A stretch of 64,000 nucleotides of DNA from Basidiobolus meristosporus CBS 931.73 (GCA_002104905.1 MCFE01000372.1:21120-85119); one strand, 5' to 3'. Shown: positions 1 to 64,000, numbered from the stretch's first letter. Made by a program: numbers and translations. Notes: generated by a model not told the origin, from the letters alone.

Positions 1-1
1 T

Positions 2-976
2 CTTACCGTGATCGTGTTTATTATTGTTGGCATCGTTTTCATATGTACTAGAAAGGGAGATGATGCTGCACTCTATGGTCCATCCAACTTCACATACGGT
101 GAGGCGCCATTTAAGGATGGAGTCCTCGGTGTAGTACAAGTCTTTTTGATTGCAGGATTCTCTTTCCAAGGTACAGAGATCGTAGGCGTTACAGCTGGAG
201 AATCAGAAAACCCTCAGAGAGATGTTCCCAGAGCCGTGAAGCAAGTTTTCTGGCGTATTCTTCTTTTCTACATCTGTGCTATTACAGTTCTTGGCATGAT
301 CGTCCGTTATGACAATCCGAATTTACTGAGCGGTGATGTTGAATCAATCGCAGAAAGCCCATTTACTACAGTGTTCAAGCTGATAGGCTTCGCCCCGGCT
401 ACCCACCTTATGAATGCCATTGTGCTGCTAACTCTACTCTCTGCCGGAAACTCGGGTGTCTATGCTGCAACAAGAACATTATGGGTTTTGGCCAATGAGG
501 ACAAGGCCCCCAAGTTTCTCAAGAGAGTCAGCCGTAACGGAATTCCACTATTTGCTCTTGCGTTTACCGCATTGATCTCATGCCTTTCGTTCGCGACCTC
601 TCTTTTCGGCAACCAGGTTGTTTACAACTGGTTATTGAACGCGTCTGGTATTACTGGATTCATTGCATGGTTCGGTATCTCCGTCTCCCATTTCCGATTC
701 CGCAAAGCCTTTGTAGCCCAGGGAAATGATATCCAGCAACTGCCCTACAGAGCTATGTTCTACCCCTTCGGTCCAATCTTTGCTACCATCCTAATTATCA
801 TTGTGATTGTTGGGCAAGGGTACTCAGCATTCACCGCGAGTCCAGTTGATTGGATCGGTCTCGTTGCCTCGTACCTTGGACTGTTCATCTTCATTATACT
901 CTACATCGGGTACAAGATTATTAAGAGGTCTAAACTTGTTCCCTTAACCCAATGTGATCTATCCAGATCAATGTAA
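2..976 (+). CDS. Amino-acid permease (APC superfamily, yeast AAT/YAT family), C-terminal part; gene begins upstream of the window
   Basis: Frame is open from base 2. It has the signature FSFQGTEIVGVTAGESENP..VP.AVKQVFWRILLFY, plus GNSGVYAATRTL, LPYRA..YPFG and multiple TM segments. The GTG at 8 is not a real start. Confidence 0.93.
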   Translation, partial: LTVIVFIIVGIVFICTRKGDDAALYGPSNFTYGEAPFKDGVLGVVQVFLIAGFSFQGTEIVGVTAGESENPQRDVPRAVKQVFWRILLFYICAITVLGMIVRYDNPNLLSGDVESIAESPFTTVFKLIGFAPATHLMNAIVLLTLLSAGNSGVYAATRTLWVLANEDKAPKFLKRVSRNGIPLFALAFTALISCLSFATSLFGNQVVYNWLLNASGITGFIAWFGISVSHFRFRKAFVAQGNDIQQLPYRAMFYPFGPIFATILIIIVIVGQGYSAFTASPVDWIGLVASYLGLFIFIILYIGYKIIKRSKLVPLTQCDLSRSM

Positions 977-1913
977 TATTTTTGAAGGAGGTCAAAAGAG
1001 CGTAACATTCATTTATCACATAATAAATTAATACTAACTTGACATCCCACACCAAACACGGCCCTCCAGTCTTCCGTTCGGTTAATGCTGGGGCCCTGTG
1101 TTGTATCTATCTCCAATTCGAACGTAACGCGTGGCCGCACAATCAGTAACCGCTGCACACGGTAGTATTCTTCAGCCGATCTGTATGGTAGTCTCCAATA
1201 AAACGAAGTATTTCCTGACAATCGCCACATTGTGTTCGCCGAACTGGGCTTGTTTTTGGTGGTTCTTACGGATCTCCGGGATAACAGCAGACTGAGGTGG
1301 GCCAAATTAATGGGTAAGATCTAGATGGGAATCATTAATAGCACTCCCGTTTACACGAACGATCAGCCTATTGCTTTTGGTCGAAGGTAGGGTCCTGTTG
1401 ATATATCTCTATATGGTCATTCATGGTAATGATACATCCATCAAATTTTAAGTTTTGTTCGTCGAGCTAATCACGCAATGGATCTATGAATTTTCATTTG
1501 TGTGGCTGATTTCCATGTTCTCGATTGCCTGCCACTTCGGGAGCGGGATTTAAGCCAACCTTTCGAAAAGAAAAGATAGGGGTACCAAGGACAGGTTGTC
1601 ACAGCCGCTACCAGATTTGGTAAAGCCACTTCGAAATTATCCTTCTAATTATAACAGGCGGGAAAGGCGTTTAACATGATATCATAACAATGGTTTGGTT
1701 TATTGACTTCCAGGTCTAGAATATGCATTAGTGGAAGTGAGGAATAAATATGTTTGACGTCAGAATAAGGAAACAAGTTCTTGGACTAGAGTCCTATACT
1801 GTATTACAAGATGAATGACTGATCAAGAGGAAATATACATGAAGCCACGGCCGAATGTTTACAACATATACAAACAATACAAGTTACAGAGATTAGAGTA
1901 TATCAAGTAACGT

Positions 1914-2237
1914 TCAGCGGACTAGAGATATGCGCTGCCTCTTGGGTTTTAGGGCAATATATCTGGTAGGGAATTTCGCAGGGAAACCCAGAGGAGAGTA
2001 CGTCGGCGAAGATGGTTGGAAAGAGCCGTCGATAGAAAATGTGCTCCTGACAGGAGAGGCAGGTGGGGAAAGTGTGTAGCTGGAGGATGCAGTGTTGAAA
2101 GTCAGGGGAATGAAACTTTCCATAGTGTGATCGTGAGAACCGTGGGCATCTTTGAAACGACAGGATTCACTACAATATAGTTCGTCTTCGTAGAATTCAA
2201 TATAGCGATCGCAGACTGTACACCATTTGGTATCCAT
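1914..2237 (-). CDS. Ecl1/2/3-family (life-span regulatory) small protein
   Basis: N-terminal MDTKWCTVCDRYI..LYCSESCRFKD matches the Ecl1 Cys motif (WC..CD...LYCS..CR..D), followed by a Ser/Pro-rich tail. The ATG is at 2237. Confidence 0.8.
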   Translation of the reverse strand: MDTKWCTVCDRYIEFYEDELYCSESCRFKDAHGSHDHTMESFIPLTFNTASSSYTLSPPASPVRSTFSIDGSFQPSSPTYSPLGFPAKFPTRYIALKPKRQRISLVR

Positions 2238-3069
2238 TGTATTAGATATTAGCAAAGTAGAGATATATGCAAGCGGTTTGCTTGGAATGGGTGCTCAAGT
2301 AAAAGGCTGATGGCCAATACCGGGATCATCCCTGGCTATTTATATTCACGGATTTCGGGTGGATTAATTTCGTCATTGTTCCCGTCAATGAGTCCAATGT
2401 ATGCCATGGAACAATCATGTATGCAATTAAGGACGATTTTGATTCCATGTTTTACCGGATGGATTAATCTGGATGAGCAATAATGCTGAACGGCTATTTC
2501 GTTTCGGCAACTGCCAAGTACCCAAACTTCGCAGCAGAACGTATCTCCAAATTTGGAACTGCGGAAATACTCAATCCGACCTGACAATTGGCCACCACCA
2601 CAGCCTAAGCTAAAATAGGCTTCATCATCAATAATGCGTTCATTGGCATACATAGTGACTCACGCTGACCTACCCAGCCCAAAATTGCGGTAGCCCGCGA
2701 TGAAAAACTCTGAATATGGGCCACCTAGGAATGGATTTTCACTATCATTGATTTTCAAGTGGCATACCCAGTGGTGGTTGGGGAGCAGAGTCTAGGCCTA
2801 CCGCTACCGATGGAGTGGGTGGCTCCGAGGTTTCCTATTAGGTTTAAATAGCTATACCAGTTTCGTCAATGCATACGAGGTTTGATTGGTATAGATCAGT
2901 CCAACAGGGAATGAGCACAGAGCGAAGCACATTAATGTCAACAATTATCCAAATTTGTTTATGTACATTGTGGCGGTAACCGCTTTATACTAATTTAACT
3001 TCACAATAATCACCTTTTGCGACCTCAAATCTGGATTGATCTTCTGGCTTCATTGTTGCTGCCTATTAG

Positions 3070-3375
3070 TTCACTCGCCTCATATGGGTCAAACTTGACG
3101 TTAAGCAGTATATTGAAGATGAAAGTGAGCACCATCTATATCTGACAACAGGACTTGAAGTTTCCTTTTATTTATCCACATTCGGCATACAACACACAAA
3201 ATGTGATAGAGGCCTGATAGGTATTCTGTTGGGTGAACTCGGGAGACAAAGGGCTGAAGTGGTATCTGGCAAGGTGACCTCTTTCCTAGGTCATCTGGAA
3301 AAAGATCTGATGGATCGACCTGAAGTCTGCACATCTAATTCAATACGTTGCCTCGGAAGTAACCGATTGTATTGA
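3070..3375 (+). pseudogene. Probable decayed bestrophin (YneE/UPF0187-like) gene fragment
   Basis: A 102-codon open frame, missing from the ORF track, has motifs collinear with the intact bestrophin at 9889: TRLIW/TRLIW, VKQYIEDE/TKHYLREE, GLEVSFYLSTFGIQ/PLEITIHLTSYIQ, FLGHLEKDL/CLTGFERIL. SAHLIQ/SIHLAQ follows in a shifted frame. Large deletions lie between the blocks and there is no start codon. Confidence 0.5.
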
Positions 3376-3556
3376 ATATCCAGGGATCAATCATTGTCGG
3401 ACACAGGCGTCAGATTGAACGGAGGTTACAGGCAAGAGCAAAGCAGTATAATGCACATCAATATTTTATTTCAACAAAATATGCCAAGAAAAGACTACAT
3501 TATGTGGAATATTATACAGACAAAGTCTACCAATAGGCGAGGGTGCGTGCTTCTTA

Positions 3557-4772
3557 CTATATCATGAATGTTTGGTCTGGTTGGTTGACAGCATACTCTA
3601 AGCCGCTTTCCGAGTGGCGGTTATTCGCAAACGCGTGGCTTTGCGGTAATTCGAACCCGTATGCGAAAGACGGCTGATTATCTACGGGGTCTGTCATGGT
3701 GCTCTCGATTTTATCGTCCGATCTTGGATGTTTCCTAGGGCGGCCAACAGGACGAACTATTCAGCAGCAGAGTTCATTGGAAGGAAGTGTTTAGTCTAAT
3801 CAATCATTATCGGCATATCCTATGTTTCTATTACTATACCACAACTACTGGATTTCTTTCGGAACTCGGCTAAATACATTTGATATTCCTAGAGTGGAGA
3901 GATTGGTTAGAGGTGCGCGAAGAGGTCGGCCTGTCCACACCAACTTTGTATTCGTCAGTCTCTTTGTAACTTCGTAAAGCCTCGTAGTAGCCTTCTCGGG
4001 CCTGTGTTGCACTTAGCTCCACTTGCTCTTTCTCTTCACGACTGATAGCTTTCCATCGGTCCCCAACAATCTTGGCAATTTCTGTGAATGTCATGTTCTG
4101 ATTTTTATATTCCGCCCGGACCTTGTTTGAAAACATAACGTAGGCTGATGCAGGTTTCTCCGGCGCATTCTTGTCTGGCTTTGGGTGGCGTCTATACCGT
4201 CGCTTGCCAGCTGGGTTGGAGTATTGCCCCGTATTCAGAGAGATTTGCCGATGCCCTTGTATGGTAAGGCTATGTGGCGATAGTGCGCCTGGCGTAAGCA
4301 TGCGTGATATGACTGGAGAGGTGCTTACTATGTTTGGATACGCGCCATAAGTAACTGTTAGAGCTAAACCAGTAGAATGTATAAGGAATCAGGACACTGA
4401 CCTGTATCAGAAATACTTAAGAAACTCTCGTCGTTAGGGATAAGGGACAAGCCGAAGGCTTGAGAGTGATTGAATGCTCTCATACTGGCGATCTCGCGTT
4501 GCAGTAGCTATAGAGTGTTGAGTAGGGAGTTTGCGTAAGCTAGTTGAAAGGTTCCTTACTCTCCTATGCCCTCTTTTCACATCCATAGCAACCAAGTCAT
4601 TTTCTGTAATTTCTAACAGCTAACAGGGCAGAAGGGTCGAGTCAGAAAGGCTCACTTTACATAACGAGTACAAGCTAGGATATACCGAATTCAGTTGGTC
4701 AAACCCCTCCGATACAAACGTACTATAATACTGTTCCAACTTGCATTTCTTTAAGAAATCCCCTACTTCCAT
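3557..4772 (-). CDS. Multi-exon SAM domain + HMG-box + AT-hook protein (chromatin/transcription factor)
   Basis: Hand-spliced GT-AG exons give MEVGDFLKKCKLEQYYSTFVSEGFDQLNS-LLEITENDLVAMDVKRGHRR-LLQREIA (SAM), RRHPKPDKNAPEKPASAYVMFSNKVR..IAKIVGDRWK (HMG box) and RPVGRPRKHPR (AT-hook). The stop TAG is at 3557-3559. Confidence 0.85.
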
Positions 4773-5467
4773 GATGTCCAAGGATGTATTAAACAAAAGG
4801 ATAACACTTACTAGACCGTAGGTTTGGACCCGATTGAGTAGACTAGTGTGGATAACTCCCAAAGTCAATGAGCACACGCGATATCCTCTGTGGTAGAGAC
4901 TGTGCCAAGTACAGAGTCGCAAGAAATGTATATCACTCTTTATTAGGTGAAAACGGGGGAGGGGTTAGGAGTGGGAATCAAAGGATGGTGATTGAGATAT
5001 GAAAGTCACTGAAATCGTGGGAAACGAGGCCAGGTTCTAATCCAAAATGGAAATAGAAGTGCTACATCCTCTCTCTTATGCCAACCAGGATGGCCTCTTC
5101 ATGATGAGATTTACACCCAAGAAGGGTACAGCAACTCAACCAATGACTTCTCTTGTCGCTCATAGCAGATTGGCTTAAGAATAACGAGTTTGTATATCTG
5201 TGTCTGAACTGAATCAAATACATATGTCTTGCTACTCCAATGCATGATTCTCACCCTTGGTCCCTAATCCGAGCGGTATCTCGCTGCCTCGTGGAATGCC
5301 ATGTACTGGTATTCATGGCAATATGATCGCGTGGTTTATCTGTACAGCTCTCCTAGTTTGCTCCTTCACCGACTTGAAATCAATGTTTGTGGTTTAATTG
5401 TTGAAAGACCCAAGGGCGCGCTCCTCTTGTCTCAGAGACATTCTGGTGGATCGCCATGAAGGATTTG

Positions 5468-5484
5468 TATATATATATATATAT
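5468..5484. repeat. (TA)8 microsatellite
   Basis: Direct reading: tatatatatatatatat. Confidence 0.9.
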
Positions 5485-6621
5485 GTTAATCGAGCGTCAT
5501 GTATTTTTGCTACTCAACAACTACAGGCATGCTGGTGTTACAGTTATCTCTAAACCTGGTCAATTTCTCATGATGAACATAAGTGACCATATTTTGCGAG
5601 TTGCTGTTTGGAGAGTACCTTAGAAGAGGGTATCGAACTTGGGAGGTGGGATATCGGAATGGTTTTCTGGAACTGCAATGGTGTCTATTTGCCTCACACT
5701 TCCGCCACCAGTGTTCCTAACCTACGCCTAAAGGGTATTCATCAAAACAACGTTTTAGCCTTGAAACGCGGCCAAATTTTAATGTAAGAGGCCCTTGGTT
5801 TAGCATGATTCGGCTCCTGGGTGCTAAGACCAGAGGCAGAGAGGAGGCCATATGAATCCAAGCAATGCAATCTGCAATCTGGTTGCTATTGGTCGCAACC
5901 ACTTTCACATGGATCGTTGAGTTGCGGTCAACATTCAGGTTTCATTTTTGAAGCTTCAAAGCAATGGCCGATAGAAAGTGAGCAATCTTGATTGCCTATA
6001 TCGACCTTGTTCCATGTATCCTTCGTTCTTGGGCGCATTATGGTGAAGTCATCTATTTCAGCGAATTATGAGGTCGTACCAAGTGGGTCACAGTATATGC
6101 AACCAAATCTTGGTAGTGGGCAGCAGTGGATCAGAAATCTAGCAAATTCTGACGGTGAAATGGCTCGGAAAAATCTGCTCGATGGGCATTTCAGGTGGCT
6201 TTAGAGTATTTCAGTTGGGATCGTTGCTTGATGAAAACCCGCGCCCACGATGCAAAAGGTATTGACATCCAGTGTCGACCAGAAGTTAACACCCGATATA
6301 GTGGTATGCTTGTTATTGCACAAAGCGTGCAGATAGGAGGAGTGGAAAACCCGGAAACAATGAAGCCGGCTTGCTGCAGCGGATGTTCCATGTTTGGATG
6401 GATATATGTACCATCTCACGATTTCCAAATAATCTCCGATAACGTCCACGGAACAAACCCTTTACTGCTAATGTATGTATTTATTCCCAGGATGGTAGAC
6501 TCCGATATCTCCACAATATAAACAGCAGTCACCAGACATCCCATCTTCAATACACTACCTCGAGTTACCTTTTCAAGTGTTTTACATCCACGTCTCATCA
6601 ATCAATATCAAGTTGCACAGG

Positions 6622-6912
6622 ATGTTCTCTGCTCTTCGTGTTGCGATTCTATGCTTGGTAATTAGTGGTATATTCCTAGTCCAAGCTCAAAGTGGGAACG
6701 ACCTGCCAGTCCGCATTCAGCAGTTTACTTCGAACATCCCCGAGACAACCTCCGTTCCTAGTCCTACTATGTCCCCCAGCTTTTCCACAGGGTATGCGTA
6801 CCCTTCACCATCACCTGCAAAATCTGAATCAAGCCACCAAATGTTGGCGAAAGGTGTTATCTACACAAGCATTGGCCTCCTCAGTTACATATTCGGTTCC
6901 GAGTATTCTTAG
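6622..6912 (+). CDS. Small (96 aa) secreted, probably GPI-anchored, Ser/Thr/Pro-rich protein
   Basis: MFSALRVAILCLVISGIFLVQAQ reads as a signal peptide. An STP-rich linker follows, then a hydrophobic C-terminus (GVIYTSIGLLSYIF) after a small-residue site (KSESS). Confidence 0.65.
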   Translation: MFSALRVAILCLVISGIFLVQAQSGNDLPVRIQQFTSNIPETTSVPSPTMSPSFSTGYAYPSPSPAKSESSHQMLAKGVIYTSIGLLSYIFGSEYS

Positions 6913-9888
6913 CATTGGAAATATCCAACTTGGATGCCCCTTACCGCTCCTGCCTATCCTCAATTAACGTATTATTTAAACCAGTCGCACGGCATTCCGT
7001 TGCTTACCTCCTTTCTTCTAAAACATCCGCTCTCTTCCAGAGTATACAGAAATAAAATTTCAGTATAGGAGTGTTGAAAGTTCCCTATAAGATAGGATTT
7101 AATTCGTATTCACTTTCTGATACCTTTTGGTGAAATATTTACTGTGTAGTAACCCCCCAAATCGCCTGTGTATGAAACATACATCGCTATAGTTCGATCA
7201 TAGCCTCGGCCTGCTGATCGAGCTGGCATTCAAGTTCTGCGTAGGTTATCTATTTTCCAAATGGCTACCTCTGTCACTGTATTGAACTACTACTAGTATG
7301 TAGCATCTCTACTGCTTACCGCGCACTTGAGCGTCACTCTAGATGTAATATCAAACAAGTAGGAAATCAAGCTAACAAGTGAAATATCCCCTACTATTTG
7401 TAATACGTAAATATAAATCAGACAGTGCAAAATTCAAAAACGAAGAACGCGGTAACTTTTTTATTTTTGATATGGAGTATGGAAGACAGCCACCAAACTC
7501 GAGTTCTTGCAATAGGTTGTCTTACTTTTCAGGGTAGCTTCTAACTTAACCTCAGCAAGCAGAAAAGACTATTAAGGCATTCTATATGTCCCTTGATTGT
7601 GTATAACCACAGAACAAAGCGGTCTCTTTCTTTCCGGGAGGAGTGACCGCTATCTTGGATACACCAGGAAGTCGAATACTTAAAGAAGCCTGGTAGTGGA
7701 CATCATGCAATTAACTTTCATTCGTACACCTAGTAACTGAATATAGGGGTCACCAATAGTGAGCGTCGGGTCTTCAGAGCTAAGCTAATTCCTTCATTAT
7801 TTCTCTTGGGTCTATATAATATGTCTGCCCATTATAAAGTTGGCGTGTACCTCGTAGTAAGCAACCCTTAATAGCCCTATAATTAGGGTAGAATAGTAGA
7901 AAATGTGCAGGTAGACGTATCAGTAAAAAAATGAAATTCAACTAAAATACTTGGAATCGATGTATTCCCCATCCCGAGAGTAGTCCCCATTTTCTTTGCT
8001 AGAGTACCAAGTTCAATCATCCAGGCAGCTTAACTATATCTCTTCATAGCCCGAATTCTGTTGATTTCTATGAAAAGCTTGCCATATCACAACAACGATT
8101 ACTCATTTCCTCCGGTTTGACAGGCATGCGGCACACTCTGTACCTTTTTCCAGCACCAATATCATGTTTGGCTACGCTTGGGGATTCACATTTCACTTTG
8201 CTAATCCGTGATAGATACACAGTAATCGCATAGAACTAGTATCTGAACTGAGAGCCAAGTGTGCACTTCCTTTTTAAGCAGTTTAATGTATATAATGGAC
8301 GAGCGATGCCTACACTGGGCAAGGAACACGCTTCCATATTGTATCAAACACAAGAGCCACAGTTTGTGTACCACGATGGTGCTTCTTGATAATGTATCTG
8401 GAACGAGAGATTATCAGTCTCGAACCTACTCACAAGTTCTCGCCAATCCATGCCAATCCAGCCTTGTCCATAACTAATAGCAACACAAGTTCCACCAGCT
8501 TCATAGCTCAGTGATCGATACAGTTCGCACCGTGATCGAGTATCGAAGCTGCCATCTTCACATGAAAGATGGAATTGAGGGCCATTTAGCTCAAAATACT
8601 CAACGTCAGAAACCTATGTCGCAAGCCATCTGATGGCGCGCATGCATATTCTTGAATGTTTAGCCTGGTTCTATATGGAAATAATGAGAAATCAGGTTTC
8701 TTTATTGCTGAACCAGCATGCATGAATAAGCTTCATATGATCTCTGAATATTCTCTTTCATGGCTTTCCATGGACAGGAGTACGAGGCTAGACTGAAATG
8801 TGTAATGTTGATCTAAGCCAAAAGAAAACATCCTACCAAGACTAGGATGAGGCTAATTACTTGTTTATTAACAAGAGTTGGAATTTTCGTAATTGACCAA
8901 CATTGATTGATACACTATTGTAAGATATTGAATGTGGCATCTGCTCAGTAGATATAGATTGCCTTGAATCCCCCGACTTCCAATATTAATCAAGCGATGA
9001 CTACCTCGGTCTCCGCATCCTAAACTATGATGCGACACATTTCATGCTGGATCGACCACCGATTGCTGCGATCAACGGAAGCTTATCGCCATCACACTAT
9101 TGCAATAGTAAAGCCTGGGTAAGGATATATGATACACGTGACGAGTCAAAAGGTTGCTGTTCTAGAGACGGGTTGTGGTTGGAGTACTCTGAGTATTCTA
9201 CGTTTGAAAAACTGGTTCTGAACCCTCAGGGTTTTACCGACCTGTTTAGGATATCTATTCACCGCAACTCCTCTACATATGGCTCAACTAACTGTAAGTA
9301 AATAGCATATCACATCCGAGTTGCCATATTTATCATCCAGGCTTAGCACTGCTAAGGCGTAATGGAATATTGTTGTGATTTTAGAAGCCTCACAATAGTC
9401 CCTCAGTAAATGATGAAACAATCCTCTTACTGAGATGCGTAGGCGCCGAACCCTTAGCAATAAGGGAACAACTCCAGCACCAGGGATGGTCTGCGTGAGG
9501 GGAATATACGATATATGGGGTGTCCCAATGGTGATGCCCTGCGAAATTGTATCCATTCTATTTTAAAGCTTGGCACATACAGCCCACATTCCACAACAAT
9601 TAAATAAACCAGTTCAATTACTAGCCCAATCCAATGAGTAACAGGAGATAGCATCGAGCAGGGAGGAGCGCTGGCCTGTTTGAACCGGTTTTTTAGGCTC
9701 TGTCCGTAAGCTCACCAATAACGGTCTGCAGCAGAGTGGCACTACTTTAGCAGGCATAAGCTCCAGCTACCCCAAATATGGCTAAGCGCATATTATGGAG
9801 CTCTACCCTAAGCTTAAAAAAGAGTGATGGTCTAACAAATTCTCTTCCACCATTTCATCCACTAACGTCACATTCTATTTTGCTTTGA

Positions 9889-10971
9889 ATGGTTTACAAC
9901 CTGCCACCCTTATATGAGCGTCGATGGCCTTTTGCTTTACGTCTGAAATGCTCCATCATCCCAAGAATCGTCATTAAAGTTCTGCTACTAACGGCATATA
10001 GCATTATTGTGGTGGTGATCCACAAATATGGAGGGCCCAAGTTGAACTTTAAGGAGAATCTGATCACCATACTTGGTATGGTCACTTCTCTACTTCTGGT
10101 TTTCCGTACCAACACTGCCTATGATCGCTATTGGGAAGGGCGTCGTTTGTGGAGTTCACAAATCACAAATCTTCGCACCTTGACTCGCTTAATTTGGATA
10201 AACATCAAAGAGCAGAGTGATCCTGATCGCAAAGCAAAAGAGGCGGCGATTAAGCTTTTGATTTCTGTCGCCTACGCTACAAAGCACTACCTTCGAGAGG
10301 AATATGACTATCGGGATGTTACAACCGACATAGCCCCCTTTCTGCGCGCCTCACGCTCTAAATACCGCACTCCAACATCAATCAGTGATCAAAGAGAAAC
10401 CGAACTGTTGCGCCCCATATACCCACCAACTGAGAGCAAGGCTCCCGGCTCTAACCTCCCGCTGGAGATTACTATCCATTTAACGTCCTATATCCAGCGG
10501 GAAAAAGATAAGGGGAACGTGGATGCGCCTCTATACTCCCTTCTCACTACTTCTGTCAACAACCTCGTTGATTGCCTAACTGGATTCGAGAGAATCTTAC
10601 GAACACCGATACCAGTTGCGTACTCCATCCATTTAGCCCAGACAGTGTGGTTGTATTGTATAATGCTACCCTATCAGATCATCGAGCCCCTAGGTTGGGT
10701 TACCCCACTCGTGGTGGCAGCAGCGGCTTTTACGTTATTTGGGATTCTAGCGATCGGCGGTGAGTTGGAAAATCCGTTTGGTTTCGACTGGAACGACCTT
10801 CCTTTGGACAACCTCTGCACAATCATCAAGGAGGAGATCTTGGCTATCATACGAGTCTCACCACCCAGTGTCGACACCTGGTTGCTTCAGGAGGTTGAAT
10901 CCACCGGGGTCAAGCTGGAGATACCTAGCTTTGCCCCGAAAGGAGTGTCGAAAAGCCTATATTCCCAGTGA
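9889..10971 (+). CDS. Bestrophin / YneE-like (UPF0187) anion channel, single exon
   Basis: Conserved LLLVFRTNTAYDRYWEGRRLW, ERILRTPIPVAYSIHL and IGGELENPFGFDWNDLPLD motifs. Confidence 0.93.
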   Translation: MVYNLPPLYERRWPFALRLKCSIIPRIVIKVLLLTAYSIIVVVIHKYGGPKLNFKENLITILGMVTSLLLVFRTNTAYDRYWEGRRLWSSQITNLRTLTRLIWINIKEQSDPDRKAKEAAIKLLISVAYATKHYLREEYDYRDVTTDIAPFLRASRSKYRTPTSISDQRETELLRPIYPPTESKAPGSNLPLEITIHLTSYIQREKDKGNVDAPLYSLLTTSVNNLVDCLTGFERILRTPIPVAYSIHLAQTVWLYCIMLPYQIIEPLGWVTPLVVAAAAFTLFGILAIGGELENPFGFDWNDLPLDNLCTIIKEEILAIIRVSPPSVDTWLLQEVESTGVKLEIPSFAPKGVSKSLYSQ

Positions 10972-11882
10972 TTCGATTGGTATAAGCGTTCCTGAAATGT
11001 GCATGGCTCTTGATGAGTAGCATGACGTACTTGTACTATTTTGATACCCTTCTGCATTAGCCATGTCGGACCTCTGTTCAGTATTAATGGTAATTATTAA
11101 ACGAAACCGATGTGCGAAACATCGTAATCTCCCCCAAACACACCACGCCAACCAGTATTGAGCAACCCACTTCGGCAATAATCACTTGGCCTTTTCTGAA
11201 CCGAAAATTTTCCATGTGCTACGTGATTTCAGAATATTCCTAAGGTAGCGGAAGTGATCTGGGATAGATGGAGCGTCGATGGTGCGGTGGTGGAATTCCG
11301 CCAACACATATCCAGCAATGAGATTTATCCGTGGCAAGAGTGCATGAAGCATGCCACATAAGTCCAGTGTAGTACTGCAGTGAATGGAAATATGATCTAT
11401 TCACCCGCAATGGCTTTGATTTGGCGAGCACTAGATTAGTTTTAATTTGGTGTCACCTCCATAGCATCATCGTTACCTAGCCAGATGTTTTGTATGGGGA
11501 GATGCATACCAGCTCTTCCAAGAAAGAGAGTGTTATGAGCCAAAGGCTACATTAATCGGTGACACCCCTTGGGGGACAGCTATAATATAGCCTCTAATCC
11601 TATCAATCAATCAGGAGAACGTTAGGTCTTCCATTATTGACTCAACTGTTTGAAGATAGAATGCATGAGGTACATATATCTATAGATCTCATCATGTATG
11701 AAGCATTATATCATGATCTGCCCTAGTTGTGCCCGGCACTGAGCTCTCGGAAACACAAGCAAAAACACTCCAGGCCATTGGTCAACGAGCTATTAAGCGG
11801 GATGATTATTGTGTATAAAGCTCCTGCGTCCGAGGCTCCACCGACAAACGGTAGCAACTTCCGTCGTCTACAGCGAGTTACA

Positions 11883-12656
11883 ATGTCCGTACACTCTATC
11901 TCTGCGCTCAAAATCCAAGTGATCAGGGCAAGAAATCTGGCCCCCAAAGATAGTAACGGGCTTTCCGACCCGTTTGTTGTGGTTAAGCTTCAAAACAAAA
12001 AGAAGACCACCAAAATCGTCCCCAAAAGTCTCAACCCAACTTGGGACACCACATTTGAGTTCAAGATCAACATGAGAAACCCACCCAAATTCATCCAAGT
12101 AGTGTGCTGGGATAACGACTTCTTTGGCAGGGACTTCATGGGTCAGCTTAACCTTTCATTTCGCGAGCTGTTCATTGACGGCGTGCCGATCTCGTTCGAT
12201 CCTTCGCAGAGAAGAACAATTTGGTACACATTGGAGAAGAAGAGCTCCAAGGATGTGGTTAGCGGCGAGATAGAGCTCAACATGGGTTTCGTCTTGACCT
12301 CTTCCTCCAACCGTGCGGAGGACTGGGTTCCTGTTTATGAGGCGTTAGTCGGCAAGGCGCCATCATTCACCTCCACTCCCTCAACGCTTACATTGGACAA
12401 TTTCGATGATTTGTCGTCGGAGTCTGACAGTGACTACGATGATGAGCCTAATCAATTACCTTCTCCTCAGCCATCTCCCAATCCAAGATATCAGGGTCAG
12501 GGCTACCCCCCTCAACGGCCCTACCAGCAAGGATACCCCGCTAAGCAATCACTCTATCCTCCACGTCAATCGACATACCCCCCTCCTAGAAGCCCATCAC
12601 CCAATAGATATGCTCCCGATCGGACCAATACTCAGCCTGCGCCTGGGATGATTTGA
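11883..12656 (+). CDS. Single C2-domain protein (resembles the Psd2 C2A domain) with acidic and Pro/Tyr/Gln-rich tail
   Basis: LKIQVIRARNLAPKDSNGLSDPFVVV..SLNPTW..VVCWDNDFFGRDFMG retains all five Ca-binding Asp residues. The probable start is the ATG at 11883; the upstream 52 codons look like UTR. Confidence 0.85.
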   Translation: MSVHSISALKIQVIRARNLAPKDSNGLSDPFVVVKLQNKKKTTKIVPKSLNPTWDTTFEFKINMRNPPKFIQVVCWDNDFFGRDFMGQLNLSFRELFIDGVPISFDPSQRRTIWYTLEKKSSKDVVSGEIELNMGFVLTSSSNRAEDWVPVYEALVGKAPSFTSTPSTLTLDNFDDLSSESDSDYDDEPNQLPSPQPSPNPRYQGQGYPPQRPYQQGYPAKQSLYPPRQSTYPPPRSPSPNRYAPDRTNTQPAPGMI

Positions 12657-15600
12657 ATACCCGCAAGCATCTTATAGATTTGGAAAAATTCATCGCTTCG
12701 TATTTTCTAGTCGCATTCCCTACTGTCATTATCGCCCTATCGTTTATTTACTCCCTAATATCAACATGTAATTTATAATATAATATGCCAAGATATTTTC
12801 TATGGCACCATAAAGTAGGTGTTTCAGCCATTATCCCGCTCATCTGCTGCTGGCTTGATCTTCTGCCAACGGTGGTTGTTTGACTTGATGTATCGAGTCG
12901 TGGGTCAAGCCGAGCTGGTTTGTTTACTTCGAATTACGCTGCAGCCTGTGCAAATAGTGCCTCTAAATACATGAGAGGTGCAGTCAGCTCAGTTTCTTGG
13001 TGTAGTGGTAGTATTTCACATGGCACCATGCTGCTTGAAATCAGTATAGGAATTATCCAAGATATCACGGGTAGCTTTACTGCACACTGCAGAGAGCCTC
13101 TAACCACTATTTCAGCAAGAGCCACCATTACCTTTACCGGTGTACGTGAGGATTGTAGGGAAGTTATGCATTGACGGGATTGAGAATGGTGGAGAAGGAG
13201 ACAATGGTACAGCTATTCCTGATTTGCCACCTCCATAACTTCCAATCCACTAATATGCATCTTCCACTGCAAAAAGTTTCAGATAAAGAGAAATACCGAG
13301 ATCCTAGCCGCTTGCTATCCTCGGTAGAATAGTTAAGGAAAGCAACAGTGTGATTCAGAGATCACGGTGCGTCAAGCCCAATACCGTGAAACCTCTTTCC
13401 ATTGCTGATGGTGTATTTATGTAGCCGGAGTGGGCTTATGTGTGTGCAATAGTGTGCTCTCCATACATTCCTGACGGGTGTATTTTTAGAGTAGTAATAT
13501 GATGGTTTCGGTGAGATTGCCATCTTCAGCCAACGGTGAACCGAATAGATTCTTTGATCAGTATAAATCACACCTGCACATGGGCTACCAAGCCACGGCT
13601 ATTTAGCTAGTGCGTGGCTCGCGTGAGAGAGCACAAACCAGTTGGATCTCTGACAAGTGACCAACCTATATGCCTTCGAGAAAGACATCATTGTGTAAGC
13701 CTACTGCCACTCATGTTGAAGCTTGGCTTAGACATCCAATGAAGTCACTTCATTGTTTCAGATAGATGAGAAAAGAACAATGTTGATTGATCTGAGGAGT
13801 GGGAATTAATGGGGCCGCACAGGTCTAAGTAGAATGGACTCGGACTACTCTGGCTACCTATTCGCTCTCTCGCCAAATGTATAGTCGCATGGCTCGTAGG
13901 TCTATTTTTAACGATAGTTAAGGTGACTTCCGAATCGTGCAAACGGCATACATGAAATTGGCTGATCCTCGATGAAGCAATATGAAGTGGACTGGACCCC
14001 ATATATTTCTACTTTGGAAGGCCGCTGGGTATCAAGCAGTAAGACCAGCTTCGAATTACCCCTCAATCTACTAAAGCCAATAGCTAGAGGGAGGGGAGAG
14101 GTTTTTGTGCAACATGACGTCTGCTGTTAGGAATTCGGTGAGTGGAGGAGGCATGTGGCTCATCGATATATATCAGAACAATCCGGAATTCAGAGAATAT
14201 ATTTAGAAAATTGTTCATATTGAAAACTCACACGGCAGCAGCCGACCTCTTAATTTGAACATTGGCTCGAATCATTCGTCGAGTGCGGTAGGGGGATCTC
14301 ATTGGTAGCAAAAGTTGGTCAGACAAACATGTGGCTTGTATTCTATTGCCATGGCTATATTCTGTGAGCGATATATTTACCAACCAAAGAAATTTCCGGT
14401 TCAAACTCTAATTCTTTCCGGCTCATGTCCGTGTTGCAAATGGATGGGTTTTGATCAGTCGGTTCGGTATTGGAGATTCAAGTGGTTGCATGATATAGTA
14501 GCCCTGATAAGCTATTAATAGTGGCTCCAAGGTTTATCCAATGGTGTCTCTGACTCAGCTCTAGCGACTAGAAGCCCCATCAGATGGCTATAACTAGCTT
14601 TATCGTGCCACCTCAAAGAATCCCGGGCAGTGCTGTAGAACTAGCTGGTGCTGAAAACCCAAGTACACTCTGTGTTTACGGGGAAACCATGGAATGGTCC
14701 TTTGGAATAGTTGTGCGTGGTTGTGGAGGCGGCAATAAGCAATGACAGACCAGGGGGTCGTTCTGTGAACGAGTGTAGAGTCAACATAAAAAATCCCCGG
14801 CAATTGTCCAGAAATGTTATCCAAGTATGTGTCGCCTGCCATTTGCGGAGTTGGAGCAATCTATTTGCGTATGGCATGCTTTATTACATTCCCTATCGGG
14901 AGGCTGTGAAAGCAGAGGGATAACGATGGGTAATCTGTTTTTCCCTGAGCTTCAACTCCACTTCCCTCACATAAGATAAGCCCTACCAAGTGATTGATCC
15001 TGAGCCTGCAACCCATTCAATGTATAGCTACCAACGGCAAATATTACTCCCTATAAGCTGGTTCTTGTCTTGTCAAAATCACTACCTTCTTGCATTGGTG
15101 GTATAGATCTTCTTATAGATGATTCGTGGAGCCTCGAAAGAGAAGAGTGTCCGAACTCTGTAGTCCATCACTCATTGGCGAATTCCGACACTCATGAGTC
15201 ATCTTCAACCTGAGATGCTGCCAACTCGAGTAAATTACTATAGTTCGCATTTGTCAAGTATTTCCTGATAAGGCCATTATATCACCTCAAAGGGCATCCT
15301 TTCGCCATCAAGATAGAATAACGCTAAATGGAAAGTAGATTGGAGTTCGGGACTTGTATTTACGCACATCCTCACTTCCCGATGTGCAGTGTAATGGTCG
15401 CATGTGTTAACTACGGTCGAGACTTTTCTTTTGGCGTTGTATTTAGGCTGGTAACTTGTATATGGGCCGGATTCGTGAGTACCACCATCAGGTTTGATCA
15501 GCACACTTTCTCAATGAACAATGGCGATGGACGCCAAATGCACCATATTACAAATCGAGCCTATGGAATCGAAGGCTTATTATAGGTGGTTGCTAATATG

Positions 15601-15904
15601 TGCCAATGCCCAAAATAACTTCTGGCCGTTGTAAGCAAGTCATTGCACAGCCACAGTTTCCTGGCGGCGTTTAAGGTATGTTAAGGTTACGTTGACCGCG
15701 ACTTTGATGTAACCGTGCAAAGACTCGTTTCGATAATGCCACGAAGATCTATGTTTAGTTGGTCGGGTAGTTTCGATGATTGGTGGATCTTCATCTCGAC
15801 ACTTATAATTATATCTGGTGTTCGTTAATAAAGAGCAATTCCAATTCAAGCGGTCAGTTGGGAGCGTTGTGTGTCACAGTTGAGCATATGTCGCCACAAG
15901 AGGA

Positions 15905-15912
15905 TATAAATA
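15905..15912 (+). promoter_or_regulatory. TATA box of the chitin deacetylase gene
   Basis: TATAAATA lies about 55 nt upstream of the ATG at 15961. Confidence 0.6.
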
Positions 15913-15960
15913 TCCCCCCTGGAGGGAGGTTCTCTCTCATTCAATAGGCCATCTCTTGCA

Positions 15961-17010
15961 ATGAAATCTCTTTCAAAGTTAACATTTGTCTCCATCCTTG
16001 CTTTGTCTTTAGCAGATGGCTTACTAGCTCAAGGATCTAGTAACCTCTTTAGCACCGCCTCCACTACCACTACTGCTGCCAGCTCCGCTTCCTCCACCCC
16101 TTCTGTCTCGGCAGGTCAAACTCTGAGATACTTGGACCAGAAGTGCGGAGCAGGTGTTGGTACTTGTGCACCTGGTCTCTGCTGTAGCGAGTATGGGTAC
16201 TGTGGTTACACATCAGATCATTGTGGTACTGGTTGTCAGAAGGGTTCTGGCGATTGTGATGATGGTATTGAGGCCACCGTTCACACCGGATGCAACGTTC
16301 CAGGGACATTTGCCATCAGTTTCGATGACGGCCCAAGTGTCTTGACACCTGGCTTGCTTGATTACCTGGACAAAGTCGGGGTGAAATCGACCTTCTTCAT
16401 GAACGGGAAAAACTGGAAGAACGCCGACACCGGAAATCCCATTAATAGCATCTACGAGCTGGCTGATGTTGTCAAGAGGGCATATAATTCTGGTCACCAA
16501 GTCTGCTCGCATACCTGGTCCCATGTCGATTTGATCACCGTGAATGAATATAACATCACCTACGAAATGAACAAAGTGAGCCGTGCTTTCGCCAACATCC
16601 TTGGGGTTGTGCCTACTTGCATGCGCCCCCCTTACGGAGACACAGACAGCAATTCCAGAAAGGTATTGAAGCGTATGGGCTTTACTGTAGTGACCTGGAA
16701 TATCGATCCAGTAGACTGGAACCCCATTAACAGCATTGATGAGATGTACATGGAATTTGTCAACCAGTCGGGCAATACCAGTCCTTTGGAAGGAAAATTC
16801 ATTTCCTTGGACCATGATGTTTGGAATACCACCGCAGACTTCAGATCCCCCAACTATCCTAGAACTCTTCCTTTGGCACAGCGTGCCATCGAGTACCTGA
16901 AATGCCGAGGCTGGAAGCTAGTCAACCTACCCACCTGTCTTGGAGAACAACCATACTACAGAGCACCCAACCCATCTGACGAGGTGTGCGGTGATACTGG
17001 TTGCTTCTAA
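15961..17010 (+). CDS. Secreted chitin deacetylase: signal peptide + Thr/Ser linker + CBM18 (hevein-type) + CE4/NodB catalytic domain
   Basis: CBM18 is CGAGVGTCAPGLCCSEYGYCGYTSDHCGTGCQ. CE4 motifs SFDDGP, HTWSH, RPPYG, DPVDW and LDHD are all present. Single exon. Confidence 0.95.
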   Translation: MKSLSKLTFVSILALSLADGLLAQGSSNLFSTASTTTTAASSASSTPSVSAGQTLRYLDQKCGAGVGTCAPGLCCSEYGYCGYTSDHCGTGCQKGSGDCDDGIEATVHTGCNVPGTFAISFDDGPSVLTPGLLDYLDKVGVKSTFFMNGKNWKNADTGNPINSIYELADVVKRAYNSGHQVCSHTWSHVDLITVNEYNITYEMNKVSRAFANILGVVPTCMRPPYGDTDSNSRKVLKRMGFTVVTWNIDPVDWNPINSIDEMYMEFVNQSGNTSPLEGKFISLDHDVWNTTADFRSPNYPRTLPLAQRAIEYLKCRGWKLVNLPTCLGEQPYYRAPNPSDEVCGDTGCF

Positions 17011-17216
17011 AAGGAGGGCTCTGTGGGTTTCACGGCCTTTCCCCAATTGCATATTTTGATGAATATTTTGCTTTACTAGATTCTTCAGCTTCAACTACGA
17101 AATAAATTCTCTCCTAATACTTGAAAAAGTACATATGGCATATGCTGATGCTTTATTATTCATGGGCAGGGTCGATTGAGCCGGCCAAACCTCCAAGTCA
17201 TCACCATGGAGAGGCC

Positions 17217-20200
17217 TTACTGTGAGGACTGGAATTTCTTCGAGCATTTCGAGCAAAATCTAGCGGATTTGTCGGGGCAGCTCGATATGGTATTTACGCA
17301 GGAGGAGCAGAAGATGCCTGGGATCGGGGTTCAGTTCAGTTCGAGTTCAACAATGATTCGAGATTGGCCACTTACCTCCACATTGCTTACACCTGGCTTT
17401 TCTTTCTGTGGATCCATTCGGTTAGATGGTTAGCGCGGTTCATAGACACACTTTCATTGTCGACATTACCTAGCACCGAGAATTTCATTCTGCAATTTAA
17501 ACAGAATTCCAAGTGGTTCTCCTTCATCCAATGCAAATCCCCTCCAGCATCCGGAAATAGCCATCCGTACACTCTGCCAAGCGAGTCCCCAGAGTAGATG
17601 GTCCTATGGTGGCTTTACAACAATTTCCGATCAGTATCAACTGCTCGCAAAGATCCCACCACTGCCAACAATCTAGTGTTACCTTGAGATATTCAGGACT
17701 ATGATGTCAGAGGTCGCGCCTTTGTTGATACTCAGCCTATCTTCGTGCTCCAGCGTATAACGAAGCGAAATGCTTCCAGACCCTGAGGACAAATTCACCG
17801 TTAGAGAAGACCCGTTCCTGATATTTTGAAGGGGTTCGTTTCTGCTTACCTTCCTGCTGATTTACCGCGGTGTTCCATATCTGAATTTAGGCATTAGTTG
17901 CTGCTACAAGTATCCTGTGGTGATGTACCGGCCTACCTTGATCAACCCTTTCCGATGCCCAGTGCAGATAAGCTCTTCTTCCAGCCATTCATGGTTTCTC
18001 CCCTATTGTTTTGATTTAAATGAGAACTGTATACGGAGTTGCTCAGGTGAATGCTCAGATGATACCTCGACAAAAGCACAACAGAGTATAGGCTCGTTGA
18101 AAGGAGAAGTTGAGTGGGTAGCTATCGGCTCACCATTGACCGTCCACAACTTCATGGTGGGTCCGGAACAAGTGATGATTGTGCCCTATCAAAAGTATAA
18201 GAAACTGTTGTGCCATAGTGTTCACCACAAATGCCAAATGCTCTACAAACCGTTGTGTTGTTGATGGATAGTGCCTAAATAAGTAGGCATTGAAGTTAGC
18301 CAATGCTAGCACACATCTATCATCGTCAAGCCATTACCTGCACCCCTTGCTCATGTTCTGAAAGCTGTCTGATGTAGTTTAAGCGGTTCAAATCCCAGAT
18401 AATACATGTTCCATCCTGAGGCAGTTGAAGGAATATATAAGAATCGTCATCTCCCGGATGAAAATTGAAAGAAGCCTACCTCCGAGCCAGTGACAACAAT
18501 GCTATATGAGCCTGATACTGCAACACATGTGACGGGTGCAGAATGCCCACGAAGTATCTGGCATAACTCTAATGTGTCTTGTGATTTGTTTTGATGAATC
18601 CTCCATATACTCACAAGCTAAAAACAAACCGGTTGGCTGAAGGTATTCGAAAGACGCACAACTAAGAGACCTACCGTATCTTCTCCCCCTATGACCAGTC
18701 GAGAAGAGTCTGCAAATGCTACACATCGAATCGGACCCGAATGAAGGTTCTCAAATACGCTTAACATCTAACATCATTCAAAAGCTTGATTCTTGCCATT
18801 ATACTATACATCTGGGAAGGGAAATCCTACGTACCTTCCCGGTGTCAGTTTGGAATAATCTCAGGCTGTTGTCCGAGAAGCCCCATTCCACATATTTCGT
18901 GCCGTTCGGAGGAACAAAGGCCTGTATAGATTTGTGTTAGCTACCACCAACATGCTGCTTATATCCCTTAAAATGGTTCTACTTTTTGGGTGCTTGCTGC
19001 CATCAGTCGGTCTTGAATAACGCGGATCTCTCCCACAGGCTGTCCGATTTCTATAGATTGAGGTAAGCTCGTGACATGTTAACCTTTTTCAGCCATCATC
19101 TAGAGCATACCGAAGATGGGGGCTGCGGATTGATTCAGCATTTCTGGCTCGCGGTGGATCTTGTAGTTTCCGAATTGGCCAACGCTGGTTTCCAGTGATC
19201 TGCGTGGGTGTGGCCGTTTGAAAAGTTGTCTGGGTGTTTGCCCAAAGTTATGGATAATTCCAATCGTTGCGCTCTTTTCAACTGGGTCAGAGATAGAGTC
19301 CAGATCAACTGCATCTTCGTAAGAGAGATGATGGAAGACGTTCACAGCCTTCACCGACTCTTCACCTTGTTGTTTGTACCCAAAGATCAAGTCAATCCAC
19401 TCATGGAGATGGCTGCTTGTGTATTCGGATTCCAAGGCTTCCCGATGTTTCTTGATAAATAACTTAGGGTCTCCGTGAGCCCAGGGAGGTAAAATCACCG
19501 AGTCAATAGCCTCTCCACTGCCTTGTTTCACCCCAAAGTTGAACCCATTGCGATTCTCCAAAAACTCCGGAAGGTAGAAGAATTCCGGAATCAACTCACG
19601 AACGTCAGTCATGTTGATTTGGGAGGCTGACTGCCATGCATGCTGGATGGAATGGAACAGTCTATCCGCATGGTCGAAGTAGCCACCTTGCAGCTTCAGG
19701 AAAAAGTGAGTGAATGGCTCCAACCGTATCAGATACCAGCAAACAATCATCGCGGAGGAATAGTGTGTTCCGTAATGGAAGGCTGGGGTGGTATTATCGG
19801 CTTCTTCCCAAGAATTGTATCGTTCGATAAATTCGTTTGCACGCTCCGCCGATTGGGTTCCCATGGGCTTTGAAAGGTCACGGAAGGTTTTTGGATCGGT
19901 TAAGTCCAACTCCTCGCTAGTGTAATCGGCGAGAATCCATGGGAATATAGGATACTGGGTCAGGTCGTTGTATGACCTTCCGGCCAGAGTGTTCAAGTGC
20001 ATGAGATATTGGAAATTGGATATTTCTCTTTTTTCCCATCGACTGGTGAGCTCGCTTAACGAAGAACTGCCAAATATAAGGTTCGTTAATTTGGAACCAA
20101 TCGCTAGTGGTGTAAGATCAGTGTGAGTGGCGGTCCCTGCTACCGACTCGTTGGCGCTGACCAGTGAAGTAAGTCTTGCCAACAAGCGATTGTACACAGT

Positions 20201-23200
20201 GTCCCGTTGGTTTAACTCCAGAGTGATCAGATAGTTTCGCCCATCGTTTAGGAACACTTCGATGGCCACATCTCTAAAGAGGAACTTCCTTTTGTGAACT
20301 TCCTTGATGTCGTCGAACGCCCATTTACGATGCTGATGTTTTTTGGCATCATCTTCATTCTCCGAGTTGGATGACAGCGTTTGCAGGTATATGTCACGCT
20401 CTTGGGCGGGAACAGTCCAGATATCCACGATCTCTCCGTCCTTTCTCTGGAAATAGTTATCAATGATATATATGTGCGTCTTGCCAATAATTAGAAGGCC
20501 TTCATGGGCGTCTAAACATAGAATTCTGCTGATGTTATATATGTCCAATGCCGTATCCCCTGATTCAAGAATACGAGAGATCTTGTAATTCTTGTCTTCC
20601 TCCAGTATGGCTTCTGCTGTTTCCGGATGTGAGCTCTGACTGGTTTCAGAGGAAAATTCGGCCGGTTCTTCTGATATTTCCGACGCTATTATCTGGAAAT
20701 CATCTGCCTCTGTTATAGCCTCGATTTTGTCCGAGTCCAACCCTTCCTGTAGCAAGATGAATGAATCACTCTTCTTTGCCTTATTGATGGGGGCATCACT
20801 TTGCTTAGGCTTATAGGCGACTTTGGGGTAGTTCCTATGCAACTGTAATCGCATTCTCATACGACAAGGGCCTTCCGTGAAATCTAATTTCCAACGTTGG
20901 TTGAGATTTGCTTGGTCATCGGACTGCCAAATGGCTCGCTGGTGGTACAACTGTTCGGAGAGATAGCCCCATTCGGCATTGATAAATTCGTCATTGTCGA
21001 TGCAGTCTTGCAGGGCTTTGCCTAGTCGATTTGATTCCAAACTCTGGATACTCCTGGACCAGGCTTGTGCCTTTACAAGGTACCTTTGATACACCTCCAT
21101 CGCGGAGCGCTTTGACCGTGCCAGGCGCCTTAATTTATTCAACCGGCGACCATGGCTTATCTTTAGATAGTCTTTGCTGACCTTGATTTCAGCCGCCAAA
21201 TAGCTATCCCAGGACTTCATCAAGTGCTCTTGGCAGAATTTCTGAAATTCTTGCTTTCTAGAATCCATCCACGGAATAAACGATCCAAACTCAAGCTCCA
21301 ACAACTTGGAGAATCCGTCGGCCAATTCTTGGTATTCCTCTTGTTGGATCTTGACCTGAATAATGGAGGACATTTCATTTGGCTTTTGCAGGAAGAGCAG
21401 CTTCAGCAGGTTTAATGAAGCAATCCTCACGCCGTCATCTGGGATGTTTAGGAAGTTCGACAAATGGAAAGTCAAACAACGGAAAAACTCCCCGTCGGTA
21501 TTGTGCTCTATCAAAATGATCTTCTGATTGTAGATGAGATCATTTAATATTTCGATGAGGCTATTGAATTGGTTCGAGACCTGATGGTCTGATAAACGGA
21601 ACAGTATGAGGCGGTTGAGTTGTTTGTATAGTCCACTATAAAGCGCTTCTAAGCGGTGGATTTTCAATACTCCGCTTGTTTCCATCGCTGTCGTCATTTC
21701 TAACACGAAGACGCAGAAAGAAAAAAGCTGCTCCGCTCCGCCTACAAACCACCCTTGGTATGTAGCATCCACAGCCATACTAATGAACTTGGAAATATTC
21801 GTTAATACAGGAATATTTGCAAGGAGATTCTGGCTTAGTTGCAGTGTACTCTCCAGGCTACTTAAAACATGGATAATCAGGTATGTCTCAAACTGTACTT
21901 GGTGCTCTTGGAAGGAGGGGGGGAATCCTCTCAGTGCCAGATCTAATTCTGCCAGTGGCTTGGTTACAGGTTTCAGTATGGAATCTACACACAGCGTCAC
22001 CAAAAACTCTAGGATGCATTCGATAGTCGCATTTTTCTGGATTGTAGAATCAGAACGCTTTAGAGTCGGTTTGACTATTGGTGAACTGAACGATCTAAGT
22101 TTGGTTGATATGCTGAGTTTTTGCTTCGCCTCGCTCGATAATTCTTTATCCTTGTTGCTGCTGAGTACATTCATGTAAGGCTTCTTCGGCCTTTGGGTTT
22201 GTGCTATGCTTTCTTTGATTTCGCTGGATGTTGAAGTAACTGAAATGCTGGTGTGCGAATCAAACACTTTCTCTGCTTCCGAGGTAACATTCGAGTCCTT
22301 CGAATAAAGTTCTGTATCCACGGTCACCTCCTCTGACCCACATATCACTGGGAACAGGATTCCTACAACCTGGTCAATTATGTTTGGCTTGCAGCACAGC
22401 TCTTTAAATACCGAGGAGGTAATATACATCTCAGTTAAGAAATGGATCAGTGTCTGTTGTACTTTGGCAAGTTCTAGAAGGCTTTTCTCAATGACGACTT
22501 CTTGCTGGTGTCCAGCTGTGATCGATCGATGTAAAATGTATTAGTTTGGTGAAAGACGATGGCTATGAAAGCGTCAATATGTAGCCCTACCAGTCTGCTC
22601 AGGCACCATGGAGTTACTAGCAAGGTATTGGGAGACATCGGTGTTGGTAAATGATTTCGATCTTCTCCTAGCTGCCTTATCCATGGCCTTCTGTTCCAAG
22701 GTTGGAGATTTGATTTTTTCCATATGTTCGAACGATAGTAGCTCCTTGTCCTCCAGCTTGTGGCTGTGTTTAACTAGTAAGTCAACACACCGTTTGATCA
22801 TCGCAAACAGTATGCTTAGGGCCTCGTGACAGAGTGGACGAGATTGATTCATCTCACTTTTGAAGACAGTCAGCAAATTGAATAAATCGAATCTCGACAC
22901 AATAGGCACTGTCGCAATGTCTACTCCTAGCAAAATGGAAATTACTGCTGGATAGAGCTGGCACAGGTACCAATGTTCAGGCAACAGTTTCTCCAAGACA
23001 GCAAACCCCTCAGAAGCAACTCTGAACTTATTAACATAGACAGGGCCTTGGGTGTAGAGAAGTCTGGCCAATAGTCTCGTAGCCAAAACAACCGTATACG
23101 AATTCAAGTGGCTTTCAATAAAGAGCAATGGCCAACGGCTAGTGATGGTACTGGCAAATCTAGAAATAAACTGAGGGTTTTCTGGGTCGTTAACAATCTG

Positions 23201-26200
23201 GAGTAGCATTTCCAGTACCAAATTTCGGATGGATATATTCTTGGTGATTCTAACATCCATAGACTTGGCGTCATAGACCAGTTTCGGTATATTTGAGAAA
23301 ATCGATGTTTCCTCATGCTCACGATCGCCGGGTAAAGTGATGGTTGCACGACGAAGAAGAGTTGACGAAGTGAAGTTCCCCTTTTCTTTGGGTCGCTTCT
23401 TCGATACTATCAGAGGCATTTAGAATGGGCTTCATGAAATAGTGTGAAAGCGAGAAGACTCACCTTTCGGTAGGGTTGACACCAAGAATGTGCCGATCAA
23501 TCGAATGGTATCCACCGTGAAACTGATCTGCGCTAAAGCTGTCAGGATCTCAATCAACTCTGGTAGGAGCTCTTCAGCAAAAACATCGGTTTTCAATGCC
23601 ACCAGTAAGACCCTGATAATGTCTGATGAAATAAGGTTGAGTGATCTTGGGAGTGACATCTGAAGACAGTTCAAAGGTAACTACTTAGTTTTGTCAAGTG
23701 GCTAATATTATAGGTTCTCTTGCGGCTTTGGACCGCAAATTTGTAAAATTGGTCAATAATTGCATGCTGAACAGGAATGCTGGTCGAGCGCCAGATTTCC
23801 AGATCCAAGAATAGCTGCTGGTAAGCTTGGACATTTCCGATCACAGACTCGCTACAGAACAGCACAAAGCTTCAGTACTAGATTCAAGCACGCAAAGTGC
23901 GACTTACTTACCTAGGATCGAAGGGAGTCTCGCCGACTAGTATTAGCAGAAGATTGACCAGCTTGGGCGTCACCAGACTCTTCTTTTGCTTAAGAATACA
24001 GGCTAAGATTTCATATCCATGATTTTTTTCCATGTGTGAGGTGTGCCTCCAGTCGAACCGAATACTTTCTACCAATATTGCCACAGCTTTGTGTAGCCCT
24101 TCTGCAGTCTGAGGTAGAAGAGTTCTCTTATGAATAAAGGCCAACAGTTAGACATGATTATGCAATATATTACCTGTGCTTTCTCAACGATCTTGAGAAG
24201 CAATGTAGGTCCGCCCACCCGGAAGATGCTAGTAGATAGGCTTGTGGATGAAACCGCGTATGCGTTGCCCCGAAGATATGCTAAGCCTTCCGGGGCGACC
24301 AAAGCACGGCTGATTTTCGGTACACCAGAATTGATGATCGCCCTGATTTTCTGGCTCGTTTGCACTCCCTCCATTGAATTGCTGTGAAAGCCGTACTGAG
24401 TCGATACGTATTCTTCGTGCAGGTTCTTGGCGGATAAAGCCAAGATAATTTTGTCTTCTGTCAGCTGTACTCCGCTAGCCGTTTTCAAATGGACGCCATC
24501 CATAATCAAATGGCCCTTTTCGAGACCATTATCACTTCCCTTGTTTATCATGTCTAGGTTGATACTGTCTATGATCTCGTAAGTCTGGTATTTTCCAAGG
24601 TCATCTTGGAAATTCGACGAGTATCTAGGGCCCAGATTGAAGGCGATGTTCACCCCATCAGCATCCAACACATCTTCAATTAAGTAAAATGCCCCAAGGT
24701 TCCAATAGGTCGATGGAGATCTGACTTTTGCGCTGCGACTAGAGTTAGCTTTCGAACCGATAAAGCCTTTCATGTTAGCGGCAGAGGTCGGCTGGCTTGG
24801 ATAGTTGGATCTATATTGATCGACTAATACACCATCAATGTACATTGACAACGTGCTGCCGATGATTGACAACCTGGGTTTCGAATGAGATACGGCTAAG
24901 TGGTACCACACACCATCCCGGAAAGAAAAGGACTCAAATCTGACAAACTGATTCGGAGCGGTCTCCACCACAAGGTTCCGGGAATGGCCTTCGATAAATA
25001 TATCGAGGTTGCTGCGCTCGTCCGAATCTGACAAAGAGAGCACATGCACATTGGTGGTTGCGTCGAATTTGAAAACCTGAACCCAGGTCATAAGTGTAAA
25101 TCCATTCATAGGTGGAAATAAACGATCTCCAAGATTCTCAAGGCTAATCGAGGAATGGATTGAATCGAAACAAATGCACGAGGGCGTGCGTCCATATTTC
25201 ACTCCATACAAGATCAGCTCCAGTATCTGCATGGCCAGGTCGCTTCCACCAGTAGCGTTTTTCTCTTCATCGGCTTTCTCGGGTACATTCCGGTTGAGGC
25301 TTCGTAAGAGGAACCTTGTTTCGGATGTAGACAAGCCAACCTCAATCAAAGACTTCGCCAGTGACATCAAAGTTTTGTTCCAAAGATTCCCAAGCTTCGA
25401 GGTTAGCGTGTAATGCGAGGCATCCAGGTTCAGATGCTTTTGGGATTCTGCCAAAATTGTCATCACCGTGGTAACCAAGCCCAATTCGTTCAGCAGCATT
25501 CGATTTTGCACGTTTTGTATGGTGGTGATGTAGATAGCAAACAAAGCTAGCAGGGCTACGCTGATTTCTATGGTTGGTAGAAAGTGCATGATGGAAAGGA
25601 TAAATGACCTGTTATGAATGGTCAAGTCTCCCAAGGACGCCCGGCTAAGCATTTGGTTCCACCGCTCGGTAATGTATGTGTCAATGTTAACGTTGGGATT
25701 TTCTATATCTCCGATGCAATCAGAAATGTCTGGCTCAAATATGTCAAAGAGAGATGTATCTTCTACTGCAGCACCGAGTAAAATTCCCAATGCGCGATTG
25801 CAAGACCCCTTCTCCTTAAAAACTCCAGTGAGTTGAAGGCTGTCGTTTAAAGAGGAACGACCGATATGATTTTCAAAAAACCATCTATTGTAGGGATGGT
25901 CGGACATCGCTGCTATAAACACTGAGAATACCGCTTGCATCAGAGCAATCACTTCACTACGCTGAATGCGGGGATTTCCCTGTTGTGATGGAGCAGCTTC
26001 AGAAATATGCTGTGTGTTCTCGCCCTCAATAGCGGGACAGAGATCGAGAGCGCCTTCAAGCCCAATCAGTAACGAAAGGAGTGAAATAAATCCGCCAAGG
26101 TTTCTAAATGCATCCTTCAGTAAAAGAGAGTTATTAAGAAGCTTTTCCAAGGTTTTCAGGATGTCTTTCTTCATCCGCAAATGGAATCTTGGTGCCGACT

Positions 26201-28961
26201 GAAGGGCCTCCATTAGATTGGAAAACTCTGTGGACTTGGAGCTCTCGCTACTAGATGGCGCGGAATTATGAGGAGTCGTCTCCGCATTGGATTGATGTTC
26301 AATAAGGAGCTGGATGAGCTTCAGCGCATACCACCGTGTTTCATCGTGCTTTAGAAAATCATCCAACGACCCCTTGAAGCTGAATAGAGATTTCAGTACG
26401 TGCTTATTGATAGAAAATAATGTAAAATGCAAGTCACTAACGTTTTCCTAAATAACGCAATATTCAGGTCATGATCCTGAATCATCAAACATAAGCAACT
26501 CATCACCAAATTGTAGGAGCCCATTAGAGTGTTCTTCTGACGCTTTTCAGATGGAGATAAGCTGCTCGTGGAATCTAGGTCATCCTCGGAGTTCGATTCA
26601 GGGCTGGTCAACAAACATCCATATTTTTGCAACAGATTACAAAGCATGCTTAGTAACCCTACTTCACGGAAAACATCTTTGAATTTTCCCTCAGATGTCA
26701 GTAATCCGGTAATGGTCTCGCATACCAAAAGAGTCGTGGGCAGCGAGATCTCGTCTTTGATATTATGTTTTAGCAGACGCAACATAGGCAGCATGAATTG
26801 AAGCTGGTTACCTTGAATTTGAAGACACAGCAAGGCGAGCTCTTTGAAAGGCACATAGTTTAAGGTTTTGACCACGTAGAATAGTAAATCTATCACGTAT
26901 TTCTACCATTGGGAATAGCGTTAGCATAGTTCAACCGCGTGAATGTCGGCAAAAGACAAAACCTGAATCTCGAACTCAAATGCGTTTAGATTTTCCAGCA
27001 TCGTGAGGAGTGGGCTCAGCTTGTCAACGAGGAAGTAGTTGGATGGATTCAATTTGATTGCTGAAGATAGTGCGTTTAACACATTCTTGCGGCATTCCGT
27101 AGAGGTGGACGGTGATCCCTCCAGCTGCTTCAACAATACTTTCGATAGTGTACCTGGCACCTCAATGGGGAACATAAAGACCGCCAAAAGTATTTCAAAA
27201 GCTTTAAGATTCCGGACTAGCAATTCTTTAAAATAAAGCCTATGATGAGCGTCTGTATGTTTATAAGATCCTTATTATGCTGTAAAGAGGTTACCATTTT
27301 CAAAGCCAGTTAACTTGGGTAAGCGAAAATCTATGGAGCAATTGCATTTGGTTAGACTTGAGCAAATGCGACATATGCTGCTGCCAAACTTCACCAATAC
27401 CTGAATGTTGATACGGAGTAATGTTTTGTAGCGACAATTTAACATCATCGGAGCCAATGAATATTAATTCTTGAGCAAATGACACAACCGCAGACTAGAA
27501 CATCATTGTTAATTGATCTGTCTAATAAAATCGACCAGCTATAGTTCAGATACCGTAAACTCCACACTGTTGTGTGTAGTATTCAGCAAGGATAAAGCTA
27601 TAGCTTCATATCCACCATACATCTCAAAGTCATCCAACAAGATGGTGGATACTTTTGCGGATTCCTGGCGATGATAGTGTGAGTAACGTTCAGCAAGATT
27701 TATCGACCATGCTCACGAACCTTTAGAATTTCATTGATTGTTTGGAAAATCAAAGCAATCGATTGCTTATCTTCGTTGTCTTGCAAACCAAAAGTCAAGA
27801 CACCTCGAAGCCCTTTTACAAGCGAGGCCAATAACTCTTGTTGGTGAAAGCTATATACGTTGTCGAAATGATGAAAGAAGTACGGCTGCTGAACAAACAC
27901 AATCAATAGCTTCGACGCACTGGAAGAACAAATGGTTAGCAGGCCGATGCATTTAGAGTCATTAAGAATGCGCACCTGTTTTTCACGCTCAACTGAGATT
28001 TGAAAATGGATTGGTCAGTGTGATTGGAGACTAGCGTCTCCACCAAAAACCTCAACGAATTCGTTTCGAAACATGAATTGGCAATCTTCGGATTACGAAT
28101 AAGCGACTCCAGAATATCAGTTACTAAACTTATGCTGCTGTTATCCAAAGTAGATATCGTCTTAAGTAGCAACGGGAATATTCCAGATTGATGAATTTTG
28201 TCATAAACAAACTCCTAGTATAAAGAGACATGATTTAGCACACGGTATTACATAGAATACAGAGGACAAGCTGTTTACCGGGCCCGTGCAGAGTACTCTG
28301 AGAGTTTTTACTAGTTGGCTAATGTAGCTTCCAGGATCGTTGAGGTCTACGATATTTTGAAAATGCCAGGTTAGAAGGCAGTTCGGTGACACTAAACCTC
28401 ACGTTCCGACCTTGGCTTTCATTGCATTCAAGTATCTCGAATATTGCGGCAGTTACCAGGTGCGTAAAATCACTGAAATCACTTATACTGTTTGCAAAGC
28501 GTCAGTACTCCGTTTCCTAAACGCTCTAAACGCGTGCATCAAACCTATAAGCAAAATTGACTCGTCGAATATCTTGTGGGTATTGTTCCTGAAAAGATCT
28601 CAGCAGATCAATGGTAAACTCTTTCTTTTGCTTTGCGAAGATAAGCAAGCTGGTTACCCCCTTGTTGGATACATCTCGATCAGAAAGGCTCACTTACGTT
28701 TTTATTTTCAGCTGTCTGGCAACGATATAACTTCGCCTTTAACTTTAGATTGAACCCTCTTTGGATAGAGGTGATGTATTAATTCCCAAGGTTTTGTAAT
28801 ATGGAAATTCCCGATAGGAAGATGCTTCAGTGAAACAGTAATGGTATATCACTTTACCTGCTAGGCTCCGAGGAGGTGCTGTTTACACTTTCTGTAGGAG
28901 TGTTTGAAGAAGAATGATCTTGATTTGTTACACGTCCAACGAGCTTTGAGACCCAGCTCAT
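17217..28961 (-). CDS. BPH1: Large multi-exon BEACH-domain protein (ARM/ConA-like + PH + BEACH + WD40 + C-terminal FYVE-like; Bph1/WDFY3-like)
   Basis: Start MSWVSKLVGR at 28961. ConA-like segment GFTLMTWV..WYHLAVSH at ~24800-25130. BEACH core [42 protein letters not shown] in 19100-20050. Hand-spliced WD40 exons (LRGHSAPVTCVAVS, DGTCIIWDLN) and a zinc-finger exon set ending at TAA 17217-17219. Confidence 0.92.
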
Positions 28962-29354
28962 TTTGAGATTGGCACCGGATAGTACTCTTTTAGGCTATGT
29001 ATTAGAGCACCAAACCTTTGCGAATATACTGGATATTGCAGCTATCTACCTATTGTGTACAAATGGCGCAAAGTACGGTTTGAAAATAACTTTCGGAAGC
29101 CTTGAATCTAGAGCCTTTTCAAGCTATTGTCAAAAGAAATGAAGTCACAATGTGACGAATGGTGCTTTTTCCAAAGTTGATAGTTCCACACTATAAACAA
29201 TCAGCTTACCCCTAAGTATCTCCGATCGCAATACATAAACAGGCTTGAGTAAAATTGCCTAGATTGCTTAAACAAACGTCATCAAAAGAAAATCTGGTGC
29301 CAAGAATAAAAATCAAGATTCAATGCTACAGGCCCAGTTTCCTAGTTCTCGTTA

Positions 29355-30126
29355 ATGTCACATCCAGCAACTCGAAAGCTGATTCCAATACTTGAATCAT
29401 TTCAAAAATCTCGGAAAACTTGGGATGAATTAAACTTAGAAGGTCTTTCAACTGCGAACCAGCTGGTCAATACTAAGCTTCAGGAAAGGTTAGCGCAATT
29501 TGGCTGGGTATAGCACAGTAATCACGCTACTTACTCTAAATTTAGATACGTGGATGACAATGACACCTGGTTACCACGCTTAGATTCGTTCCCGGAGGTT
29601 CGTTGCTCTTATGAAAGTAAAATGTCCAACTTGGTGGCCCAAATGTCTGAAAAGCTCAATATAACCCTTTCAAAATTGGTAAACATTGGCACAAATACAG
29701 CAACAAAAATCGGCATTAATCGACACCATATTTATACTCAGATAACTCAGCATAGACGTATGAAAGGGGCGCTATCCCAATCCGAAAGTTTACTGAATGA
29801 TACTTATAACTTCTATGGACCTAAAGAAGCCTACGATACTTTGGCTTTTAGAACGTATACATTAGATGCCATAGGTATTACATATCTGTCCATTTCTCCG
29901 AGGCTCTCATAAACTAACTCAATCCATAGTTTCTTTAGTACGTAAAGCGGTTCTGCAGTATACTAAGGAAATCACGCAAAAGATCATGATTGTGTCTACT
30001 CTTGCCACCACCGATGACCGAGAGCTAGCTATGTCTTATTTATCAACCTGGCTTAATGAACCTCATCTCAAATCCGGGTTCCTGCAAGATATGGACGAGA
30101 TTCTAGAGATTGAGACAGGATTGTGA
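29355..30126 (+). CDS. Multi-exon CINP-like (CDK2-interacting protein family) protein
   Basis: Spliced translation MSHPATRKLIPILESFQKSRKTWDELNLEGLSTANQLVN..ELAMSYLSTWLNEPHL recalls the CINP N-terminal (W..LN..G...AN) and C-terminal (YLS.WL..P) motifs. Similarity is from memory. Confidence 0.6.
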
Positions 30127-30668
30127 AGGTATAACCATGATTCGAGGTTTTATTACATAGAATTATACACAGAAGGTTCGGCGACTGCTTCATGCAATTC
30201 TTGCAATGTATATTAGATGTTCAGCTATGCTATTTTTAATGATTATCGCATTCGTGAGCTAGAAAAGTCACAGCCGTACTACCGGCAAATAAAATAGCAG
30301 ATCATTGCTGTTGTCGCCTTTCGTTGTATTTTGTTGACTTGACGTTAAGATATCAAGCTGTATACCACATGATTGTTGCTATTTTTGTTTTTTACATTGT
30401 ATGCGTTCCGTGACTGCCAACTAGGCTTATACATTATCTCGGCTCTGGCAAGAGTATTGTTCGTATAGTCCACTTGGCTGCTCACAGGGAAATACTGGAG
30501 AGCATGTTTTATAATATATTGTATAATAAATTGATTCCAGTCTTATTACTAATCGGTTTCTTTTTTTTTGTGACCGTCGAACTGATAAAACTCCATTGGC
30601 TGAATGATGAAATCGTGCAATGAAATTCGGTGTATTGTTAGTTACCGAGTGTTAACAGTATTTACCCT

Positions 30669-33600
30669 ATGAGTTCTGACGACAGCAATATCCAAGATAA
30701 AGGAAAGCTTTGGTCAGAAGCTGAGGAGAATCTAGCTTCTTTAATACAGGATGCATATGACCTGCTACAGAGATCGCAACCAGGTATAAAAACTTCTTTA
30801 TGTCAATCCTAATAATAAAACGATTCTCTTGACATTTTACGAATTTTGGGGTACTTATACACTTCCTATTTGCTCAGAAAAAAGTCAACCACCTGCTGAT
30901 CTTGCTCCTGACCAAGAGTCGAGTACTGAAAAACTTGATGTTGAAATCAACACCAACAACCTTGAGGAAATAGCACCAATCGCAGCAGACGCAGTTGAAG
31001 CAAAGAGCAATATAGAGATAGAGACTACTTTAGATAGTTTAAAAATAGAAGAACAACCTCAAGTTTATGATTTGAGCACTTTTGAGGGAAAGAGTTCATT
31101 CACGAAGGCCTGTCTTGAATTGTTGGTAAAGATTCAAAACGCCATTTCAGAATTCATCTTGAAGAAAGGTTTGGAGTTCTTATGGTATCGTTTGGATGTA
31201 TCACAACCCTAATTCAGCATGAATCTGTAGAAGACACAGCATCTTCTGAGGAGCCACCTGACGTTCTAGGTATTAGAGATCTCAAAGTTGTACACACTCT
31301 GCTTGAGGTTACCATTATATGGGGCATATATCCTTGTTTACAGGATGGTGTCGGAGTGTCTTTGTCCAAGCGCGTTCGCTCCGGATTTGTGCAATCAGGT
31401 GACTACGATATGTGATATTTTTGCACATATTCTGAACTAAACCATTCGAAGAGTTTTTTGAGAGAGAAGGACTATCCGGGTTCCAACTCAAAGAAAAAAA
31501 CGCAAGGCTGTTAGAAATAATACGGACCCTCTGTAATCTATCTAAAAGCTCGGGCATGTTACATTACACTACAGTTTCTTCCATTATCATGAATCGACAC
31601 TTGACCGACATGTATGCTGGATTGTTACAGTTAGCATATGGACCATTGACTCAAAAGAATGTGTCTCAGAGTGCGGACGCCACAGTAAGCATGGACCCGC
31701 AAACTCGTGCTAATAGTGGAACTGCCTTGCAAAGACCTGTAGATCTGTTAAATATGCTCAACTCCAATCCCGCGAAGAAACCGGATACACATATTCTCTC
31801 ACAAGCTGAACGAGAAGAGTGTGTCAATCAATTTGATGACTTGTTTCAACGGTAGATGTTCTTCAAACATTTTTCCGGTACAGATGACTGAAGGTTCAAT
31901 CGAATTTTAGAGCCGACGCATTCAAGAGTCTTGAATCCTTAACATTACTCTTGGGTTCACCTCTTTACCCGTCACCACGTTGGCTATCCAATGTCTGTGG
32001 GCGGTATCTAACCCAAATTCTGCTCAAACCGGATGGGGTTAAGGTAGTCATGAGTTTTATGCTTGACGAAGTGGAGGAAGGTAAATATCTATAATTTCTT
32101 GAATACCAACGGAGTACATGATATTTACACCCTGAAAGTGTCTCTTCCTCAGCTAGAGAGAGTTGCAAAACTTATTCTTTCGGTGCCCCATCAAATCTCA
32201 TCACTTCAGGTAACCATTATTCATTCCCAAGGAATCGCGTGATCTTTATTTAAATCCATGCCTGCAATCGCTAGGAGTACTATAAGATCATAATCCCACA
32301 GTTGCTGTCTTTGATTCAATACAAATTTGCTGATGTGCATTCGAAAGCACCAGAATCCAAGGAGAGAAATGTTAATGAATCGAGCAATATTAGCCGTGCG
32401 GCTTCATTCACTCTTTCGCAAATGATACGGAAGCAACCCAAGCTAGTTTACCGCCTCTTTGTCGGCGATTTGATGAAGCCAATTACCAATTGGTGGTCTA
32501 GCCAAACAGAAATAATGAGCGAAGCTGAAAAGAGCTTGGACAAGTTATTCGAAAATGACGAAGATGTAGTTTTATCTAGTGAAGATATCATTGAGCTCAC
32601 AATTGCAACTGTTCATCGATTACTGGTTGGCAACGAACCGTCACCCATTCTCTTCCACTGTATTTTGTCAGATGCTATCACTCCGCTCTATTATCTCTAC
32701 GAGTTTGCCCACACCAACAAGTCAACCATGAAAGACCAGATTCTCGAAATATTACAAGCATATTTTCGCATTATGGAGACCGATAAAGGGCTAGAAAAGC
32801 TAAAAAGTATTGTTTATCGAACAAGACTTGGGCTGAAAGTGATGACGGTGCACAAAGGATATACCTACTTCACATCGGGGCCTTCTAATGGAATCGTTCT
32901 CGCAAGAACGAAGTATGTCCAATCACATTCATATGCGGAATTACTTACTAATGGCCGTTCATTAACAGCAAACCCAAAGAAATGGACCTGAACACCGAGC
33001 TCTTTGTTGAGTTTCTTAATTCTATGAACAACACAGAGCTCAACGGAGACTTCTTCATTTGGGCATTGACTCAGTATTCCTCTGCTCATACTAACCCAAG
33101 TATGTCTAATCCTCGACAGTAAGTATTCTACAATTCCTGACTTGGGCGCTGCAAACTAGGTTTATCAAAATTTTGCTAGGACGTTGGTGATTCTACACTT
33201 AATCTTGATTATGACTGAATCCTTGGGCCATACAATTCTTAAAAAGAGTACCCAGATTATAGCATTTGCTAACAGCGTGTTGGAAAAGGAAGACGAACCG
33301 GAGATCAAGAATATGCAGCAGAACTCTAAACTTGAATTTTTGTCCAACATTGCTGAAGAACCGGAGGAAAACGAGCAAGACCAGAGCGAGATAGAGTATC
33401 TCGCATTGAGCTTGCTGGGCTCTGTCTTAACAGGTATTGCATTATGCACCGTTCATGTACTTCACAAGAAATATTAATGAGCATCCCATTGTTAAGACGA
33501 CAAAGAATTGTCGACGCAAGACCTATTATTGCTGGATCACACGCAGTCTCTCCTGGCAAGATTTTCGAATCACGCAAACTCTGAAATTCGAAATATAGCC

Positions 33601-34617
33601 AACAATTTGAAGCTAGTCATCGCCACTCGTGTTGCATTTAACCTGAACCAACAGACCACCGGTGAAGATAAACTGGCAGCCTCCAGAAAGCGGTACCAGC
33701 AAGCAATGGAGGCACTCCAAGACCAAATATTGCCAGTGAAGGCCTATGGGATCGGTATCTTGAAAGACATGGTTTTAAAGAAAGATCCCCTGATTGTCGG
33801 CCCGGAGCTAGATAGAGTGCTTGACATATTTGTCTCCATGGTCCAAAATGAAGATAGGTTAGTTGTTGGATTCTACCCAGAATGGTGCTACATAGCCGTA
33901 ACTGTTTTATGCCTGCTAGTTTCATCTATCTAAACGCCATCAAGGGCTTATCAGCTATGACAGATATACATGGTAAAAAGATCTTGACAAAACTACTTGA
34001 TATCTACGAAGATAAAGTGAACCAACCGATGGACAACCGCCTACGTGTGGGCGAGGCACTTCTGCAAACAGTTGAAAGGGCCGGAGAAGTGCTGGGAAAG
34101 TTTGGTAGGGTGTTTACTATAGGCTACGAGGCATATGAATCGTTACTAACACTGTACAGCCGATATCCTTTTGACATCCTTGCTTCGAGTTCTGCGCTCA
34201 CGCGAATCGCCGCACTTGCAAAACTCTGCATTAGCCATCATTGGGGTGATGTGCGAAACATGCCCATACGCCCTTTTACCATGGTTCCGGGAGATCATTG
34301 AGTGGATGGTGACCCTTCTCAAGCTCGAAAAAAGTGTCGAAGTACGGCGAGGTAGGCATGTGCAAAATGCGAACTTCAGACACCACATCACTCACGAAAT
34401 TAAAACCTTTATAGCGGCAGTGGTTTTGTTTGCGTCATTGTTCCGAGGGATGGGTGTCAATGCCATATACGACATTCCCAGTGATTTGCTTAAAGATATA
34501 CTCCACACGTTGAGATTCGTGGAAGCCACCGAGCAAGATGAATTGACAAAATACCACGCCAGGATCGGGCTCAGCGATTTAGATGCTATCATGAAGAATG
34601 AGATCTTCCGTTCATAA
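30669..34617 (+). CDS. RTP1: Rtp1/TANGO6-family HEAT-repeat RNA polymerase II assembly/nuclear import factor, multi-exon
   Basis: The C-terminal block LQDQILPVKAYG..ED-SFIYLNAIKGLSAM..NRLRVGEALLQTVERAG matches the Rtp1_C1 pattern. ATG at 30669, many GT-AG introns, stop at 34617. Confidence 0.82.
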
Positions 34618-35070
34618 ACTCGAATGGCCCCCGCCAAGGACCGACTATCTTGGATATGGTTTGCGCTTTTTTGTCGACTTAGTTTAGGCCACCATCTAGG
34701 CAAAACCAAATAAATGGAATAAATATTCTGGCCACGTAAGAGTTAAACTGAAAACGGCTTCGGATGTACATGTTATTTATTTACTAAGGAACGCAGAAGT
34801 GAGCCTCATTCATCTCATCTAATTGAGGGTGACCAATAAACTCTTCCAGACGAAGAGAATATTTACATAGCTAAGTGGGAGAATTGACATTTTTTGATGT
34901 TTGTGTGGTCACTGACCACGGAAGTAAACAGGGAAGCATAGTTGAATATTAGATTTGGCAAGTAGAGAAGCCATAGCTCATGATGGGCTATCAAAGTCGA
35001 AATTACAGAAACCCGCGACCAGGCTGGTGGAATAATAGACGCATGCATGGGTCGCATGCGACCGTGATCT

Positions 35071-35370
35071 TCATGTGGATGGATCCTCGACCATAGCGAG
35101 GTAGGTGTTGTAGTCATTAATGTAGGTATGGTCGTAATCTTCATCATCCTCGGCGTCCATCAATTGATTAGTATACAAAGCATCGTCCTCGGCAAGTTGG
35201 AGAGCCGTAAGTGCATCAATCTCCTCGATTGACATAGGGATGACCCTATACGTTGGTTCATCCTGGACGGACAGAGAGTTAGAGCCTTGATGGGGCGAGG
35301 CACGTCCAACAGGTAGTCCGCAAGAAAATGACGAAACGGTTAAAATAGTAAACAGGATATACTTCAGCAT
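35071..35370 (-). CDS. Small (99 aa) secreted acidic protein of unknown function
   Basis: Signal peptide MLKYILFTILTVSSFSCG, then a D/E/Y-rich mature part. TATAAA lies about 70 nt upstream on the minus strand (~35442-35447). Confidence 0.65.
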   Translation of the reverse strand: MLKYILFTILTVSSFSCGLPVGRASPHQGSNSLSVQDEPTYRVIPMSIEEIDALTALQLAEDDALYTNQLMDAEDDEDYDHTYINDYNTYLAMVEDPST

Positions 35371-36549
35371 ATTAGACGTGGTGTGGAAACAAATAGAAGA
35401 GGAATAGCCAGCTGCCTGGGTTTTCGGTCGAAGTGGGACGTTTATATACTCGAGGCAACATAGCCGTTACGAGAATATAGTCCGGAAATCGAAAACTTCT
35501 GTGAGACACCGGTGACACCCAATATTAACGAGTCCTAGGTGGGTGCGGACACAAATATTCTCTCATTAAAGTGGACTATCACCAAGTAGAAAGCATAACT
35601 CAGTTAGGCAATGCAGTTGCTTCAAGAAGTTCCACATCAATATTATGCTCGGAGTAATCTTCAGTAGCAATCTCATGTACAGCTTATTTTGATCCAGCAT
35701 AGACTTTCATTCGTTTAAGCTTGCCTAACAGATCACAGATTGGGTAACGTAATTATTTGGAGACCGGCTTGTGTACCAATTAATACCAATGGTGCGACTA
35801 AAGATATCTTGATGATTTTCCAGCTGAAGTGCGGATGACCCAATGCCACTGTAAACAATGAGACTTCGCGAGTATCATCCATCTTCACGAATCGAATCCA
35901 GCCCAAATGACCGTTACTCGATGTTGTAGCGAACATTCGCAGACACCAATTTCCGTTGTCCAATCGTCGCTGTCGGGCTACGCCATCGCGACGGGTCCCC
36001 CAACTCTCACAACAAGCAGCCGGACAGTGGATGCTTTGACTTTATTCGAAGGACATGCCGATTTTGGAGCGTGAGGAGCTTGTGTTGTTGGGTGGACGAA
36101 ACGAATGCCCCTCGGGACCCTCAGTTGGATCACATGGTTGTTACATTGGTTATCAGTCAACCTTGCGAGGAAAAAGAGTGACCATCGATAAATTACACCA
36201 TTCCTTCTTTGAAACAAGCTTGAATGGATTTCTATACATGAAGAAGATAGCTAGACGTGGACGATTGTGTAACATCTGGAGTTTGACAGGGTTTCAATAT
36301 AACATCGATATATATAGTAAGCGCCCAACCTAATCCCTCAACCGCTATAGGATACTTCTCGCTAATTCCAAGCGAAATCGACGGTCCAATTAATGTCGGG
36401 GCCGTTCGTTACTGGACATTCAATTGCTCGGTTGGTGGACCATTGGGCCCTCTGGATTTTTTCCATTCAGCTTTCCGAGGGCGAAAATCTTCTGGATTCA
36501 TGTATATATCCCTAGAAATGGGTGCTTCCTGTCTTTCAGGAGTTGCAAA

Positions 36550-37410
36550 ATGCGCGGCTGTGTTGGTCATTCCAAGTACCAATGCCTGTTGGGGTTAACC
36601 GGACTCTTGTTGATCTTACTTGCCATACTTCGTGTCTCGCGCAGAGCCACCCCAGTCATGTACGAATACCATCATAATACCACTGGTAGGCTAATTTTTA
36701 TTGGTGACGTTCATGGGCATTTGCGCTCTTTCAACAAGCTGCTCGAGAAGCTGAGCCTGGTGCCGGAGGATCGAGTGGTTCTGCTAGGCGACATGGTGTC
36801 GAAAGGCCCCAACTCCATAGGGTTACTTGCTCGCGCAAAAGAAATCAATGCGCTCTGCGTGCGTGGGAACCACGACGACCTGGTAGTAAGTTGGAGGGAC
36901 TTCTTCAAGTGGAATCGTAATAGCTGGGTTATTGGGGAAGAGCATCAGAACATCGCTAGGTATCTTTATTCGCCAACTCCACATGGCAGGCCAGGCTATT
37001 TACTACCAATGTTCTTTTCTAGTGCCCTGCCACAGGAGCTGTACGGATATTTAGCTAGCTGTCCATTGATCCTCCACATCCCTGCATATTCCATGTATGC
37101 CGTTCATGCGGGCCTGGACCCATATACGCCTGTCCACCTACAGAACCCATTTTACGTGATGAACATCAGGCGCATTCTGCCAAATTCCCGGCCGTCCAAG
37201 GGTAAGGACGAGGGGATCCCCTGGGCTACAGTTTGGAACAGAATGCAATCGAAATTGAGGAATCCAAAAACCGTGATATACGGCCATGAGTCCTCCCGCG
37301 GCTTGGTGACCTTGCCCTATGCAATTGGTCTGGATACTGGTTGCGGGCGGGGCGAGAGGTTAAGTGCCATGATCTATCCCCAGCGAAGGCTCATCAGTGT
37401 TAAATGCTGA
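36550..37410 (+). CDS. Calcineurin-like metallophosphoesterase with N-terminal TM anchor (Ppn2/ApaH-like polyphosphatase family)
   Basis: Motifs IGDVHG, GDMVSKGP, VRGNHD, VHAG, YGHE and GLDTGC. A hydrophobic LLGLTGLLLILLAIL follows the ATG at 36550, giving the type-II membrane topology known for yeast Ppn2. Confidence 0.88.
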   Translation: MRGCVGHSKYQCLLGLTGLLLILLAILRVSRRATPVMYEYHHNTTGRLIFIGDVHGHLRSFNKLLEKLSLVPEDRVVLLGDMVSKGPNSIGLLARAKEINALCVRGNHDDLVVSWRDFFKWNRNSWVIGEEHQNIARYLYSPTPHGRPGYLLPMFFSSALPQELYGYLASCPLILHIPAYSMYAVHAGLDPYTPVHLQNPFYVMNIRRILPNSRPSKGKDEGIPWATVWNRMQSKLRNPKTVIYGHESSRGLVTLPYAIGLDTGCGRGERLSAMIYPQRRLISVKC

Positions 37411-37834
37411 GCTTATCAGCAATAAACGCAGATGCCGAATCGGCAGACCGCGTACCAACCTTACGTCCATCCTCGACTAGTGCATGGCGAATATGACACA
37501 AACACCTCGCGGTGTAACCAAGCATGTTTAGGTGGTTTTCAAAGTATTCATTAAATCAATACGAACCATCTTATAGTATAAAGTGGACATCTAAATACAC
37601 CCGCTAGAACTCAAGGCGGTACCACAGCCGGTGTAACATGCATGTATGCCATGGAACCATAACTAATTGGATTTAAGACTTCAACCTCAAAACTACAAAC
37701 ATCCCAGTACTTCTATATTACAGTGAGTACAGTGCAACCAGCCACCCCACACAAGGCCGAGATGAGATCCGTCATGCATGGCAAAATTCCCCATTTTCAA
37801 CGATATGAATGCGATGATTGCTGAATGCGTACCC

Positions 37835-39011
37835 TCAGGTCGCAATTGATAGCAGTTCTGACAGCTCGAGCAACTTCCGCTCCAGCTGCAGGACCGGTAT
37901 TTTCGGGCGGTGGCAGTATCTCCAGCGTTGGATTCTGGATGTGGTGATGCTAGGGGAATGGGCGACTCGGTTGAGTTGCTGGTGGACAGATGGCTTTGTG
38001 TGGACCAGCGCGATTTTCCCCTCGTCATCCTTGGGTAAGATGTCGATCACCGACCCGGTGACCCGCCTGACCTTGTTTCGCCAAACGCGGAACACTATGT
38101 GGCGCCATTCCCTCGAGAGGCTGCTGACCTTCTCAAGCTCTCTGGTATTTAGAAATTCGAATATGGTTTCCATGATCTCGGCGGGAAAGGCAGGGTTTGG
38201 GATGGAGGAGAGAGAGGACTGGGGCAGCGCGTGGTCATCAGAGCGGCTGAGGTCCATTTGCTCGATGCGTGTCTCCGAGTCGATGATGGCCTTCAAGGAT
38301 TTCACCTCAATCTCCAACCGGGTGGCGGCCAGGAAGGAGATCAACGAGTGGTATCCATAATAGCCAGGGGAAAGGCCGATCTTGATTGGGCTGAGTTGTA
38401 ATGTTTTGGGCTGTATGTGGAAGATTGCGGGATAGATATAGGTGTTGGATGTGGTCAGACCCAAGCTACGCGCTAAGGCCATTTCCTCGTCCGCCAAAAA
38501 CTCTACTCTCCCTTCATTCGTATCATTGCGGAGAGTGTAATACGACCTGGCCTCCAAGACATCATTTAAATTGCCGGGAAGTAGTATGAGAAACAGTGTA
38601 TCCCATCTTAGCAATATTCTGTTTAGCTTCACAAGACGCTATCAGACCAAGGTTTCCTAAGATTTGCTATCAAACTGCCTTACCTCCAGGTCTTCCTGTG
38701 AGATGGTCAAGGTGGTTCCGGTAAACGGATCTGTAAAGGTTTCATTGGAGTCCTCATTTTCCAGTCCGATAAACTTTAGAATCCTAAGGAGCTGGGGGCC
38801 GATAGGGCAGCGTAAAGACTAGGGAAACGTGCACGGTTCTTGTTTAGTGAGCTGTTGCAATTGAGGCACTCAGTCTGGTAATACGTACACTGACGGTAAT
38901 CAGAATGACGTGAACAAATTGCGTCAGACGTTCCAGGTCTAATACTTTCCCCTCAGCCGTCACTAGTTTCTTTGGGAGCATCTTATTCTGAGTCTCTGCT
39001 AATTGAAGCAT
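37835..39011 (-). CDS. Three-exon protein: N-terminal thioredoxin/AhpC-TSA-like domain + C-terminal F-box
   Basis: Spliced: ..FVHVILITVS-SLRCPIGPQLL..TLFLILLPG..VEFLADEEMALARSLGL..IYPAIFHI (redoxin-fold pattern), then PAFPAEIMETIFEFLNTRELEKVSSLSREWRHIV (F-box). The introns are GT-AG and in frame. Confidence 0.72.
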
Positions 39012-41874
39012 GTTCCAGACTAAAAGCTACTACGAGATAGACCGACAAAGTCCACGATATAGAATGGAAATTCTGGTTGGACTAGGAGTGAGGTCGAAGC
39101 CTTGGAGAAAGACTGTTGTCTAATAATTTCTAAAGGGTATAGGGGGAAGAGGCGGGATATTCTCTGGGCTCTATGGAATGGCGTTAAAAGGGTCAAGTAG
39201 GAGGTTCTATTTTTAAGTACCGATTAAGCCATTGGATCATGCTCCATTTATGTGACTATTGTTTGGCTCAACACTTACAGGGAATATTTAAGTTAGAAAT
39301 AGCCCGCTGGGCAAGGGTGTTTGGTCGGCTGCAGGTCGAATGCAATGCTAGGAGTGACTTTTTCAGCGGGAACCGCCGGGGAAAATCGTGCGTGTAGACA
39401 GGTGGACCTGACACAAGATGTGGCAATCCGCCCGAGGTTGGTGCGCTATAGCCATTCTGATCGTGTCGCCTTGATACAAGAAGCTAGGCACCATCAGGCT
39501 ATCGCACCAAGAATCTTCTCCTGAGCCAGTGATTGATTGATCATGTACACAAGGATATCAGGTCGACATTGGCTTGTATTGTTTGCACCTGTAGGTTTCG
39601 GAAAAATGCCAATTAATGATATAAATAGTAGTCGTATCATTCCCACAGAAACTCATGTAAATACATGGAGTTTACTCATGCATGGACGGCAAATAATGGA
39701 TATTGTTGTTTTTGCAGCTGTCCAATCCAGCTGACCCAGCCGATTCAGGCCCTTAGCTGGCATGTCTTCCCTTCATCATGTCCCTGATGCGGAATGTTGG
39801 TGCCTATTTTAAGCTGTATACAGTTATACATCTTCCAGCCCCATACCCACTCACCGGCCTCGTTAATCCATGCCTCAACTGACCCGTTCCGTGCAGCACA
39901 CTGATGAGCAGCTGCATTCAAGGGAAATTGGATTATATATTCGATTGCGATATTGTTGGTCCTCGATGCATCGCTTCTCAATGAAGCCCTATTCGCAGCA
40001 CAGGACATGGTCACCGGCCATTACTGTATTCCATTTGGCCACAGTAATGCCAATACAATAGCGCCGATCAGATCTATGGCAATTTAGGATTAATCCCCGT
40101 GCAAAGTGGATTTTGGGATCTTGACCCCTTCATTCTCGTTTCGCCAGCCACACGAACATACATGGCTTCTACGACGTCTCAATGAGCCATTGTTCCGCAG
40201 TCCCTGGGTAGCAGTTGCTGAGGATCGTCTTAAGGCTTGGAATGCATCAGATATGTGCTGCCGCTTGTGTGTCCCGTGATATCTATCACTTCCCAAGCCT
40301 ACCAGTAATGGGAATGGTAGCTTTGCAACACATCAAGATCGGGGTCTAACCAGCAATAGCATCAGAATGTTTCACCACTATATGCCTGATTGGCTTAGTA
40401 CCTTCAAGGGGACTTTGGAAAATTGGCTTCTGTGGTCCGTTATAAGACACAAATGAAAAAGGGACTTGTCAGATAAAAACACAAGAAAGTTCTAGATAAG
40501 CAATGGAGGATGGTACATAGATAGGTGGTGCATTTGCCACGCTCAGTGTTTCACATACTCAGCTTTGTTACAATAGTGGTGATCCAGGTACTGGACCATC
40601 TTTTATCATCTCACAATGCTGCATATACTGGAGTAATCCAATTGCTAAATTATGAAATGTTGGCTTAAAATATTCCCATCAAATTGACACTTCACCCCTA
40701 GTATAAGCTCTTTCTTCTTCACCAAGTTCTCTGTCTATATTTCAGTATAAGTCTAGTACTCAAAATATAGTTGCTTACTAAGTCTAAACTTCATGCCAAA
40801 TCTTGGGACTTCTTTAAGCATGTGTTTTATGTCTGTTTTCTCCAGACTTTGCCAAGGTACAAGCTCTACCTCTATGAAAATAATTGTGATGATCCCATCA
40901 AAAGGCTGCCACAAGATTTAAATCCCATGACTGAGAGGTATTAACACTGTTAGAACACTGTGAAAAATCATTAGAAAAAAATTGCACCGCAGATCTCCCA
41001 GAAACTTGGTCAAAAACTTTCATCATAACAATCCCTGGGTTACTTTTGATTGGCTCTCTACAATTTCTCTCACTTTCTGATCCCAGACACTCAATTGTCT
41101 CCTACTTTGTGAACACTGATTGGCTATTGTCTCTTTTTCACACTGCTTATTTTATGATACAACCAGTGCACTTACTTTTCATGCATACAAATTGGTTTAT
41201 TTCTGTTGAATCTCCAGTTATAGCTCAATTGTAGATTCTAATGACCTATACAAGTCCCTACAACCAACACTAACATTACACCCAACCTCACACTCAGCAA
41301 GTAACTCCATTAAAATCCACCATTCAATAAGTATCTCTGCTGCAACACCCTTGTTCCATGATTTTGGCAGGAACCCTACAGCTTTAGGCCATTGTTTTTT
41401 CACTGGGTCCCATACCTCTTAGCCTTCAGCTAGCACTGCAAGGTCTAGCTCCTCACTGCCTAGTTGTTGCAATAAGTCCTTGTAATATTCAAGGGCAGTA
41501 TCATATGCACTACTCTTCAAGAAGTGCTGGAACCTCTTGCTGTGCCTGTTATTGTCTCAAGATTCCACTGTAGGTATTGTGAGAGTCCTCTGATCACTTG
41601 ACATTGTTGCATTGCTGGTCAGTGGGAACTCCGTTCTGTTTACATGGGATAATGTAGAGCTGTAGTAGACAAAGTGTCTCTCTCTGCAAACTCATCTACT
41701 GTATCGGAGTATAGCTCAGCCAGCTGGGATTCCAACTCTTGTAAAAACAACTATTGTCTTATAGGTAATTCTTCTTGGCTAGTATAGGCTTCAAGCTGCT
41801 CTAAGTCAATGGTGTCAATTGGCAGGAACTGCAGCTTTTTCTCCTGCTCTTCTGTCTCTGGCTTGGGATAGTTT

Positions 41875-42223
41875 TGTTGTAAAAATTTGTATTTCCACCT
41901 AAATATTCCTCTTACTTAGTCACTTAGATCATTACCTTCATATCCTGGAGAATACTAACCAAATTCCTTGTTGGGATTTACTTAGAATATTTTCACCAAA
42001 ATACCAGGTACCCAGAACATCAAAATTCTCAAAGTTGTCCAAGCAGCCCCAAACTTTGCACACATGTTCTTGGGACCTTTCTTAACCTATTCTACATGTT
42101 TGTAATGCCAAGACCAGGTGAAAGTATAAATACTACTTTTACATTCAATAAATCATTAGGTGAAAACCACATAATCTACTTGTCCTCCTAATCACTTCCA
42201 GTATTTCCAAGTCTCTTACAATA
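41875..42223 (+). repeat. Copia 5' LTR
   Basis: About 15 substitutions versus 46209-46557; contains TATAAATA and AATAAA. Confidence 0.95.
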
Positions 42224-42227
42224 GAAT

Positions 42228-45200
42228 ATGTGCCTCAAGCTGTCACTCTCTGCAATGTCTACTACTGCTATTACTGGAATTTTTCTCTCTGCTGAAAAGT
42301 TGGATGGATCTAACTACCAAGTGTGGAAGGTGAAGATGAAGATGCTGATACAAGAAAGAGGTCTTTGGGATATTGTCATGGGAGAAGAATGCCCTCCTAA
42401 AAATGTGGGAGAGGAAGCCTTGAAGTGCCAGAAGAAAGAACAAAGTGCCTTTAACTGCATTTGCCTTAATGTCAAAGACAAATTGTTAATTCAATGCTCA
42501 AGAGCAAAAACAGCAAAGAATGCCTGGAAGGCATTAGAAGACACCTACCAGTCATGTTCAGCTGCTAAGAAAATGTATCTGAGATGAAAATTCTTTACTA
42601 CAAAGATGCTACCAGGAGAAGAAATGAAAAATCTAATTAACAGAATTACCTTGATGGTAGATGAGATGGAATCTGTGGGTGTACTGACTACTGGTGAGGA
42701 TGTGATAGTTACCGTCCTGAATAGCCTGACAGACAAGTTTCAGGGCCTTGTATCAGCCCTAGAGTCCAGAACTGAAGATTTGGCCTTAAATTACGTATAT
42801 GGAAGGCTCCTGGATGAAGAATTAAGAAAATCAAGCACCAATAAGAAGGAAGAAGAAAATGCTTTAATAAGCAATGATAGCCAACAAAGGAGGTACCCAA
42901 GACCCTACAAAGGCAACACTAACCTGTTTTGCAACTACTGCAAAAGGAAAGGACACACATCAGACTAGTGTCTCAAAAAGAGAGATTATCAGCAAAAGAA
43001 GCCTGAATATGGAAATGCTGCAACAACTGAAGATAGGCTATTCATATCTGCACTAAATATGACCACAAACAAGGATTCTCAGATGTGGTATATTGACTCC
43101 GGAGCTTCTCAACACTTTACACGCCAAAAAGAACTTTTTATCCAATATCAAGAAATTCCAATTAAGAAGGTTTTCATGGGTGACAATAGAACACTTGATA
43201 CAGTGGGAGAAGGAACTATCCAAGTAAACCTTAGAAGCAGTGAAGGAAGCCATACACTGACTTTTAAAGAAGTACTCTATGTACCAGAAATAGCCAAGAA
43301 CTTACTCTCTGTAAGCAAGGCCACAGCAGAGGGACTCAGTTTCAGTTTTGACATTTCTGGATGCAGGATCACTGATCAAAATGGTGCCCATATTGCTCTG
43401 GGTATCAGAGATCAGAATCTATAGAAGTTGACTTATATTCCATCATATCTGGAAGCCAATATATGTAACTTAAATGAAGAAACACCAATGCTTTGGCACA
43501 GGAGATTTGGACACACCAATTTTGATTATTTGAGTAAAATGATCAAAGATCAGCTAATTTCTGGGGTGAAAATTGATTCCCCAGCTAATTTGGAGCACTG
43601 TGAAGCCTGCATATATGGGAAACAAGCCAGACAGTTGTTCAAGAGCTCTTGGTTAATCAAAACTAAGAAAAAATTAGATGTAATTCACTCAGATCTGTGT
43701 GGACCTATGCAAAATTTATCCTTAGGCAGGATGAAGTGTTTAATTATTTTATTGATGATTATACAAGATACACATGGGTCTACTTCATGGAGAGAAAGGA
43801 AGAAGCTCTGGTTAAGTTCAGGGAGTTTAAAGCCATGGTGGAGAGAGAAACTGGTGAAAAAATCAAGAAAATACGCTCTGACAATGGTGAAGAATATACC
43901 TCAAAACTCTTCTTCCACTTCTGCATAATTCATGGGATAAAGCAAGAGACTACTGTGCCATACTCCCCACAGCAAAATGGAGTAGCAGAACATGCTAACA
44001 GATCAATAATTGATATGGCAAGATCTATGATCCATGATCAGAAATTATCCTATGATTTTTGGGCGGAATCAGTTACCACTGCTGTTTATCTTAAAAATAG
44101 GAGTTATAACAGAATACTTTGTGATTCTACTCCATTTGAAGCATGGTATGGATACAGACCAAGTGCAGAACATCTAAGAATATTTGGGTGTACAGCACAT
44201 GCCAAAAAACTGGCCGGAAATCAGTCAAAATATGAGCCAAAAAGTGTAAAATGCATATTTTTGGGCTACTGCAATGAGACTGAGGCATACAGACTCTACA
44301 ATACCAAAGCAAGAAGCTGATCAAGTCCAGGGATGTGTTGTTTGATGAAAATTCAAAGTTTTCACAAAAAATGACATCAGATGATGACAAAAATTTGATC
44401 TCAAGTCCACCAATTGTCAGGATTGAATCAGAGCAAAACAATGAATATTTTTTCACTCCAGAAGACTCTACAACTGTGGTTCAGCCAGAATCTGTGCCCA
44501 GGAGTATCCCAGAAGTGATCATGCCAGTATCAAATGCTTGGAGATCCAATCAGACAAGAAATAGCCCAAATTACTACATCAATGAGGGTACAAACTTAGC
44601 CTATGCCTATTCAGTCCATATTGATGAGCCCCAGACTGTAAAAGAAGCCCTAAATAGCCCTCAGACAGCATTTTGGAGATCTGCAATGACTGAGGAATAT
44701 CAGGCCCTGATGGAAAATCAAACTTAGGACTTAGTCAAATTACCAATCAACCAAAAATCAATTGGATGCAGATGGGTCTTCAAGACAAAATACAAGGCTG
44801 ATGGTACAAATGAAAGATACAAAGCAGGACTTGTAGCCAAAGGATACTCTCAAACAAAAGGACTTGACTATAATGAGACCTTTGCACCAGTAGCCAAGTT
44901 TAATTCCATCAGATTAATATTGGCTATTGCAGCCAAATATAAGTTTTTTATTCATCAAATGGATGTAAAAACTTCATTTTTAAATGGAGAACTTGATGAG
45001 GATCTGTATATGGACCAGCCTGATGGGTTTGTTGACCAAGATAACCCTCATTTGGTCTGCAAGCTTAAAAAGTCACTATATGGTCTCAAACAATCACCAA
45101 GAGCCTGGAATTGCAAGATAGATTCTTATTTGGAATCTTTGAGTTTCAAAAGGAGTAATGCAGACTATAGTATATACTATAAACCCAATAGAGCAAATCC

Positions 45201-46197
45201 AGCTCTACTAGCTCTATATGTGGATGATCTTATTATAGCCACCAATAACCTAGAAACATTGGAAGAGACAAAATACAGCCTATCTAAGGAGTTGAAGATG
45301 TCCAATCTATGAGAACCTAGTTACTACTTAGGGATTAAGTTCTCCATAGACAGAAGTACCCAGACTATTACCCTAAGCCAATCCAAGTATATTCAAGATA
45401 TACTAAAGAAGTACAAAATGGAAGACTGTAAACCAGCAGCTGCCCCAATGGAGACAAACTTTAACTTCATCAAAACTCAACCAAATCAAGAGAGCTTGGT
45501 GCCATCTGAAAGCCCTGACTTTCCTTATCAATCTACAATTGATAGTCTGATTTATATCATGCTTGGAACACGTCCAGATATTTCATATTCAGTGGGAGTT
45601 GTCAGCCAACATAATCAGAACTATGGATCTGATTGTATTGCAGCAGTTAAGTAGATTTTTAGATACCTAAAAGGAACTGCCAATATCTGCTTAAGATACA
45701 CTTACAAGGATTCAGAACAGGATCTTGTGGGATACTCTGATGCTGATTGGGGACAAAATTTGGAAGACAGATGATCCACCACACAGTACACCTTTCTTTA
45801 CTGTAAAGGAGCAATTTCATGGAATTCAAGAAAGCAACCAACCGTAGCACTTTCTACCACAGAGGCAGAGTACATGGCAGCCTGTGAAGCTACAAAAGAA
45901 GCAATGTGGTTAAGAATGCTTTTTACAGATTTAGGCCTATGTCAAAAAATGTCTATTACATTATTTTAAGATAATCAAGGATGTATACAATTAGGTAGAA
46001 ATCCAACTTTTCATGCTAGAACCAAGTACATAGATATTAGACATCATTTCATATGTAAAGCTATAGAAAATGACTTAGTTAGCTTAGCTTACTGTCCTAC
46101 AGATGAAATAATTGCAGATATATTTACCAAACCACTAGCTAGAGACAAGTTTGAATATCTTAGGTCAAAATTAGGATTAGTCAGTATGAACATTTAG
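42228..46197 (+). pseudogene. Copia gag-pol pseudogene
   Basis: KLDGSNYQVW (gag N-terminus), CNYCKRKGH (Zn knuckle), WYIDSGASQH (protease), LWHRRFGH, HSDLCGPM, PQQNGVAE (integrase), QMDVKTSFLNG, LYVDDL (RT), ALSTTEAEY (RNase H). Broken by many stops and frameshifts. Confidence 0.95.
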
Positions 46198-46208
46198 CTG
46201 AGTGGGAG

Positions 46209-46557
46209 TGTTGCAAAGATTTGTATTTCCACCTAAATATTCACCTAACTTAGTCACTTAGATCATTACCTTCATATCCTGGAGAATACTGACCAAATTC
46301 CTTGTTGGGATTTACTTAGAATATTTTCACCAAAATACCAGGTACCCAGAACATCAAAATTCTCAAAGTTGTCCAAGCAGCCCCAAACTTTGCACACATG
46401 TTCTTGGGACCTTTCTTAACCTATTCTACATGTTTGTAATGCCAAGACCAGGTGAAAGTATAAATACTACTTTTACATTCAATAAATCATTAAGTGAAAA
46501 CCACAAAGTCTACTTGTTCTCCCAATCACTTCCAATATCTCCAAGACTCTTACAACA
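46209..46557 (+). repeat. Copia 3' LTR
   Basis: TGTTGCAAAG..CTTACAACA, a direct repeat of 41875-42223. Confidence 0.95.
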
Positions 46558-47411
46558 AGTATCTCTTCCTTTACCTTTACCTTTACCACTATTACTGACA
46601 GGTCTTTACAGCTATTCTGACTGAGTGCTTCTTGTACTATACTACACTTTTTGCTTGATAAATACTGCACTGGTGCATTGGTCTCTACATGTGTTTCTCT
46701 TACTAATACTCCTCAGGCTACCTTATGTTTCATGCCAGTTGTTTGAAGCTCTCAGCCCTGCTTGTGATTGGCTCTTGAGGGCACTGCTAGTTTTTAGCTG
46801 TGGAAGCCTTGCTCTTAAGCTTTGGATAGTCTTTACCACTCTTAAGATACTTTTATAGCATAACAATTCTGTCCCAAGGTTCATTTGCTTGTTTGGGTCC
46901 AGAATAATGCTCATGGCTAAGGTCAAGCACCTTCTATTTGGCCTTGAACTCCTGATGGTCCCATGGCATGCCAGCCTTTGAGTGATGGTGAGCTAGACTT
47001 CTTACAACCTCTTGAATATTGGCCCATACTTCATCATTGCACTCAATAGCTTTACAGATCTTCAATGTCTTTAGATTTTGAGGCTTTGGTAATATATCAT
47101 AGTCACTCCCTCCCATGCTTTAATATGTTTTTCTGTGAACTTTACCTTTGGACACAGTTGTTGTGCACCAAAGACTGTGCAGTGTTCCTCTGCTGTTACA
47201 TTTGGAAATGTCACAATTTGCGGTTGTGATATTCAGCCATTTTGGGTCTATCTTTGCAGCAAGAATACTGTATTTTCTACCTAGATATTGTTTGCTACAC
47301 ACATAATACACTAAGTCCATCATGGATGTTGTGATTTAGCATATGAAGGACAGCCAGGGGGAGTTGGAAAATACTGAGCACAGATGTGAACATAGAGACA
47401 CCAATACCATA

Positions 47412-48057
47412 CCTTATGAAAAATTATTGTGATGATCCCATCAAAAGGCCATCACAAATTCTAAGTCCTGTAACTAAGTGCTATTGATCCCATTAGGACA
47501 CTGTGCAAAGATTGTCAAAAAATAATTGCACCACAGACTTCACAAAAAACTTGGTCAAAACTTTTCATCACAACAATATACAAGTGGCTTTTGATTTGTT
47601 CTCTGCCAGTTTTCTCACTTTCTGATCTTGGGCAATCTATCACCTCCTACATATGTGTGCATTGATTGGCTATTGCCTCTTTTTCACACTCCTTACTTTG
47701 TGACTCAACCATTTCTCTTACTTTTCATGCATACAAACTGAATTATTTCCATTAAAACTTCAATTGTACCTCATTTGCCAATTATATTGACCTATACAAG
47801 TCCCTATACCCTACACTGACATTAAGCCCAACCTCACACTCAACAAGTAACTCCATTAAAATCCTCCACTCAACAAGTATTTCTGCTGTAACACTCTGTT
47901 TCAATGACTTTGGCAGGAACCCAGCAGCTTTATGCCACTGTTCATTCACTGGTTCTTGCATGTCCTGGTCTTCAGCTGGCACTGCAAGGTCTAGCACCTC
48001 ATCTGCCAGTCTTTGCAATAAGTCATTGCAATATTCCAGTGGATTCTCTTGAGCACT
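47412..48057. mobile_element. CMC/CACTA-type element copy 2 (left end and ORF2 3' end only; interrupted by copy 3)
   Basis: Starts CCTTATGAAAAATTATTGTGATGATCCCATCAAAAGG and is collinear with copies 1 and 3 until it is cut at GAGCACT|CCCTA. Confidence 0.78.
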
Positions 48058-48385
48058 CCCTATGAGAAATTATTGAGATGATCCCATCAAAAGGCCATCA
48101 CAAAGTTAAAGTCCCATGACTAAGAGGTACTGATCCTGTCAGGACACTGTCTAGAGACTGTTGAAAATAAATGCCCCCAGATTTTGCAAAAAACTTGGTC
48201 AAAATTTTTCATCACAACAATGTATAAGTGGCTTTTGATTGGTTCCCTGCCAATTTGCTCACTTTCTGATCCTGGACACTTTATTGCCTTCTACATTTGT
48301 GCATATTGATTGGCTATTGCCTCTTTTTCACACTCCTTACTTCCTGACTCCACTGTTTCCCTTACTTTCATGAGTACAAATTGAA

Positions 48386-50380
48386 TTATTTCCTTTGAAA
48401 CTTCAGTTGTACCTCAATTGCCAATTGTACTGACCTAAACAAGTCCCTATACCCTTTATTAACATTAAGCCCAACCTCACACGCAACAAGTAACAACATC
48501 AAAATTCACCACTCAATAAGTATTTCTTCTGTAACACTCTGGCTCCACAACTTTGGCAGGAACCCAATGGCTTTATGCCACTGTTCATTCACTGGTGCCC
48601 ACGCATCCTGGTCTTCAGCAGGCACTGCAAGGTCTAGCTCTTCATCTACCAGTCTTTTCAATAAATCCTTGCAATATTCCAGTGCATTTCCTTGAGCATT
48701 GCTCTTGAAGAAGTGCTGCAACCTCTTGGTGTGCCTGTTAATATTCCAAAATATCACTGAAGGCATTGTGATAGTCTTTCAAGCTCTTGATGTTGTAGCC
48801 TTGTCTGTCAGTGGGATCTCCACTTGGTCAACAATGCAGGTTGTGGAGGCTGTGGTAGACAAATTGCCTTTTTCAGCAAACTCTTCTACCTTGCTAGAGT
48901 GTAGCTTGACTGGCTGCACTTCCAACTCTTGTGAAAACAGCTGTTTTCTTGTTGGTAATTTTTCTTGGCTATGATGGGATTTAGTCTGTTCCTGGCTTGC
49001 AGCATTAATTGGCAAGAACTGCAGTTTTTCTTGCATGCCTCCCTGTCTCAAGCTTGGGTTGACATCTTTCCCTTTACCTTTTCCTTTATCACTGCCAGGT
49101 CTTTCACTGCTACTTTGTCTGAGTGCTGACACTCTTCTAGCAACTTGACATTTTTTTAACACTTGTTTTGAGCTCTCAAATGTAGTTGTGGTGGGCTCCT
49201 GTAAAAGCAGCTGGTTTATATCACTGCCAGGTCCTTCACTGCTACTTTGACTGGGTGCTTCTTGAGCAGTACTACGCTTTTTCCTTGATAAATGTTGTGC
49301 TGGTGCATCTATGTCTGCCTGCCTGTCCCTAATTGGCACTCTTCCAGCTACCTGAAATCTCTTTGATGCTTGTCTGGAGCTTTTGGCCCTGCTTTTAACA
49401 GGCTCTTCAGGAAGCCGCTGGTTTTTAGCCATGGCACCCTTGTTCTTCACCCTTTCATAGCTTCTGCTATTCCTAAGATACTTTCCTAGCATACCAATGC
49501 TGGCCCAAAATCCATTTGCCCATTTGAGCTCAGCATAATGCCCATAGAACAAGTCAAGGGCATTCTGCTTGGCCTTGAGTTCCAGATGGTTACACGGTAT
49601 GCCAGCCTTAAAGTGACAGCATGCTAGACTTCTGATGGCCTCTTGAATATTAGCCCACTCTTCATTATTGCACTCAACAGCTTCACGGATCTTCAGTGTC
49701 TTTTGACTTTTAGGTTTTGGTAAAAACACCACATTGTCTCCCTCCCATGCTGTGATAGGTTTTTCTGTGGGCTTTATCTTTGGGCACTGCTGTTGTGCTT
49801 CAAAGACTGTACAGTATTCCTCTGCTGTTGCATTGGGAAATGACTCAATTCTAGGCTGTGACATTGAGCTACTTGAGTTTCTTTTTTGCAGCAAAGATAC
49901 TGCTTTCTCTACCTGGGATATTGATTGCTCTGCACCTTTTGTCCACTCATCCTGCTTCTGGACTATTCCCCAATTTCTCTGGGCCATTGCATTTATCCTA
50001 TCATCCACTGCACCTAATTGCTTCATTAATGCTTTGGTACAATCTGACAACATACTTGCTAATATGGGTGGTGGAGATGTTATCATGGCCACTTGCTGGT
50101 CTTTGACTGAGGGTACTGCATGTGCTACATTCTCATCTGCCTGAGCACAACAGTCAGCTTATGGCTCTGCCAAGGTTCTCAATTGCCTACTTGACTGAGA
50201 ACCTGAGGAGTCTGCATTATGACCTTCAATGGGCACACTGTCAACATGCCCTTTTTTGGATGTATCCCTACTTGTTGCACTGAGTGTCAAAGCAAGCTGT
50301 TGTCCAGCCGTTCTTCTGTTGCCATCAGCAGTGGGGTTTGGTTGAGAACCAGATGGCTTGGCTTTTTTTTTTGGTGGCAT
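48386..50380 (-). pseudogene. ORF2 of the CMC element (664 codons, 3 in-frame stops), unknown family
   Basis: ORF-track pieces 50159-50380, 48779-50092 and 48506-48766 share one frame, separated only by single stops (TAA, TGA, TGA). The frame ends at TAA 48386-48388 and starts MPPKKKAKP. Confidence 0.78.
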
Positions 50381-50602
50381 ATAAATGGAAGTGAGTCAAA
50401 CTAAAGGGGAAATAGTGTTACATATATGTGTGTATGTGGTGCCACAACTTTATTTATAATGATTACTATGGCAGGTCATCATTGAATCATACATTCATGT
50501 ACATGGAATTTCTCATATACAAGACTGTCTTACGTTCACATGAGTATTGACCAAAAAGATATATAATAGTTTTACATTGTTGAAGGTCAAACTGTTTGAC
50601 CC

Positions 50603-53600
50603 ATGGATAAGACTTCTTTGACTCAATGCCATAAGAGAAGAGAAAAAAAACCATGTGGCTATTGTGGCAAGCCCCTCAGCCATGAAACATGCAGACAGCA
50701 TAGGAAGTATTACAAGGATCATGACCAGTGTTTTGCCACCCAAGTCATATTTGACCTTTCATTAGTCACTACTGTATCAACATTATCTTGCCAGCCAGTT
50801 GATACCTCTATATCAGCACCTGCCTATCTTTGTCACCTTGCACAAACTGAGTCAGGTAAGTTTGTGATGCCTTTAGGCTCACCTCAGCCTTCTGAATATG
50901 GCACTCAGAGTGACAGCTCTGACAAAGCAGGCTCACTGATGGATTTTGAGCCTATCACCCCTAACAACAGTACCACATATGAGCCTGGTCAAACCCTTAT
51001 ATTCAATGTGACAACATTTGTTGAATGAAGTGTCAAGGATACCTTATAGTGCCAAGTGAGCCCTGTGGTCATCTACTTGTGAATGATGTAAAGTTGTGGC
51101 ATGAGAAGTGGCACATTTACACTAATATCAGTAATAGGGGCTTTAAGGATTCACTACTACCTCTTGCCAAAATCATACTGGGATGCAACCTACCATGTAA
51201 ATGGTACAAGTAGACAACTGTCATGCAGCTGGCAACATATGATCTAGAGACAGTCCTGATTCCAGCATGTGTTAACAGTTGCTTGGCATTCACATCTAAA
51301 AATACTACCATTGCAACATTTCCAAATTGTCAGGAATCCACCACCATTGAGTGAAAACATTGTTCACACTCTAGATATACTCCAGTCATACCCTGTCTGA
51401 GGAAGCTGATGCAGTCCAACAAATATTGCAAAGCTATGCAGTTCCACACTCAGTAGACTTGTACAAGTCTAGTATCAATCAAGCACAAACATATGCAATA
51501 TATTTGATGGCAAATATTACAAACAGCTAAGAATCAAGGGCTACTTTGAAGGTATGCATGACCATGCCTTTGCTTTAGCACTTGATAAATTCTCATCAAA
51601 CAAGTACTCCACCAGCAAATCCTGCCAGCCACTGATTTTCATCAATCTGGATCTGCCACCAACAAACATCTTGTGGTATCAGACCAATAATCTGATGGTA
51701 GTCTCACTGGTATCAGGGCCAAAATCACTGTCCAACCTGGATAGCTACCTATATCCATTGCTGGATAAATTTTATATGCTGTCCAGCAGGATACCAGTAA
51801 ATGGCCGTCATGTAAAGGATCATAATATTATCTGCATTGGAGATACCCCAGCCATCAGCAAGATAGCAGGTTTTTCCAAGCACAATGGATGGTATTGCTG
51901 TCAAATATGTGAGATCAAGGGGATTTACTCCATAACTCACACACATTATTATTACCCAAACACCAGCACTAAGAACATCATCTTTCCACAGAGTGAACTA
52001 ACAGAAGTCAGCATGCAATTGCAGCAAGGTTGGCAAGCTATAAGCCATTGGCTAAAATATGGAATCAATTGGAAACCAGAGATACTTAAGATAGAGGATA
52101 TCTATTGGAGCAAAAGCTTTCCACTGGGAGCAATGCATTTGCTTTTCAACAATATCCCTATATTGATGACCAAGTTGTACATGGGGCATTTCAAGCTAAA
52201 TGAGCCGTTTGAAATAGTGGAAAAATTTGAAAGAATTGGCAAGATATTACAGAGTATTGCTATCCTAAGTACTTCTCACAGGCCCCAATTAATAATTATA
52301 TGCATATGCAACAATACAAATGCAAAGACTGGATGAACTGGATATGTATTTATTCAAGTGGTGTTCTGGAGTCATTCCCACCAAGAGTACATTTGAAGCA
52401 TTGGGAGTCATATGTGGACATTGTAGGAATATTTATCCAGAAGCAGATCACCAATGCCAACTTGACACATCTACAGCTATTGTGTGAGGGGTTTGTGATG
52501 AGATTTGAGCAGCTATACTACAAACATAATGCTGAATGTGTAGATCTCTGCTGCCACTGTATCCATTCTCTACTCCATCTAGCACAGTATGTGGAAGATA
52601 TTGGGCCTTACTTTACCCTTTGGGAGTATCCTATGGAGCAGGTGTGTGGGGAGATAGGAAGATGAGTCAAGTTGCAGGTACTACCATATCCTAATCTCAT
52701 CAAGAATATTACCTTCAAGTCTGTCATGGATGTGATGAGTTGGCACATATAGGACAGCCAGGAAGTACTGGAAAATACTAGACTTGTTCCATTGGATAGT
52801 GCCACATTGAGTCATGAGTGCCAAATGATGCCATAGTATGCCAGAGAGGCCAAGAGAGCCTTTACTTGGCCACAGAGTGTGAAACATAGATCTGCATGTT
52901 CATGCAAGGCAGCCCCTGAGTTTCACCTATGATGCAGGAGAAAATCCATTTTTTGACATTTTTTTGTGGATCAATATTGTGCATGATGTGTAAGAGCACA
53001 GAAGGATTGAAGATATACATCTGGTACTCAATACCCACGGCACTCTGAATCTAGCTCCTGTGGCTTGTAACAGGTCACAAAAATGCATGGCACTATCTTG
53101 GTCCACTGGTACTATCCGGCACTATATTTAAGTATTAGCCCTAAAGTAAGATCAATACAAAGCACTTATAGCGCCAGATAGTACCAGTGGACCAAGAGAG
53201 TGCCAAGCATTTTTGTAACATTTTACAAGCCATATGAGCTAGATTCAGATTGCCATGGGTATTGAGTACCAGATGTATATCTTCAATCCTTTTGTGCACT
53301 TAAACATCCTGTACAACATTTACCTAAAAAAAAGGTCAAAAAATGGATTTTCTCCTTCACAATGTGTGAAACACAGGGGCTGCTTTGCATGAAGATGCAG
53401 CACTGTGCTGCACACTCTGTGGCCAAGTGTAGGCTCACTTAGCCTCCCTGGCACACTATGGCATCATTTGGCACTCATGGCTCAATATGGCACTATCCAA
53501 TGGAACAGGTCTACTCAGAACAAATGTGCACATGGAGACATCCATGCCTGTGGTATTAACAAGCTAAGCAGCCCCAATGTGTGGGTAATTGGTTAAGTAA

Positions 53601-53992
53601 TGCAAACTTGAGTTGGGTGCAACAAGCAACTGATTTTTATCAGTAAAACTCAACCAAGGTATGCCGGATTTCTCATGGTCACAAGCCAACTTCTAGAATC
53701 CAGCAGGGAGAAGGAATATATTGGCTAATACCAAGAATGTCTTTGCAGATATTCAGGAGGTATTCATGGCAGAAGTGGTGACAACCAAGCATATGTTTAC
53801 AAGATGTATAGGTTACCAGCAGTACAAGGTATATGGCAACTTTGCAAGTATCACACAAAAAGCTGTAAAGTTGAGGTGATAGATGTATGTCAATTGCAGC
53901 AGGTGTGCATGTTTGTAGAGGTTAGTAAGCAGGAGGTCATAGTTTTTTTTGATTTCAACTATATGTGGAATACCCAAGGTAGTAGTGGGTAA
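50603..53992 (+). pseudogene. Tnp2-family (CACTA/EnSpm, Transposase_21-like) DDE transposase, frameshifted and MITE-interrupted
   Basis: N-terminal CGYC..H, then CVNSCLAF..C, LALD..QPLIFINLDLPP..SGPK..LDSYLYPLLD, IGDTPAISKIAGFSKHNGWYCCQIC, GAMHLLFNN, HSLLHL..W.YPMEQVCG and C-terminal EVIDV. These motifs are typical of Tnp2 transposases. Confidence 0.9.
52780..53512. mobile_element. Non-autonomous foldback/MITE-like element: ~347-bp inverted arms around a 40-bp spacer, 3-bp TSD ACT
   Basis: AGACTTGTTCCATTGGATAGTGCC.. at the left end pairs with ..GGCACTATCCAATGGAACAGGTCT at the right. Arms are 52780-53126 and 53167-53512, flanked by ACT at 52777-52779 and 53513-53515. Confidence 0.88.
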
Positions 53993-54104
53993 GCAAATAA
54001 AGAGGGGTGATTTAACAGTGAAATATATGAATTGCACAAGGGGAGGTAGAGAAAGGAAATACCATTTGGTAAATTGGTACAGCAGCTTTATGCACAACCA
54101 GCGG

Positions 54105-55175
54105 TGTAGTGGGGTGACAGTGACACCCACTGACAGATGTGCTCATTCCCTTATTTTCTACTTCCCTATATCCCTACTACACTCATTTTAGTTTTATCCC
54201 ATTTGTCTTACCCAATCAGTACTATCCCATAAGCTGGTTGACTATCACACCTGCTTACCTTATTGCATAAGTTACCCCTCACTTTATGTAAGATTACTAG
54301 TTACAAGTGCTTCTATATTAGGCAAGTACCCGCGCCAGTACCCGTGACACATGATCAACCCGTGTCACCATCCCTACCATTTCCATACCATATATGGTAT
54401 CCCCATGTTACACAGGTTTCAGAATACTGATTCCTGATTGGTTGGATGTGCTGTGCCTCTTAGAACCTTCCGGCACCTACTTAGAACATTCTTAGGTCAT
54501 TCTGATGTCATTAAGATTTCTATTGAACTCCGGAACCTTCTGGAACACCATGATTAGTAATCACTTAGCCAGTGAGAAAAGTATATAAGGGAGGCTATCC
54601 CTCAACAATAAATCATCATCCCTTTTATCAATATACCGACTTGTTGATTAGTGTGATCACTGCTACCTGCTGCTACCTGAACTTCCAACCCTAGACCACA
54701 GGACACTCCCAGGAAACCGCGCTGACAGCCAACTGACCTTGGAGGCACTACTTGTGAGGAATACTCAGAGTAGGTATCTTTTATTATATTTGATTCTTTC
54801 CCAAGTTTGTTCTTGTACAGGCAAAGATACTTTTCTGTCTTTGTAACTATTGACCACAGCTGCATTCTTATCAAGTCCCTGCTGGTGGAGTTTACAGTTG
54901 TTTTGACTTTGGAAGCTTTAGTACATTGTCATCTCAAAGGACGCTGAACCCAGCACATACTTTTGTTAAGACGCCAACTAAGTTGGGAATTGTAGCTCAA
55001 TAGTTTTCCCTTGACAAGCTTGTGGCTTTATCCCCCTTCACATTAGATTAGAGACAGAACCCAAGTATTCCTAGCAAGCTTTTGCCAGAGGTTATTGCAC
55101 CCAGTGAACACCCCACACACAAAACACTTGAGAAGTGTTGGACGTATCTCTCCCTTGGACCTATACACCACCACA
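54105..55175 (+). repeat. Gypsy LTR 1 (1071 bp)
   Basis: TGTAGTGGGG..CACCACCACA; TATA (GTATATAAG ~54581) and AATAAA (~54607). Confidence 0.95.
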
Positions 55176-55179
55176 TAAT

Positions 55180-55197
55180 TGGCACCCAACGTGGGGG
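55180..55197 (+). promoter_or_regulatory. Primer-binding site complementary to tRNA-Lys(CUU) 3' end
   Basis: TGGCACCCAACGTGGGGG versus the canonical Lys1,2 PBS TGGCGCCCAACGTGGGGC, 4 nt after the LTR. Repeated at 61285-61302. Confidence 0.85.
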
Positions 55198-55315
55198 GTT
55201 CATACAAGCTCCCTAGGACCCAACAAGATTTACCTGAAGATTTGAGCTGTTATCCACCTATTGAAAAGAGACTACCGATATTACCAAGATTACAACGCCA
55301 ACCTACCTGCCCAAC

Positions 55316-58300
55316 ATGAACTCTATGCCATTACCACTCTCACATGGAGCCCCACAGTTTGATGGAAAGAATGTGGAAAGCTTCATATTCAAATGGGAGA
55401 AGCTCTGCAAGATGTGCAGCCTATCTGAACAAGAAATGGCTGAAGACTTCCCCTACTACTGCACCGATGATATTACCACTAAGCTTCTCAGACAAGGAGA
55501 CATTCTCACTGACTGGGCCTTAATGAAGACCTACCTACAGACCGAGTATGGTAGACCCCAGATATACTATGGAATTGAAGACCTCAGGCACTTTGGAAGA
55601 ACTGGACTTTCCAAGCTACCACTTGAAGAGTTCATTCAACAGTATGAAGATATGGCCAAGCCACTCCTAGAGTCCCAGGCTATAACTGAGTTTACCTTGA
55701 CACTTTACCTTGCACAAGGGCTTCCCCAGGACTTGGCAAGGAAAGTTGACTTACATGCTGCCAAGGATGACAAGTCTGGCATTCCTTGCTTTGCAGAGAT
55801 GAAACGTGTTCTCCTAGAGGCAAAGCAAACTTCTACCTTTATGAGACTCCTGACATCTAATCTGCCAGACCAGTCAACCAAGGAGCCAAGGAGTGCTGCT
55901 GCTGACAATCAGACCTACACTACCGACAGAATTGACCAACTTGCTGAACAGTTACAAAAGCTAGCCCTCAAGATTAATGGCTCAGCTGAGGTTCCTTCTG
56001 AGGGACAAAGACCTTTGCCCAGGCACTGCATCTGGTGTGACTCTACTCAGCATGCCAGACAAGAATGCTCAGAGCTTAGTCAGCTACTCAGAGAAGGAGC
56101 AGTACAGTTTGATGCTGATGGAATGCTTGCTGACAAGGAAGGAAGAAGGATTCCCACTAATTTCCGAAGAGGAGGGATGAGAGCCCTTTTCCAGAAATCT
56201 GACTCAGCAACCAGAAAGATTACTGTCGATGCCCCTATTGGGACTCATAAAGTGAATTCAAGCAGCTCTGACAACAGACAATATGAAGTTGATGCCTTTG
56301 CTACCAAAAGACACCTCCCTGAAGAACCTGCCAAACCCATCCTTAGAAGACCACGATTTGAAGAACCTAAAGTTGTTATTGACAAGAGGCCTAGTATGCT
56401 GCCCACCCAAGATCCATTGCCTCACTTTCAGATGACCTCAAAGATAACAAGCTACTCAAGCCCTCAACTGATTACTGAGAAGCTGCTGAAGCAGAACCTC
56501 ACTTTGTCGGTTGGAGAAATCATGAGTGTATCCCCATCTGTTAGGAAGACCTTTGATGAGCAGCTTAGAACAAGACGACAAGCTGTTGAACATATGGACA
56601 CCCATATAATTCACACAAACCATGAAGACCACCAAAAAGATGACAACACTACTGAGTATAAGACCTTTTACTCAGTTGCAACTGCTGTGGTGAAAGGATA
56701 TATATATGATGACCCTGTTGACTGCCATATTGACAGTGGCTCAGAGATTTGTGTTATGCCGCTAGACTTCTGGAAGACACTTAGAAGCAAGGAGCTACTG
56801 CCTGTTGATAGAGATATTGGATGGAACATGACTGATGCAAACTCAGGATCTAGTCCACTCTACGGTGTAGTGCACAAGTTCCCTATTGAGGTACAAGGAA
56901 TCAAGGTCTGGCTTCCCCTCTTCATCTGCCAGAAGGCAAACTTTGACCTTCTGCTAGGTAGACCATGGGAAACCAGTACTAAGGCTACAACTACCAACTA
57001 TTCCAATGGGTCAGTATGGTACACCATACAAGGATCCAATCCAGGACTACAGTCAACCTTCTGTGGTGTAACACCCAACAATAAGAGGACACATACTGCT
57101 TGCCAGAAGGCACATCTTGTTATGGAAGAAGATGAAGAGCCTGACAATATACACCCCAACATTTGGAGCTGCTCATTAGGTATACAGGAGCAAACAGCTA
57201 TGGTTCGAACAAAATACAAGACAGTAGAACAGAAGATTAGACCATCACTTACACCTTTGACTGATGGATCCCGACCTGCTGATTACATTAGACCACCAGA
57301 AGAAACACCAGATGATACACAACTTACACCTGAGAGACTTAAGCAACTTATCATTGGTGATGGAAACCTTACACCAGAGGAGATACTATTATTTAAGGAG
57401 ACCTTGAAAAGGCATGATAAGGTCTTCTCATATAATGACAAGGAGATGGGACTCTTAAAGACATCGGTTGAAAAACCCATCAAGATTCATACAGTGCCCC
57501 ACACACCCTGGTCATTTAAGCCTTACCAACTGCCCAGAGGACTCCAAGCTGATGTGCATGACCTACTTAAGAAGAAGATAGAAGCTGGTATCCTAGAACC
57601 TTGCCATGGACCCTATGCTAACAGATGGTTTGTGACCAAAAAGAAGAATGGAAAGCTCCGATTCATTCAAGACATGCAACCTGCAAATGCTGTCACTATC
57701 AGAGATGCTGCTATACCTCCATCTATTGATGACTTTACAGAAAGCTTTAGTGGCCACTCCATCTACTCAACATACGATCTCTACTCAGGATATGACCAGA
57801 TTCCCCTTGATGAGACATCAAGAGATATGTTTGCACTACAGACACCATTTGGACTATTAAGGATGACAAGACTCAGCCAAGGGGCTACAAACTCCGTGGC
57901 TCAGTTCCAGAGATGCATGGTGAATGTGCTATACCAGTTTATACCTGAGAAACTTGCTGTCTTTGTGGATGACATAGGCATCAAAGGATCAAAATTCCGG
58001 GACACCACTGAAGTTATGCCTGGAGTAAGAAAGTTTGTCTATGACCATATTGCAGACAATGATGCCATATTAGGAGCCATTGAAGAAGCTGGACTCACCA
58101 TCAGTGGTGAGAAAAGCAGCTTTGGTGTATCAGAGATATCCATTGTTGGACAAAAATGCAACACCTTTGGTCGCTCACCTGGAGACTCCAAGACACAAAA
58201 GATATGCAACTGGCCTACCCCCTCAAATCTAACACAAGCTCGTGGCTTTGTGGCAGCTTGTGGGTTCTTTAGGATCTGGATCCCAAGATTTTCTGAGATA

Positions 58301-60169
58301 GCAGAACCAATCTACCAACTACAGAGAAAGAATACCCCATTTATCTGGGGAGAAGAGCAAGAAGAAGCCATGCAATTACTGAAAGAGGCCTTAGTATCTC
58401 CACCAGTTCTAAGACCTCTTGACTATCAAAACACTGAATGCCCACCTATTTTGACAGTGGATGCAAGCCCCATAGGAGCTGGAGCACTACTTGGACAAGA
58501 TGATGAAGATGGCAACCGCTATGCCTGCAGATATGAGAGCTGCCTATTCTCTCCTAGAGAACAAAGATACTCACAGATTAAGAGAGAACTACTAGGAGTT
58601 GTGAAGATGCTGAGGAAACTGAAGTCACAACTCTACATGACACATTTTATCCTGGAGACAGATGCCAAGCCACTTATAGGAATGATCAACAAGCCTGACC
58701 TACCTGATGATGCCACAAACCGATGGATGGCATGGCTGAAAATGTTTGACTTTGAGGTCAAACATATCCCTGGCAAGACAAATGTTGTGGCTGATGCACT
58801 CTCCAGGAAGGGACCACAATTATTTGAAGACTTGGACCCTCACTTTGATGATATTATTGATGCAGAGATCCGACAGATTGCCATCAAAGACCAAGAGAGA
58901 ACTACCTGGAGTCTGATCAAGGAATATCTAAGGACACTTAAGAAACCTAGTTGGATGGATATTCAGGAGTTTAGAAAACTCAGGAAGAAGGCACACCACT
59001 ACTATCTTAAAGATGATCTTCTCTTTAAGCGAGTGAAGCCTGGACTTATGCCAAGAAGAGTAGTCACTACCCCTCAAGAGCAACTGAACATCATGACAAG
59101 TATCCACCAAGGAGAACCAGGAGGACATAGAGGACGAGAAGCCACATACAATACCACAGCTCAGAGGTACTACTGGGAAAACATGTACTATGATATCCAG
59201 CACTTTGTTGAGTCATGTGTAGCCTGCCAGAAGAGATCCTCCAAGCGTTATGAAGAACCACTGCATCCTACTTACACAATCTGTCTATGGCAAAAGGTTG
59301 GTATTGACCTTGTCCACATGCCAACAGCTGGATCAAAAAAGTACCTGATTGTTGCTAGAGATGACCTTAGTGGATGGGCAGAGGCTCGAGCCTTGCCCAA
59401 CAACAAGAGCCATACCATATGGAGATTTATACTTGAAGACATCATCTGCAGATTTGGCTGCATCCGACAGTTTGTTGCTGACAGAGGAGAGATGACATCC
59501 CAAATGATCCAGGAGTTGTGCTCAAAGTACAAGATACACATTGCTTTCACAACAGCTTACCACCCTCAAGCCAATGGAATGATAGAGAGAGGACATGGAC
59601 CATTGGTGAACTCTCTTGTCAAGGCCTGTGAGAATAACACAACACTGTGGCCACAGCAATTACATCTTGCACTCTGGGCAGATAGAATTACTACCAAGAG
59701 AACAACTGGATTATTGCCATTCAAGCTACTCTATGGACATGACTGCATACTACCAGTTGAGTTAAACACAGTCACTTGGAACTCATTGAATTGGAGATCC
59801 AATATGCAGACTGAAGACCTCCTTGCAACTCGCATACAGCAACTTGATCACCATGACTTGAATATCAGCAGAGCTGCTGAACAACTTAAGGATACACGAC
59901 TAAAGAACAAGGTGCCCTTTGACAAATCACACCCAACAAGACCAAAACCACTATCACTAGGAGACCCAGTATTACTCTATGATTCTACCTTGGACAAGCA
60001 ATGGAGTCGGAAGTTTGACAACAAATGGACTGGCCCCTACCTCATTTCCAAAGTGATTGGAAATGGAAGTTATTACATATCTGAGCTTGACAACACCCAG
60101 TTGAGAGCACCAGTTGCTGGAAATCGACTTAAGTTATTCAAGCATAGGAATTTTGCACATCAAGATTAG
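55316..60169 (+). CDS. Gypsy single-ORF gag-pol polyprotein (gag, CCHC knuckle, aspartic protease, RT, RNase H, integrase; no chromodomain)
   Basis: 1617 aa without a break: CIWCDSTQHARQEC, HIDSGSE, YDLYSGYDQI, FVDD, TVDAS..LETD, H..GH..C..C, GIDL..ADRG..MIERGH. Confidence 0.97.
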   Translation: MNSMPLPLSHGAPQFDGKNVESFIFKWEKLCKMCSLSEQEMAEDFPYYCTDDITTKLLRQGDILTDWALMKTYLQTEYGRPQIYYGIEDLRHFGRTGLSKLPLEEFIQQYEDMAKPLLESQAITEFTLTLYLAQGLPQDLARKVDLHAAKDDKSGIPCFAEMKRVLLEAKQTSTFMRLLTSNLPDQSTKEPRSAAADNQTYTTDRIDQLAEQLQKLALKINGSAEVPSEGQRPLPRHCIWCDSTQHARQECSELSQLLREGAVQFDADGMLADKEGRRIPTNFRRGGMRALFQKSDSATRKITVDAPIGTHKVNSSSSDNRQYEVDAFATKRHLPEEPAKPILRRPRFEEPKVVIDKRPSMLPTQDPLPHFQMTSKITSYSSPQLITEKLLKQNLTLSVGEIMSVSPSVRKTFDEQLRTRRQAVEHMDTHIIHTNHEDHQKDDNTTEYKTFYSVATAVVKGYIYDDPVDCHIDSGSEICVMPLDFWKTLRSKELLPVDRDIGWNMTDANSGSSPLYGVVHKFPIEVQGIKVWLPLFICQKANFDLLLGRPWETSTKATTTNYSNGSVWYTIQGSNPGLQSTFCGVTPNNKRTHTACQKAHLVMEEDEEPDNIHPNIWSCSLGIQEQTAMVRTKYKTVEQKIRPSLTPLTDGSRPADYIRPPEETPDDTQLTPERLKQLIIGDGNLTPEEILLFKETLKRHDKVFSYNDKEMGLLKTSVEKPIKIHTVPHTPWSFKPYQLPRGLQADVHDLLKKKIEAGILEPCHGPYANRWFVTKKKNGKLRFIQDMQPANAVTIRDAAIPPSIDDFTESFSGHSIYSTYDLYSGYDQIPLDETSRDMFALQTPFGLLRMTRLSQGATNSVAQFQRCMVNVLYQFIPEKLAVFVDDIGIKGSKFRDTTEVMPGVRKFVYDHIADNDAILGAIEEAGLTISGEKSSFGVSEISIVGQKCNTFGRSPGDSKTQKICNWPTPSNLTQARGFVAACGFFRIWIPRFSEIAEPIYQLQRKNTPFIWGEEQEEAMQLLKEALVSPPVLRPLDYQNTECPPILTVDASPIGAGALLGQDDEDGNRYACRYESCLFSPREQRYSQIKRELLGVVKMLRKLKSQLYMTHFILETDAKPLIGMINKPDLPDDATNRWMAWLKMFDFEVKHIPGKTNVVADALSRKGPQLFEDLDPHFDDIIDAEIRQIAIKDQERTTWSLIKEYLRTLKKPSWMDIQEFRKLRKKAHHYYLKDDLLFKRVKPGLMPRRVVTTPQEQLNIMTSIHQGEPGGHRGREATYNTTAQRYYWENMYYDIQHFVESCVACQKRSSKRYEEPLHPTYTICLWQKVGIDLVHMPTAGSKKYLIVARDDLSGWAEARALPNNKSHTIWRFILEDIICRFGCIRQFVADRGEMTSQMIQELCSKYKIHIAFTTAYHPQANGMIERGHGPLVNSLVKACENNTTLWPQQLHLALWADRITTKRTTGLLPFKLLYGHDCILPVELNTVTWNSLNWRSNMQTEDLLATRIQQLDHHDLNISRAAEQLKDTRLKNKVPFDKSHPTRPKPLSLGDPVLLYDSTLDKQWSRKFDNKWTGPYLISKVIGNGSYYISELDNTQLRAPVAGNRLKLFKHRNFAHQD

Positions 60170-60194
60170 TTTGCTTTGACCCAAGTTCAAAGCT

Positions 60195-60208
60195 GAGAGG
60201 GGGGTGGA
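60195..60208 (+). promoter_or_regulatory. Polypurine tract of Gypsy copy 1
   Basis: GAGAGGGGGGTGGA immediately before LTR 2. Confidence 0.85.
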
Positions 60209-61280
60209 TGTAGTGGGGTGACAGTGACACCCACTGACAGATGTGCTCATTCCCTTATTTTCTACTTCCCTATATCTCTACTACACTTATTTTAGTTTTA
60301 TCCCATTTGTCTTACCCAATCAGTACTATCCCATAAGCCGGTTGACTATCACACCTGCTTACCTTATTGCATAAGTTACCCCTCACTTTATGTAAGATTA
60401 CTAGCTATAAGTACTTCTATATTAGGCAAGTACCCGCGCCAGTACCCGTGACACATGATCAGCCCGTGTCACCATCCCTACCATTTCCATACCATATATG
60501 GTATCCCCATGTTACACAGGTTTCAGAATACTGATTCCTGATTGGTTGGATGTGCTGTGCCTCTTAGAACCTTCCGGCACCTACTTAGAACATTCTTAGG
60601 TCATTCTGATGTCATTAAGATTTCTATTGATACTCCGGAACCTTCTGGAACACCATGATTAGTAATCACTTAGCCAGTGAGAAAAGTATATAAGGGAGGC
60701 TATCCCTCAACAATAAATCATCATCCCTTTTATCAATATACCGACTTGTTGATTAGTGTGATCACTGCTACCTGCTGCTACCTGAACTTCCAACCCTAGA
60801 CCACAGGACACTCCCAGGAAACCGCGCTGACAGCCAACTGACCTTGGAGGCACTACTTGTGAGGAATACTCAGAGTAGGTATCTTTTATTATATTTGATT
60901 CTTTCCCAAGTTTGTTCTTGTACAGGCAAAGATACTTTTCTGTCTTTGTAACTATTGACCAAAGCTGCATTCTTATCAAGTCCCTGCTGGTGGAGTTTAC
61001 AGTTGTTTTGACTTTGGAAGCTTTAGTACATTGTCATCTCAAAGGACGCTGAACCCAGCACATACTTTTGTTAAGACGCCAACTAAGTTGGGGATTGTAG
61101 CTCAATAGTTTTCCCTTGACAAGCTTGTGGCTTTATTCCCCTTCACATTAGATTAGAGACAGAACCCAAGTATTCCTAGCAAGCTTTTGCCAGAGGTTAT
61201 CGCACCCAGTGAACACCCCACACACAAAACACTTGAGAAGTGTTGGACGTATCTCTCCCTTGGACTTATACACCACCACA
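60209..61280 (+). repeat. Gypsy LTR 2 (1072 bp), shared as 3' LTR of copy 1 and 5' LTR of copy 2
   Basis: About a dozen substitutions, mostly transitions, and one 1-bp insertion versus LTR 1. Followed by a second PBS and gag. Confidence 0.95.
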
Positions 61281-61420
61281 TATTTGGCACCCAACGTGGG
61301 GGGTTCATACAAGCTCCCTAGGACCCAACAAGATTTACCTGAAGATTTGAGCTGTTATCCACCTATTGAAAAGAGACTACCGATATTACCAAGATTACAA
61401 CACCAACCTACCTGCCCAAC

Positions 61421-64000
61421 ATGAACTCTATGCCATTACCACTCTCACATGGAGCCCCACAGTTTGATGGAAAGAATGTGGAAAGCTTCATATTCAAATG
61501 GGAGAAGCTCTGCAAGATGTGCAGCCTATCTGAACAAGAAATGGCTGAAGACTTCCCCTACTACTGCACCGATGATATTACCACTAAGCTTCTCAGACAA
61601 GGAGACATTCTCACTGACTGGGCCTTAATGAAGACCTACCTACAGACCGAGTATGGTAGACCCCAGATATACTATGGAATTGAAGATCTCAGGCACTTTG
61701 GAAGAACTGGACTTTCCAAGCTACCACTTGAAGAGTTCATTCAACAGTATGAAGATATGGCCAAGCCACTCCTAGAGTCCCAGGCTATAACTGAGTTTAC
61801 CATGACACTTTACCTTGCACAAGGGCTTCCCCAGGACTTGGCAAGGAAAGTTGACTTACATGCTGCCAAGGATGACAAGTCTGGCATTCCTTGCTTTGCA
61901 GAGATGAAACGTGTTCTCCTAGAGGCAAAGCAAACTTCTACCTTTATGAGACTCCTGACATCTAATCTGCCAGACCAGTCAACCAAGGAGCCAAGGAGTG
62001 CTGCTGCTGACAATCAGACCTACACTACCGACAGAATTGACCAACTTGCTGAACAGTTACAAAAGCTAGCCCTCAAGATTAATGGCTCAGCTGAGGTTCC
62101 TACTGAGGGACAAAGACCTTTGCCCAGGCACTGCATCTGGTGTGACTCTACTCAGCATGCCAGACAAGAATGCTCAGAGCTTAGTCAGCTACTCAGAGAA
62201 GGAGCAGTACAGTTTGATGCTGATGGAATGCTTGCTGACAAGGAAGGAAGAAGGATTCCCACTAATTTCCGAAGAGGAGGGATGAGAGCCCTTTTCCAGA
62301 AATCTGACTCAGCAACCAGAAAGATTACTGTTGATGCCCCTATTGGGACTCATAAAGTGAATCCAAGCAGCTCTGACAACAGACAATATGAAGTTGATGC
62401 CTTTGCTACCAAAAGACACCTCCCTGAAGAACCTGCCAAACCCATCCTTAGAAGACCACGATTTGAAGAACCTGAAGTTGTTATTGACAAGAGGCCTAGT
62501 ATGCTGCCCACCCAAGATCCATTGCCTCACTTTCAGATGACCTCAAAGATAACAAGCTACTCAAGCCCTCAACTGATTACTGAGAAGCTGCTGAAGCAGA
62601 ACCTCACTTTGTCGGTTGGAGAAATCATGAGTGTATCCCCATCTGTTAGGAAGACCTTTGATGAGCAGCTTAGAACAAGACGACAAGCTGTTGAACATAT
62701 GGACACCCATATAATTCACACAAACCATGAAGACCACCAAAAAGATGACAACACTACTGAGTATAAGACCTTTTACTCAGTTGCAACTGCTGTGGTGAAA
62801 GGATATATATATGATGACCCTGTTGACTGCCATATTGACAGTGGCTCAGAGATTTGTGTTATGCCGCTAGACTTCTGGAAGACACTTAGAAGCAAGGAGC
62901 TACTGCCTGTTGATAGAGATATTGGATGGAACATGACTGATGCAAACTCAGGATCTAGTCCACTCTATGGTGTAGTGCACAAGTTCCCTATTGAGGTACA
63001 AGGAATCAAGGTCTGGCTTCCCCTCTTCATCTGCCAGAAGGCAAACTTTGACCTTCTGCTAGGTAGACCATGGGAAACCAGTACTAAGGCTACAACTACC
63101 AACTATTCCGATGGGTCAGTATGGTACACCATACAAGGATCCAATCCCAGGACTACAGTCAACCTTCTGTGGTGTAACACCCAACAATAAGAGGACACAT
63201 ACTGCTTGCCAGAAGACACATCTTGTTATGGAAGAAGATGAAGAGCCTGACAATATACACCCCAACATTTGGAGCTGCTCATTAGGTATACAGGAGCAAA
63301 CAGCTATGGTTCGAACAAAATACAAGACAGTAGAACAGAAGATTAGACCATCACTTACACCTTTGACTGATGGATCCCGACCTGCTGATTACATTAGACC
63401 ACCAGAAGAAACACCAGATGATACACGACTTACACCTGAGAGACTTAAGCAACTTATCATTGGTGATGGAAACCTTACACCAGAGGAGATACTATTATTT
63501 AAGGAGACCTTGAAAAGGCATGATAAGGTCTTCTCATATAATGACAAGGAGATGGGACTCTTAAAGACATTGGTTGAAAAACCCATCAAGATTCATACAG
63601 TGCCCCACACACCCTGGTCATTTAAGCCTTACCCACTGCCCAGAGGACTCCAAGCTGATGTGCATGACCTACTTAAGAAGAAGATAGAAGCTGGTATCCT
63701 AGAACCTTGCCATGGACCCTATGCTAACAGATGGTTTGTGACCAAAAAGAAGAATGGAAAGCTCCGATTCATTCAAGACATGCAACCTGCAAATGCTGTC
63801 ACTATCAGAGATGCTGCTATACCTCCATCTATTGATGACTTTGCAGAAAGCTTTAGTGGCCACTCCATCTACTCAACATACGATCTCTACTCAGGATATG
63901 ACCAGATTCCCCTTGATGAGACATCAAGAGATATGTTTGCACTACAGACGCCATTTGGACTATTAAGGATGACAAGACTCAGCCAAGGGGCTACAAACTC
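61421..64000 (+). pseudogene. Gypsy copy 2 gag-pol, frameshifted, running off the window
   Basis: About 99% identical to 55316-57895. An extra C in AATCCCAGG (~63147; copy 1 has AATCCAGG) ends the ORF at 63190. Confidence 0.92.

Follow-up and report, generated by a model that had tools for sequence, protein, structure and literature searches.

Results

The redoxin–F-box locus

The window, that is to say the whole 64,000-nucleotide stretch of the Basidiobolus meristosporus CBS 931.73 genome that was analysed, carries on its minus strand a three-exon gene that runs from an ATG at 39011 to a stop codon at 37835. Its product is the 353-residue hypothetical protein K493DRAFT_339906 (hereafter P0001), which is predicted to comprise a redoxin domain, a long linker helix, an F-box, and a C-terminal helix (Table 1). 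A tblastn comparison of P0001 with the translations of exon 1 and of exons 2 and 3 revealed that every aligned residue was identical. The public version of the protein, which includes the four residues RLVK discussed below, was used in all whole-protein steps. The neighbourhood contains a calcineurin-like metallophosphatase gene, an RTP1/TANGO6-like gene, and a Ty1/copia element, and nothing in it hints at the function of the redoxin–F-box gene. A Metallophos gene is also found within 4 kb of the orthologue in Basidiobolus ranarum, with two other genes in between.

Table 1. Features of the redoxin–F-box gene and of its surroundings, with positions counted from the first letter of the window and residues numbered as in P0001.
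Feature	Position	Strand	Description
Exon 1	38889..39011	-	41 codons, ATG at 39011; 100% match to P0001 residues 1–41, which form the N-terminal β-hairpin and core strand β1 of the predicted redoxin fold; followed by GTACGT donor
Intron 1	38819..38888	-	70 nt, phase 0; GTACGT donor, ACTAAC branch, TAG acceptor
Exon 2	38684..38818	-	45 codons; opens with SLRCPIGPQLL; active-site loop R-C45-P-I-G48-P, helix α1, family-specific insert with invariant D71-P-F; GTAAGG donor at end
Cys45 codon	38809..38807	-	TGC, exon 2
Gly48 codon	38800..38798	-	GGC, exon 2
Intron 2, favoured	38627..38683	-	57 nt, phase 0; AAG acceptor, CTGAT branch site at normal distance
Intron 2, public model	38639..38683	-	45 nt, phase 0; adds residues RLVK
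Exon 3	37835..38626	-	rest of redoxin fold, linker helix, F-box, C-terminal helical region; includes stop codon 37835..37837
Redoxin (thioredoxin-fold) domain	38357..38984	-	residues ~10–180, split by both introns
cis-Pro156 codon	38431..38429	-	CCC, redoxin domain
Long linker helix	38234..38353	-	residues 182–221; extends last redoxin-fold helix; holds invariant R193 and E197
F-box	38066..38188	-	residues 237–277; Pfam match and three modelled helices
C-terminal helix	37841..37894	-	residues 335–352; block pLDDT ~95
Calcineurin-like metallophosphatase gene	36424-37410	+	converges on 3′ end of redoxin–F-box gene
RTP1/TANGO6-like gene	~30.8-34.6 kb
Ty1/copia element	42.6-45.3 kb

Gene model and splicing

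The original prediction had proposed upstream exons that lie outside the ORF track. These exons are real: they have canonical splice signals, they match P0001, and they are separated by conserved introns. All the strings quoted in that prediction are present on the minus strand as placed; SLRCPIGPQLL is the start of exon 2, FLILLPG, EFLADEEMALARSLGL, and YPAIFHI are all located in exon 3, and a helical stretch and then FPAEIMETIFEFLNTRELEKVSSLSREW are located downstream. Exon 1 was also matched by Mucorales homologues (tblastn). The B. ranarum orthologue (locus L001) and a second B. meristosporus gene, the canonical paralogue described below (locus L002), are both interrupted at the same two positions and in the same phase, by introns of 60–65 nt; the counterpart of intron 1 measures 63 nt in the gene for the B. 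ranarum protein P0002 and 60 nt in the B. meristosporus paralogue. Exons 1 and 2 supply the hairpin, the first core strand, and the active-site helix that the predicted fold needs, and the strands encoded by exon 1 were found at residues 15–17, 23–25, and 34–39 of the AlphaFold2 (AF2) model. Splice signals and comparison provide good evidence that exons 1 and 2 are spliced to exon 3.

The acceptor of intron 2 differs from the public annotation in our preferred model. Because the residues RLVK are absent from all 29 other aligned family members, and because a CTGAT branch site precedes an AAG acceptor located 12 nt further downstream, it is more likely that exon 3 starts at 38626 after an intron of 57 nt, which would give a 349-residue protein, than that the annotated intron of 45 nt is used. 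Exon 3 of the B. meristosporus paralogue opens at the equivalent F-N-R-I-L-L. Both versions of intron 2 preserve the reading frame.

The N-terminal region adopts a predicted thioredoxin fold

The N-terminal region had been proposed to be thioredoxin-like, with AlphaFold and Foldseek suggested as the check, and four kinds of structural analysis agree on this fold: (i) the AF2 model of the domain, computed from a 27-sequence domain alignment, had a pLDDT of 90.8 and a pTM of 0.87; (ii) Foldseek returned 407 PDB matches at E ≤ 1e-3, with BCP/PrxQ-type and other peroxiredoxins in the lead, and DsbE (1lu4) and DsbF (3ios) also matched the fold; (iii) VIA gave its best Z, 12.6, to 2a4v (rmsd 2.8 Å over 150 residues) and reached Z ≥ 8 with 629 chains; and (iv) the Atlas shape search matched a bacterial AhpC-TSA/Redoxin cluster (TM 0.62/0.82, rmsd 2.0 Å), and the independent model of the ESM Atlas itself gave a concordant result. 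These predicted structures support the assignment of residues ~10–180 to a thioredoxin-fold redoxin domain of the AhpC-TSA/Redoxin type, whose N-terminal hairpin and central insert are shared with peroxiredoxins and with TlpA/DsbE-like proteins.

The motifs from which the fold was first recognised had been mapped correctly. A strand precedes the Cys, the Cys motif is placed at a helix N-cap, FLILLPG is a core strand, EFLAD and the following helix form the central insert, and YPAIFHI is the cis-Pro strand. Pro156 is located directly before the strand of residues 157–161 in the AF2 model, and "cis" was assigned to it by position. A family-specific insert of ~35 residues (about 61–98) separates helix 1 from the core strand that follows; it contains a hairpin and a helix as well as the D-P-F motif.

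Sequence searches with this protein itself brought out no redoxin domain. The exon translations had no redoxin match at E ≤ 1 in Pfam or NCBIfam, and residues 1–225 of P0001 had no PDB match at E ≤ 10 by phmmer. A family profile searched against the PDB gave three weak matches (E 0.37–1), each to a small protein that is thioredoxin-like or uncharacterised and each with the CxxC in register; a sequence search of the PDB with the relative P0027 gave nothing useful, the best match being a spurious designed protein. Relatives nevertheless scored above the Pfam cut-offs, namely P0027 for AhpC-TSA (33.0 versus 26 bits) and P0011 for Redoxin (26.9 versus 26.6 bits). Since P0001 has no redoxin profile match of its own, the redoxin call rests on homologues and predicted structure, and membership of P0001 in the redoxin sequence family would be transitive, through these homologues.

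The family consensus at the active site is of the dithiol type

The first reading of the locus placed a Cys at the redoxin CxxC site, with the second Cys replaced by Gly. The columns of the 27-sequence domain alignment bear this out. Around the Cys, the consensus of the family reads L-I-T-L-K-x-x-W-C-P-V-C-P-x-L-L. The first Cys (Cys45) is present in 27 of the 27 sequences; the second Cys is present in 23, so that C-x-x-C, mostly as W-C-P-V-C-P, is the common form, and it is replaced by Gly only in the Basidiobolus clade (three sequences) and by Ser in Spinellus. The Pro of the cis-Pro loop is found in 26/27. A third Cys, in F-I-x-x-C-P-G, is found in 20/27, and an Arg (position 175), in G-R-x-P-G-x-Y-G, in 23/27; each of these 2 residues is Leu in the P0001 clade only. 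Also invariant in all 27 sequences are Gly59, Asp71, Asp99, Pro107, Gly174, Tyr180, Leu189, Arg193, and Glu197.

The peroxiredoxin motif P-x-x-x-T/S-x-x-C is absent from the family throughout this alignment: position −7 from the Cys is Ile, Val, or Leu in 27/27, and position −3 is Ala in 11, Ser in 9, Asn in 4, Asp in 2, and Lys in 1, and Thr in none. In what we take to be the region of the peroxiredoxin active-site Arg, the family has a thioredoxin-type loop that contains Pro. The earlier term "AhpC-like" therefore holds for the fold, as AhpC-TSA structures match it, and fails in the sense of a peroxidase. Because C-x-x-C and the cis-Pro are conserved and the peroxiredoxin motif is missing, the ancestral domain looks like a TlpA/ResA/DsbE-type dithiol oxidoreductase, with C-P-x-C and a cis-Pro, rather than a peroxidase.

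The family shares with TlpA, ResA, CcmG, and DsbE (Pfam PF00578 and PF08534) a thioredoxin fold with an N-terminal β-hairpin and a central strand–helix insert, and its consensus also has the W-C-x-x-C at the helix 1 N-cap and the cis-Pro before β3. The differences are as follows: (i) the TlpA/ResA/CcmG/DsbE proteins are single-domain reductases of bacteria, either exported or anchored in the membrane, whereas the family is fungal, and no signal sequence was evident on reading the family sequences; (ii) the family has the ~35-residue insert after helix 1 with its invariant D-P-F, the G-R-x-P-G-x-Y-G loop, and the C-terminal F-box; and (iii) P0001 is without the second Cys. The best structural matches, with TM scores of 0.69–0.71 normalised by target, were the BCP/PrxQ peroxiredoxins, namely the yeast nuclear thiol peroxidase Dot5 (2a4v) and Sulfolobus Bcp1 (3drn). 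They differ from the family in having the peroxidatic motif in place of C-x-x-C and cis-Pro, and identity to them is 10–16%.

The F-box, the linker helix, and the C-terminal region

The F-box and the helical linker before it, both recognised in the original prediction, were confirmed by the Pfam cut-offs and by the full-length AF2 model, which is compact with a pTM of 0.84. Residues 237–277 scored 27.2 bits against PF12937 (gathering cut-off 24.3) and 24.3 bits against PF00646 (gathering cut-off 20.5), and the predicted structure has F-box helices at residues 239–246, 251–258, and 262–286 with pLDDT values of 91–95. The Foldseek matches were taken up by the redoxin domain and included no F-box structure. 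Weak alignments were obtained between the F-box of P0001 and those of FBXL5 and FBXO22.

The region after the F-box is short and poorly conserved overall, with a conserved L-P-x-x-x-G element. It continues through a disordered stretch (residues 302–322, pLDDT <50 in the full-length model) to the C-terminal helix, which aligns with a helix-like C-terminal stretch of other full-length family members. No recognisable repeat domain was found after the F-box by Pfam scan, in the full-length model, or among the structure matches. This partly disordered region of about 75 residues could be the true substrate-binding part.

A folded domain ahead of an F-box had been presented as a departure from the normal order, and its rarity was overstated. 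In FBXL5, which senses iron and oxygen, and in KDM2A/B, the F-box likewise comes after a folded domain, a sensor or an enzyme, and these proteins offer a precedent for control of SCF ligases that responds to small molecules or redox state. FBXL5 has an N-terminal hemerythrin domain and C-terminal leucine-rich repeats (LRRs) that bind the substrate; P0001 differs in having a redoxin domain upstream and no recognisable repeats after the F-box.

Distribution of the redoxin–F-box family

With P0001 residues 1–225 as the query, HMMER was run exhaustively against 1.84 billion representatives and found 46 relatives, most of them 300–450 residues long and 22 of them at E ≤ 1e-10. All the named relatives belong to early-diverging fungi (chytrids, Mucoromycota, and Zoopagomycota), and no Dikarya or non-fungal protein was among those named. 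The Zoopagomycota members are from Basidiobolus and Neoconidiobolus; the Glomeromycotina members are from Funneliformis, Paraglomus, and Diversispora; the Mucorales, Endogonales, and Calcarisporiella members are from Zychaea, Gongronella, Halteromyces, Spinellus, Benjaminiella, Choanephora, Apophysomyces, Pilobolus, Mycotypha, Jimgerdemannia, and Calcarisporiella; and the chytrid members are from Powellomyces, Spizellomyces, Gaertneriomyces, Geranomyces, Borealophlyctis, Rhizophlyctis, Synchytrium, and Polychytrium. Among the 30 full-length members, an F-box-like domain was detected in 22, AhpC-TSA in 5, and Redoxin in 3 (E ≤ 0.01). The proposed order, with the redoxin domain N-terminal to the F-box, is thus that of a real fusion kept across early-diverging fungi.

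The relatives are labelled as hypothetical, uncharacterised, or "F-box domain-containing". Some family members have already been tagged with both Pfam domains by automated databases. The statement that no functional description of this architecture was known agrees with our searches of the full-text literature, in which no paper describing a redoxin–F-box fusion was found, and such absence is no proof.

A degenerate copy and its canonical paralogue

P0001 and the B. ranarum proteins P0002 and P0003 share the motifs C-P-I-G-P, L-L-P-G, and G-L-S-P-G. In this clade, the second Cys is replaced by Gly48, the third Cys by Leu106, and the groove Arg by Leu175, and the residue before the first Cys, which is Trp in the family consensus, is Arg or His (Arg in P0001). 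P0001 thus has C45-P-I-G48 in place of C-x-x-C at the N-terminus of helix 1, and Cys45 is the sole Cys of its redoxin domain. The cis-Pro loop before β3 is present, with Pro156 retained, and all ten family-invariant residues are kept. From the topology of the thioredoxin fold, we infer that residues 106 and 175 are near the active site.

In the phylogenetic tree, the C-P-I-G clade (P0001, P0002, and P0003) has a support of 100/100 on a stem of 1.0 substitutions per site, and it is sister (83/95) to B. ranarum P0004, which has the canonical motifs C-P-I-C and L-C-P-G. Elsewhere in the tree, the branching agrees broadly with the fungal phyla, which suggests vertical descent. P0001 is one of two Basidiobolus paralogues, the one that changed fast on the long stem and was then conserved. 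Between B. meristosporus and B. ranarum, exon 3 has a non-synonymous difference of 0.26 and saturated synonymous sites (pS 0.76–0.91). Selection was judged from pN << pS, as dN/dS is uncomputable with saturated synonymous sites, and the comparison points to purifying selection on the degenerate copy since its burst of change. That Cys45 persists in the C-P-I-G sequences is weak evidence either way, as these are only three and closely related. The Spinellus protein P0032 has independently lost both the second Cys and the cis-Pro, and its gene is kept; that is to say, the family can persist without thiol chemistry.

The canonical paralogue of B. meristosporus is located on contig MCFE01000758.1 (L002:2358-3441), with its ATG at 2358, a first exon that ends at 2477, and further exons at 2538-2672 and 2734-3441. 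Its public model, P0052 (147 residues), takes an internal Met as its start and leaves out the entire redoxin part. The paralogue resembles the P0001 gene in its three exons, intron positions, and domain order, with 34% identity over exon 3. Its motifs are A-P-G-C-P-I-C-P, L-V-L-C-P-G, I-W-P-S-I-L-H-I, and F-G-R-E-P-G-F-Y-G, so that C-P-I-C, L-C-P-G, W-P, and G-R-E-P-G stand against C-P-I-G, L-L-P-G, Y-P, and G-L-S-P-G in P0001.

Discussion

The observations as a whole are best explained, with a chance that we place somewhat above even, by a redoxin-fold F-box protein that acts on Skp1, this copy being a pseudo-redoxin receptor without disulfide cycling. The product, 349 or 353 residues long, would be an F-box protein of the cytosol or the nucleus. 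Its F-box would dock it on Skp1, and probably on Cul1 too, and the redoxin domain, as the only sizeable folded module, would be the partner-recognising or regulatory part. A thiol–disulfide mechanism is plausible for the canonical members. In P0001, three conserved residues have been lost together, which argues that disulfide cycling has most likely been abandoned; the groove of its thioredoxin fold would more probably serve as a binding surface, as in a pseudoenzyme, and Cys45 could at most form a mixed disulfide or carry a modification. The architecture is well supported, and redox sensing and an SCF function are putative; thiol-dependent substrate reception and Skp1 binding are conceivable, and the case for both is weaker for P0001 than for the canonical paralogue because the second Cys, the third Cys, and Arg175 have been lost.

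The thiol-state-dependent receptor of the original prediction would be a natural substrate trap, in which Cys45 attacks the disulfides or sulfenic acids of oxidised clients, stays covalently bound to them, and presents them to the SCF ligase. C-x-x-S/G variants of thioredoxin are the standard laboratory trapping mutants, and the C-x-x-G layout of P0001 resembles them; the invariance of Cys45 (27/27), the retained cis-Pro156, and the purifying selection on the copy would also fit a trap. We nevertheless regard it as unlikely, since Cys106 and Arg175, inferred to be near the site, have gone along with the resolving Cys and the Trp has become Arg, a pattern of dismantling rather than tuning, and since the Spinellus gene persists after the loss of its second Cys and cis-Pro.

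A sensor, in place of a receptor, is unlikely to the same degree. Here, the redoxin domain would sense thiol redox state, or a metal or ligand held by its Cys and Asp residues, and thereby control how stable or how active the F-box protein is, with the C-terminal region binding the substrates. The domain order is that of FBXL5, to which the P0001 F-box weakly aligns, the region after the F-box has the L-P-x-x-x-G element and the confident terminal helix, and the canonical members have three conserved Cys together with the invariant Asp71 and Asp99. On the other hand, a C-terminal region that is short, partly disordered, and poorly conserved is a poor candidate for substrate binding, and the putative sensing residues have mostly been lost in P0001.

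Less probable than either is a role outside ubiquitin ligation, in which the F-box merely recruits Skp1 as a non-SCF partner or anchors an oxidoreductase beside a complex. Non-SCF roles of F-box proteins exist, as in yeast Rcy1 and the RAVE and CBF3 complexes, and the ancestral domain, with its C-P-x-C and cis-Pro, looks catalytically competent; the data hold nothing specific against this reading.

That the gene is an annotation artefact or a decaying pseudogene, in which an erroneous gene model has fused two unrelated pieces, is highly improbable. The acceptor of intron 2 is uncertain and the gene model rests on signals and comparison, but the fusion is found in at least 22 of 30 relatives across three fungal phyla, the intron positions are conserved, the frame is open with the invariant residues kept, pN << pS, and the full-length model folds with confidence; together these observations speak against both a gene-fusion error and a pseudogene. 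Least probable of all is a peroxiredoxin (an AhpC/TSA-type peroxidase) fused to the F-box, a reading prompted by the best structural matches (2a4v, 3drn, and the Prx1/Prx6 families) and rejected on the motif columns, in which Ser at position −3 reaches only 9/27 with Thr never present and C-x-x-C and cis-Pro are conserved instead, and CxxC proteins of the DsbE/DsbF type match the fold too.

The preferred reading, a pseudo-redoxin receptor on Skp1, can be set beside a broader and more speculative proposal, which we rank below the trap and the sensor and above the non-SCF role. The family might be an ancient fungal mechanism that ties the oxidation of protein thiols to ubiquitination, in which the canonical members read or resolve client disulfides and P0001, as a monothiol copy, traps oxidised proteins through Cys45 for the SCF ligase, that is to say, acts as a disulfide-based degron reader.

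Both domains are well known, and it is their fusion that represents an undescribed type of accessory domain for an F-box protein; this gene adds to it a degenerate monothiol paralogue and its duplication history. The analysis also corrected two public gene models, at the intron 2 acceptor of P0001 and at the start of P0052. The specificity of an SCF ubiquitin ligase comes from its F-box protein, and proteins of the thioredoxin fold both detect and alter protein thiol states. Joined in one protein that is conserved across three phyla of early-diverging fungi, the two domains would link redox state to targeted protein degradation in a direct and testable manner. The family is approachable through transformable relatives that carry it, namely the chytrid Spizellomyces and several Mucorales genera. 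The Basidiobolus pair, a canonical dithiol protein and a single-cysteine copy, is a natural experiment, and the partners of the two proteins would tell thiol chemistry from groove binding.

Gene models of the redoxin–F-box family

Intron 2 of the window gene is 45 nt long if spliced at its annotated acceptor, the TAG at 38639, and the public protein P0001 then carries 4 additional residues (RLVK), which are present in no homologue. An alternative AAG acceptor lies 12 nt downstream of this TAG (window 38627–38638) and gives a 57-nt intron 2 that has a proper branch site. P0001 is probably 4 residues too long. The public model of the canonical B. meristosporus paralogue (P0052) begins at an internal Met, within exon 3, and leaves out the 2 exons before it; the omitted sequence, some of it from exon 3, encodes the entire C-P-I-C redoxin domain. 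The full paralogue gene has 3 exons, with a structure as in the window gene.

In P0038 and P0039, 2 proteins of about 210 aa from Logan assemblies, the redoxin-domain match is confined to the first ~60 residues (19–80 of the query, P0001 residues 1–225) and is located C-terminally (residues about 126–191). These proteins either have a different architecture or are fragmentary gene models.

Features of the window and the paralogue locus
Feature	Location	Strand	Evidence
RTP1/TANGO6 homologue, multi-exon	window 30829–34617	+	ARM_TANGO6, RTP1_C1, RTP1_C2
Calcineurin-like metallophosphatase gene	window 36424–37410	+	Pfam Metallophos, 49.3 bits
Ty1/copia-type retrotransposon	window 42606–45312	+	gag-like zinc knuckle, integrase rve, RVT_2
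Canonical redoxin–F-box paralogue	L002:2358–3441 (MCFE01000758.1)		K493DRAFT_308427 (P0052, 147 aa)

Genomic neighborhood

The metallophosphatase gene is convergent with the F-box gene, toward the 3′ end of the latter. In B. ranarum, too, the orthologue has a Metallophos gene in its vicinity (L001:1–110), which suggests loose synteny around the redoxin–F-box gene between the 2 species. The multi-exon gene encodes a homologue of RTP1/TANGO6, a factor for the nuclear import of RNA polymerase II. The retrotransposon is split over several ORFs; thus, it probably contains frame breaks or is degenerate.

A second loss of the active site

In P0032 of Spinellus fusiger (KAI7861516.1), C-K-L-S occupies the position of the family C-P-V-C, Ser replaces the cis-Pro, and G-I-R-E-G replaces G-R-x-P-G. 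This protein represents an independent degeneration of the family active site: for a second time the thiol site has been lost naturally while the gene has been retained.
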